This document shows, piece by piece, positions 1 through 64,000 of a DNA stretch of 64,000 nucleotides (positions are counted from its first letter, which is position 1; every line of letters starts with the position of its first letter). A model generated the notes under the pieces. That model was not told the DNA's origin, searched no databases, and saw nothing but the letters and a program-made list of their open reading frames with translations. Origin of the DNA: a virus. Location: positions 19,040 to 83,039 of IMG/VR virus record IMGVR_UViG_3300032397_000008. The stretch is one strand, 5' to 3'. The position numbers and the translations under genes were made by a program.

Positions 1-549
1 GCCCGTGTGGTTTGGGATGAAGAGAACAATCGTCCAAAGATCATTGCCCAAGGCACTACGTTCCCGTTCCTGGTGCAGGAATTAAGCAAAGGGCTTATGG
101 AACTTGTGTCACGCAAAGGGCTTCCATCTGATCAAGAGAAGATGAAGGGTGCGATCGAGAAGGCAGACTTGGTTACTAATGAGACCTGGGCAATGATCTT
201 GGGTCGTCGGATATGGATGGATTTCGTAGAACAGGTAGGGGATGAAGATGAGCTGACGATGAACTTGTATGACAAGATCATCCAGATGGAACCTGACGAG
301 TATCACGCCACTATTAAGACGCTTCTTGCCGGTGGATCCCAAGCTGGTGAATTGATGCAGCAGATGGTCCATGAGATTAAGGTAGACATGGAGCTAGAGG
401 ATTCTGACGAGTTCAAGCGGTCTGAGAGCGGAGGAGAGCCTGAAGGTCCTGAGTTCGGTGGTCCGTCTGAGTTCGAACCTCCTGATCCGGAAGCCTGGAG
501 AGGTGGCGAGTCTGTTAAGAAAACGGTCGATGATCTGCTTAATGGCTAG
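1..549 (+). CDS. Hypothetical protein, probably 5'-truncated by the window edge
   Basis: ORF 7..549; acidic; ends VKKTVDDLLNG. Confidence 0.6.
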   Translation, partial: ARVVWDEENNRPKIIAQGTTFPFLVQELSKGLMELVSRKGLPSDQEKMKGAIEKADLVTNETWAMILGRRIWMDFVEQVGDEDELTMNLYDKIIQMEPDEYHATIKTLLAGGSQAGELMQQMVHEIKVDMELEDSDEFKRSESGGEPEGPEFGGPSEFEPPDPEAWRGGESVKKTVDDLLNG

Positions 550-1037
550 ACCTTTACGCCAATTTCTTTTAGACAGTTGTCACACCGGTAGAAGACGATC
601 TTGATGGGTTCATCAGGCGTTCCTGCTTCCTGTTCTCTTACCGGATGTCCCATCACTTCAGCTCCGCAGTGATAGCATTTTTTTCCGCTGATCTGCGGTC
701 GGGGCACCCTGGGCGTTGGTTTGACTACTGGTGCCGGAACTGGAACGAACTGTGGGATGGCAGGGGCTGGGGGTGCCGGAACTGGAACGAACTGCGGGAC
801 GGTAGGGGATGCTGGTTCTTCGTGGGGAACGAATTGTTGAGGACCCAGAACAGCGATCGGTTCGGCTTTATTTACCGATTGTGTGCTAGATGTAGACGTT
901 GTGATGACCGGTTTGGGTTTTGACCAGAAATTCCAGGCAATTATCCACCCAGTTGCCAGCGTTACTGTGAACATAAGCGATTGAATGACAAAGAGTAACG
1001 TCAATATAGTGAGTAGCAGCAGAAGGTTGTCGTTCAT
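546..1037 (-). CDS. Membrane-anchored Pro-rich protein with C-terminal Zn ribbon
   Basis: Likely ATG 1037; N-terminal hydrophobic helix; repeated PQFVPVPAP; CYHC...CDNC. Confidence 0.65.
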   Translation of the reverse strand: MNDNLLLLLTILTLLFVIQSLMFTVTLATGWIIAWNFWSKPKPVITTSTSSTQSVNKAEPIAVLGPQQFVPHEEPASPTVPQFVPVPAPPAPAIPQFVPVPAPVVKPTPRVPRPQISGKKCYHCGAEVMGHPVREQEAGTPDEPIKIVFYRCDNCLKEIGVKV

Positions 1038-1102
1038 ATGGGCGATTTTGTTCTTGCGTTTGGCATTTGTTTCAGTTACCGTTCTACAAGTAAGAACAGA
1101 AT

Positions 1103-1276
1103 ATGAACCGGAAAGACACAACGAACTACAGCCACGGTGACAAAGTCCGCAAGCCAACCACTTGGTCTTGCGAGGCAGGCCCCTTCACAGTCGCAATCAC
1201 TTGTGGGCACATTCACTATCGTCTGAGGTTAACAAAGCTCAGCACAAGGATATTGGGCGAGTCCGGGAACAGTTAG
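1103..1276 (+). CDS. Small hypothetical protein (57 aa)
   Basis: ATG 1103 to TAG 1276, downstream of a GTTCTA motif; not in the ORF track. Confidence 0.35.
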   Translation: MNRKDTTNYSHGDKVRKPTTWSCEAGPFTVAITCGHIHYRLRLTKLSTRILGESGNS

Positions 1277-1294
1277 CGGAGTGGACGGCAGCAA

Positions 1295-1936
1295 TTGAGA
1301 ATGCAGGCCATGAATTTCAAAGTTAAGTTGTATTCGTTTGTAAAGCGTTGCTTCATGTTTTTCGTACTCCTATGCGCCTCCAGGAGTAAGCGGAGGCAAC
1401 TGAAGAAGACACGTTCGATTGTCAAGCGTTACGTTAAGGATCACCCCGATGTAATGGATGGGGTGATGAAAGCATACTACGCTTATCACGCTCCTCATTT
1501 TCGGTTAGTGTTCAGTGGACATAATTTTTTGGGGTGTTTTCGCACGTCAAAATGTGCATGGTGCGGACGAAGCCGTGAAATGGTGCGTCATGATAATTTG
1601 CCGGCTCAGTGCCTGCACAGACCAATCAGTGCCGATCGACCAATCGTGGATGTAGTCTTGGAGGAAGAACAAAAAAGTTATGTTCTTTTGGAACGTGCTG
1701 GGAAGGATGTTCCAAAACTGATTGCTAAAATGGGTATGAGCGGTGAAACACTGGCCGTGCTGCACCACACGCATGGGTATGATCCCGATATGGTGGCATT
1801 GGCTTTGGACATGCTACACTCAGAATCGACGGTTAATATTCACTCGTTAATGCCTGAGTATGAACTAGCAATGAACCGAGAACGGGCACGATCAAAGGCG
1901 GTTCATCGAGAAACTGTAGTCATTGCACAAATATGA
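1295..1936 (+). CDS. Protein with C-terminal alanyl-tRNA-synthetase-like helical fragment
   Basis: EEEQKSYVLLERAG...MSGETLAVLHHTHGYDPD...YELAMNRERARSK resembles AlaRS EEE.F..TL..G...LSG..AF.LYDTYGFP.D...F...M.EQR.RAR. Confidence 0.55.
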   Translation: MRMQAMNFKVKLYSFVKRCFMFFVLLCASRSKRRQLKKTRSIVKRYVKDHPDVMDGVMKAYYAYHAPHFRLVFSGHNFLGCFRTSKCAWCGRSREMVRHDNLPAQCLHRPISADRPIVDVVLEEEQKSYVLLERAGKDVPKLIAKMGMSGETLAVLHHTHGYDPDMVALALDMLHSESTVNIHSLMPEYELAMNRERARSKAVHRETVVIAQI

Positions 1937-3930
1937 ACTTCAAAGCGAAGATCGAACAACTTCGGGCGGAGATTACCCGGCACGGCCGTCTCTATTACAA
2001 CCAACAACCCGAAATCAGCGACGCCGATTATGACGTAAAGTTCAAGGAGTTGGGGGATCTTGAACGTCGGTTTCCTGAGTATGACGATCCGAACTCCCCC
2101 ACGGCACGAGTTGGCAGTCAGGTAGAGAGCGATTTCTCCCAAGGACGGCACAATCATAAAATGTTGTCTTTGGACAATACTTATAGCGCCGAGGAGGTTG
2201 CTACCTTCTTTGATCAGGATGATAAGCTCAAGGTGGTTGTGGCCGGAGAACCGAAGTTCGATGGGTGTTCCCTGGCACTTCACTATCGGGGTGGTCAGTT
2301 GGTACAGGCGATTACCCGAGGAGACGGATCAGTCGGTGAAGACGTGACACGCAGCGCCAGGACCATCAGGAGTATTCCGCTTGTTTTGCACCAACCTATT
2401 GACTTGGAGGTGCGAGGAGAGGTTGTCATGCAATTTTCGGTCTTCGCGGCATTGAATGCGGAGCTGGAGAAACAGGGCGAAGATTTGTTTGCCAACCCAC
2501 GCAACGCCGCCTCGGGCACGCTTAAGCAGAAAGATTCTCGGGTGGTTGCAAAGCGCAACCTTACGTTTATTGCTTATAGCTTGATCTCCGGTCACGTCCA
2601 TAGAACTCATGGCGACGCCATCTATAGCTTGCGGGAGATTGGATTCGTCACACCTATGAACGTGCCCGCTGTCAATGGACATAAGATTGAGGCGCTGTTT
2701 CTAGTTGAGGCGGATGCCATGTCCATCGGTCACGTGATCGAACGTTTCTCTGAATTGCGAGACAACTTCGACTTTCCTATCGATGGTGTCGTTTTCAAGA
2801 TCAACGATATTCAACTTCAGACCGAATTAGGCGATGGAACGCGTGCTCCTAAATGGGCAACAGCTTACAAGTATCCGCCGGAGCGTAAGATAACCCAGCT
2901 TCTTGATATTGAGGTTAGCGTGGGCCGTCATGGCACGATCACACCGGTTGCAATCCTCGCCCCAGTTCAACTTTCCGGTGTCACAGTGACCCGTGCAAGT
3001 CTGTGCAATCAGAACGAAGTTGATCGTTTGGGGATTGCCATCGGGGACGATGTTTATGTGGAACGGAGCGCTGACGTTATCCCAAAACTAATGGGTATAG
3101 CAAAAAAGAACACGGTGCAAACATGGCATCTGCCAGAGCAGTGTCCTTGCTGCAATACCAGGCTGTTGCGGGCTCAGGGCATGGTTGCTTACAAGTGTCC
3201 GAATCACTATTGCAAGGACCAGATTCGCCAGCGCCTGGAGCATGCATGCAGCAGGTCCGCATTGTACATCGACGGTGTTGGACCGGTGTTCATCGCCATG
3301 CTGATTCATCAAGGGGTAACCGACCTGTTGGGTCTTATGACGGTCGAGGTTGATGAGACGTCTGCCGCTAAGCGAAAGTTTGTCAAAGAGCGTAAGAAGG
3401 CGTTTCAGGCTCCATTGTGGCGTAAGCTGTATGCTTTGGGGATTGAGGGCGTAGGAAAATCCAAGTGTCAGGACTTGGTCTCACGGTGGAAATCTTTAGG
3501 TGAAATTGTAGACAACTTTGAGGAAGCCGAAACGGTGGTGCTCGGAGAAGTCCACGCTGCTAGTGTCGCTGATTTCCTACAGGAAAACGTGAGCCTGATC
3601 GAAGGATTGGAGAAGGCGGGATTTCATTTTGAGGAGGATAAGCAGAATATCGGACCGTTGTCGGGTAAGACGTTCGTCATCACGGGAACGCTTATGAGCG
3701 GTAAGCGGGATGACGTGATCCGCAAGATCGAGGCGGCCGGCGGCCGGGTTAGCAGTAGCGTGACGAAGAAGGTACAGTATCTGGTGTGCGGCATAGAGGG
3801 CGGTGCCAACAAGGCCGCTGCGGCGCAGAAGCTAGGTACTACAGTCATAAGCGAAGAGCGGCTTTATGCTCTTCTCGGGGAGGAAATGACACTTGTTAAC
3901 AATTCTCTGGGAGAAGGCGGAGGATTGTAG
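1933..3930 (+). CDS. ligA: NAD-dependent DNA ligase
   Basis: EPKFDG adenylation motif, EVRGEV, NPRNAASG, Cys zinc finger, HhH region, C-terminal BRCT (GKTFVITGTL). Confidence 0.97.
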   Translation: MNFKAKIEQLRAEITRHGRLYYNQQPEISDADYDVKFKELGDLERRFPEYDDPNSPTARVGSQVESDFSQGRHNHKMLSLDNTYSAEEVATFFDQDDKLKVVVAGEPKFDGCSLALHYRGGQLVQAITRGDGSVGEDVTRSARTIRSIPLVLHQPIDLEVRGEVVMQFSVFAALNAELEKQGEDLFANPRNAASGTLKQKDSRVVAKRNLTFIAYSLISGHVHRTHGDAIYSLREIGFVTPMNVPAVNGHKIEALFLVEADAMSIGHVIERFSELRDNFDFPIDGVVFKINDIQLQTELGDGTRAPKWATAYKYPPERKITQLLDIEVSVGRHGTITPVAILAPVQLSGVTVTRASLCNQNEVDRLGIAIGDDVYVERSADVIPKLMGIAKKNTVQTWHLPEQCPCCNTRLLRAQGMVAYKCPNHYCKDQIRQRLEHACSRSALYIDGVGPVFIAMLIHQGVTDLLGLMTVEVDETSAAKRKFVKERKKAFQAPLWRKLYALGIEGVGKSKCQDLVSRWKSLGEIVDNFEEAETVVLGEVHAASVADFLQENVSLIEGLEKAGFHFEEDKQNIGPLSGKTFVITGTLMSGKRDDVIRKIEAAGGRVSSSVTKKVQYLVCGIEGGANKAAAAQKLGTTVISEERLYALLGEEMTLVNNSLGEGGGL

Positions 3931-4002
3931 ACAATTGACTCATATTCGCTAACGTCTGATTATCATATAGTTATGAAGCAAATAATTTCTTGTAACTCGT
4001 GC

Positions 4003-4031
4003 TTGACTTCTCGGTTCTATAGGAGTATCGT
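4003..4031 (+). promoter_or_regulatory. sigma70-like promoter upstream of the leader and tRNA array
   Basis: TTGACT-17 bp-TATCGT. Confidence 0.55.
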
Positions 4032-4070
4032 CAGAATAGTCAGAGGCAAGGTGATTTGGCGATAGTTAGA

Positions 4071-4202
4071 ATGGAAATGCGACAACACTGGACAAGTCAG
4101 TATAGGTTGGAGACGCTGAAATCAGCGATGATCCCGACCTTTTGTACCCATAAAGGGTTACCTGTGGTCGCCGATGCAGAAAGAAAAAGTGTGGTGGGAT
4201 AG
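4071..4202 (+). CDS. Putative attenuator leader peptide (43 aa)
   Basis: MEMRQHWTSQYRLETLKSAMIPTFCTHKGLPVVADAERKSVVG*; its last codons overlap the antiterminator strand. Confidence 0.65.
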   Translation: MEMRQHWTSQYRLETLKSAMIPTFCTHKGLPVVADAERKSVVG

Positions 4203-4255
4203 GCGACCGAAGAAAAAGATTTCCCCACCACACCGAAAGGTTTGGTGGGTTTTTT
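4166..4255 (+). terminator. Attenuator with mutually exclusive terminator and antiterminator
   Basis: Terminator CCCACCACACC-GAAA-GGTTTGGTGGG-T6 (4224-4255); 4189-4198 GTGTGGTGGG is a perfect complement of 4224-4233; 4166-4172 pairs with 4202-4208. Confidence 0.75.
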
Positions 4256-4492
4256 GTTGGTTGGAGTTAGAAAGTCTCGGGTAGGAAAACCGCCGAGCGG
4301 CAGAGACAAAACTGCGACGGTAGAGGCAGAGCGTGAAAGCGCAGAGCCGGTGGCAGATCAGGGGCAGCCCGTGTGGTCTGACATCACCAACCTTAGGTCA
4401 AGCGTATTCAGATGCGCTTCACGATAGAAAGTGCGTTCTTGGGAAGAGAGACGGGTCAGACGTTTCTTCGACAGTTTCTCTTCCTTCAATTT

Positions 4493-4760
4493 TAATGGAA
4501 AGGTGGTAGGCTTAGAAGCAGCCAGCCATAAGAGTGACTCGTCCTTCTCTCACGAACCTGTCAAGAATCAACTTGCCAGATGACCCCGAAGTCCGAATAC
4601 AAGGGAATCCTTCCAACCTCAGCAATGAGGCCATAGGGCCTTTGCGGAAGGGATGAAAGCGTGGAGCAGCCCGTCAAGCCGGGCGAGGGCTACCGAGTAA
4701 GAAGCGGCGGGATACATGACGGTATTCCGGTCTTTAGCGTAACAGCACGCCTTTCCGTTA
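4493..4760 (+). ncRNA. ncRNA mimicking 23S rRNA H43/H44 (L11-binding domain) with a ~195-nt insertion
   Basis: GGCTTAGAAGCAGCCA (H43 loop) and AGCGTAACAGC (H44 loop), closed by a GGAAAGG/CCTTTCC stem. Confidence 0.7.
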
Positions 4761-4778
4761 TTTTTAACATTAGTTTTT

Positions 4779-4852
4779 GCGGGTGTGGTTTAATAGTAGA
4801 ATGTGGCCTTGCCGAGGCTAAGACGAGGGAGCATAACCCTTCACCCGCTCCA
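4779..4852 (+). tRNA. tRNA-Gly(GCC)
   Basis: Cloverleaf; loop TT-GCC-GA; encoded CCA. Confidence 0.85.
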
Positions 4853-4868
4853 TTTTGCGGCAATTCGT

Positions 4869-4942
4869 GGTGTCATCGTTTAGTGGCAGGACATAACTCT
4901 GGCAGAGTTGAGACGGGAGTCCGATTCTCCTTGATTCCACCA
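4869..4942 (+). tRNA. tRNA-Ala(GGC)
   Basis: Loop CT-GGC-AG; CCA; imperfect acceptor stem. Confidence 0.75.
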
Positions 4943-5190
4943 ATTTCTCAACCACCCTATCTTTTGTACCGATCGTGCATCAGCAGTAAAATGTATACAC
5001 GTTCTCGTGTATGTGCTGTTAAGATGCGTTGTTTCTTTGACAGTCTATTAGGCGTCCGACACGCCTAGCACGGGGTCAACACATCCTCGTCTGGATGGAG
5101 TGCTCGTGGAACGCTGCTAAAAGCGGTCAGGATAAACCACTTAGGTGGGCAGCCCTGACAGTCACTAATCGGTCAGTAAAGGACTTCGGG

Positions 5191-5274
5191 GGGCACGTGG
5201 TTCAACCAGAATAGCAGATGGTCCAGCTTCAAAACCTGGCAGCCTTAAAGGTGCAAGTCCTTTCGTGCCTACCA
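5191..5274 (+). tRNA. tRNA-Leu(CAA), atypical
   Basis: Loop TT-CAA-AA; expanded D region; 7-nt variable loop; CCA. Confidence 0.7.
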
Positions 5275-5301
5275 TTTGTAATTGTTCCACGTGAAGAATC
5301 A

Positions 5302-5377
5302 TCAGGTACGTGATGTAAGAGTAGCATCTCAGACTGTGAATCTGACCGTACGGGTGCGAATCCCGTCTACCTGACCA
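5302..5377 (+). tRNA. tRNA-His(GTG)
   Basis: TCAGA-CTGTGAA-TCTGA; CCA. Confidence 0.8.
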
Positions 5378-5380
5378 TTT

Positions 5381-5631
5381 CAAGCCAAAAAGCCAGAACG
5401 CTGGCCATGGTAATCAGCCTGTGGCTAGAGGAAGTTCAAGACTGCTCAACTCGTCGATTGGGAGGGCATTCGTGCCCGTTATCACCACAAGTCCGCAGCA
5501 ATCCTAAAGCGCCCCAGCATGTGAGTTGTGCGCTACGAGGGCATGGTTGGAGCAGCGGCTATTAGCAAGCCGCCAGGTTCGCCTGAGATAAATGTTCTGG
5601 ATAACAGAATCTTGGCTACCTTTTTGACTTG
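5381..5631 (+). ncRNA. rnpB: Compact RNase P RNA
   Basis: GAGGAAGTTCAAG and ACAGAATCTTGGCTA (P4 halves); AGATAAATG; P1 CAAGCCAAAAAG/CTTTTTGACTTG; P2 CCAGAAC/GTTCTGG. Confidence 0.8.
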
Positions 5632-5636
5632 ATTGT

Positions 5637-5712
5637 GGGGACGTGGCAGACAAGTGATGCACCTGGTCCGCAACTAGGTTTAAGCGGGAGCGTTACCCGT
5701 CGTTCTCCACCA
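5637..5712 (+). tRNA. tRNA-Ala(CGC)
   Basis: CCTGG-TCCGCAA-CTAGG; G3:U70; CCA. Confidence 0.75.
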
Positions 5713-5719
5713 ATTTCAC

Positions 5720-5794
5720 GGGGGATTAGTGATAGTGCCAGCACAACCGGTTTGCACCCGGTAAGCAGCGGTCGGATTCCGCTATCCTCCACCA
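5720..5794 (+). tRNA. tRNA-Ala(TGC)
   Basis: ACCGG-TTTGCAC-CCGGT; G3:U70; CCA. Confidence 0.85.
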
Positions 5795-5800
5795 TTTCAC

Positions 5801-5874
5801 GGGTCGGTAGTGTAACAGTAGCACAGCAGCCTCCAAACCTGCTTGTCAGGGTGCAAATCCTTGCCGACCTGCCA
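5801..5874 (+). tRNA. tRNA-Trp(CCA)
   Basis: Loop CT-CCA-AA; G73; CCA. Confidence 0.8.
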
Positions 5875-5880
5875 CCTTTC

Positions 5881-5955
5881 CGCCCGTTGGCCGATCCGCA
5901 AAGGCGGCGGTTTGCAGAACCGCAGAGGCTGGTGCAACTCCAGCACGGGCGTCCA
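5881..5955 (+). tRNA. tRNA-Cys(GCA)
   Basis: GCGGT-TTGCAGA-ACCGC; U73; CCA. Confidence 0.85.
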
Positions 5956-5977
5956 TTTAGAACCACGTAGTTAGGGT

Positions 5978-6613
5978 GTGAGATCACAGGACATCATTGA
6001 GGCGATAGTTGGCGATCAACCCGAAATCACCGATTATATCGTAGACATTTCTCGGTGGGCGGCGCAGACGGAACCCGATGACGAAAACGCTGCTATCGCA
6101 CTTGCCAACAAGGCGCTGGAAGAATACCGTGTAACGTACGTAACGGGTGACCCTATCGTATCTCACGGGGGTAGAGTAGAGGCAGACGGCACTATCAAAA
6201 TTGCTGTAGACAACGGATTCTACGACTTGGTAAACAGTAAACAGTTTCCAAGTGTGATTCAGCATGAGTTCGTTCATCAGGAGCAGGTGCGCCACGCTGG
6301 CGAAGGCGCTAGTAAGATGGCGGCGAACTCGTACAACCGATGCTTGAACCCTGATGGTTCGATTAACATGAAGGAGTACTACTTAATCCCTTACGAGATT
6401 ATGGCGTATGCTAAATCTGTGGCAGACAGTTTTAAGACGGCGGGTATGAGTAAGGATGAAGTGTTGAAGATGCTTCGAACGAAAGTGCATCTATGGAAAC
6501 TTCCATCGGACGTCCAAAAGTTTATTTATCCTTACTATTCCAGGCGCAAGAAGCATCCAGACGTGTGGCACAAGTTTCTTCGTTACACGATTGACTATGT
6601 TCGGAATTGGTAA
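5978..6613 (+). CDS. Zincin-like metallopeptidase-domain protein
   Basis: HEFVH (HExxH) plus downstream PYEIMAYA. Confidence 0.6.
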   Translation: MRSQDIIEAIVGDQPEITDYIVDISRWAAQTEPDDENAAIALANKALEEYRVTYVTGDPIVSHGGRVEADGTIKIAVDNGFYDLVNSKQFPSVIQHEFVHQEQVRHAGEGASKMAANSYNRCLNPDGSINMKEYYLIPYEIMAYAKSVADSFKTAGMSKDEVLKMLRTKVHLWKLPSDVQKFIYPYYSRRKKHPDVWHKFLRYTIDYVRNW

Positions 6614-6622
6614 AAATAATGC

Positions 6623-7165
6623 ATGGATGAGACTGTTCAAATCGCTGGGCGTTGGAACTACGAGTCATTCCTTGAGCCGATTCAATACGGTGAGACCGAA
6701 TCTTATCGACTGGCTGCTGCGTGGCTGAACGGTTGTTCTGAAGTTGAGGATTGGGGATGCGGATGTGCTTTCGCTAAGAGGTTTTTCACTACCCAGTACA
6801 TAGGCATTGACGGCAGCAAGAGTCTCTGGAATGATAAAGTTGCCGATTTGATGATTTATCGTAGCAAGACTGAGGGATTACATATACGCCATGTTCTGGA
6901 GCACAATTACCTATGGCGTCCGATCTTGCGGAACGCTCTTGACTCTTTTACCAAGCGGATGGTTCTGACCTTGTTTATCCGGCCGACACCGACGGATATG
7001 GATGTTTTTGGAACTGTGCAAAATCACTATTTTCAGGAGGTTCCAAATCGTGGCTTGTGCAAGAAAGACTTGATGGAAATGATAGGTTCGTTTTTGGTGG
7101 AAACTCACGAGCTGGATACCGGAGAGGTGGTTTACTTACTGGAAAAGAAGATCGATGGTAGTTAA
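6623..7165 (+). CDS. Putative class I SAM-dependent methyltransferase
   Basis: VEDWGCG motif I; YIGID; RHVLEH. Confidence 0.6.
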   Translation: MDETVQIAGRWNYESFLEPIQYGETESYRLAAAWLNGCSEVEDWGCGCAFAKRFFTTQYIGIDGSKSLWNDKVADLMIYRSKTEGLHIRHVLEHNYLWRPILRNALDSFTKRMVLTLFIRPTPTDMDVFGTVQNHYFQEVPNRGLCKKDLMEMIGSFLVETHELDTGEVVYLLEKKIDGS

Positions 7166-7170
7166 GGTGT

Positions 7171-7425
7171 ATGCCAAAATCTCGTGACATCATTGATGCG
7201 GTTGTGGAAGGCCATCACTACCCGGTAGAAGATGAGCCGCCGAGGGCGGGATTCACCAGCCCTGAGGAAGATACGGCATTCTACACTAAGAACCCGTTCC
7301 TGGCATATAACAAGGCTTTGGAGTTGGGTCGTCACGATGATCGCTTCTGGAGGGCTATTCGAGGGTCTGTCTACGAAAAGCCTTATGCCGAACGGTTCTT
7401 CCGCAAAAGTCGTCCGGCCGGGTAA
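7171..7425 (+). CDS. Hypothetical protein
   Basis: ORF after GTAGTTA motif; N-terminal DIIDAVVE. Confidence 0.6.
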   Translation: MPKSRDIIDAVVEGHHYPVEDEPPRAGFTSPEEDTAFYTKNPFLAYNKALELGRHDDRFWRAIRGSVYEKPYAERFFRKSRPAG

Positions 7426-7433
7426 ATAATTGT

Positions 7434-7519
7434 CCGCCACTAGACCGCTAAAGATACGGGGCAGGCTGTAAACCTGTCGTCTTCGGGCCAGGAAGGAGCA
7501 TTACCTTCGTGGCGGACCA
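7434..7519 (+). tRNA. tRNA-Tyr(GTA)
   Basis: GCAGG-CTGTAAA-CCTGT; long variable arm; CCA. Confidence 0.8.
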
Positions 7520-7526
7520 TTTTCAC

Positions 7527-7602
7527 GGGACGTTCTTCTAGTAGACCAGGATATTGCTCTGTCTAAGCAATGACTCGGGTGCGAATCCCGAACGTCTCGC
7601 CA
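7527..7602 (+). tRNA. tRNA-Asp(GTC)
   Basis: TTGCT-CTGTCTA-AGCAA; G73; CCA. Confidence 0.85.
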
Positions 7603-7619
7603 TTTTAGTTCTTGTAGGC

Positions 7620-8477
7620 ATGCGACTGTTGGATTATCAGAACGACGTGTTTTCTCAGAACGGTGAGGATGGAATCCTTGCTCAGGTTTTTAAGATCATC
7701 GGCGTGCGTCATAAACGGTGCATGGAGTTTGGGGCTTGGGACGGATTATACTTATCTAACGTAGCTCGTCTGTGGGCTGACGAAGGTTGGGAAGCTATCC
7801 TCGCCGAAAAAGACAGGTCTAGGTTCGATCAACTGGTCCGCAACACGTCGGACAAACCGGTCGAGTGTCACAACTTTGCGGTCGAATCGACCGGAGACCA
7901 CTCCATTGATACTATTTTGAACGGACGGGAACTCGATTTGATAGTGATTGATGTGGATGGAGACGACTGGCTTCTTTGGAAAAGCATGGTGTGCCGGCCA
8001 AGAGTGGCGGTTATCGAGTACAATTGTTCCGTACCGCTGGGAATATCTATGGCCCAAGCCTCGGGGGAATACTTCGGAGCATCGGCCCAGGTCTTGATCG
8101 ACATTGGTCGCCGCAAGGGCTATAGCTTGGTTGAGATGAACATTTGTAACTGCTTTTTTGTGCAGGACGAGTACCTGCCCTTGTTCAATGGATATGAGCT
8201 TGATCCGGTCAAGCTGTTCGATCCTCGTTTTTTGGTCTACGCTGTCAGTGCCTTTGACCGGCGCATGGCTTTGACCAGTAACGAATCGGCTTGGGGAGTC
8301 TTTCAGACGTGCACTGTCAATAAAATTCAGTTGGCAATATGTTGTGCCGATCAGGGTGTAGCTCAATCTAGTAGAGCGCCTGGCCTGGGACCAGGAGGTT
8401 GCAGGAGCGAAGCCTGTCACCCTGACCATTTTTACTCAAACGGTCTTGTTTACCGCACAGTAAACAAGACCATTTGA
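7620..8477 (+). CDS. FkbM-like methyltransferase; frame runs through tRNA-Pro
   Basis: FSQNGEDGIL, EFGAWDG, IDVDGDD, RPRVAVIEYN; likely ATG 7620. Confidence 0.75.
   Translation: MRLLDYQNDVFSQNGEDGILAQVFKIIGVRHKRCMEFGAWDGLYLSNVARLWADEGWEAILAEKDRSRFDQLVRNTSDKPVECHNFAVESTGDHSIDTILNGRELDLIVIDVDGDDWLLWKSMVCRPRVAVIEYNCSVPLGISMAQASGEYFGASAQVLIDIGRRKGYSLVEMNICNCFFVQDEYLPLFNGYELDPVKLFDPRFLVYAVSAFDRRMALTSNESAWGVFQTCTVNKIQLAICCADQGVAQSSRAPGLGPGGCRSEACHPDHFYSNGLVYRTVNKTI
8352..8428 (+). tRNA. tRNA-Pro(TGG)
   Basis: CCTGG-CCTGGGA-CCAGG; CCA. Confidence 0.8.
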
Positions 8478-8484
8478 GTAAACT

Positions 8485-8560
8485 CCGGGTGTAGTGTAGC
8501 AGTCAACATGCTTGTTTCGGGAACAAGTGATCGTGGATGCAAATTCCACCACCCGGACCA
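8485..8560 (+). tRNA. tRNA-Pro(CGG)
   Basis: CTTGT-TTCGGGA-ACAAG; CCA. Confidence 0.85.
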
Positions 8561-8563
8561 ATT

Positions 8564-8742
8564 TTGAGTCGCCTGGTGCTCCGACAAGGAGATCGCCAGT
8601 TAGGGAGAGCATGCTCGTGTCGGCAGGAGTGCCTCCCAAATTCCGCCTGCTCACGTGCCACGAGTCTGGCTTGTCAGGATCGCTGCGGCACCCAAATGGC
8701 ATGTCGTAACAGCGTAGTAGCGCACGTCGCCAGGTGACTCAA
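8564..8742 (+). ncRNA. Unknown structured RNA (~180 nt)
   Basis: Terminal stem TTGAGTCGCCTGGTG/CGCCAGGTGACTCAA with internal hairpins; no credible ORF. Confidence 0.5.
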
Positions 8743-8774
8743 TTACTTGTTATGCTTTCCGTTCTTACAGGCGT

Positions 8775-9116
8775 ATGTTAAAAGCAGTATGCAGCCGGTG
8801 TGGGCATGTTTGGGATGTGCCATTGGAAGCAGTACGATCGGGGGCGGGTGTAATTTTTCCGGGACATCCTCATTTTCAAACCTGGGCCGCAGATATGGAA
8901 TGTGCTCGATGTGGCATAGCGTGCCCTCATGTGTTAACCAAAGATGGACGCCCTTACAGGGAATCCGGGGATAAACAACGCATGTTAGAGAAGGCGGCGC
9001 AAGAGCCTGATCATTTTCTTATGGCATGTTTTACGGAAGGATACGAATCAATTTTATTGCCAGATAGCACAATAGAAATGCAGGCGGCTCTGACCATTTT
9101 GACGGGTCGTCGCTGA
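8775..9116 (+). CDS. Zn-ribbon hypothetical protein
   Basis: CSRC...CARC; GTTCTT motif upstream. Confidence 0.6.
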   Translation: MLKAVCSRCGHVWDVPLEAVRSGAGVIFPGHPHFQTWAADMECARCGIACPHVLTKDGRPYRESGDKQRMLEKAAQEPDHFLMACFTEGYESILLPDSTIEMQAALTILTGRR

Positions 9117-9149
9117 GGGTTATCTAAAATGTATACCCTCTGCACCAAC

Positions 9150-9635
9150 TTATCCGTCATATTTTCTAATTCCTATCTCATATTCAACGTGATGGGTTGG
9201 ACATAAGACATCTAAGTTTTGCATCACATTGTTATTACGATTTTTATCTCTATGATGAACTTCAAGAACAGAACTGATAGAATACCCGCATATGGTGCAT
9301 TTTTCTCCATACTGCTCTAGTGCTCGTTTTCGATAGCTAGATATCCCTGATTTGTAATATGGGTGATTTATTCCTCGTATAAGCCGTCCTCTGAATGTAT
9401 TGGCACACTGTTTTGAACAGAAGTGTTTTTCTGCTCGGTTAAACTTTGATTGTTGTTTGGATATTTCTTTTCTGCATTCATCGCAGTTAAGCATAACCTG
9501 CTTTTTATGCGCCGCATCACTACATTTTCTCGAACAGTAGGGTAGCGTACCATGACACCTATTTGCAGAGACCCATTTGGTAGGTCTTTGAAATTCATTT
9601 TTACACCTGGTGCATATTAGCACCATAGTTCGCAT
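9150..9635 (-). CDS. HNH endonuclease with zinc-finger repeats
   Basis: CTICG...EVHHRDKNRNNN...NLDVLCPTHH. Confidence 0.85.
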   Translation of the reverse strand: MRTMVLICTRCKNEFQRPTKWVSANRCHGTLPYCSRKCSDAAHKKQVMLNCDECRKEISKQQSKFNRAEKHFCSKQCANTFRGRLIRGINHPYYKSGISSYRKRALEQYGEKCTICGYSISSVLEVHHRDKNRNNNVMQNLDVLCPTHHVEYEIGIRKYDG

Positions 9636-9688
9636 ATTCTAACTACGACTGCCATCTGTGGATTTGACAAAGTCAGTGCAAGCAGTCT

Positions 9689-9762
9689 TGCTGGGTAGTG
9701 TAATAGTAGCACGAGGGTCTCTGAAACCCTTTGAATGGGTGCGAATCCTGTCCCAGCAGCCA
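9689..9762 (+). tRNA. tRNA-Gln(CTG)
   Basis: AGGGT-CTCTGAA-ACCCT; CCA. Confidence 0.85.
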
Positions 9763-9769
9763 ATTTCAC

Positions 9770-9844
9770 TGCTGAGTGTTGAAATAGTATCTTCCCGTCC
9801 TGTTAAGACGTGGGTTCCTGGTGCGAATCCAGGCTCAGCAGCCA
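9770..9844 (+). tRNA. tRNA-Asn(GTT)
   Basis: CGTC-CTGTTAA-GACG; G73; CCA. Confidence 0.8.
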
Positions 9845-9947
9845 CTTTGGTGACTCCTCTCCATCTCCCCGCTTCAGATGGGTCTTCAATGTCTCGATGA
9901 AGTCGTCTAAAAACAACATCGACCGATTGGAGGAGTCACCACTTTCT

Positions 9948-10024
9948 GCTCCCGTGGCCGAACAGACTTAGGCAGCGATTTTCTAAGTCGCCTTATGCAG
10001 GTGCAACTCCTGTCGGGAGTACCA
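9948..10024 (+). tRNA. tRNA-Arg(TCT)
   Basis: GCGAT-TTTCTAA-GTCGC; CCA. Confidence 0.85.
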
Positions 10025-10043
10025 TTTTCGTGACTGTGAGCGA

Positions 10044-10131
10044 GGATAGCTAAACGGACAAGCGTGCCGTCACCGCCTTGAAAGCGGCAGGGACCTTCGG
10101 GTCTGGGGGGCAGTACCTCAACTATCCGCCA
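10044..10131 (+). tRNA. tRNA-Ser(TGA)
   Basis: CCGC-CTTGAAA-GCGG; long variable arm; G73; CCA. Confidence 0.75.
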
Positions 10132-10168
10132 CTTTGCGTTTCGACGCTGTCCACTCGTATACACCGTT

Positions 10169-10204
10169 GTGGTGGTCGCTGTTCAAGCCAGTGACCGATG
10201 CCAC
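10169..10204. repeat. Dispersed 36-nt hairpin repeat, copy 1 of 3
   Basis: GTGGTGGTCGCTGTTCAAGCCAGTGACCGATGCCAC; also at 22731 and 25040. Confidence 0.9.
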
Positions 10205-10221
10205 TGTTCTTAGTAGTAGGC

Positions 10222-10926
10222 ATGTCAAATGTACCACGAATACGTTCCTTGGAGATTGCGATCACTTACGTTTGCAATGTCAAGTGTCATAACTGTAATT
10301 CCCTTTGTACCCAGGCACCTGTCAAACAGTCTACAGACATGACCGTCGATCAAGTGAGGAGGTTTGTGGACGAATCCGTGGCATGTAGCTACCCCTGGGA
10401 GCGACTTCTTCTATTTGGAGGTGAACCCACCCTCCATCCAAACTTCTTAGATATCTGTACCCTATTATATGATTACCGTCTACAACACAATCGCCGCGTG
10501 AGCTTGATATGTTGTTCCAACGGATCGAATCCTGGCAAGGTAGATGCCGCCGTAAAGATGGGATTTGAACCTCATGTGTCAGTCAAGCTCAAAACCAACT
10601 ATCCTTGGTCGTACGAACCGGTAAACATCAGCCCGGTTGATCGAGGCATAAAAGGCACACCCGGGTGTCACTGGTCGTATGATTGTGGTATTGGAATGAA
10701 CACTTTGGGGTTTTGGCCGTGTAGTCCAGCGGGTGCTGCTGCCCGTGTGTTTGGATACGCTGCTCCAGTGACTTCAGTTAAGGACATCACTGCTGAGCGT
10801 CTTATGACAATGTACTCGCATTGCGATCATTGCGGTGCTGGTTTGGTAAGTGAACCACGGGCTATGGAGCAGGTAAGTAGTCCTGAGTGGGTTGCCAAGC
10901 TTGACGCTTACAACAAGAGGATTTGA
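10222..10926 (+). CDS. Radical SAM protein
   Basis: CNVKCHNC (CxxxCxxC); GGEPTLHP; Cys-rich C-terminus. Confidence 0.85.
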   Translation: MSNVPRIRSLEIAITYVCNVKCHNCNSLCTQAPVKQSTDMTVDQVRRFVDESVACSYPWERLLLFGGEPTLHPNFLDICTLLYDYRLQHNRRVSLICCSNGSNPGKVDAAVKMGFEPHVSVKLKTNYPWSYEPVNISPVDRGIKGTPGCHWSYDCGIGMNTLGFWPCSPAGAAARVFGYAAPVTSVKDITAERLMTMYSHCDHCGAGLVSEPRAMEQVSSPEWVAKLDAYNKRI

Positions 10927-10944
10927 CAGGCCGAAGTGTGAGGG

Positions 10945-11511
10945 TTATCTAAAGCACAGTTTTTTTTCGTGTATCCAGGAGTTCCCCACAATTGTAGGAA
11001 ATTCTCGTATAACATCGTGAACTGCCTGGCCTACGGCGGGACATCCGAAGTCGTGTCCACCAATGGTGCCACCCAAACGTACCAAAGGCAACCAGGATTT
11101 CAGATCAGTCACGACACTTGCGTAATCGTGACTACCATCAATGTAAACGAAGTCCAAACTTCCTGGAGTGTAGAGTTTGGCCGCTTCGACGGATGATAAT
11201 CGAATTGGGTGTATGAAAGTGCTTACCGGCGCTGTGTGGTACAGGAACTCTTCGAACAGCGTGTTGTTTACAACAGATGGTACACTGGCGTGTTCGGCAC
11301 TCCCCTTCCAGTGGTCTACGACATCAAACTTTATGTTCTTACCACTGTTGGCAATTTCGACTGCCATGAAAGCCGTGCTCTTACCCATCCAGGCTCCGAT
11401 TTCAACAAAGTGAGCTCCTCGCAGTGCTAATCGTACGGCCTTGCTGTAAACTTCTTGAAAGTCAAACCAGCCGGCGATGTTTTCGTAGAAGTGCTCCATA
11501 CCCTGAATCAA
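10945..11511 (-). CDS. Class I SAM methyltransferase (Methyltransf_24-like)
   Basis: VEIGAWMGKS, DFVYIDGSHDY, GGTIGGHD. Confidence 0.85.
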   Translation of the reverse strand: MIQGMEHFYENIAGWFDFQEVYSKAVRLALRGAHFVEIGAWMGKSTAFMAVEIANSGKNIKFDVVDHWKGSAEHASVPSVVNNTLFEEFLYHTAPVSTFIHPIRLSSVEAAKLYTPGSLDFVYIDGSHDYASVVTDLKSWLPLVRLGGTIGGHDFGCPAVGQAVHDVIREFPTIVGNSWIHEKKLCFR

Positions 11512-11921
11512 TGTTTTGGCGGAGATGGCTTACTACGCTCTTCCTTTAACACTTCGAAGAAGTACCCCATCACGTTGAACATGACACCAGCCAGGGCATC
11601 GTGCATAGTTTCACGGCCGGGAAGGTTGTTGTGAATAGACCACCAGTCCATGAAGTGACGCCAGGCACTTTTCATGTAAACATCCTTAGGTATGCCTTTT
11701 TTCCAATTGTCCGAGGGACGCAACGAGCCGTTCGACTGGACTCGGTGCTTGTTCATGTACTCGACAAATGCCTTAAGAACTTCGGGTGAAAGGAACCCCT
11801 CGTAATCTAATTTGCCAGCTTCCGTGTCACGAGTCGCTCCAGTTTTGAATTGGCGAATTTTTTTAGGGAGTTGAGCGGCCACACAATAAAGAACACAATT
11901 TGGCGGAAGTCCGGTATACAC
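11508..11921 (-). CDS. DUF5664-like dATP/dGTP diphosphohydrolase domain protein (start uncertain)
   Basis: RQFKTGATRD..GKLDY...DNWKKGIP..Y..SAWRH. Confidence 0.65.
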   Translation of the reverse strand: MYTGLPPNCVLYCVAAQLPKKIRQFKTGATRDTEAGKLDYEGFLSPEVLKAFVEYMNKHRVQSNGSLRPSDNWKKGIPKDVYMKSAWRHFMDWWSIHNNLPGRETMHDALAGVMFNVMGYFFEVLKEERSKPSPPKH

Positions 11922-11991
11922 GAGGACACCGATTCGAAATCGGCTGCGGTTTTGTAGACCGTCGTGGGTGGAATTCCCATTTCCGCCGCCA
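11902..11991 (+). tRNA. tRNA-Ser(CGA)
   Basis: CCGA-TTCGAAA-TCGG; long variable arm; CCA. Confidence 0.8.
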
Positions 11992-12024
11992 TTTTGCGTT
12001 CTATACCGTAGTTAGAGCAAGACT

Positions 12025-12621
12025 GTGTCTATGAAGGTGTGCCCAAAGTGTAGAAAATCGTTTCCTCACGCTATTAAAGTGGATGGCAGGTGGAAGAGTT
12101 CGAACCGGCGGTATTGTTGGGCTTGCTCACCTACCGGGTGTGTTGCAGGCAGGATTCCTGGGAAGGTTTGTAAAGGATGTGGTAGTCACTTTACTTCGAG
12201 TGCTAGTAAGCGGCTGTACTGCCTTGTTTGCTCTCCTATTGGGTTCAAAGGAGGGAAACATCCTCACGAAAAAGGAGCGGAGCGAATCTGTTCGACTTGC
12301 AAGCGGCTTTACTCCTATTTTCCTAGCAAAGGGCACAGCTGGATTCAATGCAATTCATGTGTGGTCAATGGAAGACGAGAAAGGGTGCGGGATCGTGCGG
12401 TGGATTGTAAAGGGGGTAGGTGCATAATCTGCGGATACTCAAAACGGTGCCGGTCTTTACATTTTCACCATGTAGACCCAACTCAAAAAGACTTCTGTGT
12501 AAACGGCGCTGTCGCAGCACTATCGTGGAAAAAGATCAAGCTGGAACTAGATAAATGCGTGTTGCTGTGCGCAAACTGCCATGGTGAGGTTCACGATGGG
12601 CTAGCGACTTTCGTCAGTTAG
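12025..12621 (+). CDS. HNH endonuclease with multiple CxxC fingers
   Basis: CIICGY...LHFHHVDP...ELDKCVLLCANCHGEVH. Confidence 0.85.
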   Translation: MSMKVCPKCRKSFPHAIKVDGRWKSSNRRYCWACSPTGCVAGRIPGKVCKGCGSHFTSSASKRLYCLVCSPIGFKGGKHPHEKGAERICSTCKRLYSYFPSKGHSWIQCNSCVVNGRRERVRDRAVDCKGGRCIICGYSKRCRSLHFHHVDPTQKDFCVNGAVAALSWKKIKLELDKCVLLCANCHGEVHDGLATFVS

Positions 12622-12685
12622 CTTAATAGAAAAGCACTCGGCTGATAACCGAGCGACGCCGGAGCGTTACCGGCACTGACGACCA
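12612..12685 (+). tRNA. tRNA-Ile(GAT)
   Basis: CTCGG-CTGATAA-CCGAG; CCA. Confidence 0.85.
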
Positions 12686-12695
12686 CTTTTTAAAT

Positions 12696-12770
12696 GCCAG
12701 CATAGCTCAGGAGTAGAGCGGCTGCTTGAAGCGCAGTGCGTCGAGGGTGCGATCCCTTCTGCTGGCACCA
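12696..12770 (+). tRNA. tRNA-Phe(GAA)
   Basis: GCTGC-TTGAAGC-GCAGT; CCA. Confidence 0.85.
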
Positions 12771-12776
12771 CTTTAC

Positions 12777-12853
12777 GGGGCCATCGTCTAGTAGCCTAGG
12801 ATACCGCCCTTTCAAGGCGAAGATCGTGAGTGCGAATCTCACTGGCCCTACCA
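12777..12853 (+). tRNA. tRNA-Glu(TTC)
   Basis: CGCC-CTTTCAA-GGCG; CCA. Confidence 0.85.
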
Positions 12854-12955
12854 ATGACAAATAGGTAGACAATGAGATCGTCCATGCCGTCGTCGTGGGC
12901 ATCGTCCGAGAATCCGTTCTTGGGTCGTATGGGAGTAGTTAAATCAAACTCACGT

Positions 12956-13873
12956 ATGCCTAAGAAACCAACCGAGATCACCAACATTGTCACTATATCA
13001 GACAGCCATTTTGGATCAACCCTCGGTCTATGCTCTCCAAAAGTTCGTTTGGACGACGGCGGTTGGTACACTGCTTCTCCGGTCCAGGAGAAGATATGGG
13101 GCTTTTGGAAAGATTTCTGGAAGTGGACTTTCAACCTCATTGGAGATGAACCTTTTGCGCTCGTTCACAACGGCGACATCGTAGACGGAGACCACCACGG
13201 CACCACCGCACTGTTCAGTCACAACTTGAAAGATCAGGAGAACTTGGCAGTGAAGGTCATGAGCCCTATTGTGGAGCGTGCGGCGCTTTATTTTCAGATT
13301 CGTGGCACTGAGGCTCACGTCGGTCAGAGTGCTTCGTTTGAAGAGAGAGTTGCGGAACGATTAGGTGCTGTCGTAGACGAAGAGACGGGTCAACACTCTC
13401 GTTGGGAGCTGTGCGTTGAACTCGGCCACGAGATCATTCACTTTAGCCATCACATCGGGACGACCAGCTCGGTTGCCTACGAGTCGAGTGCTCTCATGCG
13501 GGAGATTGCTGCGACGTTTATGGAAGCAGGGCAATGGGGGCAGCGTCCACCAACTGTTTTGGTGCGTAGTCACAGGCATCGTTATTGTGAGGTCAAACCT
13601 CCCAATTGCCGTATTTTGGTCACCCCTGGGTGGCAAGGTAAAACAAGTTTCGTGTTTAAGATGGACCGTATGCGCATGCCTCAGTTTGGTGGCGTTATCA
13701 TCCGTCTGAACGACAATGGAAAAGGTGTGCACGCCCGAGAGCGTGTTTACACTCTTAGCCGTTCGCAACCTGTCAATTTTGACAAAGCTATCAATGGAAA
13801 AAAGCACAATGAAAATTCTCAAAAAAACCGCTCCGTGCGCAGCGCTTGGGAACTCCCAGACACCACCGAGTGA
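12956..13873 (+). CDS. Calcineurin-like metallophosphoesterase
   Basis: SDSHFG, NGDIVDG, RGTEAH, SHRH; likely ATG 12956. Confidence 0.8.
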   Translation: MPKKPTEITNIVTISDSHFGSTLGLCSPKVRLDDGGWYTASPVQEKIWGFWKDFWKWTFNLIGDEPFALVHNGDIVDGDHHGTTALFSHNLKDQENLAVKVMSPIVERAALYFQIRGTEAHVGQSASFEERVAERLGAVVDEETGQHSRWELCVELGHEIIHFSHHIGTTSSVAYESSALMREIAATFMEAGQWGQRPPTVLVRSHRHRYCEVKPPNCRILVTPGWQGKTSFVFKMDRMRMPQFGGVIIRLNDNGKGVHARERVYTLSRSQPVNFDKAINGKKHNENSQKNRSVRSAWELPDTTE

Positions 13874-14123
13874 TGCCCCAGCGCCCTTGACTGTCAACGA
13901 GTGGCTTACCGCTTATTTGGAAGTCGTGGCTGACAAGGAAGAGCAAGTTCCAAAGGGATACCTGCCCCGTGGGGAGCTTGCCAAAAAGATGGGATGCGGC
14001 ATAGCGACGGCTAGCGAACGTGGTAACGTATTGTATCGTGCGGGCAGGGCGGATCGTATCGAACTCCGTCGTCTGATCGGCGGTAGAATCAGAATAGTTC
14101 CTTACTTCAAGTTGCATTGTTGA
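13809..14123 (+). CDS. Small HTH-like protein (start uncertain)
   Basis: RGELAKKMGCGIATASER. Confidence 0.5.
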   Translation: MKILKKTAPCAALGNSQTPPSDAPAPLTVNEWLTAYLEVVADKEEQVPKGYLPRGELAKKMGCGIATASERGNVLYRAGRADRIELRRLIGGRIRIVPYFKLHC

Positions 14124-14125
14124 GT

Positions 14126-14200
14126 GGCCCGTTCGTCTACCGGCTAGGATCACAGATTCTCAATTTGTGGAAAGGGGATCGACACCCCTACGGGCTACCA
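14126..14200 (+). tRNA. tRNA-Glu(CTC)
   Basis: ACAGA-TTCTCAA-TTTGT; CCA. Confidence 0.85.
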
Positions 14201-14205
14201 ATTTT

Positions 14206-14282
14206 GGGGCTAAGGTGTAATAGAACTGCACGTCTCTCTGCGAAAGAGAAGGTTCTCGGTGCGATTCCGAGTAGCCCTACCA
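14206..14282 (+). tRNA. tRNA-Arg(GCG)
   Basis: TCTCT-CTGCGAA-AGAGA; CCA. Confidence 0.8.
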
Positions 14283-14309
14283 CTTTTTGACCATCGTTGT
14301 AGTTAAGAT

Positions 14310-14427
14310 ACGGCGGTGGTGAGATGACCGGGCTGACGCCCTTTGCGGGTTTCTTGCTTTTCCCGCAACGTCGGATCACCTTTGTCGGTGCGGCGGATTT
14401 TCTCCTTTCCCGCCCACTGGACGCCGT
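14310..14427 (+). ncRNA. Unknown small structured RNA
   Basis: ACGGCG/CGCCGT closing stem with internal hairpins, immediately after a GTAGTTA motif. Confidence 0.4.
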
Positions 14428-14433
14428 TTTCCT

Positions 14434-14509
14434 GCTCTTGTGGCGCAATAGACAGCGCAGCGCTCTCCTAAAGCGAAGGTTGTGAGTGCAACTCTCACCA
14501 AGAGTACCA
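14434..14509 (+). tRNA. tRNA-Arg(CCT)
   Basis: CGCT-CTCCTAA-AGCG; CCA. Confidence 0.85.
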
Positions 14510-14510
14510 T

Positions 14511-14584
14511 GCCCGGTTAGCACAGAAGCAGTGCACCAATCCTACACATTGGCTAAGCTGGAGCGTTACCAGCACCGGGTACCA
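14511..14584 (+). tRNA. tRNA-Val(TAC)
   Basis: CCAAT-CCTACAC-ATTGG; CCA. Confidence 0.8.
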
Positions 14585-14588
14585 TTTT

Positions 14589-14664
14589 GCCCCCGAAGCA
14601 TATAAAGTGATGCGTCGGTTTCGTAAACCGAAGAATGCAGGGCAGTACTGCACTGGGGGCTCCA
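14589..14664 (+). tRNA. tRNA-Thr(CGT)
   Basis: TCGGT-TTCGTAA-ACCGA; CCA. Confidence 0.8.
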
Positions 14665-14681
14665 TTTCAGTTCTCTGTACT

Positions 14682-15356
14682 GTGATCATCAATCTCAGCC
14701 CATCCGAACGACGTCACTGTTATGAGTACGCAGAAAAGTGGATGACCGTAGACGGCGGCCGGCACTATAACCGGCGTGAGAGCACTTCCACGAAAAAGCG
14801 AGTCACAGACCAGTGTATCGGCAAAGCAGGTGAGGTGGCAGTCTCCAAGTTTTTACAAGGAGAAGGGTTGCGTGTTACCGGCCCAGACTTCGAAGTTTAC
14901 ACTCCAGCTGGTAAATCGTGGAAACAAGACTTGGTGGTACATTTTGATGATCATGACGAAAATCCCCATGTGAAGTCTCAAAGCTTATCTGCTGTTAAGA
15001 TATATGGTATAGTGGGGTGGGTTTTTCAGTATGCTGATGACTATGGTAACGCCGAGGGTAGTCATAGGGACTGGCACATTTTTGGGTCAGGGTACCCTGT
15101 TCAGTTAAACGGGAATGACTTACGCCAAGTGCCTGAGGGTGTGAACGGAGACGAGAAGATATTTTGCTGTTCTGTTCTCGATGACATTAGCCAAGTGTGC
15201 CTTCGTGCGCACGTCTCGCTTCGTGCTCTGTACGCCCATGCTCTGTTCAGGCTACCGGAGAAGAACGACATCAAGCTGTCCAAACGGGTGATTCATTTTT
15301 CAGCGTTGAGGCGGGTTAACGATCCAGAGATCGAAATATCCGGTCAACAATGGTAA
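14682..15356 (+). CDS. Hypothetical protein, possible PD-(D/E)xK nuclease
   Basis: GKAGEVAV...PDFE...DL...HVKSQ; likely GTG 14682. Confidence 0.5.
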   Translation: MIINLSPSERRHCYEYAEKWMTVDGGRHYNRRESTSTKKRVTDQCIGKAGEVAVSKFLQGEGLRVTGPDFEVYTPAGKSWKQDLVVHFDDHDENPHVKSQSLSAVKIYGIVGWVFQYADDYGNAEGSHRDWHIFGSGYPVQLNGNDLRQVPEGVNGDEKIFCCSVLDDISQVCLRAHVSLRALYAHALFRLPEKNDIKLSKRVIHFSALRRVNDPEIEISGQQW

Positions 15357-15396
15357 GTGGCCGATAACGGTACTCAAATTTTCCGTTCTTCGGAGT

Positions 15397-16326
15397 ATGG
15401 TGTCCACCACGCTGCGCACAAAACTAACCCCTGTCCGGTATCCAGGTGGGAAGTCTAATGCACTTCCTTTTCTGAAGGAATACTTGCCGGTCGACTATGC
15501 TGAATGGAGGGAACCTTTCTTCGGTGGCGGTTCTGTGGGTCTCTTTCAAATGCAGCGTAACAAGACTGCCACCTATTGGATAAACGATTTGTTCTATCCC
15601 GTTTACTGCTTCTGGAATATCGTCTATCACAATCCCGAGGCAATGGTTGTTACCCTGTTGGAGGGCAAGCGAGCATTCCCGAACAAGGAAGAAGGAAGGG
15701 CATTGCATAAGGACATGCGTACACGTATCATCGAGTACATTAACGCTCAGGATGAACTTAGCACTGCCTGTGCTTGGTACGTACTGAACAAGACCTCTTA
15801 TTCCGGATTGGCGATGGCAGGATCATACGCTCCGCTCGCTTGGGATCAGAATTTTACCGAGAACTGTATTATTCGACTGCCTAGAATCAGTCTTCTAATG
15901 CATTCTGTGCGGTCGGTCAAGATTACGAATTTGGATTATACTGAGTTGTTGAGTAACACTGGAGAGAATGTGTTTGTGTTTTTAGACCCGCCCTACGCGA
16001 TTCGTCACAACCTTTACGGTGATGTCCAGGGTGCGATGCACCGAAATTTTAACCACGAAGAGTTCGCTTTGGCCATCCAAGCGTGTCAGCATCGGTGGAC
16101 TATCACCTACAACGCCAGCCAGGAGATCAAAGATAGATTTTCCAAGTACCAGCAGCGCGAGTGGCAGCTAACGTATACAATGAAAGCAGCGAAACGATTA
16201 GAAGGGGATAGAGCAAAAGTCAAAGGGGTGGGTGGTGCCAGGCAGAGTGATAAGACTGGTAAGTGCGGTAAAGAACTGCTTGTTTGGAACTGGGAAGGGG
16301 AAACTTACCCCGTAGTTAAAGCATGA
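15397..16326 (+). CDS. dam: DNA adenine methyltransferase (Dam/D12 class)
   Basis: RYPGGKS, EPFFGGGSV, INDL, LDPPY. Confidence 0.92.
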   Translation: MVSTTLRTKLTPVRYPGGKSNALPFLKEYLPVDYAEWREPFFGGGSVGLFQMQRNKTATYWINDLFYPVYCFWNIVYHNPEAMVVTLLEGKRAFPNKEEGRALHKDMRTRIIEYINAQDELSTACAWYVLNKTSYSGLAMAGSYAPLAWDQNFTENCIIRLPRISLLMHSVRSVKITNLDYTELLSNTGENVFVFLDPPYAIRHNLYGDVQGAMHRNFNHEEFALAIQACQHRWTITYNASQEIKDRFSKYQQREWQLTYTMKAAKRLEGDRAKVKGVGGARQSDKTGKCGKELLVWNWEGETYPVVKA

Positions 16327-16604
16327 CCAGAGCGCAGACCGTTGTAAACATCTTGTTGGAAGACGATGCACCAACAATTCCAGTCCGTCAACAGGAACCC
16401 TATGAAGTCGTTAGGGTGTGTGCAATGTGCGAGCAAGAAAAGGGTAGAGCAGTGATAGGTCCTGGTCAAAAACCTTCTCATGGGTTGTGCCCTCGTCATT
16501 ATCAGGAGGCTGCAAAGGAGTACGGTATTTCGCCTGATCGAGTACAGAAAGTTCTTGATTTGGAAGCCAGTAAACCGCCTTTTTGGCATGACACGCCTAG
16601 ATGA
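16323..16604 (+). CDS. Small Zn-binding protein
   Basis: CAMC...SHGLCPRH; N-terminal VVNILLE. Confidence 0.6.
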   Translation: MTRAQTVVNILLEDDAPTIPVRQQEPYEVVRVCAMCEQEKGRAVIGPGQKPSHGLCPRHYQEAAKEYGISPDRVQKVLDLEASKPPFWHDTPR

Positions 16605-16608
16605 TTTT

Positions 16609-16682
16609 GCGCCATTAGCATAAAAGTAATGTGCTAGTCTTCCAAACTAGCGAAGTCGGAGCATTACCGACATGGCGCTCCA
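16609..16682 (+). tRNA. tRNA-Gly(TCC)
   Basis: CTAGT-CTTCCAA-ACTAG; CCA. Confidence 0.85.
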
Positions 16683-16687
16683 ATTTT

Positions 16688-16761
16688 GCCCTTGTAGTAC
16701 AAAAGCAGTATGCGTGCATGGTAAGCACGAGATGACGGGGCAGTACCGTCCTAGGGCTCCA
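16688..16761 (+). tRNA. tRNA-Thr(GGT)
   Basis: CGTGC-ATGGTAA-GCACG; CCA. Confidence 0.85.
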
Positions 16762-16830
16762 TATTTTGTTCTTGACGACGTTTTCCAGGTGTGATTTACT
16801 GGGCACGTTCTTTGAGATTTTGTATGGAAT

Positions 16831-17267
16831 GGGGGCGTTACGGAATCGACTGACTGAACGAACCCGAATGCGACATGCCAAGGATGATCGTTGGCCTTGT
16901 AAAATCCCGATCAAAAGTCAAATGCTAAACACATATCTGACTCCCTGGTGAACGGTCTTAGGACCGCCTGGGCTCGAATCGTCGATCGTGCGGGTGCATT
17001 GATCGATGCAATTCGTAGCACTGCGGAACCGACCTTCGCCTCGATGGCGGCGTAAGCTACCACGTCCAACTCCCGATGTCTGCTGAGGAGAATGGGCGAA
17101 AACAGCAGGCAAAACAACAGCACTCGTAAGAGCTGATAATCTTCCGATAGGTGCCAGCAGATGCCAGGTGGCTAGGGTGAGCACCGAAGTAAACACCTGG
17201 AGAAGCATGTGTAAGCGTCGGTAAGTGCAGTTAGGACGCGAGGTTCGAATCCTCGCCGCCTCCACCA
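16831..17267 (+). ncRNA. ssrA: tmRNA
   Basis: 5' GGGGGCGTTACGGAATCGAC; 3' GGTTCGAATCCTCGCCGCCTCCACCA; tag frame ends FASMAA* at 17055. Confidence 0.92.
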
Positions 17268-17436
17268 CTTTTGGATACTTAAGCACGGTCAGGGGGCTGA
17301 AGGGTCGCACAGGATTCTTCAGCTTTATCGACTCGTCCTTATGCCTGCCCGTTCTGTGATCTTGGTGGGCAGTCTGGATGTGCCGTGCGTCGCAGTGATT
17401 CTCAGGTAGACGTGCTTGGGCCGCACTGCGACACCC

Positions 17437-17508
17437 GCCAGCAGGTCAAGTGACCGATGGTGTCTCATAAGCACTGTCAGGCAGGAGCGTTACCTGCTAC
17501 TGGCACCA
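17437..17508 (+). tRNA. tRNA-Met/Ile2(CAT)
   Basis: GGTGT-CTCATAA-GCACT; short D arm; CCA. Confidence 0.7.
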
Positions 17509-17515
17509 ATTTCAT

Positions 17516-17590
17516 GGGCTGCAAGCTTTGCAAGCGAAGCATCTGGCTCTTACCCAGAAGAACCCGGAGCATTACCGGGGCGGCTCACCA
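17516..17590 (+). tRNA. tRNA-Lys(CTT)
   Basis: TCTGG-CTCTTAC-CCAGA; CCA. Confidence 0.85.
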
Positions 17591-17703
17591 ATTTACCGTG
17601 TCTCTCGCCGAGCGGTGGCAGCGGACGTTGTGCCAAAGCCGAAGCAGCAGCGGGCGTACAAGGCTGCATCAGTGGTCTACGCTGCTGGCATGGTAATCCA
17701 TTT

Positions 17704-17775
17704 GCCGATACCTCCAGCGAGGGATCGAGTTCTGTAAACTTGGTCAGGTCGGGGCAGCACCGACTTTCGGCTCCA
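17704..17775 (+). tRNA. tRNA-Thr(TGT)
   Basis: CGAGT-TCTGTAA-ACTTG; CCA. Confidence 0.7.
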
Positions 17776-17776
17776 C

Positions 17777-17850
17777 GGGCCGATAGGCTAGGAGCAAACT
17801 GCGTCTCTCACACAGACGATTCCCTGGTGCGATTCCAGGTCGGCCCACCA
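17777..17850 (+). tRNA. tRNA-Val(CAC)
   Basis: CGTCT-CTCACAC-AGACG; CCA. Confidence 0.8.
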
Positions 17851-17851
17851 C

Positions 17852-18082
17852 TTACTCAGCAGGAGGGAGAGGGACCTTGCTTGTCCAGGGGTCTTCGACA
17901 ACCTTGATTTCAACAACGGACCCGCCAGTTGCTTGCTCGATTTTCGCTTCTAGTTCAGCGCAGAGGGAGTATTTGTCGGCGGGGGTGACTCGATCTGCCA
18001 TTCCAGCTTGCGGTGCGAACTCCAGTGTCAACCTGACCTTCATGCTTACTCCTTGGGTGGCCTTGGGACTTTTGATTTTCAA
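17852..18082 (-). CDS. Hypothetical protein
   Basis: Last ORF of a tightly coupled minus-strand trio. Confidence 0.5.
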   Translation of the reverse strand: MKIKSPKATQGVSMKVRLTLEFAPQAGMADRVTPADKYSLCAELEAKIEQATGGSVVEIKVVEDPWTSKVPLPPAE

Positions 18083-18270
18083 GCGTTGAGAGCGGGGTGC
18101 TCTGGCAGCATGGACGCTAGTTTTTGGGCATCTTTCCCCTGAATTACCATGATGACGTTTACATCGTGCCCCGTAATCAATACCGTGCCATCAGCCAGCC
18201 GTGAGAATCCGAATGGGCGAGTTGCCGGGATGTTACCACCGTATTGTTTAGCTGCCTCTTTCCAGTTCAT
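18079..18270 (-). CDS. Hypothetical protein
   Basis: Coupled ORF with AGGAG upstream. Confidence 0.6.
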   Translation of the reverse strand: MNWKEAAKQYGGNIPATRPFGFSRLADGTVLITGHDVNVIMVIQGKDAQKLASMLPEHPALNA

Positions 18271-18272
18271 AT

Positions 18273-18911
18273 TTACTCCTTGGGAGGTTTCGGAACTTTG
18301 CTCACCCAGGTAAGCTTTTCACTGCTACCTTTTGGTTTGCGGGTGGTTGGATAATACTTAGGATTTTCTTTGACGTGGTCACTTGCTATCTTGGATGCCT
18401 TTCTAGGGTCCTCAGTATGTTCCTTTTCAATCTTGGTTCCGATCGTCATCTGTTGTTTTTTGGATTCAACCCGACGATCCATTCGTAATTCTTTGCCGGG
18501 TGGCATGAATCCGGTAAGGTGACGGGTACGGCGGGCGCTGGGAGATAGTTCTGCGGAACCAGGGTTTATCGGTATTTCTTCCTCTTCGGGTTCGAGCGCT
18601 GGAAAAGTGCATTCAATTTCCGGTGGGGTTGGTGCTTCTGGCACTTCCGGTTCGCCCGGCAGCATGCCTTGGGTCCCGTCTCCAGCGAGTGAGTCACCCG
18701 TAGGAGGGCCGATCATGAGTCCATGGGTGCGGCTGGCTGCTACTTTGCGACTGATATTCCGCGGCGGGATCATCATTCCAACGGTGTCTCCGAATGAATT
18801 TCCAGTGCCGGTATCGGATGGCAGTCCCATTGCTTCGTCTATGCTTGGTTTCGGTACCATGCTTACAGCAATTTCACGAGGCGAGAAATCGTTAAAAGGA
18901 TAGTCATTCAT
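18273..18911 (-). CDS. DUF5661-like domain protein
   Basis: GTKIEKEHTEDPRKASKIASDHVKENPKYY. Confidence 0.65.
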   Translation of the reverse strand: MNDYPFNDFSPREIAVSMVPKPSIDEAMGLPSDTGTGNSFGDTVGMMIPPRNISRKVAASRTHGLMIGPPTGDSLAGDGTQGMLPGEPEVPEAPTPPEIECTFPALEPEEEEIPINPGSAELSPSARRTRHLTGFMPPGKELRMDRRVESKKQQMTIGTKIEKEHTEDPRKASKIASDHVKENPKYYPTTRKPKGSSEKLTWVSKVPKPPKE

Positions 18912-18928
18912 GCCTTAACTACTCTCTT

Positions 18929-19002
18929 GGGGTGCTAGTTTAACAGCAGAATGCTCGATTGACGTTCGAGCGATATCGGTGCGATTCCGGTGCGCCCTAC
19001 CA
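18929..19002 (+). tRNA. tRNA-Val(GAC)
   Basis: CTCGA-TTGACGT-TCGAG; CCA. Confidence 0.85.
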
Positions 19003-19008
19003 TTTTTT

Positions 19009-19083
19009 GCCTCCGTAGTGAAACAGATATCACGCAAGTCTTCGAAACTTGAAGTGCTGGTGCGACTCCAGCCGGGGGTGCCA
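19009..19083 (+). tRNA. tRNA-Arg(TCG)
   Basis: CAAGT-CTTCGAA-ACTTG; CCA. Confidence 0.85.
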
Positions 19084-19094
19084 TTTGTATACAT

Positions 19095-19178
19095 GCCAGC
19101 GTGGTTAACGGGGAAGAGCAGACCCATCTGAATTAGAATCAGACAGCCTTGAAGGTGCAATTCCTTTCGCTGGCACCA
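19095..19178 (+). tRNA. tRNA-Leu(TAG), atypical
   Basis: TCTGA-ATTAGAA-TCAGA; expanded D region; short variable loop. Confidence 0.75.
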
Positions 19179-19207
19179 TTTTTCGTAGTCGTAGTTAAGG
19201 CGTGACC

Positions 19208-19291
19208 GCCCGTGTGGTCTAGGTGAGAAAAGCACATCGCACCGGCTTAAACCCGGCGACTTTGCAGGTGCAAGTCCTGTCACGGGCACCA
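19208..19291 (+). tRNA. tRNA-Leu(TAA), atypical
   Basis: CCGG-CTTAAAC-CCGG; expanded D region; short variable loop. Confidence 0.75.
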
Positions 19292-19299
19292 ATTTTAAG

Positions 19300-19620
19300 A
19301 TGAATGCTGATCTGATAGTGGTTCTGTTGCTGGAAACTGATTTGGTCCATAAGACCACAGTGAAGTTCTGGAATCTCTATAACGCTTTGCCTGAGGAGAT
19401 TCAAGCCATAGCGAATAAGCAGTTTGCCCTGCTTAAGCAGAATCCTCTGCATCCGAGTCTGCATTTCAGAAAATTGCCTGACAGGGGGCTGTGGGAAGCT
19501 TACGTAACGAACCAAGGAGTGGCCTATAGGGCATTTGCAAGACCTTTAGGACAAGGCAGTTACGAATGGTTTTTTATTGGAACTCATCGGGAAGCTGAAA
19601 GATTTTTACGAAGTTTGTAA
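19300..19620 (+). CDS. RelE/ParE-superfamily toxin-like protein
   Basis: FWNLYNALPEEIQ...LLKQNPLHPSLHFRKL...W...YRA...WFFIGTH. Confidence 0.75.
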   Translation: MNADLIVVLLLETDLVHKTTVKFWNLYNALPEEIQAIANKQFALLKQNPLHPSLHFRKLPDRGLWEAYVTNQGVAYRAFARPLGQGSYEWFFIGTHREAERFLRSL

Positions 19621-19626
19621 TTTTTG

Positions 19627-19655
19627 TTGACAAGATCACCTTGGTGTGGCAAATT
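19627..19655 (+). promoter_or_regulatory. Early-type sigma70 promoter
   Basis: TTGACA-17-CAAATT with TGTGG before the -10; same architecture as 52057-52085 on the minus strand. Confidence 0.55.
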
Positions 19656-19661
19656 GATGAT

Positions 19662-19901
19662 ATGAAAACAGAGACAAAACTGCTGACCGAAGAAGATATC
19701 AAGGCGTTGAAAGCGATCAACGAGTCTCAATCCTCCTGGAAGGAGAAGTTTTTCAATGAGCTAGAAGAAATCGGCAAGCGGGAGGCAGCTCGTCGGCCAG
19801 GGGAGAAGATTTCAATGGCGGATGTGCAAGCGGAGTTTTCCCAGTACGATGACTCTGGACTGACTTTGGAAGAGGGGTTTGCCAGGTTGGCAAAAGTGTG
19901 A
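19662..19901 (+). CDS. Small acidic protein, candidate antitoxin
   Basis: 79-aa acidic ORF directly after the RelE-like gene. Confidence 0.45.
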   Translation: MKTETKLLTEEDIKALKAINESQSSWKEKFFNELEEIGKREAARRPGEKISMADVQAEFSQYDDSGLTLEEGFARLAKV

Positions 19902-19917
19902 TTTTCCGTTGCCGAAT

Positions 19918-20006
19918 TGCGGGGACAGGCCGGAGGACGCCAATCCGGCTCATAACCGGAGCCTCGAAAGAGACTATGGGTGGTGCAACGCCATCCCCCG
20001 CAACCA
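19918..20006 (+). tRNA. Initiator-like tRNA-Met(CAT) with long variable arm
   Basis: TGCGGGG/CCCCGCA-ACCA acceptor; TCCGG-CTCATAA-CCGGA; extra CTC-GAAA-GAG arm. Confidence 0.7.
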
Positions 20007-20016
20007 ATTTACAAAT

Positions 20017-20643
20017 ATGCCACTACGAGCACAAGAGTTGAAACAGTTCGCCGGTCCACTTTTTATTGAAACTGGGGCGTGGGACGGAGAGGGGGTTGTT
20101 GAAGCCTTGAATGCTGGATTTGAAAAAGTCATTTCCATCGAGGCTGGAGAAGGCAAGTATCAGCATTGTGTAAAACGTTTTCAAAACGACCCACGAGTAA
20201 TGATGGTTTATGGCACGTCGCAAGACCAGCTATGGCACGTGATTAAAGACATTACGATTCCGGTTGTGGTTTATCTTGACGCTCACTACTGTGGGGATAC
20301 CGGGTACGGTTCTTGTGCCCTCGGTTCCCCGGTTAGTGAGGAATTGGCAATTCTTGCGCGACACCCAATACGATGTCACACCATCTTGATCGACGACATA
20401 CGCTGTTTCAAGGATGGTGACTGGATGTTTGATGAGTTTTTGAAAGACGAGGCTGTCGAAGCTCTTGAAGCGAAGATTCGACAGATTAACCCCGATTACA
20501 CTATCAGTTATCTGGATGGCCGATTTCCTGACAAGTTCAATAATCCGACCGTGTTTCTTGAAGATGTGTTGATGGCGCAAGTTTTAGCTGACTGTGCCGG
20601 ACCGGAAGGTAAGGTGGCAAAGCTTGCTACGGCAGCCCGCTAA
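20017..20643 (+). CDS. Putative SAM-dependent methyltransferase
   Basis: FIETGAWDGEG, VISIE, YLDAH, ILIDD. Confidence 0.7.
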   Translation: MPLRAQELKQFAGPLFIETGAWDGEGVVEALNAGFEKVISIEAGEGKYQHCVKRFQNDPRVMMVYGTSQDQLWHVIKDITIPVVVYLDAHYCGDTGYGSCALGSPVSEELAILARHPIRCHTILIDDIRCFKDGDWMFDEFLKDEAVEALEAKIRQINPDYTISYLDGRFPDKFNNPTVFLEDVLMAQVLADCAGPEGKVAKLATAAR

Positions 20644-20693
20644 GCTGATCGCACCCGCAAGGGTGTCTGGAGCGTTACCAGTGCCTTCCGCCA
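20604..20693 (+). tRNA. tRNA-Ser(GCT)
   Basis: CAGC-CCGCTAA-GCTG; long variable arm; CCA. Confidence 0.8.
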
Positions 20694-20698
20694 ATTTT

Positions 20699-20792
20699 AG
20701 CCTCGTGATGTAACAGTGAACATGGCGGCCCTATAAGCCGTGAAGCCCTAGATTTGGGCGCTATCTCGGTGCAAATCCGGGCGAGGCTACCA
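20699..20792 (+). tRNA. tRNA-Ile(TAT) with long variable arm
   Basis: GCGGC-CCTATAA-GCCGT; GCCC/GGGC variable stem; CCA. Confidence 0.75.
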
Positions 20793-20809
20793 TTTTTGTT
20801 CTTAACCGT

Positions 20810-21283
20810 ATGGATACGCACTACAAAATCATGGATATAGGCAGGCTGGACTTCTTGCGGGGTACAATGCCACAGGGTCTTGTAGTGACGAATGGGTGCT
20901 TCGATTGTCTTCATGCCGGGCACGTGGACTATCTGGAGAGGGCCAGGAGCCTCGGTAAAATGCTGATTGTCGGATTGAACGGCGACGATGCGGTTACTGT
21001 TCTAAAGGGAGCGGGCCGTCCGATTAACAAGGAGACGGACCGAGCCAGGGTTCTGGCAGCTCTTGAATGTGTTCACTTTGTAATTATTTTTCAGGACGTC
21101 AGGGCGACCGAGTTCATTCGAATCGCTAAGCCGGAGATTTATGTCAAGGGCGGGGACTATACATTGGAGACCCTTTACCCGCCTGAGCGAGAGGCCGTAG
21201 AGGCAGCGGGGGGTAGGATCGTCATTCTTCCGCTCTCTAAAGGGTACTCCACGACTGAAATGATCAAACGAATTGCCAGGTAG
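20810..21283 (+). CDS. RfaE/HldE-type adenylyl/cytidylyltransferase
   Basis: TNGCFDCLHAGH, LKGAGRPIN, YVKGGDY, GYSTT. Confidence 0.9.
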   Translation: MDTHYKIMDIGRLDFLRGTMPQGLVVTNGCFDCLHAGHVDYLERARSLGKMLIVGLNGDDAVTVLKGAGRPINKETDRARVLAALECVHFVIIFQDVRATEFIRIAKPEIYVKGGDYTLETLYPPEREAVEAAGGRIVILPLSKGYSTTEMIKRIAR

Positions 21284-21348
21284 CTCAATAGTAGAGCGAC
21301 ACGCTGTTAACGTGAGGGTTGTGGGTGCAAGTCCTACCCTGGCAGCCA
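21274..21348 (+). tRNA. tRNA-Asn(GTT), second copy
   Basis: CACG-CTGTTAA-CGTG; CCA. Confidence 0.85.
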
Positions 21349-21349
21349 T

Positions 21350-21433
21350 GAGCATGTGGTTTACCCAGAATAGCAGATGGACCAGATCGAGAATCTGGAA
21401 GCCTTGGGAGTGCAAGTCTCCCCATGCTCACCA
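21350..21433 (+). tRNA. tRNA-Leu(GAG), atypical
   Basis: CCAGA-TCGAGAA-TCTGG; expanded D region; short variable loop. Confidence 0.75.
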
Positions 21434-21442
21434 ATTTATTAA

Positions 21443-21521
21443 ACCGCTGAAGCCACAGTAGACGGGCAACCGACTTTTAATCGGTCTATTCGTGAGGCTG
21501 CAACTGCCTCCAGCGGTACCA
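21443..21521 (+). tRNA. tRNA-Lys(TTT)
   Basis: ACCGA-CTTTTAA-TCGGT; CCA. Confidence 0.85.
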
Positions 21522-21528
21522 TTTTCAT

Positions 21529-21606
21529 AGCCACGTGGGAGAGTAGTCGAATCCAACCGCCTTTGAAGCGGTAAAGCCGTTGGTGCAAATCCAACCGTGG
21601 CCGCCA
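21529..21606 (+). tRNA. tRNA-Gln(TTG)
   Basis: ACCGC-CTTTGAA-GCGGT; CCA. Confidence 0.85.
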
Positions 21607-21652
21607 CTTTTCACTTGACACAATCCCCAAGAACGCACATCATCAAAACTAT

Positions 21653-21817
21653 ATGGGTAAAACATGGCATGGGTCAAAAGGCCCTGGATACGAGCACTGG
21701 TTAGCACAACCTAGAAACCGTGGTGCGGCTATTCCAAACAAGTTTCGCAAAAAACTAATTCACCGAAAAGAACGGCGAGCCGTTCACCGGCAAGTGGAAA
21801 GAGAATTTGATGACTGA
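21653..21817 (+). CDS. Small basic protein (54 aa)
   Basis: MGKTWHGSKGPGYEHW...HRKERR; TTGACA at 21616; overlaps the HNH start. Confidence 0.6.
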   Translation: MGKTWHGSKGPGYEHWLAQPRNRGAAIPNKFRKKLIHRKERRAVHRQVEREFDD

Positions 21818-22382
21818 CGTATTGGACGAAAAGTGTCTGGTTCTTAATCGAGTTTGGCAGGCGATTGGTGAGACCAGTGTGCGTGTTGCGATGTGCGATA
21901 TCGTTCGCGAGTCGGCAACTGCAATTGATACGGAGACCATGACTCCCATGCGCACGGAAGAGTGGTTTTCTCTGCCCATTCGTCCTATCGACAAGTTTTT
22001 ACGGCTGACCCGGGACCGGCGAGTAAGGGTGCCCACTGTAATCAGCCGAATAGGTTATGACAAGATGCCAATGAAGCCCCCGCGTCTTGACAAGAAGAAT
22101 CTTGTGGATCGGGACAAGAATGCTTGTCAGTACTGCGGCCAGGTGCATCGGATCGATCATCTGAACATGGACCACGTCCTACCGAGGTCTCGGGGCGGCA
22201 ATAAGACTTGGAAGAACATCGTATCGTCCTGTGTTCCTTGTAATAGCAAGAAGGCTGATAAGACTCCCGGAGAGGCAGGCATGCGTCTCATCAAAATACC
22301 AAAGGAACCTGCCCGTAAGCCGGTTGTCGCTTCCATTCGAAAGCGTCCGGACCGCCCAGAGTGGGATTCCTTTCTAATTTGA
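21810..22382 (+). CDS. McrA-like HNH endonuclease
   Basis: CLVLN, CQYCG, DHVLPRSRGG, NIVSSCVPCNSKK. Confidence 0.9.
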   Translation: MTDVLDEKCLVLNRVWQAIGETSVRVAMCDIVRESATAIDTETMTPMRTEEWFSLPIRPIDKFLRLTRDRRVRVPTVISRIGYDKMPMKPPRLDKKNLVDRDKNACQYCGQVHRIDHLNMDHVLPRSRGGNKTWKNIVSSCVPCNSKKADKTPGEAGMRLIKIPKEPARKPVVASIRKRPDRPEWDSFLI

Positions 22383-22709
22383 TGCCTGTCGATTGTAGAC
22401 AATTCTCCGTCATAGTGAGGATTTTGTGTGTATACGTCTACGGTGTGACGCTGTAGTTACTCTGGATGCACAACACGTTAGAGTATGGATCAAGAGGGTG
22501 CCAATGCCAGCTCTGTGTGCCGAACTTGGACGTTGTGGAAATAGATACGCCCCGATCACTGGATCGGGGCGTGGATACAAAACCACAGCGTTCGTTTCAG
22601 GAACGCAGAATAACTACGCAAGCATTTTTGGAGGTTTGCAGAATCCTCCAAATGCCCGTGCCCGGAGTCTTTAACTGACCGATTAGTGACTGTCAGGCCA
22701 CTCGGACAG

Positions 22710-23567
22710 CTAGGAACTTACAATTTGACCGTGGTGGTCGCTGTTCAAGCCAGTGACCGATGCCACGGGTGAATCCAGGTAGCACTGGATTATCTTAGTT
22801 TCCAATTCTGGAAGCGGCCTTCGACCATGAAGTTCGGAGAAACAACCCGAGCGGATAGCTTTCTCGTCGACTTTAGTAATTTGGCCTGTGCCAAAAGCCA
22901 TTCGATCCTGACGGCGCTCAAACTGGTCTGATGACCACCACGGAGGTATGTCCATAACCGGTACTACTTTCTTAGCGATAGCGTAGGTTAAGATAGCTTC
23001 GTCGATTCCCCATCTATCCCCCTCTTTGGCTTGTTCATAGAGCAATTTGTAGTCTTCGTGGTAAATTCGTCGGATGTATTCTGGAAAAGTGGGGGTTGGG
23101 TTTACTACTTTTTTCCATATACGTGACTTAGCTGTAGCATAGGCGGTGGTGTAGTACGGGTAAGGGTAGTTTCCGCTCCATTTCGGCCCCAAACAAATAG
23201 CGTGCATCGCATCATCAGCAGGCCCTTCAATCATTTTTAACAAGTGGTCAGATAATGGGACATTGTCAATGCCACAGATCAAGACGACTTCATCGTCTGA
23301 AAATTGGCAGGCACCCCATAGTAGTCCCGCTGATGGTTTCCAGTTTCGATCCGGGTAATGGATAAGGTCTGAGTCGCTATCGGTTTGTCTGACTTCTCCA
23401 AACTCAGTCGATAACTTTAAGGCATCCAGAGATTCCTGTGTTCCTACGTAGAGTAGCACTGGGTCCAGGCCGAGCTTTTGTTTAAAGACTCGGGAGTTCC
23501 AGTACCAGTAACCTGTGTAGCTAGGATTGGAATCCAGGCAGAAAAGGACTTTGTCGATTTTCACCAA
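22710..23567 (-). CDS. Hypothetical protein, possibly glycosyltransferase-like
   Basis: 285-aa ORF; GID and WGIDE motifs. Confidence 0.5.
   Translation of the reverse strand: MVKIDKVLFCLDSNPSYTGYWYWNSRVFKQKLGLDPVLLYVGTQESLDALKLSTEFGEVRQTDSDSDLIHYPDRNWKPSAGLLWGACQFSDDEVVLICGIDNVPLSDHLLKMIEGPADDAMHAICLGPKWSGNYPYPYYTTAYATAKSRIWKKVVNPTPTFPEYIRRIYHEDYKLLYEQAKEGDRWGIDEAILTYAIAKKVVPVMDIPPWWSSDQFERRQDRMAFGTGQITKVDEKAIRSGCFSELHGRRPLPELETKIIQCYLDSPVASVTGLNSDHHGQIVSS
22731..22766. repeat. 36-nt repeat, copy 2
   Basis: Identical to 10169-10204. Confidence 0.9.
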
Positions 23568-23629
23568 CAGTAAGAACTATTTTGGGTTCATAGAATAGTA
23601 GGCAGTGAGTAATATGCTAATGTAGACAT

Positions 23630-23884
23630 ATGCGTAATTTCAAAGTTGATCCTTTTTATGAGGGACCCAGGTCAAAGGTTTGGCCAAGGAACAAAGTGTA
23701 TACGCTCAAGGAAGTAGATGATCGATGCAGAAAAACCAACGCTTACCTGGAAATATCGGGTCAGCGTCGCTACTTCATCAAGGACTCGCGGCGTCGGGTA
23801 ATCACTAGGCTGGTTACAACTACACGACAGGCCAGTAGCCACGTTGAACCAGAGAGTGTCAAAGCCTACGTTGTCGTAGCATGA
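23630..23884 (+). CDS. Hypothetical protein
   Basis: 84-aa ORF. Confidence 0.45.
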   Translation: MRNFKVDPFYEGPRSKVWPRNKVYTLKEVDDRCRKTNAYLEISGQRRYFIKDSRRRVITRLVTTTRQASSHVEPESVKAYVVVA

Positions 23885-23965
23885 ACGCATTCCTTGATCG
23901 AATAGGAACGAGTGATTGTGGCGCTTGGGTAGGGGAGGGTATGCCCATTTTTGTAGACGTATTCC

Positions 23966-25024
23966 ATGAAAATTTCTAAAATCGGTTCCTGGGTTTTCGG
24001 TTCTAAGAGTAAAGACAAATCTTTAAGCGACTGTGACACAGCTATGACAAATATATCCGGTTACTTCAACTCGAACCCCTGGCCGTTGATCCTGTGGGTT
24101 TCAGAACTTAACCTTCAAATTCAGGTGGCTGCCGCACCGCCCAATCGGTTCGTGCAGGACGATAGAGGCAATCGTATAAACGATCCAATTTTGGACAAGT
24201 ATTGTGGCCAGAAAATGCTGCAACGCGAGGTGAGTCAGGAACCAGTTCCTATTCTGTTGTTTACCCGCAATCCGGCCGCAGCCAAGAGCGATGAGCGTAA
24301 GTCTCCAGTCTCATCTGTGAAAGCGTTTGCCAGAGATTCCCAAGGGCGCACAGTCGCCGTTCCAAATGACGTTCCAGAGACGATTCCGGCCGTGCCTTTG
24401 GTGTCTACCAATCCGGTTAGGGGCCTTACCATTGAGCAGGCTCGTAAGGCGGGTCTCGCTCGTCCTACCAAGCTGGTGCCAGAAGACTTCGGTGCTCCAG
24501 AGACAGCAGGTGCTCCTACACGTGGTCAGATTATTCCGACGATAGAGTACGCTCAAGACCTGGGACCCCGGGCGGTCAAGGCACTCAAGCTTAATGAAGA
24601 ACTTACCCGTCCTCTAGCTTCTGTCGCTTCTCAGCCGGCTCGTCAGGCCGTTCTAAGGGCGTTGCACGAAGGTGTTGGGTATGATCCCGATTCACCTGAC
24701 TTGCCAGAGATCGTGACTCGTAGAAAGAATATCGGTTTGCCGTCCCCGGTACAAGACGAGCGCCGTGTGGCACCGTACAAAGCTCCTGTCGAGGCTCCTC
24801 TTCCTGAGCCCATGCTGGAAGAAACTATTCCCCCGCCTGCGGTTCCGGTTCCGGTTAGTCTCAAGTTCCAACCGTTTGTATGTCTGGCGGATGGAAAAGG
24901 GTTCCCGAATCGGGAACAGCTTCTGATCTATATTACTGAGACGTTTCCTGACAGTGTAGCCGAGCTGATGGAGCCCTATCCGGCTATTCCCAAGAAGCGC
25001 CCGCGTAATCCTGCGCTACCGTAG
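23966..25024 (+). CDS. Pro-rich hypothetical protein
   Basis: 352-aa ORF. Confidence 0.6.
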   Translation: MKISKIGSWVFGSKSKDKSLSDCDTAMTNISGYFNSNPWPLILWVSELNLQIQVAAAPPNRFVQDDRGNRINDPILDKYCGQKMLQREVSQEPVPILLFTRNPAAAKSDERKSPVSSVKAFARDSQGRTVAVPNDVPETIPAVPLVSTNPVRGLTIEQARKAGLARPTKLVPEDFGAPETAGAPTRGQIIPTIEYAQDLGPRAVKALKLNEELTRPLASVASQPARQAVLRALHEGVGYDPDSPDLPEIVTRRKNIGLPSPVQDERRVAPYKAPVEAPLPEPMLEETIPPPAVPVPVSLKFQPFVCLADGKGFPNREQLLIYITETFPDSVAELMEPYPAIPKKRPRNPALP

Positions 25025-25039
25025 CCGCCGCCTCAACTC

Positions 25040-25075
25040 GTGGTGGTTGCTGTTCAAGCCAGTGACCGATGCCAC
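25040..25075. repeat. 36-nt repeat, copy 3
   Basis: One C>T difference from copy 1. Confidence 0.9.
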
Positions 25076-25094
25076 TCATGGTAGAAGTACACAC

Positions 25095-26375
25095 GTGAGA
25101 CCTGATAGCCAAATTGTTGCGGAGTCTGTGAACTTAGAAAAAAACGAGCCTTCCGAACGATACGGAAGGCTCGTTGTTGTTTCCAGGTCGAAAGGTAAAG
25201 CTACTTGCCGTTGTGATTGTGGGCAGGTCAAAGAAGTCAATTATTACGCTATGCGGCATGGGTCTCCTAAAAGTTGTGGATGTATTCGACGGGAAATTAC
25301 GTCTAAAGTCAACTTAATCCTAATATCGGTGGGAGAAAAGTTTGGAAAGCTCGTGGTAGTTGAGTACAACGGCAAGAGGTGCCTGTGCCAGTGCGAGTGT
25401 GGCAGAAAGTCAGTAGTAATGTCTACCAAGCTTCGAACCGGTAAAACTAGAAGCTGTGGGTGCCTTCGGGAGATGAACAATAAGGATACTGCGGCTATCA
25501 TAGCACCTGGGTCAGTGTTCAACAGATTAACTTTGATGTCTCAGGATGGAGCGTTTGGCACGTTTAAGTGTGAGTGTGGTAACGAGATTACGGTTAAAAC
25601 GATTAAGGTTAGAAGCGGCCATACAAAAAGCTGCGGGTGCTTAGTGGTTGATCACGCTGTGCAAATGTCAAAAGACAAAGTGCGGCCGTACGGTGAAACA
25701 GCTTTTAATGGGGTTTTCGCTCAATATGTCTGCAATGCTAAATCCAGAGGAGTTGAATTCAAACTCAGCAAAGATGATGTAAAGCTTATCGTGGGTAAGC
25801 CGTGTTATTATTGCGGGTTGCCTCCTTCTAATGTAAAGATAGTAAAAAGTAGTATTGGAAAATGTGTTTACAGCGGGATAGATCGAGTTAACTCATCAGA
25901 CGGGTACACACATGAAAATGTAGTACCCTGTTGCATACGGTGTAATAACGCAAAGTATGACCTTTCCGAGGAAGAGTTACTCTTGTACTTAAAAAGACTT
26001 CGCAGTTATACTGTACCAAACGAAACAGTGTACTCGAAGGTCTTGATAGAAGGTTTAGCAGAGCTTGAACGTGATTACGCAACGTACAAAAGTGCTGTTA
26101 TTCATAAAGGGCGAAAATTTGAAATAGAGTTTGAAAAATTTAGGCAAATAGTGTCATCAAACTGTCACTACTGCGGTGTTTCGCCCGGTTCAATACCTAA
26201 AAAAAGCACCGCTACTTATGCTCGTAATGGCATAGACAGAGTAGACAGTGGCATCGGCTACATTACAGGGAATATGGTCCCTTGCTGCTGGATGTGCAAT
26301 CGAGCAAAATCAGATTCCATCTACGAAGACTTTATACGGTGGATAGACTTTTTGAAAAAGCCAAAGGCGCTCTAG
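25095..26375 (+). CDS. Homing-type HNH nuclease with three CxC-CG..SCGC repeats and two nuclease domains
   Basis: Twice C.YCG...GIDRV.S..GY...N.VPCC..CN.AK. Confidence 0.8.
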   Translation: MRPDSQIVAESVNLEKNEPSERYGRLVVVSRSKGKATCRCDCGQVKEVNYYAMRHGSPKSCGCIRREITSKVNLILISVGEKFGKLVVVEYNGKRCLCQCECGRKSVVMSTKLRTGKTRSCGCLREMNNKDTAAIIAPGSVFNRLTLMSQDGAFGTFKCECGNEITVKTIKVRSGHTKSCGCLVVDHAVQMSKDKVRPYGETAFNGVFAQYVCNAKSRGVEFKLSKDDVKLIVGKPCYYCGLPPSNVKIVKSSIGKCVYSGIDRVNSSDGYTHENVVPCCIRCNNAKYDLSEEELLLYLKRLRSYTVPNETVYSKVLIEGLAELERDYATYKSAVIHKGRKFEIEFEKFRQIVSSNCHYCGVSPGSIPKKSTATYARNGIDRVDSGIGYITGNMVPCCWMCNRAKSDSIYEDFIRWIDFLKKPKAL

Positions 26376-26397
26376 GCTCGTAACTTGTAGTTAAAGC

Positions 26398-27189
26398 ATG
26401 AGCGCAGGTGCCGTAAGTAGCCAATCTTCTGCCCCGAACATATTTGGGACTGCCAACTCACCCGACAACCTTCCGCAGGGAGGGCGATCCGGTGGGGGGT
26501 ATACAACGGATCAGTTGATTCAATACATCCGTCGGCAACTTGGAGAGCCTGTGTGGGTTGTTGAACTCACCAATCAACAGATTGCTGATAATATCAACGA
26601 TGCTCTTCAGATGTTTTCGCTCTATGTCCCGTTAGAGCGAGTTGGAAATTTATTGTTGGTTCGTGGTCAGTTTAAGTATCTGGAAGGCATAGACATAGGG
26701 CAGGGAATTACAAACGTAAGTTTCCTAGAACCGAACCCAATTCCTACAGAAATTTTTTACGGCAATTTGATAAATCCTGCACCTTTGTTTCGTGTTGGTA
26801 TCGACGAGTACGATAGTTTTCTACGGTGGCGTAAAGTGTGGCAGAGGGTCACCAGCGTAAGACCAGACTGGTACTACGACGATTACGAGAAGGCGCTCTA
26901 CATTCACAATCCTATCGAGCGATATCAAGCAGCAATTTGGGCGTTTTTCAACTGGACGGATTTGGTCAAGGTGCCGGCGGTAGGTGCGAATTGGATTCGT
27001 CGTTACTCTCTGGAAAGGTCCCGTTATCAGTACGGTGATCTATTGATGAAATACTCAGGAGCCATTCCTGCTCCGGCAAAGGACATGGCGCTTGACAGTG
27101 CGAAACGTGCGGAAGCAGAAAAGCGAATCGACAAGCTGGAAGAGGAGTTGAAAGGAATGCAGTCCGCCACCGCTATCAGTATTGACTGA
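26398..27189 (+). CDS. Neck / head-tail adaptor (T4 gp13-like)
   Basis: LIQYIRRQLGEPVWVVELTNQQIADNINDAL; RYQYG..L.KYSG. Confidence 0.75.
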   Translation: MSAGAVSSQSSAPNIFGTANSPDNLPQGGRSGGGYTTDQLIQYIRRQLGEPVWVVELTNQQIADNINDALQMFSLYVPLERVGNLLLVRGQFKYLEGIDIGQGITNVSFLEPNPIPTEIFYGNLINPAPLFRVGIDEYDSFLRWRKVWQRVTSVRPDWYYDDYEKALYIHNPIERYQAAIWAFFNWTDLVKVPAVGANWIRRYSLERSRYQYGDLLMKYSGAIPAPAKDMALDSAKRAEAEKRIDKLEEELKGMQSATAISID

Positions 27190-27198
27190 TCCAAACTT

Positions 27199-28134
27199 TC
27201 ATGCTGTTTTCAATCGACTAAGATAGTCGCAGTAGGCAAACTTCAATCCAGTTTTCAGGTCCATCAGTGGCTTCCACCCCATCGCCTTTATGCGGCTACT
27301 GTTCAATAGTTTTTTGGGTGTGCCGGCGGGTCTGTGGGTGTCGAAGAACAACCTATTAGGATCGATTCCAACGGTATTGGCGACCATGTAGGAGAGTTCG
27401 AGCATGTCGATATCTTCTCCATATCCCACGTTGATCCAGCTGTCTTCATCGTAAAACTGCATCAACGTGACCAGCGCCCGGGATAGGTCGTCTACGTAGA
27501 GGAATTCTCTTCGGGTGTCCTGAGCGCCCCATACCATGATTGGCTTGTCATTGCTCTTCTCCGTGTGGAATCGGTGAATCAGGGCGGGGATAACGTGCGA
27601 TTCCTTAGGGTTATAGTTGTCTCCCGGTCCGTAAAGATTAGTGGGTATGGCGCTGATGAAGTTTTTATTGTACTGCCGGCGATATGCTTGGCACAGTTTC
27701 AATCCGGTGATCTTAGCAAGAGCGTACCATTCGTTGGTTGGTTCCAGAGGACCGGTCAGCAGGCATGACTCAGACATCGGCTGAGGCGCTAATTTCGGGT
27801 AAATGCAAGATGATCCCAGGAAGAGTAGTTTAGTCACACCAAATTCAACTGCTGCTTGAATGACAGCGTTTTGAATTTGCATGTTGGTTAGGAGAAAGTC
27901 TACGGGCCTGGAGTCGTTGGCTTCAATGCCACCGACAACCGCTGCGGCCATGAACACGTAGCTGGGACGATAGCGGTAGAAGAATTCTCGGACTTGATCC
28001 ACGTTCGATAGGTTCAGTTCCCCTCGGTGACGTGTTTCAACGTGTGTGAATCCAGCGGAGTGAAGTTCTCGAATTATGGACGATCCTACCATGCCAAATC
28101 CGCCTGCTACGAATATGTTGTCCATCGGGTTCAT
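27199..28134 (-). CDS. fcl: GDP-L-fucose synthase
   Basis: [36 protein letters not shown]. Confidence 0.93.
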
Positions 28135-29129
28135 ACTGACTGGAGGTCTGCTTCTACCATCATTGCAACGAGGTCGGTAAAAGTCACTGTGGGTTTCCAT
28201 CCAAGTATCGTTCTGGCTTTGGACGAATCACCGATCAATATGTCTACTTCTGCTGGTCTTAGATAGTGGGTATCGTGCATAATGTGTTTTTTCCAGTCGA
28301 GCTTAGCGTAGGAAAAAGCGGCCTCCACAAATTCTTGAACGCTATGGGCTTCTCCCGTTGCTATCACATAATCGTCAGGTTTGTCTTGCTGAAGCATCAT
28401 CCACATGGCTTCTACATAGTCTTTGGCGTACCCCCAGTCTCTTTTGGAGTTCAGGTTGCCCAAGTAGAGTAAGCGTTGTTTTCCTTTTGCAATTTTGGCG
28501 ACCGCACAGGTGATTTTACGGGTCACGAATGTCTCGTTGCGTCTTGGGCTTTCGTGGTTGAATAGGATACCATTGCTAGCGTGCAGTCCGTAAGACTCTC
28601 GGTAGTTCACCGTAATCCAGTAGGCGTAGGCTTTGGCACACCCGTAGGGAGATCGGGGATGAAATGGAGTTTTTTCGTCTATAATGGTGTTTCCATGGTA
28701 AAGTCCGCCAAACATTTCGCTTGAGGATGCTTGGTAGTAGCGGATGGCAGGGTTCACCACTTTGACAGCTTCCAGCAGATTAGTTGCGCCTAGGCCAGTA
28801 ACTTGGCCAGTGTAGACTGGTGTGTCGAATGACACTCGTACATGTGATTGCGCCCCAAGGTTGTAAACTTCGGTGGGCTGGAGCTTGTAAATAAGTCCGG
28901 CGAGCGACAGTCCGTCGGTCAAGTCACTGTAATGCAGGTGAAGATGGGTGTCCGGATTGTGAGGGTCTAGGTAGATGTGGTCGATCCTACCCGTGTTGAA
29001 CGTACTACTTTTGCGGATTAGTCCATGAACTTCGTACCCTTTAGAAAGGAGTAACTCGGCCAAATACGAACCGTCCTGGCCGGTGATTCCAGTTATGAGG
29101 GCGGTTGGGGTGTTCATTTCAAATCGCAA
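28131..29129 (-). CDS. gmd: GDP-mannose 4,6-dehydratase
   Basis: [40 protein letters not shown]. Confidence 0.96.
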
Positions 29130-29368
29130 CTTACGAGTCTGATCTCGTTATTGCTTATACGTTTAGCAAAAACGCCCAGACGTGATCCATACGGAACCAC
29201 GCTAGCTTCATCGAAAAGGAAACACTTGATAGGAATTTCCCCGAGGTGTGTGTTAAGGGCGTTAGTCGCCCCGAGGGCTACTAACGCAGCCGGTGCTGCT
29301 ACGATCTCTTTCGGGCTCTCCCCGTGCCGCTGTTCATACTGTTCCAGCATGCGTCTTAGAGTTGTCAT
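29114..29368 (-). CDS. Hypothetical protein
   Basis: Coupled ORF. Confidence 0.55.
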
Positions 29369-29537
29369 AATTCTTGAGTTCTTCTAGCATACCGGCTGTG
29401 TGTCGGGAGTACTGATCCAGCAGACGTTGTTGCTCCTGAATGATGCTTGCCAAACCCAGAACCAATGAAGTTAGATTTGACAAGCGTAGGTGTTCTGTGG
29501 TAATTTGCGCTTGATTCTTAAGGATCACTGAGTCCAT
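29334..29537 (-). CDS. Hypothetical protein
   Basis: Coupled ORF. Confidence 0.5.
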   Translation of the reverse strand: MDSVILKNQAQITTEHLRLSNLTSLVLGLASIIQEQQRLLDQYSRHTAGMLEELKNYDNSKTHAGTV

Positions 29538-29569
29538 AGTTTTGCCGTTCTATAACATAAGAACTGAAT

Positions 29570-31216
29570 ATGAGTGTACCGACATTTTCCCTGGCATATA
29601 CTTCTGTCCGCGCTAATGACATCGTCCGAGTAGTGACCCTGTGGCGTGAGCGTGCAGAGACACCGTCCGACATCGAAGTCGTTATTGCGGTAGACGTAGG
29701 GAACGAGGAGTGCCTTAAGGTAGCACAATCTGTGATAGGTGCAAAGGTTGTCATACAGAAGGACATTCCATTTAACTGTGTAAAAGGCTGGAACCTGGCA
29801 GCAGCTCACACTACAGGTAAGGTGATCATCGCCATCGCAGATGATTTTAACCCTCCGAACGGGTGGGATCAGCTTCTCAAGAATCTGCCTCAGACTGGGT
29901 GGATGGAAAGCCCCCATGTGGTGCACGTTGAAGATGGATATGTTCACAACATCTTCGTACTTGCTATTTTGACCAGAAAGCGGTACGAGCAGTTTGGGTA
30001 CGTTTTCTATCCGGCGTACGAGAGCATGTTCAGTGACACTGAATTCACCGAAGTTGCTTACCGTGATAGTGTTGTGATTCCAGCGACAAATCTTCTGTTT
30101 GAACACATTCACTGTGACTGTGGCAAACGGGTGAGGGATATTTATGATAAAGAACATTCAAGCAAAGATCGGTGGAATCGTGGAGAGATGTTGTTCAACT
30201 ATCGTAAGGACCTGGGATTCCCCCTAGACGCTGGTCCGATGGCTGACAAGGGTGGCGATACACAAACGTGTTCACATCCAAAACCGTCTACAGTTGTTGA
30301 AGGTGAGGAGATCAAGGAAAATGTCTACGTTGCTTATATCCAAGCAACCCGTGACGACATCTGCTTAAATGAAGTCATTGACCGTTTATTCGATGAGGGT
30401 GTTCGTCATTTCTTCTTTTGCATTCCTGATGAATACTGGAGTGGCAAGTCAACCCCGCAGACAGAGATGGATGAAGTGAAATTTGCTGCTGCTCGTATCG
30501 AGAAAAAAGGAGCCAAAGTGCGGGTTAAAGTTTTCGTAGTGGCAGATTACCGATATCCTGGAGAGACCCGTATCGAGACTGAAACCCGTGTTCGAAACGA
30601 TTCTTTGAATTGGATCAGAGGAGAAGGGTACTATCGTATTTTGATCGTTGATAGCGATGAACTTTGGAAAAGGGGCACGCTCAATCAAATCAAAGACCGC
30701 GTGAAACAGCATAATCCGTCGGCGATCAGTTTGCCGATGGTTCCGGTAATCGGTTTGCCTGGATATCCGGTTGACAACGCTCAGGACCGGGTTACCTCCT
30801 ATGTGGGCGGGTACACCATCTTCCGCGATTGTAGGACACCGGTCAATCAACCTGAGTATATTGACTCTACCGTTGTGTATCATCTTACCGGCACTCGGCG
30901 CACGATGGAGGAAATCATCGAGAAGCATCGTCAGTCAGGTCATTACGACGATCCTGAATACCTGTTCGAAGAGTGGATTCATCAGGTGCTGCCCAATATC
31001 AAGCCTGGATTCGTTCATACGTGGCCTAACGGCATTACGGGACTACACATGTTTACGGGTTACCAGATTTGGAAGTCGGTGAGGAATTGGTCGGTAGAGG
31101 AGTGGGTGGACATTCCGGAGACTATGCGCCAGTACTTTGGTTTACCGCACGAGGGTGTTGAGAAAACGACTTCAGTTATGTCTCAGCATGCGCAGAAATT
31201 TCAGGTTTACCGGTGA
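29570..31216 (+). CDS. Two-domain GT-A (family 2-like) glycosyltransferase
   Basis: GWNLAA...IADD...DTEF; second domain RNDSL...IVDSDE. Confidence 0.75.
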   Translation: MSVPTFSLAYTSVRANDIVRVVTLWRERAETPSDIEVVIAVDVGNEECLKVAQSVIGAKVVIQKDIPFNCVKGWNLAAAHTTGKVIIAIADDFNPPNGWDQLLKNLPQTGWMESPHVVHVEDGYVHNIFVLAILTRKRYEQFGYVFYPAYESMFSDTEFTEVAYRDSVVIPATNLLFEHIHCDCGKRVRDIYDKEHSSKDRWNRGEMLFNYRKDLGFPLDAGPMADKGGDTQTCSHPKPSTVVEGEEIKENVYVAYIQATRDDICLNEVIDRLFDEGVRHFFFCIPDEYWSGKSTPQTEMDEVKFAAARIEKKGAKVRVKVFVVADYRYPGETRIETETRVRNDSLNWIRGEGYYRILIVDSDELWKRGTLNQIKDRVKQHNPSAISLPMVPVIGLPGYPVDNAQDRVTSYVGGYTIFRDCRTPVNQPEYIDSTVVYHLTGTRRTMEEIIEKHRQSGHYDDPEYLFEEWIHQVLPNIKPGFVHTWPNGITGLHMFTGYQIWKSVRNWSVEEWVDIPETMRQYFGLPHEGVEKTTSVMSQHAQKFQVYR

Positions 31217-31602
31217 GTTTATATGAATATGAGGTTTTGGATTACCTGTTTCACCGTTACGGTGAGAAGGTTCAGTACTGGCGCATGATCAATGAAATCG
31301 CCGAACAGTTTCAGGGCAACCATCCTCACCGAAGTGTTCGCATTGAAATTAAAAACCAGATTCTAATGGCGCTTACTTCTCTTTGTAGACAAAAGAAAGT
31401 CAGACGCTATTGGTTTAGTAGACGGCCACAGCTAATACGCATTTCAGAAATTGAGTTCTCTAAGATGCAAGATAAAAAGAGATATGGACAAGCAACCCAA
31501 CACTCCACAGTACATCATTGCCACGGTCAACCAACCCGTTCTCTATGCCCGATCGGACAACGAAACGTGGCAGCTCAACCCGCCCCGTCGTTATATTTTT
31601 AA
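31213..31602 (+). CDS. Hypothetical protein
   Basis: Coupled ORF. Confidence 0.45.
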   Translation: MSLYEYEVLDYLFHRYGEKVQYWRMINEIAEQFQGNHPHRSVRIEIKNQILMALTSLCRQKKVRRYWFSRRPQLIRISEIEFSKMQDKKRYGQATQHSTVHHCHGQPTRSLCPIGQRNVAAQPAPSLYF

Positions 31603-32740
31603 CGCCAACCAGGTGGACTCCTTGCGCCCGTACATTGAGTCTTCATCCGACTTGACTTGTGCAGCGAACTATCGACCTTTACGAACTCCATGTAAACTAT
31701 CGGGAGCGAAAATCTTGGTAGAAAGGTACCGAGAACGGGGTCTCGGTGATCTCTTGTTCCTAACCGGTCCTCTTCAGTACTTGCGACATGTGACCGGGAA
31801 CGACTTACATGTAGACTTCTACGCGTTATCTGATCGTGGTCAGGTGCTGTCCTACAATCCGGCGCTGAAGTATGGAACTGTGCTGACGGGGCCGTTACAC
31901 TACGACGATCTCCAATTCTACGCCTACCATTGGTTGGTTGACACTGTGACTGAATGTGACGAAGAGCAGGATCAGGTGAACGTGTATGACGCCCTTTATC
32001 GACAGTTGAACGTTGACCCGGCAACTGTTCCGATCCAGTTTAAGCGCCCCTACGCTTATCTGGACGAAAAGGAATCCAAGGACCTGGAACAGTTCATGTA
32101 TTTCGTTTGGATGGAGCGGAAGATCGACCTGCGCAAGACAGGATATTACGTCGTTGCGCCCTTCGCTGTATCGTCCAGCAGGTCTCTCAAATATGGTACG
32201 TGGTTAGAGGTAATTCACAAGCTGGCGAAGATTCGTCCGGTGGTGATTGTAGGTATGATTACTGAACGAATGCCGTCTACAGACATGACCGTTGGTGAAT
32301 TTTTCCAAGCTCTCGGACACGCTGAAGGCCCGGTTATCAACGCTATCGGAATTACCCCGGTTCGGCTGCTGATGTCCATTATTTCTAAGGCTACCGGGCT
32401 GCTAGGTCTCGACTCGGGACCGTTTTACATCGCTCAGGCGTTTAGGGTCCCAGCAATCTCTGTGTGGGGAACACATGCTCCTTTGGTGAGGATTGGGTAT
32501 GACAAAGACTATATGGACTTGGCAATCTGGAATATCTTAGAGTGCCGCCATGCGCCTTGTTTCTCTTGGGGCGGGTTTCCTGTCCATAAATGCCCTTATG
32601 GCACGAATCAAACTGTTTGTCAGTGTTTGTCTACAGTTTCCGTGGATATGATCATGGAGAAAGTAGACATGATTGAGTCATCCCGTAAGATGCTTCCACC
32701 AGTTCAACCTGGAAATGCCAATGAAAAATGTCCTGCCTAA
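31484..32740 (+). CDS. GT9 (heptosyltransferase-like) glycosyltransferase
   Basis: RGLGDLL; GLDSGPFYIAQAFRVPAISVWG; C..APC. Confidence 0.8.
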   Translation: MDKQPNTPQYIIATVNQPVLYARSDNETWQLNPPRRYIFNANQVDSLRPYIESSSDLTCAANYRPLRTPCKLSGAKILVERYRERGLGDLLFLTGPLQYLRHVTGNDLHVDFYALSDRGQVLSYNPALKYGTVLTGPLHYDDLQFYAYHWLVDTVTECDEEQDQVNVYDALYRQLNVDPATVPIQFKRPYAYLDEKESKDLEQFMYFVWMERKIDLRKTGYYVVAPFAVSSSRSLKYGTWLEVIHKLAKIRPVVIVGMITERMPSTDMTVGEFFQALGHAEGPVINAIGITPVRLLMSIISKATGLLGLDSGPFYIAQAFRVPAISVWGTHAPLVRIGYDKDYMDLAIWNILECRHAPCFSWGGFPVHKCPYGTNQTVCQCLSTVSVDMIMEKVDMIESSRKMLPPVQPGNANEKCPA

Positions 32741-33203
32741 ACTTGATCCTGTGTCGTGGGGTGGTGATTTTACGCTTGACTTGGATTACTATCTGGGGCA
32801 TGATTACCTGGATATTGCGGAAGCTTGCACGGAGTTGCCTGCTGTGATTGAATGGGTTAATGAGCGGCTTCAGAGAGTTACTGAAGATAGGTTGAGGATC
32901 AAATCCAAAATCAAGCGGATGGAAGCTAAAGCATATTTTCGACTGAAAGATGGAGGTTATGAGGCGGATGGATATGCTGGCAAAGCAACTAATGAGGCTC
33001 TGGAGAGGGCGATTTCTCTCAATCCAGAAGTGCAAAAAGAAGAAGATGAATTTGCCGTTCTCAGTGGATGGCATGTGCGCCTGGTTAATCTAATAACCTC
33101 GCTACAAAGTAAGCTGGATTTGACCCGGTCGGTCGAGTCTACACGGCGCAGGTTGGTTGAAGACAGTCAAACTAAAGGAAACAAACAAAACTATGATGAG
33201 TGA
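32721..33203 (+). CDS. UvsY-like recombination mediator (tentative)
   Basis: Helical protein directly upstream of the SSB and RecA genes. Confidence 0.45.
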   Translation: MKNVLPKLDPVSWGGDFTLDLDYYLGHDYLDIAEACTELPAVIEWVNERLQRVTEDRLRIKSKIKRMEAKAYFRLKDGGYEADGYAGKATNEALERAISLNPEVQKEEDEFAVLSGWHVRLVNLITSLQSKLDLTRSVESTRRRLVEDSQTKGNKQNYDE

Positions 33204-34632
33204 CATCGGACCGGAATATCTGGCAGACCTTGAGAGCGAGCGTCAGTTCGCAACCCAGGGCAATCGTGCTCGACGAGTGAAGTTGGAAAAGGGACACGCT
33301 GTACTGGCGCGATTTCTTCCCTTTCCTATGGGTCCTAACCGACGCCCGTACGCTCGTATCGCCAATCACTGGGTTAACATGAAACCTCATGTGTGCCCCC
33401 GGGATACGCACGTTGATTGGGGTGGCAATCCAGAAGCATTTTGCCCGATTTGTGAGATTGCCAATCATCTGTACGACCATGCGCCCACCGACGAGATTCG
33501 AGATGCGGCTTACAAGATCAAGGCTAACCCACAGTGGTTGATGTGGTGTTTAGTGCTTGCTAAAGACGATGCTCGAAGCGAGGTGGAGTATATCGAGCCG
33601 CCCGAGTTGTGGAAACCTTGGGAATTTCAGGTTTCTAAAACTTCCTGGGATGAGTTAAGTGTTATGATGCGACGGGCTGCTGCTCGTGGTGCGGACCTTC
33701 TGGATGTCGAGACGGGAACTAACGTTTGGGTGTCTCGCAATAAGAAGGGATATCGGCTTGACCGTGATGAAACGGGTCCGTCTAGCATCATCCGTCCGGG
33801 CGAGAACTTTGACGAGATTATAGCTAAGGTGTGGACGGGATGCAAAGAACCGGTCGTGAATATCGAGAGTGAGGACAAACTCGCAATCGTGGCAGAGAAG
33901 ATTCGGGATCAATTTGCGAGTGGAAACTATGAGTCCCGTGATCGTGGCGAGCGTAATCGTGGCGGACGGGTCGACGAAGACGATAGTGGTCGTTCTCATC
34001 GGGCTCGTTTCAACGACGATGACGATGATGATCGTGGATCGCATCGGAATCGTAGCGATAACGATAGTCGTACATCACCTCGCAAACAAAAAACTGAAGA
34101 GGACGATGTACGCTATGATGATCCACCTGCCATTCCGTTGCAGCATCGTGCTTCATTGGTGCTTCCTCCTCCTCCTCGTAGGACCTCTGCGCCGGCTCCG
34201 ATTGGCGAAACTGACTCCAGTGCGCCACGAAGTAACACAGCTGGACCTCCTTTGCGGAGATTTCCGCCACCCACTTCGTCATTACCGTTACCCAGGGCTT
34301 CGGCACCGTCGGCACCCCGCCGGGCAGCACCTCCTCCTCCTCCCCCTCCTAGCCGAGGTGAGGGTGCGAGTCCAACTCGTTTGCCTGTAAAGTCTGCTAA
34401 TCCTTCGGAGACGGCACCTATCGGCGAAGGCAGTATTGACGAGAGCGAGGAAACCATACCTGAAGAGAGGCGTGATCCAGCTCCACCCGCCGAGGCACCT
34501 CTTTCTGAAGGACAAGACGGACAAGACGGGCAATCAGAAGCGACACTAACTCCTCCTCAGTCTCCTTCTCGTAAGGGACTTGACGCAGCTATTCGGGGAC
34601 GCCTCGTTAACCTTAGAGAGCGAAAGCAATAA
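33193..34632 (+). CDS. gp32-like ssDNA-binding protein with long disordered tail
   Basis: RFLP...H....C...CPICE. Confidence 0.7.
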   Translation: MMSDIGPEYLADLESERQFATQGNRARRVKLEKGHAVLARFLPFPMGPNRRPYARIANHWVNMKPHVCPRDTHVDWGGNPEAFCPICEIANHLYDHAPTDEIRDAAYKIKANPQWLMWCLVLAKDDARSEVEYIEPPELWKPWEFQVSKTSWDELSVMMRRAAARGADLLDVETGTNVWVSRNKKGYRLDRDETGPSSIIRPGENFDEIIAKVWTGCKEPVVNIESEDKLAIVAEKIRDQFASGNYESRDRGERNRGGRVDEDDSGRSHRARFNDDDDDDRGSHRNRSDNDSRTSPRKQKTEEDDVRYDDPPAIPLQHRASLVLPPPPRRTSAPAPIGETDSSAPRSNTAGPPLRRFPPPTSSLPLPRASAPSAPRRAAPPPPPPPSRGEGASPTRLPVKSANPSETAPIGEGSIDESEETIPEERRDPAPPAEAPLSEGQDGQDGQSEATLTPPQSPSRKGLDAAIRGRLVNLRERKQ

Positions 34633-34638
34633 TTCAAT

Positions 34639-36054
34639 ATGGCACCATCAAAGAAGAAGGAATTTCTGACTCTAACTCAGAAGATTGCCGCCAAACTGAA
34701 GAAGGGCATGCCCGACAACGACGATGGTGCCTACTACGAACTTGCTATCGCCCACGAGCAAGTCTTGTCCACTATCAAGTACGTGATCAAGATTGGTAAC
34801 CAACCCTTCGACGATGAGGCAGGCGGTATGCCTTTCGGTCGGGTGGTGGAACTGTTTGGCTTGGACTCCTGTGGTAAGTCTGCGATGGTGATTCGGACCG
34901 CATGTCGAGCTATTGGAGGTCATATTTACCGACGCGTTCGTGTGGGCAACAGCTACACTGAAGAGAAGCTTGATCCGAGTGAATATGAGCTGTCGATCCT
35001 TTATTTGGACAATGAATCGTCTCTGGATGATCCATCCAAGATGACTGTAGACGGGGTTACCTTGTCTACAGATAATGCTAACATCGGGCGGTGTAACACT
35101 GTCGAATTGATGTTCAAAGAGGTTGACCTGGCCGTGCAAGTCCTCAAAGAAGAGACTGATCATGAAAATAAAGCAGCGGAAGAAGAAGGACGAACGTCCA
35201 AACTGTACTTTCTGCTGGTAGTTATCGACACCATCGCTGCCACTTCCTCTAAAGAGGAACTGGGGCGAGAATGGGGTAAGGATGATTACTCTCGTCAAGC
35301 GAAACAGCTCCGGGAAGGATTCCGCAAGATGATTCAGGATATTTCCCGGTATAACGTGTGCATGATTTGCACGAATCAGGTCAGTGATAACATCAAAGAC
35401 GCTGGTGAAAGATCCAAGCGAAAGTGGCAAGGTCCTATGTACGAAGACTTCGTGGCGTTCGGTGGCAAGGCCCTGCGCTATTATGCTACATTCCGGATAT
35501 TTGTGCACGCCTTGAAGACCAAGTACACTTTGGTAAGAGGTTCTCAGTTCCCGGATGGGCTCTGTATCGGATTCATAACGGTTAAGAATCGCATGAGAAA
35601 GCCTTTGCGGGAGGGACGCATGGTACTGTTGTTCGACGAAGTCAACGGTGGATTGAACAACACCATGTCGATACTGGAATCATTGCTTTTCTTAGGGCTA
35701 GCAGAGTACGGTGACGATGGTGAGTTTATCTTCAAGTGTAAGTCAAACGGTGTGCTACTTACAACTTTCCCTGACATCCCACAAGAGAGCTTGGAAGACC
35801 AGGACCGGGGTGCCAGGAAGGGTAGGCGGGGTGGGTACAAAGACCCTCGTATCTATGAACGCTATGAGTGGCCAAAGTTCTACCAAGAGCACAAGACGGA
35901 TATGGATGCTCTATGGAAGAAAGCAGTGGATTACGCGTTTTCAACGACCGGAGAGGGGTGCGGTGCTGTTCAGCGAGAGTCAGAAGTAGTTACAGCCCTT
36001 GAAATGATTGAATTGAAAGAAACGGATCAACAACAACAACCACAACCAACATAA
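34639..36054 (+). CDS. recA: RecA/UvsX-like recombinase
   Basis: GGMPFGRVVELFGLDSCGKS; VIDTIA; TNQV; GGKALRYYA. Confidence 0.88.
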   Translation: MAPSKKKEFLTLTQKIAAKLKKGMPDNDDGAYYELAIAHEQVLSTIKYVIKIGNQPFDDEAGGMPFGRVVELFGLDSCGKSAMVIRTACRAIGGHIYRRVRVGNSYTEEKLDPSEYELSILYLDNESSLDDPSKMTVDGVTLSTDNANIGRCNTVELMFKEVDLAVQVLKEETDHENKAAEEEGRTSKLYFLLVVIDTIAATSSKEELGREWGKDDYSRQAKQLREGFRKMIQDISRYNVCMICTNQVSDNIKDAGERSKRKWQGPMYEDFVAFGGKALRYYATFRIFVHALKTKYTLVRGSQFPDGLCIGFITVKNRMRKPLREGRMVLLFDEVNGGLNNTMSILESLLFLGLAEYGDDGEFIFKCKSNGVLLTTFPDIPQESLEDQDRGARKGRRGGYKDPRIYERYEWPKFYQEHKTDMDALWKKAVDYAFSTTGEGCGAVQRESEVVTALEMIELKETDQQQQPQPT

Positions 36055-36057
36055 CCT

Positions 36058-36633
36058 ATGCCTATCGAATACAGCATCAATAAGGGGCTTCAAGATGCCT
36101 TGAGCTCAATGCTTTGTGACATGTCCTTGGCGGAGTTTACTCCACTGAGAGACAGCGGGATCAAAGTTCTAGCCTGCACCAAGGTCAAATTTCAGGACGA
36201 GGAGGAACAGCCGTGCAGCGGTGATCCAGTCTCGGTAAGGAAGGTGTCAGACCTTCATCGTGTCTTTATTGACGGGCACTACTTACTTGTGGCAGATCAG
36301 TATACGTTCAGTCACTCGAATGAACTCCAACTTAAGGCACTTCTTCATTCTGCGCTCATGCGTATCAGCGTCGAAAACACAGAATCGGGACTCAAACTGG
36401 GTATTCGCAAACCTGACATCATGGCATTTCAGGCGACCATCAACCGTTTCGGTGCCTACACGGATGCTTTACTCGGTTTGCGAGACTGCCTGGTCACGGC
36501 CAGCAAGCGATTTGCAAATATGGTAACCACGGAGTCAACAGAACGGTCTGAAACACTATCCGAACCGGTTCGGCAGGCAGAGGAAGTGCCTCTGCCAGCA
36601 CAAAAACGAGTTCGATTCAAAAAGGGAGAATAG
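36058..36633 (+). CDS. Phage metallopeptidase-like protein with degenerate HExxH
   Basis: QLKALLHSALMRI...IRKPDIMAF..TINRFG. Confidence 0.45.
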   Translation: MPIEYSINKGLQDALSSMLCDMSLAEFTPLRDSGIKVLACTKVKFQDEEEQPCSGDPVSVRKVSDLHRVFIDGHYLLVADQYTFSHSNELQLKALLHSALMRISVENTESGLKLGIRKPDIMAFQATINRFGAYTDALLGLRDCLVTASKRFANMVTTESTERSETLSEPVRQAEEVPLPAQKRVRFKKGE

Positions 36634-36639
36634 CACAGC

Positions 36640-37227
36640 ATGTCCTCATACACAATACAAAAAGCAAAGCCGGGGTGGAACTACAAACGAGTAGGAAAGA
36701 TCGTTTCGGGTGATCCCTCCCTTAAGCGTTTTATTGGCGAAAAAACTGTCTCTATCGAACGGCGTAACGGGACGACCGTCAATTATTCTCCCGAGCTGAT
36801 TCTACTCATGGAAGCCATGGCGCAGGCCGGCATTCCGCTTCAGACATGCCCTAAGACTACTGTTTTGCAGTTCGCTGCGAGGTTCTGGATTAAGGAATCC
36901 TTCAAGTCCGTATCCGTACCGGTGGTCGCCGCTCCCGCCCAGCCCTCGAAGCCCGCTCCGGCATCCTTAAAAGCGGCTATACCTCGGAAAGAAGAAGTTC
37001 AGAATAAAGTTTTGAAATCAGACGAGAAGCCAACTTTTTGCGCCGCCGTAGCGTTGGCAAATCTGTCCATGTCCATGCTTCAGCTGGCCGAGCATTATGA
37101 CACATCTCCGGGAGCGGATAAGCGCCGGGAGAAACTGAACGCTCTTGCCACTGAGTATGAGCATCTCACAACGAGTTACTTAGACGGATGCTGGGAAGCC
37201 GGCATACGACACAATGCCAAAGCTTAA
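36640..37227 (+). CDS. Hypothetical protein
   Basis: Coupled ORF. Confidence 0.6.
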   Translation: MSSYTIQKAKPGWNYKRVGKIVSGDPSLKRFIGEKTVSIERRNGTTVNYSPELILLMEAMAQAGIPLQTCPKTTVLQFAARFWIKESFKSVSVPVVAAPAQPSKPAPASLKAAIPRKEEVQNKVLKSDEKPTFCAAVALANLSMSMLQLAEHYDTSPGADKRREKLNALATEYEHLTTSYLDGCWEAGIRHNAKA

Positions 37228-39325
37228 GGTACACGAGCCGATTTCAGGAGAACATATCTTTCCAGCATCTCAAATCACTCCATTGGCGGTAAAGTGGAAG
37301 GAATTGAACACTGCGGGTCGCCATGAGCAGGCGATGCTGATTCTGGAAGATATCGTAAAACTGTCAACTTCTATGTTTGAGCGCCTGGCTCAGCATGAGG
37401 ATTTCCATCATACGGTTGATCTCAGCATCCTGGTGTCGGCCGCTCAAGAGAAGGTGATCAAGTGGCTGCTCCGGTGGAATCCTAAGAAAGGAAGAATTTT
37501 TTCATGGTTTTCGCTTAGTGAGCGAACGCAAATCCTTCTTCCAGATGGTAATACACGACAGATCGGTGATCTAGTAAATGAACGGTATAGCGGTAAGGTG
37601 ATGTGTTGGAATTTTGAAAAGAAAGCATTTGAAGCCAAGCAAGTCACTGACTGGAGTAAAAAACCGTGCAAACGAAAAGATTGGCGTAAACTTATTGTAA
37701 CGCGACCCAGCGGATATTCTCGCTACATTTACATCACCAAAGACCACCGAGTTTGGACCCAAACAGGATGGGCGTGTGTAGATTGGCTCAATCCTAGAGA
37801 TCTCCTTAGTGTCGATAAACCGACTTTGACCAAAGACGGACAAGCAGCTTTGTTGGGTTTGTACTTGGGAGATGGTTCAGTTTTTAAGAATGATTTTCGA
37901 GTTACACACGGAAAAGATCAACGTTTCTACAATGAATGGTTACTGAAGAAATTTAGGGGTAATCTGTACGATTGTCACACTGTTGGGTGGAATAAGTTTA
38001 CCAAGACGACGATGGACCATTCTGGTGAAACTATCATGTATTTCCATGCCGCCGATATGTGGCCAGAATTTGAAAATTTGAGTCATCCTAAGAAGATTAC
38101 TCCGTGGATTTTGGATCGTCTTACACCACTAAGTTTAGCGATATGGTATATGGACGACGGCAGCTACGCAGAAAGTCAATTCGGTCAAGTGACGTTGGCG
38201 TCCCATGGATTTACTGAGCCGGAGCGTGGGCTTATTGTGAATGCTCTCAAGTGCCGATTTGGCATAACTGCTAATACGCACAAGGGTGGCTCCATATACG
38301 TCACCGAACAATCTAAGAATACGTTTTTTTCTCTTATTGCGCCGTATGTATTACAAGAATTCAGCTACAAGATAAAAGAGTCTTATCGACATGTTTCAAA
38401 GGTTGATTCCATGTTCGTTGAAGATCAAATAGAGCTAGTCAGTCACAAAGATATCGCCGTTTCAGGAGAAAGTTACTGGGAAGCAAAGAAGGTGTTTAAG
38501 CCGGTTTACAGGTCTGGCGAGACTACAAAAATGCTTCGATGGAAGTACGATTTGACCGTAGAAGGTAATCACAACTTTTTTGCGGGTCGATGTAAGTTGT
38601 TGGTATCCAACTCCAAATGTGCCAAGCACGCTTTTCTTTCTGAACTGGTCAAGGTCAACCAGTACCGAAAACGGTATCATGTTACCGGTGATAACCTGGA
38701 GAAATACTTCGGGGAGGTTGACCAGACTAGTGAGCGTCACAACCTGGCGGAGGAGTTTAATAACCGTCTGAAGACGCTTTATTGCTACTGGGGTAGCTTA
38801 CAGGAGCGAGGGGCGATTCGATATCTAGTGGAATGTGTCATAGACCTGGATAATCATGACCGGCAGGAGGCGATTCGCGGAGCTGCCTATGCTTACGGTA
38901 TCGGAATTGATTTGTCCAAATTTTTCTATAACTTCGTGCTGGTATCTTTGCGAGACCTGCATTACGATAAGATTCGTGTTTCGGTATCAGAGCACGACCT
39001 GCTGCGACTCCAGCAGGCGTATTCGACGTTTATGTTTTTGATGGAGGAGCTTCCTCCTGATAAGATCAAACGATTTATAGCGGTGTACGGCGGACAGAGA
39101 TTCAAGGTGCCAACCATACAGCAGGTGTACAAGCTAAAAGAAGATTTCAAAATCTTTCAAGAGATCGATCGAAGCAGTCAGGACCCGGATGCGATCAATG
39201 AAGCAGCTAAGAAGTTCAAGAAAACGCCACGCACGGCCTCGGAAATTTACCACGAGATGGCAGAAACACTTAACCCCGCCAGGAACGGGGAATTTGGAGT
39301 TTACAGCGACGACCCGTATGAATGA
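37214..39325 (+). CDS. Sigma-factor-like protein (gp55-like region 2) containing an intein
   Basis: Spliced extein reads WNPKKGRIFSWF|SKCAKHAFL. Confidence 0.6.
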   Translation: MPKLKVHEPISGEHIFPASQITPLAVKWKELNTAGRHEQAMLILEDIVKLSTSMFERLAQHEDFHHTVDLSILVSAAQEKVIKWLLRWNPKKGRIFSWFSLSERTQILLPDGNTRQIGDLVNERYSGKVMCWNFEKKAFEAKQVTDWSKKPCKRKDWRKLIVTRPSGYSRYIYITKDHRVWTQTGWACVDWLNPRDLLSVDKPTLTKDGQAALLGLYLGDGSVFKNDFRVTHGKDQRFYNEWLLKKFRGNLYDCHTVGWNKFTKTTMDHSGETIMYFHAADMWPEFENLSHPKKITPWILDRLTPLSLAIWYMDDGSYAESQFGQVTLASHGFTEPERGLIVNALKCRFGITANTHKGGSIYVTEQSKNTFFSLIAPYVLQEFSYKIKESYRHVSKVDSMFVEDQIELVSHKDIAVSGESYWEAKKVFKPVYRSGETTKMLRWKYDLTVEGNHNFFAGRCKLLVSNSKCAKHAFLSELVKVNQYRKRYHVTGDNLEKYFGEVDQTSERHNLAEEFNNRLKTLYCYWGSLQERGAIRYLVECVIDLDNHDRQEAIRGAAYAYGIGIDLSKFFYNFVLVSLRDLHYDKIRVSVSEHDLLRLQQAYSTFMFLMEELPPDKIKRFIAVYGGQRFKVPTIQQVYKLKEDFKIFQEIDRSSQDPDAINEAAKKFKKTPRTASEIYHEMAETLNPARNGEFGVYSDDPYE
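37511..38611 (+). mobile_element. Intein with LAGLIDADG endonuclease (367 aa)
   Basis: Starts SLSERTQILLPDG; LGLYLGDG and IWYMDDG; ends YDLTVEGNHNFFA..LLVSN|S. Confidence 0.88.
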
Positions 39326-40802
39326 TGTAGAGATTATTATTGAAGTGCTTAGGAAAAGCAGCCGGAACGTGGAATGGATGGTAAGATCAAAATCTACTTT
39401 ACCTTGTCTTCCTCCACTAGAAGACATGATGCCCGATATAAATCGTTTGATCATGTCGATTGTGCGGACGTATGCCAACCCGGCCAATCCTCTTCTTCAC
39501 TTTGAGGATTTAGTGTCAGAATGTAAGGAGAAACTTGCTAAGCTGCTGTTTGATGGTCTGGAAAAACGGGCACCGACTCGTGAAAAGTTCTTCGCATTCA
39601 TCAAGGTGGCGTTCAAGCATCACATTTACAGTCATATCCAGAAGCACGTATTCGCCTTTAAGCGGACCGGCGTCAAGGCTCCGCCCAGGAATCAGCAAGT
39701 TCAGTCTCTCCGGGCGTGCGAAGAGCCGGTGCCGATAGAATCGGAGCATGCAGTTCGACTCTATCTGGACGATCCAGATGCCAACGTACAGGTCGGAGAA
39801 CCTTTTGATACTAACGTTATGTACGAGCGGGAACTGGTCGATGAATTAAAAGCAGTTTTGTGGCCGGTTGAAAGACTAGTTTTGGATCAATTACTCAGTC
39901 CCAACGCAGAAGCTATGGTACATTCTCAGATTGATGCTTATCGTGGCAAGAACTTGAGTCGTGTGAATTTCCGTGTGAACTATCGACACATGGCAGAGGG
40001 CCTCGGTATCACTATCGATCTCTTTCAGCAAGCCATGGTAGCCATCAAACAAAAATACAAGATGATTATGATACAAGAAGACAAACAAGAATCTCCGGAA
40101 CAGCAACAAATCAAATTGGCCGAACTTACCCTCTGCCGGGTGTTTTGTGTTCAGGTGCCACCTACCATTGACTCCGTTACCAAGCGTCGGCTGTTTACAC
40201 TGGTGGCCCGTGATCAGGCGGATAAAATTACCACCGAGATTGCCAATCTGTTGGTGCTCATCGGTGCCCAAGTACCGCACAAGTTGGGTGATCAACTTTC
40301 TTGTCACGGTGTTCTTTGGCAGCGTAATCATCGTATCTGCATGTCGTGTGGTGCTCAGGACAGCTGTAAGGTCAAAGCAGTGAATTTAGGGCTCGGGGAT
40401 ATGGTGCTGAGTCCTCGCCTACTGGGTGCAAAGCTCTCTCGGATACCGGTGATTCTGCCTAACCAGCCACCTGAGTCTGACGTGGAACCTGAAAGGGGAG
40501 TTCTGCCACAGAATAACCGTGACGAAGACGTGTTGTCCTACCTAAACGATAGCTTCAAGCCGGTCATGCACATGGGGGAGATTTATTACAAGTTTAACGA
40601 ACGCCTCGGTGATCGTGATCGGTTACTGTTTTGCGTGGGTGAGCCTGGGTCGGCGATGCGTCTTAGGTTCTGCAATCCTCATGAGTCGGTAAGAGAGTCT
40701 TTACGACTGGGTAATCGAAAGGGATGGTATGTTCCTGACAATTTGACTGCTCAGGAGGTAATCGAGGTTATCGACCAACACACAAAAGCGGTTCTTTTAT
40801 AG
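39318..40802 (+). CDS. Second sigma-like protein with C-terminal extension
   Basis: FEDLVSE (region 2.2); FFAFIKVAFKHHI (2.3-2.4); L.PVERLVL...YRHMAEGLGIT (region 4 HTH). Confidence 0.6.
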   Translation: MNDVEIIIEVLRKSSRNVEWMVRSKSTLPCLPPLEDMMPDINRLIMSIVRTYANPANPLLHFEDLVSECKEKLAKLLFDGLEKRAPTREKFFAFIKVAFKHHIYSHIQKHVFAFKRTGVKAPPRNQQVQSLRACEEPVPIESEHAVRLYLDDPDANVQVGEPFDTNVMYERELVDELKAVLWPVERLVLDQLLSPNAEAMVHSQIDAYRGKNLSRVNFRVNYRHMAEGLGITIDLFQQAMVAIKQKYKMIMIQEDKQESPEQQQIKLAELTLCRVFCVQVPPTIDSVTKRRLFTLVARDQADKITTEIANLLVLIGAQVPHKLGDQLSCHGVLWQRNHRICMSCGAQDSCKVKAVNLGLGDMVLSPRLLGAKLSRIPVILPNQPPESDVEPERGVLPQNNRDEDVLSYLNDSFKPVMHMGEIYYKFNERLGDRDRLLFCVGEPGSAMRLRFCNPHESVRESLRLGNRKGWYVPDNLTAQEVIEVIDQHTKAVLL

Positions 40803-40805
40803 CGT

Positions 40806-41177
40806 ATGGCTGAACAACTAGCACAAACGAATCAGCAGGTTCAACCTGCTGAATTGATAGACTCTATGAACAAGTGGGACGCCCTTAAACAACAAGGGTG
40901 GATCAAACCCGTGGATTACTTGTTTATGTTTGTCATAATCCTACTGTGGACGGGCATGATCGTCTACTATTTAACAAGTTTTCCTAGTGTTTACACGCTC
41001 CTATCAACGGGAGTGTGTACGGTTATACTACTCCAGATATGGCTCGTCATGCTCGTGTACCGATGCATGGACTTCGTACTGGTTACTCGGGCTGATATCA
41101 ACTTGATGCCGGTCTCAGCAGCCCGCATGGCGATTGCTTATTTTCAAGCAGGACAGACACCCCCAACGACCAAATGA
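40806..41177 (+). CDS. Membrane protein with two TM helices
   Basis: Two hydrophobic segments. Confidence 0.6.
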   Translation: MAEQLAQTNQQVQPAELIDSMNKWDALKQQGWIKPVDYLFMFVIILLWTGMIVYYLTSFPSVYTLLSTGVCTVILLQIWLVMLVYRCMDFVLVTRADINLMPVSAARMAIAYFQAGQTPPTTK

Positions 41178-42082
41178 CATCAGCCCTAGCTATTTTAACC
41201 TACAACAGGGTTGGTGCTTTAAAGACTGAGCTGGAAGGTCTTTTTCAGCACTGCGGGCAATACCCTCTAGCGATTTTTGAGGATTTTGGGTGGAGAGATG
41301 GTACCGAAGCCTTTCTTCGTACGGGTTCGACAAAAGTGACCGATCGCAAAGACCTTCTGGCAGAAGAGTGGAAAAACCCCAAATTCACTGCCTTTTTAGG
41401 AACAAAGAACCTGGGTGTGGCAGGAAACAGTAATCGAGTGATCAAGTGGTTTCTGGACGAAACTACCGCTGATCACCTTTTTATGATCAACGACGATTTA
41501 CACATTTTGGGCGATGCGGTTGCCTGGTACGCTCAAGCGCACGAAGACTTAGGCGTGGGGCTGTTCTGTTTTTGTGACTTCCTTGAGAAGAGCTACAAGT
41601 GGTTGACAATTCGTTCACGGGGGTATCACGTGAAACTCTTACCCAGGATGACTGGTATTCTCATGTCCCAAACTCGTGCTGCGACGAAAAAGGTAGGATA
41701 CTATGATACCCGATTCGGAAAGTTCGGAGAAGAGCATTCTGACTACACCAACCGCATGCGCCTCGCGGGACAGATCACTCTGGATACCTCTCACCAACCT
41801 TGTCTTGATATTGAACATTACCGGGTTGGAGAAAAGCCTAGGATGCTGATGAAGCATCAGGACGTGCCGACATCTGTGGTTGGCATGGAACGTAGACGGG
41901 CAGACGCTGCCGCCGCTTCAGCGATGTCCGAGGCGGTCGTATCCTACCGGAATAGAAACGTTTTCAGACCGTTTGCCTTGTGGACTCCGAAGTGGGTTGG
42001 CATGTCTAAGGACGTTGGCATTCCTGTAAACAGATTGCTTTCCTCGCACGCGCTAGTGTTTGACCATGGCAGTTGTAATTAA
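41174..42082 (+). CDS. GT2-like glycosyltransferase
   Basis: ILTYNR, NLGVAGNSN, INDD, GYYD..FG.EH.DY. Confidence 0.8.
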   Translation: MTSALAILTYNRVGALKTELEGLFQHCGQYPLAIFEDFGWRDGTEAFLRTGSTKVTDRKDLLAEEWKNPKFTAFLGTKNLGVAGNSNRVIKWFLDETTADHLFMINDDLHILGDAVAWYAQAHEDLGVGLFCFCDFLEKSYKWLTIRSRGYHVKLLPRMTGILMSQTRAATKKVGYYDTRFGKFGEEHSDYTNRMRLAGQITLDTSHQPCLDIEHYRVGEKPRMLMKHQDVPTSVVGMERRRADAAAASAMSEAVVSYRNRNVFRPFALWTPKWVGMSKDVGIPVNRLLSSHALVFDHGSCN

Positions 42083-42124
42083 GTCTGCCGGTAGGCTGCG
42101 ATTTGAATTGTTAACAGAAGTCTC

Positions 42125-44872
42125 ATGCTTCACATTACTCCAACATTCCACACTGATGATTCCCGATCTCCCTACGATACAGTTACGTGGTCTTTAAGGA
42201 CAGCAGAAATCAAAGATCATTTAGGTAAGTCGTTTTTTCATCAGAACGAGGTAGAAGCTCCCGCTTCTTGGTCGGACATGGCAGTTAACATCGCAGCCTC
42301 AAAGTATTTTTATGGTGTGAGCGGGACGAGCGAACGAGAATCAAGCGTACGCGCTATGATCCACCGAGTCTGTAGCACTATCGAGGACTGGGGTGTGGCA
42401 GACGGATACTTTGGAGTAGCCGACGGAAATGTATTCTACAAGGAGCTGTCTTACTTGTGTTTGAATCAATATGCTTCGTTCAATTCTCCCGTTTGGTTCA
42501 ATGTAGGATTATGGCACCAATACGGGTACGGCAAGACCGGCACGGCGGGTAACTGGTGGTACAATTCAAAAACCGATCAAGCCGAATATCAAGATAATCA
42601 GTACAAGCGTCCTCAATGTTCGGCATGTTTTATTCAAAGCGTGGAGGACAGCATGCCGTCCATCATGCATTTGGCCGTTTCAGAAGCTATGCTGTTCAAA
42701 TTTGGGTCTGGGTCAGGAACCAATCTTTCCCCTATCCGCTCTTATCGTGAATCCCTGTCGGGCGGAGGCACCCCTTCGGGACCGCTTTCGTTTCTGAAGA
42801 TTTATGATCAGGTGGCTAACGTCGTGAAATCCGGCGGTAAGACTCGCCGAGCGGCTAAGATAAACATTCTTCACGATTGGCATGGTGACATTGAGGAGTT
42901 TATCGACGCCAAATCAATTGAAGAAAGAAAGGCATGGGCACTGATCGAACAGGGATACGATGGATCGTTCGGGGGCGATGCTTATGGGTCGGTTATGTAC
43001 CAGAATGAAAATTTGTCCGTGCGAATCAGTGATGAGTTCATGCACGCGGCAACTGATGAAGGGCATACCGGAGAATGGTGGACCCGGTCAGTTACCACCG
43101 GTAAACCTATAGAGAAAAAGAACGCACGAAATTTATTTCGAAAGATGGCGGAGGGGGCTTGGTTGTGCGGGGACCCTGGTGTTCAATTCGATAGCACGAT
43201 TCAAAAGTGGAACACTTGTAAGGCAAGCGGTCGAATCGAGGCGACGAACCCATGTGCCGAGTTCCACTTTTTGGATAATACAGCGTGCAACTTGGCGTCT
43301 TTGAACTTGATGAAGTTTGTGAAATCCGATGGGTCGTTCGATGTGGACATGTTTAAGGCTGCGGTGAGAATCGTACTCATTGCTCAGGACATACTTGTAG
43401 ACAATGCTAGCTATCCGACCAAGGAGATTGCCGAACGATCGCACGTATTTAGACCTCTAGGGCTTGGGTACGCCAATTTAGGGGCACTGATTATGTCTCG
43501 TGGTTTGCCCTACGACAGCCATACGTCAAGAGAATTGGCAGGGGCTATCACAGCGTTGATGACCGGGCACGCCTACGAAGTGTCAGCAGAAATCGCTCAG
43601 GTAAAGGGAGCCTTTTCTGCTTATGCCATAAATCGTGCATCGGTGATAGAAGTCATTGATAAACACTGCGAAGCGTGCAGTCAAGCACTGCACCACTCTG
43701 CGGGCGTTGTGCCTATTCTGGATGCGGCATATTCGTGCTGGAAGAAGGTAAAGTGTCTGTGCGACGAGCAAGGATTCAGAAATTCTCAAGTAACTCTTTT
43801 GGCTCCTACTGGCACGATCTCGTTTCTATTGGACTGTGCTACTACCGGTATCGAACCTGAAATCGCGCTGACTCGGTACAAATCTTTGGCGGGTGGTGGT
43901 AGCATAAAGGTGATCAATTCTGTAGTTCCACAGACGCTAAAGACGCTTGGTTACAGTTCAATGGACATTGAGTCGATAATGTCACACCTTGAGTCAACGG
44001 GTACTATCGAAAACGCTCCTCGTTTGAAGGAAGAAGATTGGGCGGTGTTCGATTGTGCCATGAGGTCACCGTCGGGCAAGCGTAGCATTGAGTACAAGGC
44101 GCATGTTCTCATGATGTCTGCGGTTCAACCGTTTCTTAGCGGCGCTATTTCCAAGACGGTAAATATGCCAACGGACGCAACGGTGATTGACATAGAGAAC
44201 ACCTATTTGTTAGCGTGGAAGCGAGGTTTGAAGTGTATAGCGGTTTACCGTGACGGGTCTAAACGGTCGCAGCCCGTCAACATTAAGATGGCATCTCCAC
44301 TGGAAATCTCTACTGTCGATCGTTTGAGATTAGAAATCGAGACTCTGAAAGGCAAGATAAACACCCCTCGTCGCAAAAAGATGCCGCAGACCCGTCAATC
44401 GGTGACTCACAAGTTCGCTATTTCAGGGCATGAAGGGTACTTGACCGTTGGGCTCTTTCCGGATGGTAAGCCGGGCGAGTTGTTCATCACTATGTCAAAA
44501 GAGGGTTCCACGGTCGGCGGTCTCATGGATTGCATCGGTACCCTTACCAGCATGGCATTGCAATATGGTGTGCCGGTAGAGTCTTTGATCAACAAATTCA
44601 GTCACGTGAGATTCGAACCTAGCGGGTGGACGGGCGATAGTCAGATCAAGAGTGCTTCGTCTATAATTGATTATGTCTTTCGATGGATGGAAATGCAGTT
44701 TCCTCAGAAGGAAGAAGTCAAGGAGAAGATTAAGAAAGAAGCACCTCCAGCTTCATCTGCTCATGAGATGACAACGGATGCGCCTCCTTGTTCGAATTGT
44801 GGTCAGATTACGGTCAGGAATGGCTCTTGCCACAAATGCTTGAATTGTGGCGAGAGTAATGGGTGTTCGTGA
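42125..44872 (+). CDS. nrdJ: Class II (B12-dependent) ribonucleotide reductase
   Basis: FNSP, SACFI, TNPCAE, APTGTIS, YRDGS, C-terminal Zn ribbon. Confidence 0.95.
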   Translation: MLHITPTFHTDDSRSPYDTVTWSLRTAEIKDHLGKSFFHQNEVEAPASWSDMAVNIAASKYFYGVSGTSERESSVRAMIHRVCSTIEDWGVADGYFGVADGNVFYKELSYLCLNQYASFNSPVWFNVGLWHQYGYGKTGTAGNWWYNSKTDQAEYQDNQYKRPQCSACFIQSVEDSMPSIMHLAVSEAMLFKFGSGSGTNLSPIRSYRESLSGGGTPSGPLSFLKIYDQVANVVKSGGKTRRAAKINILHDWHGDIEEFIDAKSIEERKAWALIEQGYDGSFGGDAYGSVMYQNENLSVRISDEFMHAATDEGHTGEWWTRSVTTGKPIEKKNARNLFRKMAEGAWLCGDPGVQFDSTIQKWNTCKASGRIEATNPCAEFHFLDNTACNLASLNLMKFVKSDGSFDVDMFKAAVRIVLIAQDILVDNASYPTKEIAERSHVFRPLGLGYANLGALIMSRGLPYDSHTSRELAGAITALMTGHAYEVSAEIAQVKGAFSAYAINRASVIEVIDKHCEACSQALHHSAGVVPILDAAYSCWKKVKCLCDEQGFRNSQVTLLAPTGTISFLLDCATTGIEPEIALTRYKSLAGGGSIKVINSVVPQTLKTLGYSSMDIESIMSHLESTGTIENAPRLKEEDWAVFDCAMRSPSGKRSIEYKAHVLMMSAVQPFLSGAISKTVNMPTDATVIDIENTYLLAWKRGLKCIAVYRDGSKRSQPVNIKMASPLEISTVDRLRLEIETLKGKINTPRRKKMPQTRQSVTHKFAISGHEGYLTVGLFPDGKPGELFITMSKEGSTVGGLMDCIGTLTSMALQYGVPVESLINKFSHVRFEPSGWTGDSQIKSASSIIDYVFRWMEMQFPQKEEVKEKIKKEAPPASSAHEMTTDAPPCSNCGQITVRNGSCHKCLNCGESNGCS

Positions 44873-44888
44873 ACTGTAGTTATGGCGT

Positions 44889-45668
44889 ATGAGCACGTTG
44901 ACAAACCGTATGACGGGTGTATACGAAAACACGGGTGTTACCATGGCGGGTGACGTTCCGCCAGTGATGACGGGTATGGGAATGAGCGCCGCTTTCGCCC
45001 CTTCCCGGTTCAAGACAGTTGACAAGGTAAAAAAGCCATACCGTCGCAGCCGCATGGTTTCTGGGATCATTGGTCGTCTCAAAGAAGATGAAGATGAGCA
45101 AGAAAAAGGAGTAATCCCTGGTGATGCCAAGGAAGTAGACAGTTTGGTGACTAGCGTAAGTGCAGTATCTGTAGAAACGCCTGTTATGCCGGATCCAGAC
45201 AAACCCGCCTCTATGCTCAAGCCGGGAGAGCCACTGATCTCTCCTGCGGCTGCCTTGGTAGCGCCTGACGTTACTCCTGACTCGTTGAAACCACTTGACC
45301 CAAGCCAGGTGCCAGGTGCTGACAAAGGAACGCCTCCAGAGGCAATGCCAGCGCCATCTCTTCCTTCCGAAGCTCGTTATTCGCCTACTGAACCTGGTGC
45401 GGCACTGGACATGGTACTGGGTAGGACTGCTCCGGCGAATATGCCTGCTTACGCCTCGTCCGGCCCGGCTCTTCAGGCGGGTGGGACGATGCCCGTTGAA
45501 TCTATGCTACCTGGTATTCCTTCACCGTCTACCTTTGCGTCCTCCGCCGCCACCGCTGTTCCGTTGTCCGAAGCCGCATTGATGCGGTCTCAGGGTGCTG
45601 GTATGCCTGAACACATAGCGGCCAATGGAGACGCGGTGCTGAGTGCTTTCCGGCGCTTCAGCCATTGA
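44889..45668 (+). CDS. Pro/Ala-rich hypothetical protein
   Basis: ORF after GTAGTTA motif. Confidence 0.6.
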   Translation: MSTLTNRMTGVYENTGVTMAGDVPPVMTGMGMSAAFAPSRFKTVDKVKKPYRRSRMVSGIIGRLKEDEDEQEKGVIPGDAKEVDSLVTSVSAVSVETPVMPDPDKPASMLKPGEPLISPAAALVAPDVTPDSLKPLDPSQVPGADKGTPPEAMPAPSLPSEARYSPTEPGAALDMVLGRTAPANMPAYASSGPALQAGGTMPVESMLPGIPSPSTFASSAATAVPLSEAALMRSQGAGMPEHIAANGDAVLSAFRRFSH

Positions 45669-45669
45669 T

Positions 45670-45954
45670 ATGGCCGTTGTATTAGAAGTACCCCGTCCGT
45701 TCCTGCCGCCACTTACTGTAGAAATCACACGGGAGATGTGGAGTGATTTATTTGTCATAAAACGTCTGGATAATGGACACACGGAAGAGCTAGAAACAGA
45801 GGAGACTCGGGACTGGTTTAAGGCTCACGGTGCTGACATGGTGAAGATTGACAAGGTGTTAGATCACGTTTACAATTTTCAAAAAGCTACGTGCACGATA
45901 GCCAAGCCTATTGAACCGAAAGTTCAGCAAAGAGACGCCGAGCCTCAGCTGTGA
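45670..45954 (+). CDS. Hypothetical protein
   Basis: Coupled ORF. Confidence 0.6.
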   Translation: MAVVLEVPRPFLPPLTVEITREMWSDLFVIKRLDNGHTEELETEETRDWFKAHGADMVKIDKVLDHVYNFQKATCTIAKPIEPKVQQRDAEPQL

Positions 45955-45988
45955 ATTTTTGTGGTGAGTGTGTAGTCCGTTTGACAGC

Positions 45989-46028
45989 GAAATGACCGTT
46001 TTCACCAATCGGTGAAAACGGTCATTTC
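45989..46028. repeat. Perfect 18-bp inverted repeat
   Basis: GAAATGACCGTTTTCACC-AATC-GGTGAAAACGGTCATTTC. Confidence 0.85.
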
Positions 46029-46153
46029 AGTGAACTTGATAGTGATTACGGCTCTATGCTATACTTCTAAATGGTGTGTCTACGCATTCATTGATGGTTT
46101 ATAGGGAGTAGACATAGTTGCTACAGATAGAAGACTGCACTTGTAGCAACGCC

Positions 46154-47734
46154 ATGGCAAGACAATTACTAATGGAGGGCTTAAAAGGAGCATTCCCTTT
46201 TCTGCCCGATCCAGATAACGCTAAGATCATTCAGGAATCTCTGCCTTCAGGCGAAATCCGCACCCGGGTTCCTGGTAGATTTAGCATATGCGATGAGACC
46301 AACGGGAACAATCGTCGGTACCGTAAGAGTGTTTGGGAGAAGAACTTGCAGTCTGGTTCCATCCTTACGGAGTCTATTAAGCGTAACGGCGCATTCGGAC
46401 TTTTGGAACACCCAGACGATGGAGTTGTAACTCTTCGATCTCCTATCAGTCACCGAGTTACCGCTGCTACTCTTCAAGAGGGTAAGGACAAGGACGGCAA
46501 GTTGATCTGGGAAGTTCGTGGTGAAATTTCTATTTATACTGACATCCCGGAAGGAAAGAAACTGCTAGAATTTATTAAGGGAGGGTACAACCCCTTGGTA
46601 TCCAGTCGTGGATTTGGCTCCCTTCTCAAGGCGAACGATGGGGTAGACGAAGTTCAAGACGACTACATCTGCGAAGGATGGGATGTCGTTATCAAGCCAT
46701 CTTTTCTGAACGCTGAACTCACGCCTGAACGTAATGCCCTTGATGTGGTGCTGGCAAAGACTGAGGAAGCGAAGAAAGTCACTGAAGATTTGAAGACTGA
46801 GTCGGTTCAACCTCAGGCTTCTTCTGGAGCCGCCGCTGTAGCGGCCACCAGCGTACCGACACAACGAACCATCAACGAGACTACAATGCAAATCAACGAA
46901 ATTAAGATGCGGATTGCGCAGTTGAAAGCCACCAAGGTGGACGATTCTGTGAAATTCGCTGAAGGCATGTCTCAGGTGCAAGAACTCCACCAAGCGGTCT
47001 CCAACTATGTCGCCGAGGACGGTCCGAAGCGTCTCTATGAGGGTAGTAAGTTGGACAAGTCGCTGGATGAGATTGAAACCACCTGGAAAATTGCCCAGCA
47101 AGTGCCAGTCAAGGCACTCGGCACGATGAAGGAGTCTCAGACTAAACTGCTCAAAGTCATCAAGGTTGTTACCGAGACTGCCTTGAAGTTCAAGCAGGTT
47201 CTGTCTGAAACTCTGGGTCGTGAAGTTCGGCAGACGAAACTGATCGAAGAATTGACCAAGAATGGAACCGGCTGGATGACACTGGCTGAGACCCGCAAGG
47301 CCAAACTCGATTCTACCACCCGCAAGTATACCACTGCATGCGAAGCCATTGATATCATCAAGAATCGCTACCATGAAGACATTACTGAGTTGGGACGTCG
47401 TCTGATAATCGTAGAATTCGTCGAACAGGCTAAACGGCCTGAAATTGCTAAACTTCTCAAGGAAGCCAAGAAGCCGAAAGACATCGTGGCGATTCGTGAG
47501 CAGTTGGTTGGCAAGACGGAAGAGAAACCCACCGCTAACGCCACGGACGCCAAGACAGCAGTGCAGACTGAGGTCAAGGCAGACGAGGCCAAAACGGAAT
47601 CGGTGAAGGAATCTGCGCTCGCTGCCGCTGCGCCGATAGCCACGAAAACGATCGAGGTCGGAACCCCGGTCAGTCCAAAGGACCTCAATGAGTCACTTGG
47701 GATCGTCAAGCGGTTGTCTCTGGCTACCGCCTAA
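46154..47734 (+). CDS. Prohead protease (gp21-like) fused to a coiled-coil scaffold
   Basis: NGNNRRY, GLLEHP, VSSRGFGS, WDVVIKPS; long helical C-terminus; precedes the capsid gene. Confidence 0.85.
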   Translation: MARQLLMEGLKGAFPFLPDPDNAKIIQESLPSGEIRTRVPGRFSICDETNGNNRRYRKSVWEKNLQSGSILTESIKRNGAFGLLEHPDDGVVTLRSPISHRVTAATLQEGKDKDGKLIWEVRGEISIYTDIPEGKKLLEFIKGGYNPLVSSRGFGSLLKANDGVDEVQDDYICEGWDVVIKPSFLNAELTPERNALDVVLAKTEEAKKVTEDLKTESVQPQASSGAAAVAATSVPTQRTINETTMQINEIKMRIAQLKATKVDDSVKFAEGMSQVQELHQAVSNYVAEDGPKRLYEGSKLDKSLDEIETTWKIAQQVPVKALGTMKESQTKLLKVIKVVTETALKFKQVLSETLGREVRQTKLIEELTKNGTGWMTLAETRKAKLDSTTRKYTTACEAIDIIKNRYHEDITELGRRLIIVEFVEQAKRPEIAKLLKEAKKPKDIVAIREQLVGKTEEKPTANATDAKTAVQTEVKADEAKTESVKESALAAAAPIATKTIEVGTPVSPKDLNESLGIVKRLSLATA

Positions 47735-47778
47735 CGTAACCGCCAGAACTGGCAGAAACAACAAACACAAACACACAT

Positions 47779-49233
47779 ATGGTAATCCTCGATCAGCAAA
47801 CTGGACGACCTGTGCTTGCGTCGAATGGCGGTCACATCAGCCGCTTCACTGACGTACTCGAATGGGGTTATCGCCTGGCGGAAACGCCAGTCGGCATCCC
47901 GGACAAGCACCCGAAAGGTCTTTGGGAGGCGAGGGGCTGGAAAGAGTTCGTGGCGCACATGCCCGAGCACAAGCGCCCTATCGCTGCAATCATGCTGGAA
48001 AACTGCCGTTCACGCTTCGGCGCACTCGACGAAGTAACACGGACTTCCAGCCTGGGAACATTCGACAAATGGATTTTCCCAGTCATCGCCAACATGTCTG
48101 AGAACGACGTGATCGACCAATTGGTTGCTCTGCAACCGATGGCGGGTCCCGTTTCTCAGATCGTCTACATGGACATTGTCACTGGTAAGCGCAAGGGCCG
48201 CACCCCGGCTGGCGCTCCGATGTGGCGTGCGCTGCAAGGCGCAGTGGACCGTGATGACGACGCCGATGAACTCGTGCAGGATGAAACCGGCACGACCGCG
48301 GCGAGCGCAGGTCAACTGGAGTGGTATCCGGTCCGTCCGGGCACGTTTCAGATCACCATCGGTACCGATACGACAATCGACGACGGCAACGGTGCACTTG
48401 TGGCTGCCGGTTCCATCTCTGGTGGTACTGTCAACTACGTGACCGGCGCTTTCACGACTGCCGGTGTCGCTGCTGCGTCCGCCTTCACGGTAACCTATGC
48501 GTTCAACGCAGAAGGTAACCTGAACATTCAAGACTACGAAATGAAGTTGTCTTCGACTCCGGTGACTGCCAAGGTCATGAAGCTGAAGGCTCTCTGGTCT
48601 GAAGAAGCCGATCAAAACCTCCAGGCCATGTATAACATCAAGGCCGAGAGTGTTTTGCTCAACGCCCTCACTAACGCCCTCCAGTACCAGAAGCACCGTC
48701 AGGTCATCTTTGACCTGCGTGCCCGCGCTGATGCCGGGTTCGTCGTGTGGGATGCCGTCGCTCCGACGGGTGTCAACTACCAGACGCACAAGTTCAGTAT
48801 CATTGATGCGTTCGAGACCGCTTCGAACTTCATCTTCGGTGCCACGAACATGGTGTCGGGTAACTGGATGCTCCTGGGTCTCCAGGCTGCAACTGTGGTT
48901 GCAACGCTGCCTCAGTTCGTTGCCAAGGGTAACCGGACGCAGATGCAGGGTATCACCTACATCGGTGACATCGGGAATAAGAAGGTCTTCGCTGATCCTC
49001 ACTTCCCGAACAATGAGTGGCTGGTCGGTCACAAAGGTGACGCGTTTCTCACAACCGGGTATGTATTGGCAGAGTATCAGAAGCTGTACACGACTCCTGA
49101 TATTGTGCTGCCAGACTTCATCCACCAACGTGGATTCGCTACCTCATTTGCGCGTAAGTGCGTGAACAGTAAGATGTTCTGTAGGGGTCTTGTGAGCAAC
49201 AGCCCAACGAGTTTCGGAAGCGTCATTGGATAA
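47779..49233 (+). CDS. Major capsid protein (T4 gp23-like)
   Basis: IMLEN, LVALQPMAGP, VTAK..KLKALWSEE..Q.L.A. Confidence 0.9.
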   Translation: MVILDQQTGRPVLASNGGHISRFTDVLEWGYRLAETPVGIPDKHPKGLWEARGWKEFVAHMPEHKRPIAAIMLENCRSRFGALDEVTRTSSLGTFDKWIFPVIANMSENDVIDQLVALQPMAGPVSQIVYMDIVTGKRKGRTPAGAPMWRALQGAVDRDDDADELVQDETGTTAASAGQLEWYPVRPGTFQITIGTDTTIDDGNGALVAAGSISGGTVNYVTGAFTTAGVAAASAFTVTYAFNAEGNLNIQDYEMKLSSTPVTAKVMKLKALWSEEADQNLQAMYNIKAESVLLNALTNALQYQKHRQVIFDLRARADAGFVVWDAVAPTGVNYQTHKFSIIDAFETASNFIFGATNMVSGNWMLLGLQAATVVATLPQFVAKGNRTQMQGITYIGDIGNKKVFADPHFPNNEWLVGHKGDAFLTTGYVLAEYQKLYTTPDIVLPDFIHQRGFATSFARKCVNSKMFCRGLVSNSPTSFGSVIG

Positions 49234-49255
49234 GACTCTTACGACTCAAATTCAT

Positions 49256-49286
49256 CCCGCCATGGAGAAATCTATGGCGGGTTTTT
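49256..49286 (+). terminator. Rho-independent terminator
   Basis: CCCGCCATGGA-GAAA-TCTATGGCGGG-T5. Confidence 0.85.
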
Positions 49287-49358
49287 AATTGTAAAATGTA
49301 GGTAGGATTGGTATTAAATAATCCTTGACTTTTTCCGTTCTTAGTGTAAGATGATACT

Positions 49359-50498
49359 ATGAACTGGAAGTATACAGATGAAGACTTGATTCAAAGCGCA
49401 AGACAGTATGTCTGGCTCGCAGACTGGAGAAAAGCTGAACCACTTAAATATCAAGCAGTGTTGAGGAGGCACTTGATCAAACAAGTGAAGGAGATACTTA
49501 TTCCTCAGACGACTGGCGCTAAACCAACGTACAGCGAGGAAGAGTTGGCTTTGGATGTCAAAAAGTATGCTACTCGTAAGGAATGGGCAAAATCAGGCCA
49601 GGCTCTCATGAAGGAGGGAAAAGTAAGTCTTTATCATTGTGCGTTGAGCTATCCGGGATTTTTCCAAAAGCATGCTCTTCACATGGAGAAGCATCACAAA
49701 TGGACTGACAATGAACTCATCGCTGTTGCTGCCAAGTACCAGCACAAGGGCGACTGGAAACGGTCTAGGGATTCCAAAGACGCTGCTGCTTATCAATCTG
49801 CTTCCAATCGACCCGACGTCTTCACACAGGTGACCGCCCACATGGTCCCCAAGGCCAACCCCTACGCCGGTGACTATACCGTATACGCCTACGAGTTTGC
49901 AGATCATAATGCCTACATTGGACTCACATTCCTTCCTACGGCTCGGTACGGTCAGCATATGTGTCGAGGTCCAGTATTCGACCACATGAGAGTGTGCCAC
50001 GAATTCAAGCACCTTACGCTGGCATCAGGACTAGGTGATCCACACAGTGCTGTTGCCGCCGAGAAGAAATGGATCGAAAAGTATCGGGCTGAGGGGTGGA
50101 CCCTCCTCAATACGTCTACAGGGGGCAGCCTTGGCACCGTGCAACGGGAATGGACCAAAGAACTCGTTCTCGTTGAAGCCCGTAAGTTCGCCACTAAGCA
50201 GGAGTGGATCGACAAGAGCCAGAGCTCCTACCGCCTCGCCAAGAAGGAGGGCTGGTTTGAAGAGGCAACCACCCATATGCCTAAGCGGGATGCCAGGCAT
50301 CTCGTTGGACGCCAGGTTAGCCGGGCCACCCGCCAGAAGATGTCAGAGGCAGCCCAGAAGCGTGCGGACGACTCTGTATGGCGTGCGAAGCATAGCGCGG
50401 CGTTGAAGGGCAGGAAACTCGCCCAGGCACACCGAGAGACTATTCGCCAGGGGATGCGAAACTCTCCCCTGGATCATGTGGCAATCCTCTCTGGATAG
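49359..50498 (+). CDS. GIY-YIG homing endonuclease with helical repeats
   Basis: VYAYEF..AYIGLT..R..QH..E..LLN; repeated WT.E.L...A.KY; NUMOD3-like tail. Confidence 0.8.
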   Translation: MNWKYTDEDLIQSARQYVWLADWRKAEPLKYQAVLRRHLIKQVKEILIPQTTGAKPTYSEEELALDVKKYATRKEWAKSGQALMKEGKVSLYHCALSYPGFFQKHALHMEKHHKWTDNELIAVAAKYQHKGDWKRSRDSKDAAAYQSASNRPDVFTQVTAHMVPKANPYAGDYTVYAYEFADHNAYIGLTFLPTARYGQHMCRGPVFDHMRVCHEFKHLTLASGLGDPHSAVAAEKKWIEKYRAEGWTLLNTSTGGSLGTVQREWTKELVLVEARKFATKQEWIDKSQSSYRLAKKEGWFEEATTHMPKRDARHLVGRQVSRATRQKMSEAAQKRADDSVWRAKHSAALKGRKLAQAHRETIRQGMRNSPLDHVAILSG

Positions 50499-50703
50499 GT
50501 TTCCGCCTGAAGATGACCATATCCCCACGCATCACGGCCACGTCCCGCATGGCAGATTTGACCGCAACCACCGCCTGCTCAATTGCCGTCTGCTCGTCCT
50601 TGTAGTAGGTGCATGACTCCTTGTTGCCCCACCTCTCACCGCTCCAGTAGGGTCCAGGTGATTTGTTCTTGGGCAATTGAACGATGACTAGTTTAGAGGC
50701 CAC
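50440..50703 (-). CDS. Hypothetical protein
   Basis: GTG start after GTTCTT motif. Confidence 0.5.
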   Translation of the reverse strand: MASKLVIVQLPKNKSPGPYWSGERWGNKESCTYYKDEQTAIEQAVVAVKSAMRDVAVMRGDMVIFRRKPIQRGLPHDPGESFASPGE

Positions 50704-50718
50704 ACCCTGTAAGAACGG

Positions 50719-50751
50719 AAAACCCCTTCCGGGAGTCCGGGAGGGGTTTTT
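50719..50751. terminator. Bidirectional terminator; inverted copy at 51150
   Basis: A4-CCCCTTCCGG..CCGGGAGGGG-T5. Confidence 0.8.
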
Positions 50752-50761
50752 GTAGGCAAGA

Positions 50762-51097
50762 TTAGAGTACCCCGGGCTTCTGCGTAATGGTGCCTGCCGT
50801 GATGATCACACGGGTCGCTGGAGCCGGCACTACCTGAACCGCCAGATTGCCCTGGATTTGAACGTAGTTGGGTCCGACGTCCGCATCCGCCGTTACGACC
50901 ACGCTGGCTGTCCCGGACGCCATAGCGACCACGGTAGCGGTGTTTATGCCTGGCGTATAGAGCACACGTGCTACGGCGGCGTTAGTAGTAAACCAGAGTG
51001 GGTAGTTTGCTACAGGAACGGACTGCCCAGACGGTGTAAGAAACTGAACAGTAGCGTTGGCTTGCTGTTCGGTGGTAAGGATAAGAGGCATCATCAT
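50762..51097 (-). CDS. Ig-like domain (Big-2-like) virion protein
   Basis: WFTTNAAVARV...ATVVAMASGTASVVVTA. Confidence 0.65.
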   Translation of the reverse strand: MMMPLILTTEQQANATVQFLTPSGQSVPVANYPLWFTTNAAVARVLYTPGINTATVVAMASGTASVVVTADADVGPNYVQIQGNLAVQVVPAPATRVIITAGTITQKPGVL

Positions 51098-51149
51098 GCC
51101 TTAACTACAGACTTACATTTTGTAGTTGAATTTTATTCAAAAGTACACC

Positions 51150-51182
51150 AAAAACCCCTCCCGGACTCCCGGAAGGGGTTTT
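51150..51182. terminator. Bidirectional terminator; reverse complement of 50719-50751
   Basis: Exact 33-nt match. Confidence 0.8.
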
Positions 51183-51203
51183 ACTACTCCTGGGGTGCTG
51201 GTA

Positions 51204-51998
51204 TCAGACATTTACGACCGCTTCCGTATCCGTGGTGCCGGCGATAATTTCCACGTCGATGGGCTTAACGCCCGACAACTGATCGCAGAGGGCGTGCAGG
51301 CGCTCCGTGCGGCCCGAGAGCTGCCAGATCGCTCCCTTAAGAATTTCGGTCACACTATTGAAGAACCGCCACACATTCGACGCCACGGCGAACTCGGGGT
51401 GCCGAGGGGTGCGCCATTCCTTGATGACGTCGTCGATCCGGGTCTTCGGGAATACGCCGGCTTCCAAGCAGCGGATCATCAGGTCGTTGGCATGGACGTC
51501 ATCCAGTTCAGCCCGCTTGTAGGCTTCAATGCGGTCGCCTTGGCGGTTGTAGTGGGCAGCCAGGCGGGAGATGGCGTTGAGGGTGAGGATGGGGAGGTCC
51601 CGCATGATGTTGAGGGTGTGCTTGCGGGCGATTTCAATCTCGGCGGAGAGCGCCAGATTGTCGCAGACGAAGACACGGCTGCCAACACCTAGTTTTGCAG
51701 GAAAGGACTTGTCATGCGAATTCCTAAGACCTAGCATGTAACCGTAGTCCTCGGTTTTCACACCATTAGCGACCTGGAGGAGTCCGAACATGCGGGCACC
51801 GCTTTTGGTGAGACCGTACGCCTCTTCCACGACGTGCATGTTGACTTGGGTCAGTGCTTTCTCAACCTGTTCCACTAGAGTGAAGTGAGGGATGGGTTGC
51901 CAGGTTTCAGTGGCGGCGGGGGTGGGAACCTTAACGAGGTCTTCCCGTGTGATGCGTTCGGCACCGCAGTGCAGGTAGAGTTTCGAGTTGTTGTTCAT
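51204..51998 (-). CDS. DUF932-family protein
   Basis: PIPH, GLRNSHDKS, RVFVCDNL, RKHT, WRFFNSVTE. Confidence 0.8.
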   Translation of the reverse strand: MNNNSKLYLHCGAERITREDLVKVPTPAATETWQPIPHFTLVEQVEKALTQVNMHVVEEAYGLTKSGARMFGLLQVANGVKTEDYGYMLGLRNSHDKSFPAKLGVGSRVFVCDNLALSAEIEIARKHTLNIMRDLPILTLNAISRLAAHYNRQGDRIEAYKRAELDDVHANDLMIRCLEAGVFPKTRIDDVIKEWRTPRHPEFAVASNVWRFFNSVTEILKGAIWQLSGRTERLHALCDQLSGVKPIDVEIIAGTTDTEAVVNV

Positions 51999-52056
51999 TG
52001 TCTTGCTTTCTTCGTTTTTGTTTCTTTTCAGGAACCATTCCCGTTTATCTGCGATG

Positions 52057-52085
52057 AATTTGCCACAACTGGGGTTGGAAGTCAA
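52057..52085 (-). promoter_or_regulatory. Early-type sigma70 promoter
   Basis: TTGACT-17-CAAATT with TGTGG before the -10. Confidence 0.55.
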
Positions 52086-52185
52086 GAGTTTATTTGCATG
52101 AATTCTGATGCGTGCAACGTCGGGCGCACCGGGGAGTTATGTAGACGATTCAAGAAGGGTTCGTCGGTGGGTAGTTAGGAGTGCC

Positions 52186-52416
52186 ATGCCAGCCGTATCA
52201 AGAGCCCAGCAACAAGCAGCCGCCTGCGCATTGTACCATCCTGGAAAAGCTAAAACTAGCATGGGAAATATGAAACGGTCTGATCTTCGCAAGTTTGCCA
52301 AAACAAAGCACAAAGGTCTTCCCAAGCATGTGGAGAGCCGGTTCGGTATTCAAACGCAGGCAAAATCTCTGGCATGCCAGATCGTCGAGGACCTGCTCGA
52401 TAGTGAGGACTCATGA
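52186..52416 (+). CDS. DUF3008-like protein
   Basis: MPAVSRAQQ...M....LRKFAKTKHKGLPKHV. Confidence 0.75.
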   Translation: MPAVSRAQQQAAACALYHPGKAKTSMGNMKRSDLRKFAKTKHKGLPKHVESRFGIQTQAKSLACQIVEDLLDSEDS

Positions 52417-53879
52417 GAGACGACCTGGGAAAGACATTCGATCTGCCTTCGTCTTCTAGGCGTTATATTCGCATGAAAGGCGATTTTGGTGTCAGTCCTA
52501 AAAAGGCGCAGTTGTACATTGACTCTATGGCCGACCTGACCAATCAGAAAGATCGTCAAAAGGGATTCTCCAACAAGGACGCCAGCGGACCCGTGCCGCA
52601 TGCGATCAAGGACTCTGAAGAGGTCGCACAGTGCGTGCTTGAGGACCGCTTAGGTCCCAGCACTCTGGTTCTTCACCCACGCGACCGCTCTACGGACTTT
52701 TTGAAGCCCATTTACGAAGGCATGGGGTGCACGGTGTTGTCGGGTCAGAAGGATGAGCCAAAGGTTATGACTATTCTGGAGAGGTATGCACGTGTTTTCA
52801 TGCTGGGGCACGGCGGTCCAGATGGGTTGTTTTGGTTATCCGACTATCACTTGTTGTCTAATCCAAAATTTATTGAGATGCTACAAAAACGGCCGGGCGG
52901 GCTGTACATTTGGTGCAATGCCGATGCCTACATGAAGCGTCATAAATTGTCCGGTCTATCGACCGGCATGTTCATCTCGGAGGTAGGTGAAGCGTCAATC
53001 TTTGGGATCAAGGCTACCCAGACAGAAGTAAGCGCCTCCAACGATACGTTTGCAAAAGTGGTTCGCTCGTACCTGGATACTGGTGCTGAACCATCAACGG
53101 TGCGTCAGTGCTATACGAGTGCCGAATGCAAGGTCATTCGATTTAACAATGAGCGTCTTTATGTATGGAATGAAGGCGAACCCACACCGGCTTTACATCC
53201 TAGCAGTCTGGCGCATTCTCCGCCTGCATATGATCGTTACGATAGGTATGATCGTTACGATAGGTATGGTCCTAACGATAAGTTTCTTCAGTGGAAACCT
53301 GGGGATAAGCCTGGGAAGGAGCGGAAGATTCCTGATCAAGATATAGAACTTCCATTTTGGATGTCTCCGGAGTATCACGATACGATGATGGGCAAGAACC
53401 AGTCCAAAGAAGACGTCGATCCTGAAGGGAAGGTGAGAAACTACATAGTTGCAGCAGGGTACAATCCAGATGATTTTTCTGTTAAGGACTATCTTGACAT
53501 CATAGACGATATGAGAGATTTTCCGGATTCTACGGATCATATGGATTTTACGGATTCTGCCAGTAAGATTGCCAGTAACCTATTGGAAGATAATGATCCT
53601 GAGGAGATTGCGCAACTCGCCGCGAGCTGTCTTCGTCTATCCACTATCGACGTGAAGTTTGACAAGGCAGGATGGAAAGAGGTTGAGATTCCTGCCACGG
53701 TTGTGACGCAGTTTCGAAGTAGTGAAGACTACCTTGGATTTTTGATTGATTACCTAAACAACACGTACCAACTTCAGTTTGGAGGGGTGAACGAATTAGG
53801 AAGTTTCGATCATCTGTTTTCAGAGGGTAAGCACCCGTTGAAAGTTTATGCCCGTTGTGACGCCATCCGCCCTCTCTGA
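52413..53879 (+). CDS. Multidomain hypothetical protein
   Basis: MLGHG..GL and YIWCNAD core; (YDR)4 repeat; internal VLE/LLE sites. Confidence 0.6.
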   Translation: MRDDLGKTFDLPSSSRRYIRMKGDFGVSPKKAQLYIDSMADLTNQKDRQKGFSNKDASGPVPHAIKDSEEVAQCVLEDRLGPSTLVLHPRDRSTDFLKPIYEGMGCTVLSGQKDEPKVMTILERYARVFMLGHGGPDGLFWLSDYHLLSNPKFIEMLQKRPGGLYIWCNADAYMKRHKLSGLSTGMFISEVGEASIFGIKATQTEVSASNDTFAKVVRSYLDTGAEPSTVRQCYTSAECKVIRFNNERLYVWNEGEPTPALHPSSLAHSPPAYDRYDRYDRYDRYGPNDKFLQWKPGDKPGKERKIPDQDIELPFWMSPEYHDTMMGKNQSKEDVDPEGKVRNYIVAAGYNPDDFSVKDYLDIIDDMRDFPDSTDHMDFTDSASKIASNLLEDNDPEEIAQLAASCLRLSTIDVKFDKAGWKEVEIPATVVTQFRSSEDYLGFLIDYLNNTYQLQFGGVNELGSFDHLFSEGKHPLKVYARCDAIRPL

Positions 53880-54246
53880 AGCAATTGTAGACATCTTGCT
53901 TGAAGCAGGTCCGTACCGTTTCGTGACCAACTGCATGGGGTGTGACAGCGGCGAGAAGATCAGAAAGATGGTTGATTCGGCTACTGAGGTGACATACGAC
54001 GAGTTCATGCGACACGTGGACTTGAATGATCTTTTAACTATGACGCCGGCCTCCATGTATGCCTGGTCGCCGCAGGCGCTTAAGCGGGCACAGTTTAGTT
54101 CTGAGGATGCCGAGGCGTATCGTTCGCAGAGGTCGAACCTTCGTATGCGGGATGATTGGGCAATCAGTTTTCACAAGGGGAAATTTGAGGGCCGTCCGTG
54201 CTATTACCTGGACCACTCTCGGATTGAGTACATTTTTTGTAGATAA
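53848..54246 (+). CDS. Hypothetical protein
   Basis: AIVDILLE tag; C-terminal YYLDHSRIEYIF. Confidence 0.6.
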   Translation: MPVVTPSALSEAIVDILLEAGPYRFVTNCMGCDSGEKIRKMVDSATEVTYDEFMRHVDLNDLLTMTPASMYAWSPQALKRAQFSSEDAEAYRSQRSNLRMRDDWAISFHKGKFEGRPCYYLDHSRIEYIFCR

Positions 54247-54253
54247 ATAGATT

Positions 54254-56497
54254 ATGGTACCGACCGCATTAGCAGGATTGGAGACTCTGGTTTACTATAC
54301 CACTGACCTCAATAAGAAATTGGATGAGGCTCAGGGGCATACTGACACCATGTCCAAGAACATGAAGTTGATTGAGATGGCGACGGATAAAACGTCCTAC
54401 TGGTGGCACAAGATGCTTCCAATGGCCGTGAAGCCGTTCAGTGGATTAATAGACACCATCGGCAAGAATGTCGCTGCGACGAACAAGGCTTTTAAGGAAG
54501 AGTTACAAACGATTTCAGAACGTCAGAAAGATTTGCGAAATATAGAGAAGAGCCTACAGAGCGAACAGTCTCACTGGAGAATAGATCGCAATGCTCAGGA
54601 AATGAAATTCCTGGAAGGCCAGGAATCGAAACTCAGACTTCAGTACGAATGGCATAAACTCGTCAACCTCAAGTCATTGCAGGCAGTGGCTTTGATGTTC
54701 AAAGATACCTGGGCGGCGCACAGGACATTCAATGCAGCCCTACTTGAGGCAAACGCTAATTTGGACAAGCGCCGAGGTCTGATAACAGACACGTTCGGGG
54801 TTCAGATAAAACTGGGTGCCAGTACGGATACCATGCGAGGTGCGGTAGGAGCACTGACAAAGTATGGGTTCGATCTCCGGGGAACCTATAAGGACCTGGT
54901 TCAGTACGTGGTTCAGATGAAGGAAGGTCTGGGTGTTTCCGAAGAAGAGAGTGTGCAGCTGGCCCGGGTGTTCGGTATATCCTTGAAAATGGATGTCAAG
55001 GCAGTGGCGGACACGATCACATCTATTGTGAACTGGACTAGTTTGGCGGCCGATGAAGCAACCCGATTTTCTCAGGAGATTGGTCGTGGCATAATGAACA
55101 TCGCGGGGTTTGGTGGCAAGGGAGATATTCGTGGGGCCATGGGACTCACTGCTGCTTTGAAGGACGTGGGAGGTGACCCGGCCGAGATGGCCAAGATGTT
55201 TCGTACGATGTCGGGTGGGTCCACCCAGGGTGTCATGCTTCGTGGAATGGCCGGCATTACCGCTGGTCAGATGCTGGGCGGTAAGTCATGGGCGGAGGGG
55301 TTGGATCGATTTATCAAGGGTATCGTGCAGTCTAAGAAGGGTACTGAGTCCTATACGATTGAGGTTGAGCAGGCAGCACAGATACTTGGAACGACCACCG
55401 ATACGGTTCAGAGATGGAGTGCTGCTCTGGCTGAGTCCAACAAGCCTATTACAGAATCTCAGAAGTTACAAGACCGCTGGAAAGAGCAAATCAAAGGTAC
55501 CAGCGAGGGGTGGAATCGTCTGGTGGTGTCGGTTCAGGCGCTCTATCGGAAGGGCTTGACCCCGCTGATCCCGTTATTTCAGAAGTTCGTGGGTCTAGTA
55601 ACTGAGTTGGTTGATGCTCTTGCGCGTATTCCATCGTGGGTATTGACTGTTGGTGCTTTGTCTGGCGCAGTAACTGGAGTAAGAGGCATAGGAAAGTGGT
55701 TTGGAGCGGGATTAAGTAGATTAGGATTTCTGGCCTCTGCTAAAGCCGCTGGTGGCGATCTTGCTCAATCCTTGAGTCCTGGGATATCCGGCGGACCCGC
55801 AGCAGCAGGATTGGCGAGAACAGGATTGTTCGGTTCAACAACGAGGGCTGCGATGAGTGTACCTCACGTAGCTCTCGCCACCGCCGTCTTTGGGACATTC
55901 TGGACACTGGGGCGGGCACTCGACAGGGCGTGGCCTAATAACTGGGTCCATACCCTAGCGGTAGAAGTAGGTACGGAGACTGTTGGACGCATGGACAAGA
56001 GGGTTGTTTATGCTAGGACCGCTGAAGCGGATTCATTGACCACGAGGTGGAATAAAGTTATCGAAAAGGCAATGAAGACTGGTGATACCACGCATCTTAA
56101 TGAAGATCTGGCAGAGGCGGTTGCAGGGTCTAACCTACCTAAATTTTTAGCGAGCGGACAAATGGGTGCTGCTGGTTATGTTAGGGCAATCAGCCGTCAG
56201 GTTCAAGATACCCATGACCAATTGGTGTCCCTGCAACAAAGTACGCGGAACAAACCATCGTTTTGGGTGTCATCGAATGAGGAGCTGGAAAAACTTCGGC
56301 TGCAACGTGAAACTTCTCAAGGAATTGAACAAGTGGTGACCAATACGGGTCTGTACCTGGATATACTACAAAAGATTGCTCAGGACTTTAGGGGCTTGAA
56401 ACAAGACAACGCCGTTGTCAATACTGAAAACGTCAATCGTGAGTTGTTGAGAGGTGGATCATTCCCGTCGGAGAATATCCCTCACTATCAACCGTAG
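54254..56497 (+). CDS. Tape-measure-like protein
   Basis: Long helical Ala/Gly-rich protein with hydrophobic segments; structural context. Confidence 0.55.
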   Translation: MVPTALAGLETLVYYTTDLNKKLDEAQGHTDTMSKNMKLIEMATDKTSYWWHKMLPMAVKPFSGLIDTIGKNVAATNKAFKEELQTISERQKDLRNIEKSLQSEQSHWRIDRNAQEMKFLEGQESKLRLQYEWHKLVNLKSLQAVALMFKDTWAAHRTFNAALLEANANLDKRRGLITDTFGVQIKLGASTDTMRGAVGALTKYGFDLRGTYKDLVQYVVQMKEGLGVSEEESVQLARVFGISLKMDVKAVADTITSIVNWTSLAADEATRFSQEIGRGIMNIAGFGGKGDIRGAMGLTAALKDVGGDPAEMAKMFRTMSGGSTQGVMLRGMAGITAGQMLGGKSWAEGLDRFIKGIVQSKKGTESYTIEVEQAAQILGTTTDTVQRWSAALAESNKPITESQKLQDRWKEQIKGTSEGWNRLVVSVQALYRKGLTPLIPLFQKFVGLVTELVDALARIPSWVLTVGALSGAVTGVRGIGKWFGAGLSRLGFLASAKAAGGDLAQSLSPGISGGPAAAGLARTGLFGSTTRAAMSVPHVALATAVFGTFWTLGRALDRAWPNNWVHTLAVEVGTETVGRMDKRVVYARTAEADSLTTRWNKVIEKAMKTGDTTHLNEDLAEAVAGSNLPKFLASGQMGAAGYVRAISRQVQDTHDQLVSLQQSTRNKPSFWVSSNEELEKLRLQRETSQGIEQVVTNTGLYLDILQKIAQDFRGLKQDNAVVNTENVNRELLRGGSFPSENIPHYQP

Positions 56498-56504
56498 TTA
56501 AAAT

Positions 56505-57635
56505 ATGCCACCGCAGCCCCAACCCCAGCGCGAGAGTTCTAAACGAACTAGTGGTCGTTTGACGGCGTTGCAGTCTACATACGTATTAGACACGCATGAC
56601 TTGCCTACTTGGCAGGGGCAGGCACTCTTTTTTCCTGCTATGCCGGATGTCATAGAATTGGCTCGCAAGACGGATTATGCAGTGGTGAATGCTCGCTATG
56701 CGCCGGATGGCATACACATCTATAAGAGCACTTTTCCCTTGGAAATTCCTATCACGTTTAAGTTAGCATCCAATGACATCGACTTTTGTCCCAAGGGCGT
56801 CTATTCTCTGCTTCAAATGGCAGCACTCTTACATGCCTTGGTGCTACCTTTGGGAACGCAAGATAAGAAAGTTACTGCGACCCAAATGGCATCTACCGTT
56901 GGAGAGCCCGCTCCGGCCATTGCTGGTCAGCCGAGCACTTCAAGCGCAAGTAATGCACAAGACCCGAACGTAAGCACTTCTTGCGAGCAAGATGATGCGC
57001 TTCGACCTCCGGTAACTTGTGCGCTAGAATTGATGTGGACCGAGGCAGAGGGTCCCGGTATCGTGTGCATCGGGTATGTCAAGGATGTGTCCGCGAAATT
57101 TTCAGGTCCATGGCTGAGGGGACCTCGTCAGTCTTTCAACCTTCCATCGTTTTGCGATTTTTCGTTTACGTTTGTTCATGCTCCTGGGTATGGTAATGAT
57201 TATACCAAAACGGGGCAGGGATTAGGTCAGCAGGTGCACGCTTACGCTCAGTACGTGGAGAAGCACTTCTATAGCACGTTTGGTCTGTCTAACAATGGGG
57301 CGGCCGGGTCAAAATACAGGGGACTTAGAGACGGACCGCCAAAAGGCACAAAGCCACCGAACGTGCCGCCCGTGACGGCTGCTCAGGAAGCAACCTTACC
57401 TTCAACTCTTGAAGCTAGAGTTAAGGCTGAAACAAATAAGAATGAGAATCTGATCACGCAGCGCGATCGGCAAGAAAATTGGGCAATATATTTAGGCGAA
57501 AGTGGCAATCCTATGAGTCAGGAGGCATACAGGCAGCTCGCTGAGCAGACTCGACAAATCAATACTCAAAATTATGTGCCTGTGACCACATCCCGTTGGA
57601 GCATGATAGGCGTGGTAGGTCGTGGACATTATTAA
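56505..57635 (+). CDS. Putative baseplate / tail-tube initiator protein
   Basis: FPAMPD.I...PP..C.L...CIGYVKDVS..F.GPW; follows the tape-measure-like gene. Confidence 0.45.
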   Translation: MPPQPQPQRESSKRTSGRLTALQSTYVLDTHDLPTWQGQALFFPAMPDVIELARKTDYAVVNARYAPDGIHIYKSTFPLEIPITFKLASNDIDFCPKGVYSLLQMAALLHALVLPLGTQDKKVTATQMASTVGEPAPAIAGQPSTSSASNAQDPNVSTSCEQDDALRPPVTCALELMWTEAEGPGIVCIGYVKDVSAKFSGPWLRGPRQSFNLPSFCDFSFTFVHAPGYGNDYTKTGQGLGQQVHAYAQYVEKHFYSTFGLSNNGAAGSKYRGLRDGPPKGTKPPNVPPVTAAQEATLPSTLEARVKAETNKNENLITQRDRQENWAIYLGESGNPMSQEAYRQLAEQTRQINTQNYVPVTTSRWSMIGVVGRGHY

Positions 57636-60600
57636 GCCCACTTGAACGTGGTGCCATCGTCTTCAGTCTTTTCAGCGATCAGGATGTAATCTGCAAAATT
57701 TGCTGTTTCCTGATGATGATCTACCACGAAGATTAAAATTCCTAGAGTGTGAGCAACCTGTTTCATGTAGGATAGGATGCTCTTGCGCACAGCGGGGTCT
57801 TGAGAGTTCAGTACTTCATCATACCATCGGTAACCGATTCGATTGGACACCTGACCGACCTCGGACAACGTCTCAGCGATGATCAGATTAGTGAGACCGC
57901 TCTCTCCCTTGGAATTACCGGCAATCTTCTTTGATCCTATCCGGTTGTTTACGTTGACCGTCAGTTCGGCTTTCGAATCCCCGCTGGCAAGCGCACGGGA
58001 CGTGGCGTAGGTGACTTCAATAGTGCCACCGGTCATAAGCAGGCTGATACGCCGGGCAATCTCATTCAGGGGATTTATCACTTCTCCTAGCACCATGTTG
58101 GGTATGCCAAACGGACCGAATCCACGATTCCAATAATCTACAATCTTCAGAACTTCCTGTGACTGAAATAGTTTCGTGGATGTTTCTTCTACACTGCCAG
58201 ATGCCTTTTTGTGTTCCTCCTGGCGTTCTTCGAACACTGTCTTGGCTCGCAATAAAGTAGAGTTGTCAGGACCTCGTTCTAATGCCGCCAGGGTTACCTG
58301 GAGGCTTCTGATGTTGTCTTTAATGCGGTTTAACTCTCGATCCGACTCCTCATATTGATTACTCAGCGTTGTGGTTTCCCGGGCACCTCCTAGGTTGCGG
58401 ATATCGGCGTCAATCTCTCGGACCGTGGTTTCATACTGTTGCACGGTGGTGCTCGCTACACGCAAATTTGCGGCGAAGGTGTCAAGCGCTTTCTGAGCTT
58501 CCACAATCGAAGTCTGTTGCCGTTCCAGTTCTTCCTGACCGTATGCCTTGTCCCACGCCTTGCCGCACGTTGGGCAATTCTTTGGGACTGACTTCATCTT
58601 GGCTAGAGCCTGTTCTTCCTGGCGAATTTTAGCTTGTGCCTCCGCCCGAGGAGCATGAAGTGTGTCACGCTTGGCACGGTGCTCCGTCAGCTCGCGCTCA
58701 ATTTTGTTGCGTTGCTTTTCCAGCTCATGGTGCTGGCGTGCCTTTTCATCTTCGATCTCTTTGAGTCGCTTACGAATATCAGCTAACGTTTTTACCAGCT
58801 CCTGCGCTCGTATGTCCAGACGGGACTGACTCGCCTTCGATTCTACAAGTTTGGTGTGGTTCCTGGCTACTTCTTCATCGAACGCACGTTGCGCTGTTTT
58901 CAGGGCATCTTGAGCTTGATTCTTGGCAACGATAACTGACTGTAAGCGGCGGCGGGCTTCTTCGATCATCGCTTGATCGGTTGCGAGGTCTCGCTTGGCA
59001 TTTTGTAGTGCTTTGGAAGACTTTTCGGCATAGAAAGTCCAAGGAGGCTGCTGGAGCGACCACATAAGAACGTCTACAGCGTCTTTTTCAGATAGTTTAC
59101 TGAACTTGAGGTTGTCACCGTCAATGAACACTGTCCACTGGGCCAATTCGGGTGTGACGTTGACTACCCTTGTTAGTTCCTCTCGTGTTTCGGTGAGATG
59201 TCCTCGCTCGATGGGTGTCTCTTGGCCGATGGTGTAGCGCAGTCCTTCACCAGTGCGGCTGAGTTCTTTGCACTTGAATCCCATTTCAACTCTTAGGGGT
59301 TGATCGTTGAGAGTCGTGCGTAAGTCAATGTAAGTGTTACCTTTGTCGTTGTGACTGTAATCGCCTAGCTTGCTAAATTTGCCTGTTACGCCAACCAAAG
59401 ACCGGCTAATTGCTTCTCCGAGGGACGTCTTGCCTGAGTTATGCGTTACCGTGAAATCATCCAGAAGGTACAAACCATCCCTGTCTAAAGTGAATCCGTA
59501 GAAGTCATTTTCGTCCAAGTGTTTAATCGAAAATCCAGTAACGTTGTGTTGTCTGTTACTGTTCGATTTATCCGCTTTTTTGCGTAGTAGGTGAGTTGGT
59601 ATGTCTTCTATACGTCCGAAAATAGACACGGTATAGCACCACGCACCATTACCTGTCTGGCATTTTTTGAATCTAGGTGCTGGTAGCCGAGCAGTGAACC
59701 CTAAACTACGAGCTAGAAAAGCAGTATCTGTAGCAATCGTTTTGCTGGTACTGTAGAAGTAAAAGCACTTATTAGCGTAATATCCATCAGAATCCAACAA
59801 TCCTGATAGTAAGTTCAAGCGGTCATTTCTTGACGCTGTTTTGTATTGAAACGGTATGTGTTTGTTGTTTATTAAGTTGTACTCTTTAAGAAGTCTCAAA
59901 ACTGTATTTTTCCCGGAATTTTCGAACCGGCCAGATCGCTTGTTTCTATTACGCCCAGCAGAACCTGCCGAAATGAAGATACTTTTGCAACGGGCTTGGT
60001 GCTTTTTTTGGCATCTGACAGATAGACCAAGTCGAGTGGCGTAGGATATCCATTCGTTTTCGACCTCTGCGTCAGCGGTTGTTATAGCTGAAGTTCTGCT
60101 ATGGCCGTCTCCCAGCCATAGTCCTAGTATCCTTGGTGGTATTTTTAGGTTGCCCAGATTGCTGAAGTCTACGGCGTCGCTGGTGTACAGTTTGCAACTA
60201 TCGCGCTTATGCCTACTCATGTTCAGAAAATCTTTAACCGAGACAGTGAAGTATCCTTTGGCGCATGGTTCGGTAGGCGCGTAGTTGCAGTGTTTTCTGC
60301 ATCTTACAGAATTTTTGTCTACAATGTACTGTCCTGGAGTAAGGTAAAGTGCCAAAATATGATCTTCGTTGATGATAAATTCATGGCCGTGTAATGGCAC
60401 TATTTTGAACATTTTGCCTCTCCCACGGCACAGCTTCATCACTTCTCTCGGAGCTGAATCTGGACCCATTAACTTGTCTCCAACCGTGATACTTTCTACG
60501 GGTGCAAGCCTACCATCGTGTAACAGAACCAGTTGTCCTTTGGCGTGGCACCCCACGGAGTCCATCTTGCCATTTGAGGCACGGTTTGATCCTGTAACCA

Positions 60601-60691
60601 AGACGAGACCCTTGTCAGGAAACTCTATTTCTGCATCGTGGACCTGCTGCCAGTTGCGAATGTGGATTGATTTAAGCGTCAGTTGAGCCAT
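57632..60691 (-). CDS. SbcC/Rad50/gp46-like ATPase containing an intein
   Basis: Walker A completed on splicing (G|SGKTS); CPTCG zinc hook; SKGE signature; WYDE. Confidence 0.88.
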   Translation of the reverse strand: MAQLTLKSIHIRNWQQVHDAEIEFPDKGLVLVTGSNRASNGKMDSVGCHAKGQLVLLHDGRLAPVESITVGDKLMGPDSAPREVMKLCRGRGKMFKIVPLHGHEFIINEDHILALYLTPGQYIVDKNSVRCRKHCNYAPTEPCAKGYFTVSVKDFLNMSRHKRDSCKLYTSDAVDFSNLGNLKIPPRILGLWLGDGHSRTSAITTADAEVENEWISYATRLGLSVRCQKKHQARCKSIFISAGSAGRNRNKRSGRFENSGKNTVLRLLKEYNLINNKHIPFQYKTASRNDRLNLLSGLLDSDGYYANKCFYFYSTSKTIATDTAFLARSLGFTARLPAPRFKKCQTGNGAWCYTVSIFGRIEDIPTHLLRKKADKSNSNRQHNVTGFSIKHLDENDFYGFTLDRDGLYLLDDFTVTHNSGKTSLGEAISRSLVGVTGKFSKLGDYSHNDKGNTYIDLRTTLNDQPLRVEMGFKCKELSRTGEGLRYTIGQETPIERGHLTETREELTRVVNVTPELAQWTVFIDGDNLKFSKLSEKDAVDVLMWSLQQPPWTFYAEKSSKALQNAKRDLATDQAMIEEARRRLQSVIVAKNQAQDALKTAQRAFDEEVARNHTKLVESKASQSRLDIRAQELVKTLADIRKRLKEIEDEKARQHHELEKQRNKIERELTEHRAKRDTLHAPRAEAQAKIRQEEQALAKMKSVPKNCPTCGKAWDKAYGQEELERQQTSIVEAQKALDTFAANLRVASTTVQQYETTVREIDADIRNLGGARETTTLSNQYEESDRELNRIKDNIRSLQVTLAALERGPDNSTLLRAKTVFEERQEEHKKASGSVEETSTKLFQSQEVLKIVDYWNRGFGPFGIPNMVLGEVINPLNEIARRISLLMTGGTIEVTYATSRALASGDSKAELTVNVNNRIGSKKIAGNSKGESGLTNLIIAETLSEVGQVSNRIGYRWYDEVLNSQDPAVRKSILSYMKQVAHTLGILIFVVDHHQETANFADYILIAEKTEDDGTTFKWA
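59438..60550 (-). mobile_element. Intein with LAGLIDADG endonuclease (371 aa)
   Basis: Starts CHAKGQLVLLHDG; LGLWLGDG and LSGLLDSDG; ends FTVTHN|S. Confidence 0.92.
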
Positions 60692-60723
60692 TCTCCTGCA
60701 TAGAACGGATTTGTAGTTAAAGC

Positions 60724-61407
60724 ATGAAAGTTGAAGATCTAGTATCAGTAATTCTGGAAGATGAAGGCGATAGTTTACCCGGGGCTCTGTTCTATTTTGA
60801 TGGAATGGCCACAAAAGGATATTACGTATCCCCTCCTGAAAAAGGGGACATTCTTGCTAAAATTGTAGACATCATTGCCAAACTGCGCCCTGCCCTTTTT
60901 GCTAGTAACAGGGAGCTTCCGGATGCTGATCGGGTAATCGAGGCCATGATGAACCAGTATAATTTGATCGTAGCACTGAACTTCGAAAATGAAATAGCAA
61001 TCTATTCCAAGAACTCCAATTTTAATTTGCCGGAAGAGTTCAATGATAAACTGAAGTACTATTTCGGTGCGACTCCGGAAACTGAAGCTGTGTGGTTTAC
61101 AACACTGGCCAGCGAGACACCGATTGTAGCGAAGCTTTTCAAGTCGGATCAGCGTAAGAAAGACTCACGCGCTCCCTCAACGACTCCCAACGAGGATGAA
61201 CCAGAAGTTCCGATCGCTTCTTTACTGGGTGTTGCCAAGCCAGCTGACCTGGCGACTGCGCCTTGGAGCCTCAGTGATTTAAAAAAGGTAGGTGCTAGAG
61301 GTAAGGCCAAACCCCTTAGCTATCACGATCGAGCTGATTTTAGGGGTCATTTTTGGGGACCGGACCGAGAACCGATGACGGGTGACTTGGATCAGTTAGG
61401 ATATTGA
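60724..61407 (+). CDS. Hypothetical protein
   Basis: After GTAGTTA motif; N-terminal LVSVILE. Confidence 0.6.
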   Translation: MKVEDLVSVILEDEGDSLPGALFYFDGMATKGYYVSPPEKGDILAKIVDIIAKLRPALFASNRELPDADRVIEAMMNQYNLIVALNFENEIAIYSKNSNFNLPEEFNDKLKYYFGATPETEAVWFTTLASETPIVAKLFKSDQRKKDSRAPSTTPNEDEPEVPIASLLGVAKPADLATAPWSLSDLKKVGARGKAKPLSYHDRADFRGHFWGPDREPMTGDLDQLGY

Positions 61408-62300
61408 TGCGCTGTACTCACGACCCAGAGCATACGTCGTTTGACGAATTGTTTGCTAATTATTCGAATGACTTGCTACAGGCGGTGCAGACTGCTATCG
61501 AGGAACGGCTGACCTATGATCAACTGTTCAACGTGTCGGAGCCCAAGCGGGTCCTGCGCTCATTTACGGTTAAAGGACCGCCGCTTACCGTAGATGCTTA
61601 TCAAGACGCCGTCTACTACATCTTCCGTTTCAAAGCGAGTCCGTCTACAGAACTCAGGCGACACGTTGGGTACGTCAAGTTCCACAAGCCCAAGAGAGGT
61701 AATCGACAAAAACCTCTACAAGATATCGAGGTCACGGTCGATTGTGATTGTAAGGACTTTCGCTACCGGTGGGCGTGGGCGAACAAGCAACGTGGATCAA
61801 GCCGGGTAGGTCCAAGCAGTTTGAACAAAGCGATCAATCGTGCTCCACGTATCACTAACCCAGGCAGCCGGCCAGGTCTTTGTAAACATTTGTTAGCAAC
61901 GCGGCACTACATCTACGGCTTGCTATCAAACTTTCCTGCTGATAAGAGTCTGGATAAGGCAGATAAGCTGGATAAGCTGACAAAGTATGCTACTCGCCGA
62001 TACATCAACTATGCCGCAGACTACGAGAAGGCTAAGGCGTTGGACCGAAAGTGGAAAGACTGGAGAATAAGGCGGCAAATGCAGGGTATGCAGCCTGCTG
62101 GTGGCTTGCCTCCACCGGCCGAACCGGAGCCTCAACCACAGATACCGAATGTTCAGCAACGAGAAATGCCTGTTCCTTTGCCACCGGAGGAAGGAATTCC
62201 AAACCCTCCGCAGCGATTGCCTCCGAATCCAGCCGGACGGCAGAGGCGGGTGCCAGAACCGCCACCTCCGGAAGAAGGTCCAGAAAATGAGATAGTGTGA
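61404..62300 (+). CDS. SWIM-type Zn-finger protein
   Basis: VDCDCKDFRY...GLCKHL. Confidence 0.65.
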   Translation: MMRCTHDPEHTSFDELFANYSNDLLQAVQTAIEERLTYDQLFNVSEPKRVLRSFTVKGPPLTVDAYQDAVYYIFRFKASPSTELRRHVGYVKFHKPKRGNRQKPLQDIEVTVDCDCKDFRYRWAWANKQRGSSRVGPSSLNKAINRAPRITNPGSRPGLCKHLLATRHYIYGLLSNFPADKSLDKADKLDKLTKYATRRYINYAADYEKAKALDRKWKDWRIRRQMQGMQPAGGLPPPAEPEPQPQIPNVQQREMPVPLPPEEGIPNPPQRLPPNPAGRQRRVPEPPPPEEGPENEIV

Positions 62301-62338
62301 GAACGATGCGTAGTTAGAGCAGACGGAAAATCAATCTT

Positions 62339-62731
62339 ATGAAAGACGCAAAACTGATCGAAGCCCAAAAGATCGTCCAAGAAGTGGCGGACGAAATGGC
62401 GAAACTGGATGCTTCGGGTGCGCTTGATACGCCCGGTGTGGAGCCCTTTCCCGACGAAGCGGGTGACACCACTGATCTCGGGGGTCCGGAAGACCTCGCG
62501 GCCGGTCCGGAAGCTCCCGAAGACGAAGCGCTGAACCTCTTGCGAGACATTGCAGGCGGTATCGGACGTCTCGCCAACGAACTTGCTCCTATCGAACCAG
62601 AGGAAGACGAAAACGAGGGAACAGACGAGAAAAAGGAGCCCGGTGAGGAGAATCCATCGCTTCCAGAACCTACCAGCGACGAAATCGAACCGGCTAGCGG
62701 TGAGACCATGCCGGTTCCTTCCGGTGCGTAA
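62339..62731 (+). CDS. Acidic hypothetical protein
   Basis: Glu/Pro-rich ORF. Confidence 0.6.
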   Translation: MKDAKLIEAQKIVQEVADEMAKLDASGALDTPGVEPFPDEAGDTTDLGGPEDLAAGPEAPEDEALNLLRDIAGGIGRLANELAPIEPEEDENEGTDEKKEPGEENPSLPEPTSDEIEPASGETMPVPSGA

Positions 62732-62743
62732 TAGGCTGACCAT

Positions 62744-63211
62744 ATGAGCTACCCAGGTGAATACGTCCAGGTGTATCCTAGAGTGCAGGATGTCCGTACG
62801 GCGGTAATCAGCGGGTACGTTGCTTGCCGTCTTCGCATTGAGGACCCGGTGTTTACGTCCGGCCGGACTACTTACCCAGCCGTCGTCACTCTGTCAAATC
62901 TCAGCACGACCAACACATTAGGCGTTGCGTTCAAAGAAACCAACGATCGTTCCGTCAGCGGAGTGCGTTATCTAGTAGCTGGCGATTATGCGGCGTCTTT
63001 GGTTCCTGCTGGTTTCAAAGAAGTGAAAATCACACCACGGCTCCCATTCCTAGAAGTGTGGGGCACGGATGGTCCAGCTGATATGCGTATGCACATCGCT
63101 TCCAAGACCCGTTGGGAAATTCTTGCGTTTGACAAGGATGCGGATAGCGCCTTCGTTTATCCGCCAATGTGGAACGTAAAACCGTCTCCGACTGCTGTGT
63201 CTTCTCCGTAA
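62744..63211 (+). CDS. Hypothetical, possibly structural, protein
   Basis: Beta-strand-like composition; hairpin follows at ~63236-63270. Confidence 0.55.
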   Translation: MSYPGEYVQVYPRVQDVRTAVISGYVACRLRIEDPVFTSGRTTYPAVVTLSNLSTTNTLGVAFKETNDRSVSGVRYLVAGDYAASLVPAGFKEVKITPRLPFLEVWGTDGPADMRMHIASKTRWEILAFDKDADSAFVYPPMWNVKPSPTAVSSP

Positions 63212-63269
63212 CCGGGTTGAATGTCGTGAAACGTCAAACGACCGCTGGGCAACCGGCGGTCGTTGTGTT

Positions 63270-64000
63270 TTATCCCTTGTTGGGATCGCGAGCGGTGGAG
63301 ACCATACCCTCGATGCTGATTCCTGGGCTTCCGTGCACAGCGTTTGAGGCTTCGATAGATTGGGTATTCAGCTCTATGCCCGGCGCAGTGCGGGGAGGTT
63401 CAATTACGTTCTCCATCCCATAGTATTTGGATTTAATCGTACTTCCCAGACAGGTATTCATCTCTCCTCGTTGTAGCGTCATACGTGAGGCGAGGCTGCC
63501 TTTCAGGTACGCTACGACGATGTTTTTTACATAGTAGTACCCCGACCAATCAGAGGTTCTTTTCTGTTCCGGACTGATATCCAGGAACAGCATGTCTCCG
63601 TGCCGTGCTTGAATGCTGTTGGGGAGCGTTACTTCTACTTCGTATGTGTTCATACGCGCATCTTCGTAGGAGTTGTCCGCCAAGGCTTGAATCTCCGCTT
63701 CCGGGTTCAGTGTTGTGTGATACGGAAAATTGATCTCAGCTCCTGGAAACCGTTCAATGTCAGGTATTGTATTTCCTAGTTTCAGTGTCCTGTTTCGGTC
63801 GGTTTTAATTTCTTTGAACTGACCCGTAGACGGCGAGTACGACACGAAACGGACGCCGGCAACGCCCTTATCTGGCATCATTTGACCTTGATCCCGTTTC
63901 AGAAGGTCTTTTCCTGTGCTTGAAAAGTAACGTAGAAGTTTTAAGTCAGTGTGATAGTCTGGTGAGTGATAATGCACAGTACCATCCTTGACGAAGAATT
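63270..64000 (-). CDS. Baseplate-hub-like protein, 5' end outside the window
   Basis: RHGD...DWSGYYYVKNI...MTLQR C-terminal pattern. Confidence 0.45.
   Translation of the reverse strand, partial: FFVKDGTVHYHSPDYHTDLKLLRYFSSTGKDLLKRDQGQMMPDKGVAGVRFVSYSPSTGQFKEIKTDRNRTLKLGNTIPDIERFPGAEINFPYHTTLNPEAEIQALADNSYEDARMNTYEVEVTLPNSIQARHGDMLFLDISPEQKRTSDWSGYYYVKNIVVAYLKGSLASRMTLQRGEMNTCLGSTIKSKYYGMENVIEPPRTAPGIELNTQSIEASNAVHGSPGISIEGMVSTARDPNKG

Follow-up and report, generated by a model that had tools for sequence, protein, structure and literature searches.

In the leader-peptide attenuators known from the trp, his, leu, thr, ilv and pheA operons of amino-acid biosynthesis, the position of a ribosome on a short leader ORF decides between an intrinsic terminator and an antiterminator that shares a strand with it; a ribosome that has reached the stop codon tips the balance towards termination. 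Judged from its sequence, a locus at the head of the tRNA region of a phage (IMG/VR record IMGVR_UViG_3300032397_000008; the 64,000 nucleotides analysed here are called the window) appears to be assembled from the same parts. Its leader, however, avoids codon repeats, whereas the leaders of amino-acid attenuators carry codon runs for the sensed amino acid; it is three times the length of trpL, and it precedes RNA genes instead of genes for biosynthetic enzymes. T-box elements offer another comparison, as they also place a terminator/antiterminator switch in a leader and respond to the tRNA pool, which the phage switch is predicted to do. T-boxes work without translation, by direct contact with a single uncharged tRNA, while at the phage switch there is no T-box match and an open frame is conserved. 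The T-box covariance model gave no match at E up to 1 (window positions 3800-9000) or 0.5 (three relatives), and none of the curated Rfam cis-regulatory families reached or approached its gathering score in the region. Dozens of tRNA genes are common in large phages, and to our knowledge the control of their expression is largely unexplained. A leader-peptide switch ahead of such genes would couple tRNA production to the decoding performance of the ribosome.

Broader translational signals have been described for other switches. The whiB7 element of mycobacteria likewise joins an upstream ORF to an antitermination switch, and is reported to be activated when tRNAs, tRNA synthetases or genes of amino-acid biosynthesis are silenced, and to have a uORF whose sequence varies among species while its composition is retained (PMC10274678). 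By this account whiB7 answers many translation lesions, whereas such a response is only predicted for the phage. Alanine codons are enriched in the whiB7 uORF, and its target is a drug-resistance transcription factor, whereas the phage leader enriches no residue and precedes a structured RNA and tRNAs. Ribosome stalling on a leader ORF is reported to lead to read-through in bmrCD (leader bmrB, PMC4191407) and msrD (10.1101/2021.11.29.470318). These systems also combine a leader ORF with a terminator and an antiterminator and use the state of translation as the signal, as predicted for the phage, but their reported trigger is a ribosome-targeting drug, in many cases acting jointly with a particular leader peptide, and their targets are transporters or ABC-F factors. 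In Anabaena, a long tRNA operon is induced under translational stress (PMC8421152) and reportedly controlled by the transcriptional repressor TrcR (PMC10272220). A quiet extra tRNA array switched on by impaired translation would be common to Anabaena and the phage, but the former relies on a repressor, resides on a bacterial megaplasmid and is summarised in the abstracts without mention of a leader peptide. Full-text searches of the open literature gave no account of a leader-peptide attenuator before tRNA genes, a provisional result.

Architecture of the leader region

The locus is probably a ribosome-mediated attenuator that stands at the entry to the tRNA region and senses overall decoding speed. 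The following features, all on the plus strand of the window, bear on this reading:

3935-3963, +, first sigma-70-like promoter match (9 of 12), before a 30-codon ORF (3973-4065)
4003-4031, +, second sigma-70-like promoter match (9 of 12)
4063-4068, +, six-base gene-start word of this phage, two bases before the leader ATG
4071-4202, +, leader ORF of 43 codons and an amber stop, present in the ORF list and with equivalents in four other lineages
4166-4172, +, 5' strand of helix P1, within the ORF
4189-4198, +, 5' strand of the putative antiterminator, formed by the last codons of the leader ORF
4202-4208, +, 3' strand of helix P1, beginning at the third base of the stop codon
4224-4249, +, intrinsic terminator hairpin, whose 5' arm (4224-4233) doubles as the 3' strand of the putative antiterminator
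4250-4255, +, T run completing the terminator
4256-4490, +, structured RNA directly 3' of the switch, ending in a long hairpin with a T-rich tail
4779-4849, +, first tRNA gene of the array (Rfam tRNA match, 50 bits)

A first-pass annotation made from the letters alone had proposed the leader, its pairing partners and its composition, and these elements hold. The 43-codon frame is there, skipped by the gene callers and started in the ORF listing at an upstream TTG (4056). The codon list agrees with 19 of the 20 amino acids in use, Asn being the missing one, and with 34 distinct codons, 33 of them within the first 38 codons. The gene-start word ahead of the leader ATG occurs 23 times in the window; 11 copies have an ATG opening at least 60 codons within 12 bases, and several others precede GTG starts. 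The classical Shine-Dalgarno word is absent from the phage genes examined, the leader among them. Searches of the leader peptides against protein collections returned no homologue except one 62-residue entry, which we take to be a longer form of the leader in the related lineage G003.

The terminator hairpin with its T run, the perfect 10-base complement between 4189-4198 and 4224-4233, and a third helix (P1) of seven perfect pairs were likewise found as first proposed. The duplex of the putative antiterminator has an energy of -21.2 kcal/mol where shuffled sequences average -9.7, and a fraction of 0.0006 of 5000 shuffles reached its value. Among 33 terminator-like hairpins scanned on both strands of the window, the one at 4224-4249 has the strongest upstream complement (-20.8, followed by -13.8 and -12.5). 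Helix P1 appears in the minimum-energy fold of the window and was matched by one of 3000 shuffles; among the five lineages that share this layout (see below) it exceeds chance in only three, with P 0.27 and 0.48 in the remaining two, while the register of its 3' strand relative to the stop codon is identical in all five. P1 might act as a pause or synchronising hairpin, or might form part of a pseudoknot with the antiterminator. The whole element is single-copy in the 83-kb record, and its core word shows no enrichment within the window.

The promoter named in the first-pass annotation (4003-4031) exists as a sequence match, but matches of the 9-of-12 sigma-70-like class are not above chance in the window (7 found against 5.6 +/- 2.8 expected). 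Leaders of the relatives are preceded by AT-rich stretches with similar hexamers, judged by eye, which are putative promoters.

Conservation among related phages

For comparison we used six lineages of the clade to which this phage belongs, uncultured giant phages of ~230 kb, in which the head of the tRNA region could be read. Five of the six share an ORF of 39-49 codons whose end is complementary to the 5' arm of a strong terminator, and in these the sequences of the helices differ while pairing is retained and the position of the stop codon is unchanged. A short ORF with its stop in a fixed position, which had been suggested as something to look for ahead of related tRNA arrays, is present in five of six lineages. 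The exception, G010, has a 23-codon ORF and a terminator, with a complement not above chance (P 0.17); equivalent terminators were found in every relative examined. Synteny extends beyond the switch: ligase gene, leader, terminator, structured RNA and tRNA genes follow in this order in G003, G004 and G005/G006, and the order from the leader onwards is repeated in G013/G016.

Compared with shuffled sequences, the antiterminator complement has P values of 0.0006 (window), below 0.0002, 0.0046, 0.0064 and 0.0028 in the five lineages. An ORF started by ATG ends at or just past the antiterminator strand in each of them, with a chance probability of 0.035-0.085 per lineage. The joint chance is 4e-6 for four lineages, or ~1e-4 if the three closer relatives, which are non-independent samples, are counted once. 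Length changes respect the frame, as seen in a 3-base indel within the ORF between G004 and G006 and in a 9-base in-frame difference, noted by eye, that separates the window from a diverged 352-base contig of run X14. The leader peptides are barely conserved between lineages and third-position bias is absent, which fits selection for the act of translation and not for a protein. The leader of the window could not be aligned to those of the relatives, and a covariance model from one lineage (R1) found G004 and G003 but neither the element of the window nor that of G013. Homology of the switches therefore rests on architecture and synteny.

The comparative material also bears on the alternatives, which we rank below the attenuator. 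An RNA switch run by a trans-acting factor (protein, small molecule or tRNA), with the open frame incidental or secondary, seems unlikely, even though it would accommodate the conservation of alternative helices alongside a non-conserved peptide and the absent Shine-Dalgarno word. P1 and the antiterminator could, in our own geometric reading, shape a pseudoknot-like pocket, and the leader has a well-folded 5' portion (z -2.9), with some compensatory pairs among three relatives. Such a switch leaves unaddressed why the frame is open in five of five lineages, with a stop codon whose register against the beginning of the P1 3' strand never changes, why changes in ORF length stay in frame, and why the gene-start word stands ahead of the ATG. 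Codon diversity above a uniform model (see below) would have no reason in an untranslated RNA, and neither a T-box nor any other Rfam family matched at E up to 1.

Slightly less probable still is an independent small gene, encoding a protein of 43 residues or a ~215-base small RNA, in which the complement would serve another end such as transcript stability. A promoter-like site before the locus and a strong terminator after it are what such a gene would have; the next RNA likewise ends in a hairpin with a T-rich tail, so that the units may be separate, and two reports describe terminated attenuator RNAs and leader peptides that can act in trans in other bacteria (PMC7298713, PMC7968998). The conserved residues and mainly synonymous changes expected of a protein were, however, not observed. 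Moreover, pairing against the 5' arm of the terminator is retained in five lineages with altered sequence, a competing complement of this kind is unique among the 33 terminator-like hairpins of the window, and all five lineages have the locus at the head of their tRNA region. Least probable is an arrest-peptide sensor of the TnaC/SecM kind, where a specific nascent-peptide motif stalls the ribosome on one signal: three relatives share a Trp near the leader end and Arg-Thr-x-Glu-Pro ~15 residues later, but the motif is missing from the window leader, a similar stretch in G013 lies near the N-terminus instead, the bases of the shared residues also form conserved helices so that the constraint may be on the RNA, and a ribosome halted at this proline would occupy the antiterminator strand, favouring termination just as normal completion would.

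Ribosome position and the sensed signal

Under the attenuator reading, transcription would begin upstream of 4071 and a ribosome would translate the 43-codon leader. Pairing of 4189-4198 with 4224-4233 would keep the latter out of the terminator hairpin (4224-4249). A ribosome in pace with RNA polymerase would be on the last codons or the stop when 4224-4233 emerges; at the end of the leader it would block the antiterminator, the terminator would form and transcription would end near 4255. If the ribosome lagged or stalled earlier, 4189-4198 would be free, the antiterminator might win a kinetic race by forming first, and read-through would enter the conserved structured RNA and then presumably head toward the tRNA genes.

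Folding with and without a ribosome footprint, a check proposed in the first-pass annotation, agrees with the central step. Masking the last 7-11 codons or the stop gave a terminator probability of 1.0 in all five lineages, and nascent RNA cut after the antiterminator 3' strand folded into the antiterminator, the minimum-energy pairing, in all five. In these models, then, the position of the ribosome is predicted to select the structure, the end of the ORF being the antiterminator strand. Ribosome-free equilibrium folds differ among lineages, as the terminator prevails in the window, in G004 and in G006, and the antiterminator prevails in G003 and G013. No stall position gave the antiterminator in equilibrium folds of G006, and in the window only stalls at codons 31-36 shift the structure. 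The earlier idea that stalling at almost any codon frees the antiterminator is not supported by the equilibrium folds, and would require a kinetic race. Of the original proposal, the attenuator as such gains comparative and folding support, while stalling at any codon, control of the whole array (see below) and anticodon-nuclease attack as the trigger are conjecture.

The signal itself may be read from leader composition. The five leaders contain 34 distinct codons out of 43 (window), 38/49, 37/44, 39/42 and 33/39, exceeding a uniform 61-codon model in all cases (P 0.08 (window), 0.035, 0.006, 0.00007 and 0.065) as well as windows of the phage's own genes, and this excess is robust to the choice of start codon. 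Distinct amino acids number 19 (window), 20, 20, 20 and 18, so that three leaders use all 20. For the window leader alone the codon diversity is modest, as the first-pass annotation had warned: compared with stretches of equal kind from the phage's own genes P is 0.034, and compared with the uniform-codon model it is 0.03-0.13 depending on the chosen start, with P 0.07 for amino-acid diversity. A run or cluster of codons for one sensed amino acid is absent, and codon repeats are below the uniform model in five of five leaders. Rare codon repeats and nearly complete amino-acid usage imply that the quantity measured is most likely overall decoding speed and not the supply of one amino acid, i.e. 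decoding speed summed over many different tRNAs. Such a design is unusual among attenuators because many codons would be sensed at once instead of one amino acid. Given a pangram-like leader that ends in the switch, and a layout kept in four related lineages, slow decoding probably permits read-through.

More tentatively, and with rather less confidence than we place in the attenuator, the leader might be a “codon pangram” selected for maximal variety of codons and amino acids, whose read time reports on the whole tRNA pool so that a lag at any point opens the way to the phage's own translation RNAs, first the structured RNA and then the tRNAs. If true, the phage would possess a general gauge of decoding capacity made from trp-type attenuator parts, compact and portable, and this would explain when the phage deploys its tRNA set, e.g. 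after host tRNA cleavage or host shut-off.

Downstream RNAs and searches for further relatives

The structured RNA behind the switch (4256-4490) has a fold z-score of -2.4 and a closing hairpin with a T-rich tail at ~4441-4490, and a shared core aligns at the same position in five other lineages. It has no family match in Rfam, where the nearest hit is to an unrelated small-RNA family (4250-4365, 24 bits against a cut-off of 49, E 0.18). The 42 tRNAs first counted in the array beyond it were not confirmed: ARAGORN at default settings reports 23 tRNAs, and Rfam 19 tRNAs and the tmRNA at gathering score, with a few more tRNAs below threshold. RNase P, also placed in the array by the first-pass annotation, finds its sole counterpart in a sub-threshold match to archaeal RNase P (5384-5628, 16 bits against a cut-off of 84, E 0.14). 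Gating of the entire tRNA, tmRNA and RNase P array by the switch, as initially envisaged, is not supported: the conserved RNA with its own closing hairpin lies in between, and further promoter-like sites are located inside the array. These inner sites and the hairpin at ~4441-4490 may make expression of the tRNA genes independent of the switch.

We also considered the leader as a mirror of the tRNA set of its array and rejected this idea, given mismatches in the window and in G013. The window leader lacks Asn despite two tRNA-Asn genes in the array, and that of G013 lacks Trp although its array has tRNA-Trp, and uses Asp, Gly, Ile and Ser without a corresponding tRNA call by ARAGORN in its array. 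Relaxed ARAGORN settings produced many overlapping false calls and were left out of this codon-to-tRNA comparison.

Further relatives were sought at the level of DNA, RNA and protein. DNA similarity searches with 3931-4780 gave no match in 50,697 phage records. In IMG/VR, a pattern built from the paired strands proved palindromic and lacked specificity (at least 118 stretches, none used), and a stricter three-part pattern had no match there. BLAST with the element of one relative against 40 related records returned only G004-G006, as did the protein just upstream of the relatives' leader, and a motif from the RNA behind the terminator returned only G003-G006. The ligase as a single protein found no close relatives in IMG/VR, and a three-sequence ligase alignment found eight loci there, all at no more than 34% identity. 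JGI metagenomes yielded ten ligase loci, of which the only close one (L128, 77%) covers the N-terminal part and stops short of the leader; the two closest ligases are P0002 (73%) and P0003 (71%), the latter on a 146-kb contig. The stretch itself is present in 20 sediment sequencing runs, with no RNA run among those listed; the pieces recovered from four of the runs are mostly short. The capsid protein reaches ~30% identity at most with isolated phages, and among GTDB genomes it matched one 3.8-kb contig in a Flavobacteriales bin.

Elements of the leader region in the window

Ahead of the tRNA array there is probably a leader whose translation decides a terminator/antiterminator switch, which we regard as the best explanation of the following elements.

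Features of the window around the putative switch
3930: end of the NAD-dependent DNA ligase gene
4063-4068: six-base gene-start word, two bases before the leader ATG
4071-4202: leader ORF
4256-4490: structured RNA directly 3' of the terminator, with a fold z-score of -2.4, a long closing hairpin and a T-rich tail
4779-4849: first tRNA gene of the array (Rfam)
16831-17267: tmRNA gene (Rfam)

After the end of the ligase gene follows an 848-base gap without a long ORF. The leader parts placed there by the first-pass annotation were recovered, i.e. an ORF of 43 codons with an amber stop, an intrinsic terminator (hairpin 4224-4249, T run to 4255), perfect complementarity between the ORF's last codons (4189-4198) and the 5' arm of the terminator (4224-4233), and a third helix of seven perfect pairs (4166-4172/4202-4208) that belongs to the minimum-energy fold. 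The antiterminator duplex has an energy of -21.2 kcal/mol, which recurred with a frequency of 0.0006 when the 87 bases upstream were shuffled 5000 times, and the strength of the third helix was attained by one of 3000 shuffles. As an internal control, the best pairing of the 5' arm with the 87 bases upstream was computed for every terminator-like hairpin of the window (33, counting both strands), among which the hairpin at 4224 stood alone at -20.8 kcal/mol (runners-up -13.8 and -12.5). The promoter proposed at 4003-4031 does exist as a match (9/12) but is weak, such matches being no commoner than in shuffles. A 30-codon ORF (3973-4065), preceded by a promoter-like site of its own (3935-3963), stops five bases short of the leader ATG, its stop codon sitting within the gene-start word, and could be translationally coupled to the leader.

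The gene-start word, a marker of gene starts in this phage, occurs 23 times in the window (e.g. at 16313, 26388, 56495, and 60714); 11 copies are followed within 12 bases by an ATG that opens 60 codons or more, and several other copies precede GTG starts. It usually has a G before it, lies about four bases 5' of many start codons, and often contains the stop codon of the preceding gene. Classical Shine-Dalgarno words are absent upstream of the 45 longest ORFs of the window. Candidate roles for the word are ribosome binding, a cassette at gene junctions, or a phage promoter.

Leaders ahead of tRNA arrays in related phages

Neither direct DNA searches nor ligase-based ones reached a close relative spanning the leader, and relatives were found via the head protein, where an alignment of 16 head proteins led to 60 IMG/VR loci. 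The ligase was present in 16 of the 27 larger records searched (identity 44-50%), and 8 kb downstream were taken for 15 of these genes. In four phage records (G003, G004, and the nearly identical G005 and G006) the ligase is followed by a tRNA array oriented like that of the window. A tRNA search of 18 further records revealed arrays in G010, G013, G016, and G017; the sequence ahead of them was examined for the first three, with G013 and G016 carrying the same element, while only the start of the record was available for G017 because its array begins at the contig end. This leaves six readable lineages: the window, G003, G004, G005/G006, G013/G016, and G010.

Looking at the heads of these arrays for a short, codon-diverse ORF with its stop in the same place, as the first-pass annotation had proposed, uncovered the layout in five of these lineages. 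Each of the five has an ORF of 39-49 codons beginning with ATG, and its last codons (in G013, a stretch some five codons from the end) complement the 5' arm of a strong terminator. The terminator is located 21-31 bases 3' of the stop codon and ends in a T run; next come a structured RNA of about 150-230 bases and the tRNA genes. Between these five lineages the paired sequences change and the pairing is retained. Compared to 5000 shuffles each, P values of the antiterminator duplex were 0.0006 (window), <0.0002 (G003), 0.0046 (G004), 0.0064 (G006), and 0.0028 (G013). In G010, where the ORF has 23 codons and a terminator is present, the best complement does no better than chance (P 0.17), and this lineage was counted as a miss. 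A flanking helix like the third helix of the window is possible in each of the five lineages. Its 3' strand begins in every case with the last base of the stop codon, and the loop it closes, 28-36 bases long, contains the antiterminator strand; its energy exceeds shuffles in three lineages (P 0.0003, 0.010, and 0.013) but not in the other two (P 0.27 and 0.48). A 352-base contig from a sediment run aligns to 4189-4260 with four substitutions and four gap positions, and all listed indels fall in the spacer between helices. Read by eye, the 30 letters upstream of this match are stop-free in the window's frame, and the contig is nine bases longer than the window between shared words. The contig is a diverged copy belonging to the lineage of the window.

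In shuffles of each locus, an ORF that starts with ATG, spans 39 codons or more and has its stop between the antiterminator strand and the terminator arises in 3.5-8.5% of trials, giving a joint chance of 4e-6 for four lineages, or about 1e-4 with the three closer relatives (G003, G004, and G005/G006) counted once. Between G004 and G006, a 3-base indel lies within the ORF and a 2-base indel in the terminator stem 3' of it. Of their 38 aligned codons, 11 are identical, 2 differ synonymously and 25 non-synonymously, with differences spread evenly over the codon positions (19, 16, and 16). Leader peptides are hardly conserved, and that of the window could not be aligned with those of the relatives. 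Gene callers missed these ORFs, and protein searches with the leader peptides returned nothing beyond one 62-residue entry, which we take to be a longer form of the G003 leader. Several observations, the gene-start word before the ATG among them, indicate that the ORF is more than an accident, and a frame kept open without a kept protein matches the prediction for a regulatory leader rather than for a functional small protein.

Codon diversity and the proposed race between ribosome and polymerase

For the window leader alone, the first-pass caution that codon diversity is only modestly above chance proved right: 34 of 43 codons are distinct (P 0.034 compared to equal-length windows of the phage's own genes) and 19 amino acids are used (P 0.07). 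The leaders of the relatives have 38/49, 37/44, 39/42, and 33/39 distinct codons and, in the same order, 20, 20, 20, and 18 amino acids. Since codon preference could bias the comparison with real genes, we also used a uniform draw over all 61 sense codons, the most permissive null, whose mean is exceeded by all five leaders (P 0.08, 0.035, 0.006, 0.00007, and 0.065, window first). Stop-free shuffles of each ORF agree with this result, and with alternative in-frame starts P ranged between 0.0001 and 0.24, the count exceeding the null mean each time. Fisher combination of the uniform-null values yields about 1e-6 if the five leaders are treated as independent, and about 0.009 if the three closer relatives are represented by the weakest of them, alongside the window and G013. 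The leaders avoid codon repeats, a pattern opposite to that of classical attenuators. Their composition does not mirror the tRNA sets downstream, and the diversity thus looks general, not array-matched.

Each leader was folded from 35 bases before the ATG to the terminator end, with 28 bases round each A-site codon barred from pairing. With this ribosome footprint, a check likewise proposed earlier, an A site on the last 7-11 codons or the stop resulted in a terminator probability of 1.0 in all five lineages. RNA cut right after the 3' strand of the antiterminator, i.e. with the terminator's 3' arm not yet made, folds the antiterminator in all five. At ribosome-free equilibrium the terminator is favoured in the window, G004, and G006, and the antiterminator in G003 and G013. 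Common to all five in these folds, a ribosome at the leader end forces termination, and without that ribosome the antiterminator forms first, which fits a race between ribosome and polymerase. A ribosome abreast of the polymerase would lead to termination, and one delayed anywhere in the leader to read-through. The flanking helix might serve as a pause site synchronising the two, or form part of a pseudoknot with the antiterminator. The trp leader has a pause site that synchronises the two machines.

The first-pass annotation had proposed that stalling at almost any codon opens the switch. At equilibrium, the window's fold is shifted only by an A site on codons 31-36 (antiterminator probability 0.4-0.6), which covers the 5' strand of the flanking helix, while a kinetic race would fit delays at any codon. 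That interpretation as a whole is partly supported: the leader wired to a terminator/antiterminator and the many-codon design have comparative support, whereas any-codon delay rests on the kinetic argument.

Part for part, the putative switch corresponds to trp- and his-type attenuators. However, these are defined by a run of regulatory codons, which is missing here, and the genes behind the present switch are RNAs, so we do not file it as a trp- or his-type attenuator in the narrow sense. By analogy, uORF attenuators answering many kinds of translation trouble would be functionally closest. In mycobacteria, knock-down of amino-acid biosynthetic genes, of tRNAs, or of tRNA synthetases is reported to activate the whiB7 leader, whose uORF keeps its composition but not its sequence (PMC10274678). 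The drug-responsive bmrCD and msrD leaders belong to the same type. In Anabaena, an extra tRNA operon is known to be induced by translational stress (PMC8421152) and is reportedly controlled by a repressor (PMC10272220). Searches of the main text of openly accessible articles returned no leader-peptide attenuator ahead of tRNA genes.

RNAs behind the putative switch and the phage carrying it

The putative switch certainly stands at the entry to the tRNA region, and a structured RNA, not a tRNA, comes first after the terminator and may be the first thing controlled. It is present in all six lineages with a closing hairpin and a core that aligns between the window and the same-position RNA of the five others. 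G003-G006 share a 26-base word of it with little or no change, and Rfam contains no family that matches the RNA.

Structured RNA and weak RNA matches in loci from relatives
L226, 662-830: structured RNA
L220, 1424-1640: structured RNA
L227, 1424-1620: structured RNA
L246 and L245, reverse strand: structured RNA 3' of the terminators
L226, 6029-6131 and 6007-6080, and L227, 4576-4702: YrlA-like matches and a partial tmRNA match in the arrays

What separates this RNA from the first tRNA in G004 and G006 is a gene of about 100 codons. Strong terminators are few on the array's strand, and promoter-like sites inside the array are not above chance (20 vs 16.1 +/- 3.8). The figure of 42 tRNAs first claimed was not confirmed, with 23 found by ARAGORN at default settings and 19 by Rfam at gathering score (a few more below), and the claimed RNase P RNA could not be recovered, the only match being to archaeal RNase P at 5384-5628 (16 bits vs a cut-off of 84, E 0.14). 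The Y-RNA-like (YrlA) matches in the relatives' arrays are weak (E 0.03-0.04) and accompanied by the partial tmRNA match. Short contigs of other contexts from three sediment runs align to 4501-4537 and 4722-4765; 4510-4525 presumably corresponds to a loop of 23S rRNA that is conserved universally, and this would account for the foreign contigs.

The source record comprises 83 kb at an estimated completeness of 36%, of which the window covers bases 19040-83039, and the stretch was found in 20 sediment metagenome runs. The window encodes a T4-type major head protein (Pfam PF07068; PHROG major head protein), a recombinase, ribonucleotide reductase, and other phage replication genes. Head-protein relatives at 75-94% identity are many, on contigs reaching about 246 kb, and include no isolated phage (top match about 30% identical among 50,697 phage records), placing the window in an uncultured clade of about 230-kb phages. 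The sole head-protein relative in GTDB genomes sits on L255, a contig of 3.8 kb in the bin of an uncultured Flavobacteriales genome; this is a weak hint of a Flavobacteriales host, which would fit the missing Shine-Dalgarno words. A 703-residue ORF at 37214-39322 contains a LAGLIDADG homing-endonuclease domain in residues 204-389 and may represent an intein or an endonuclease inserted in a replication gene. Two GC-rich hairpins (50722-50747 and 51153-51180) are near-identical, mutual reverse complements, and each scores as a terminator on both strands.
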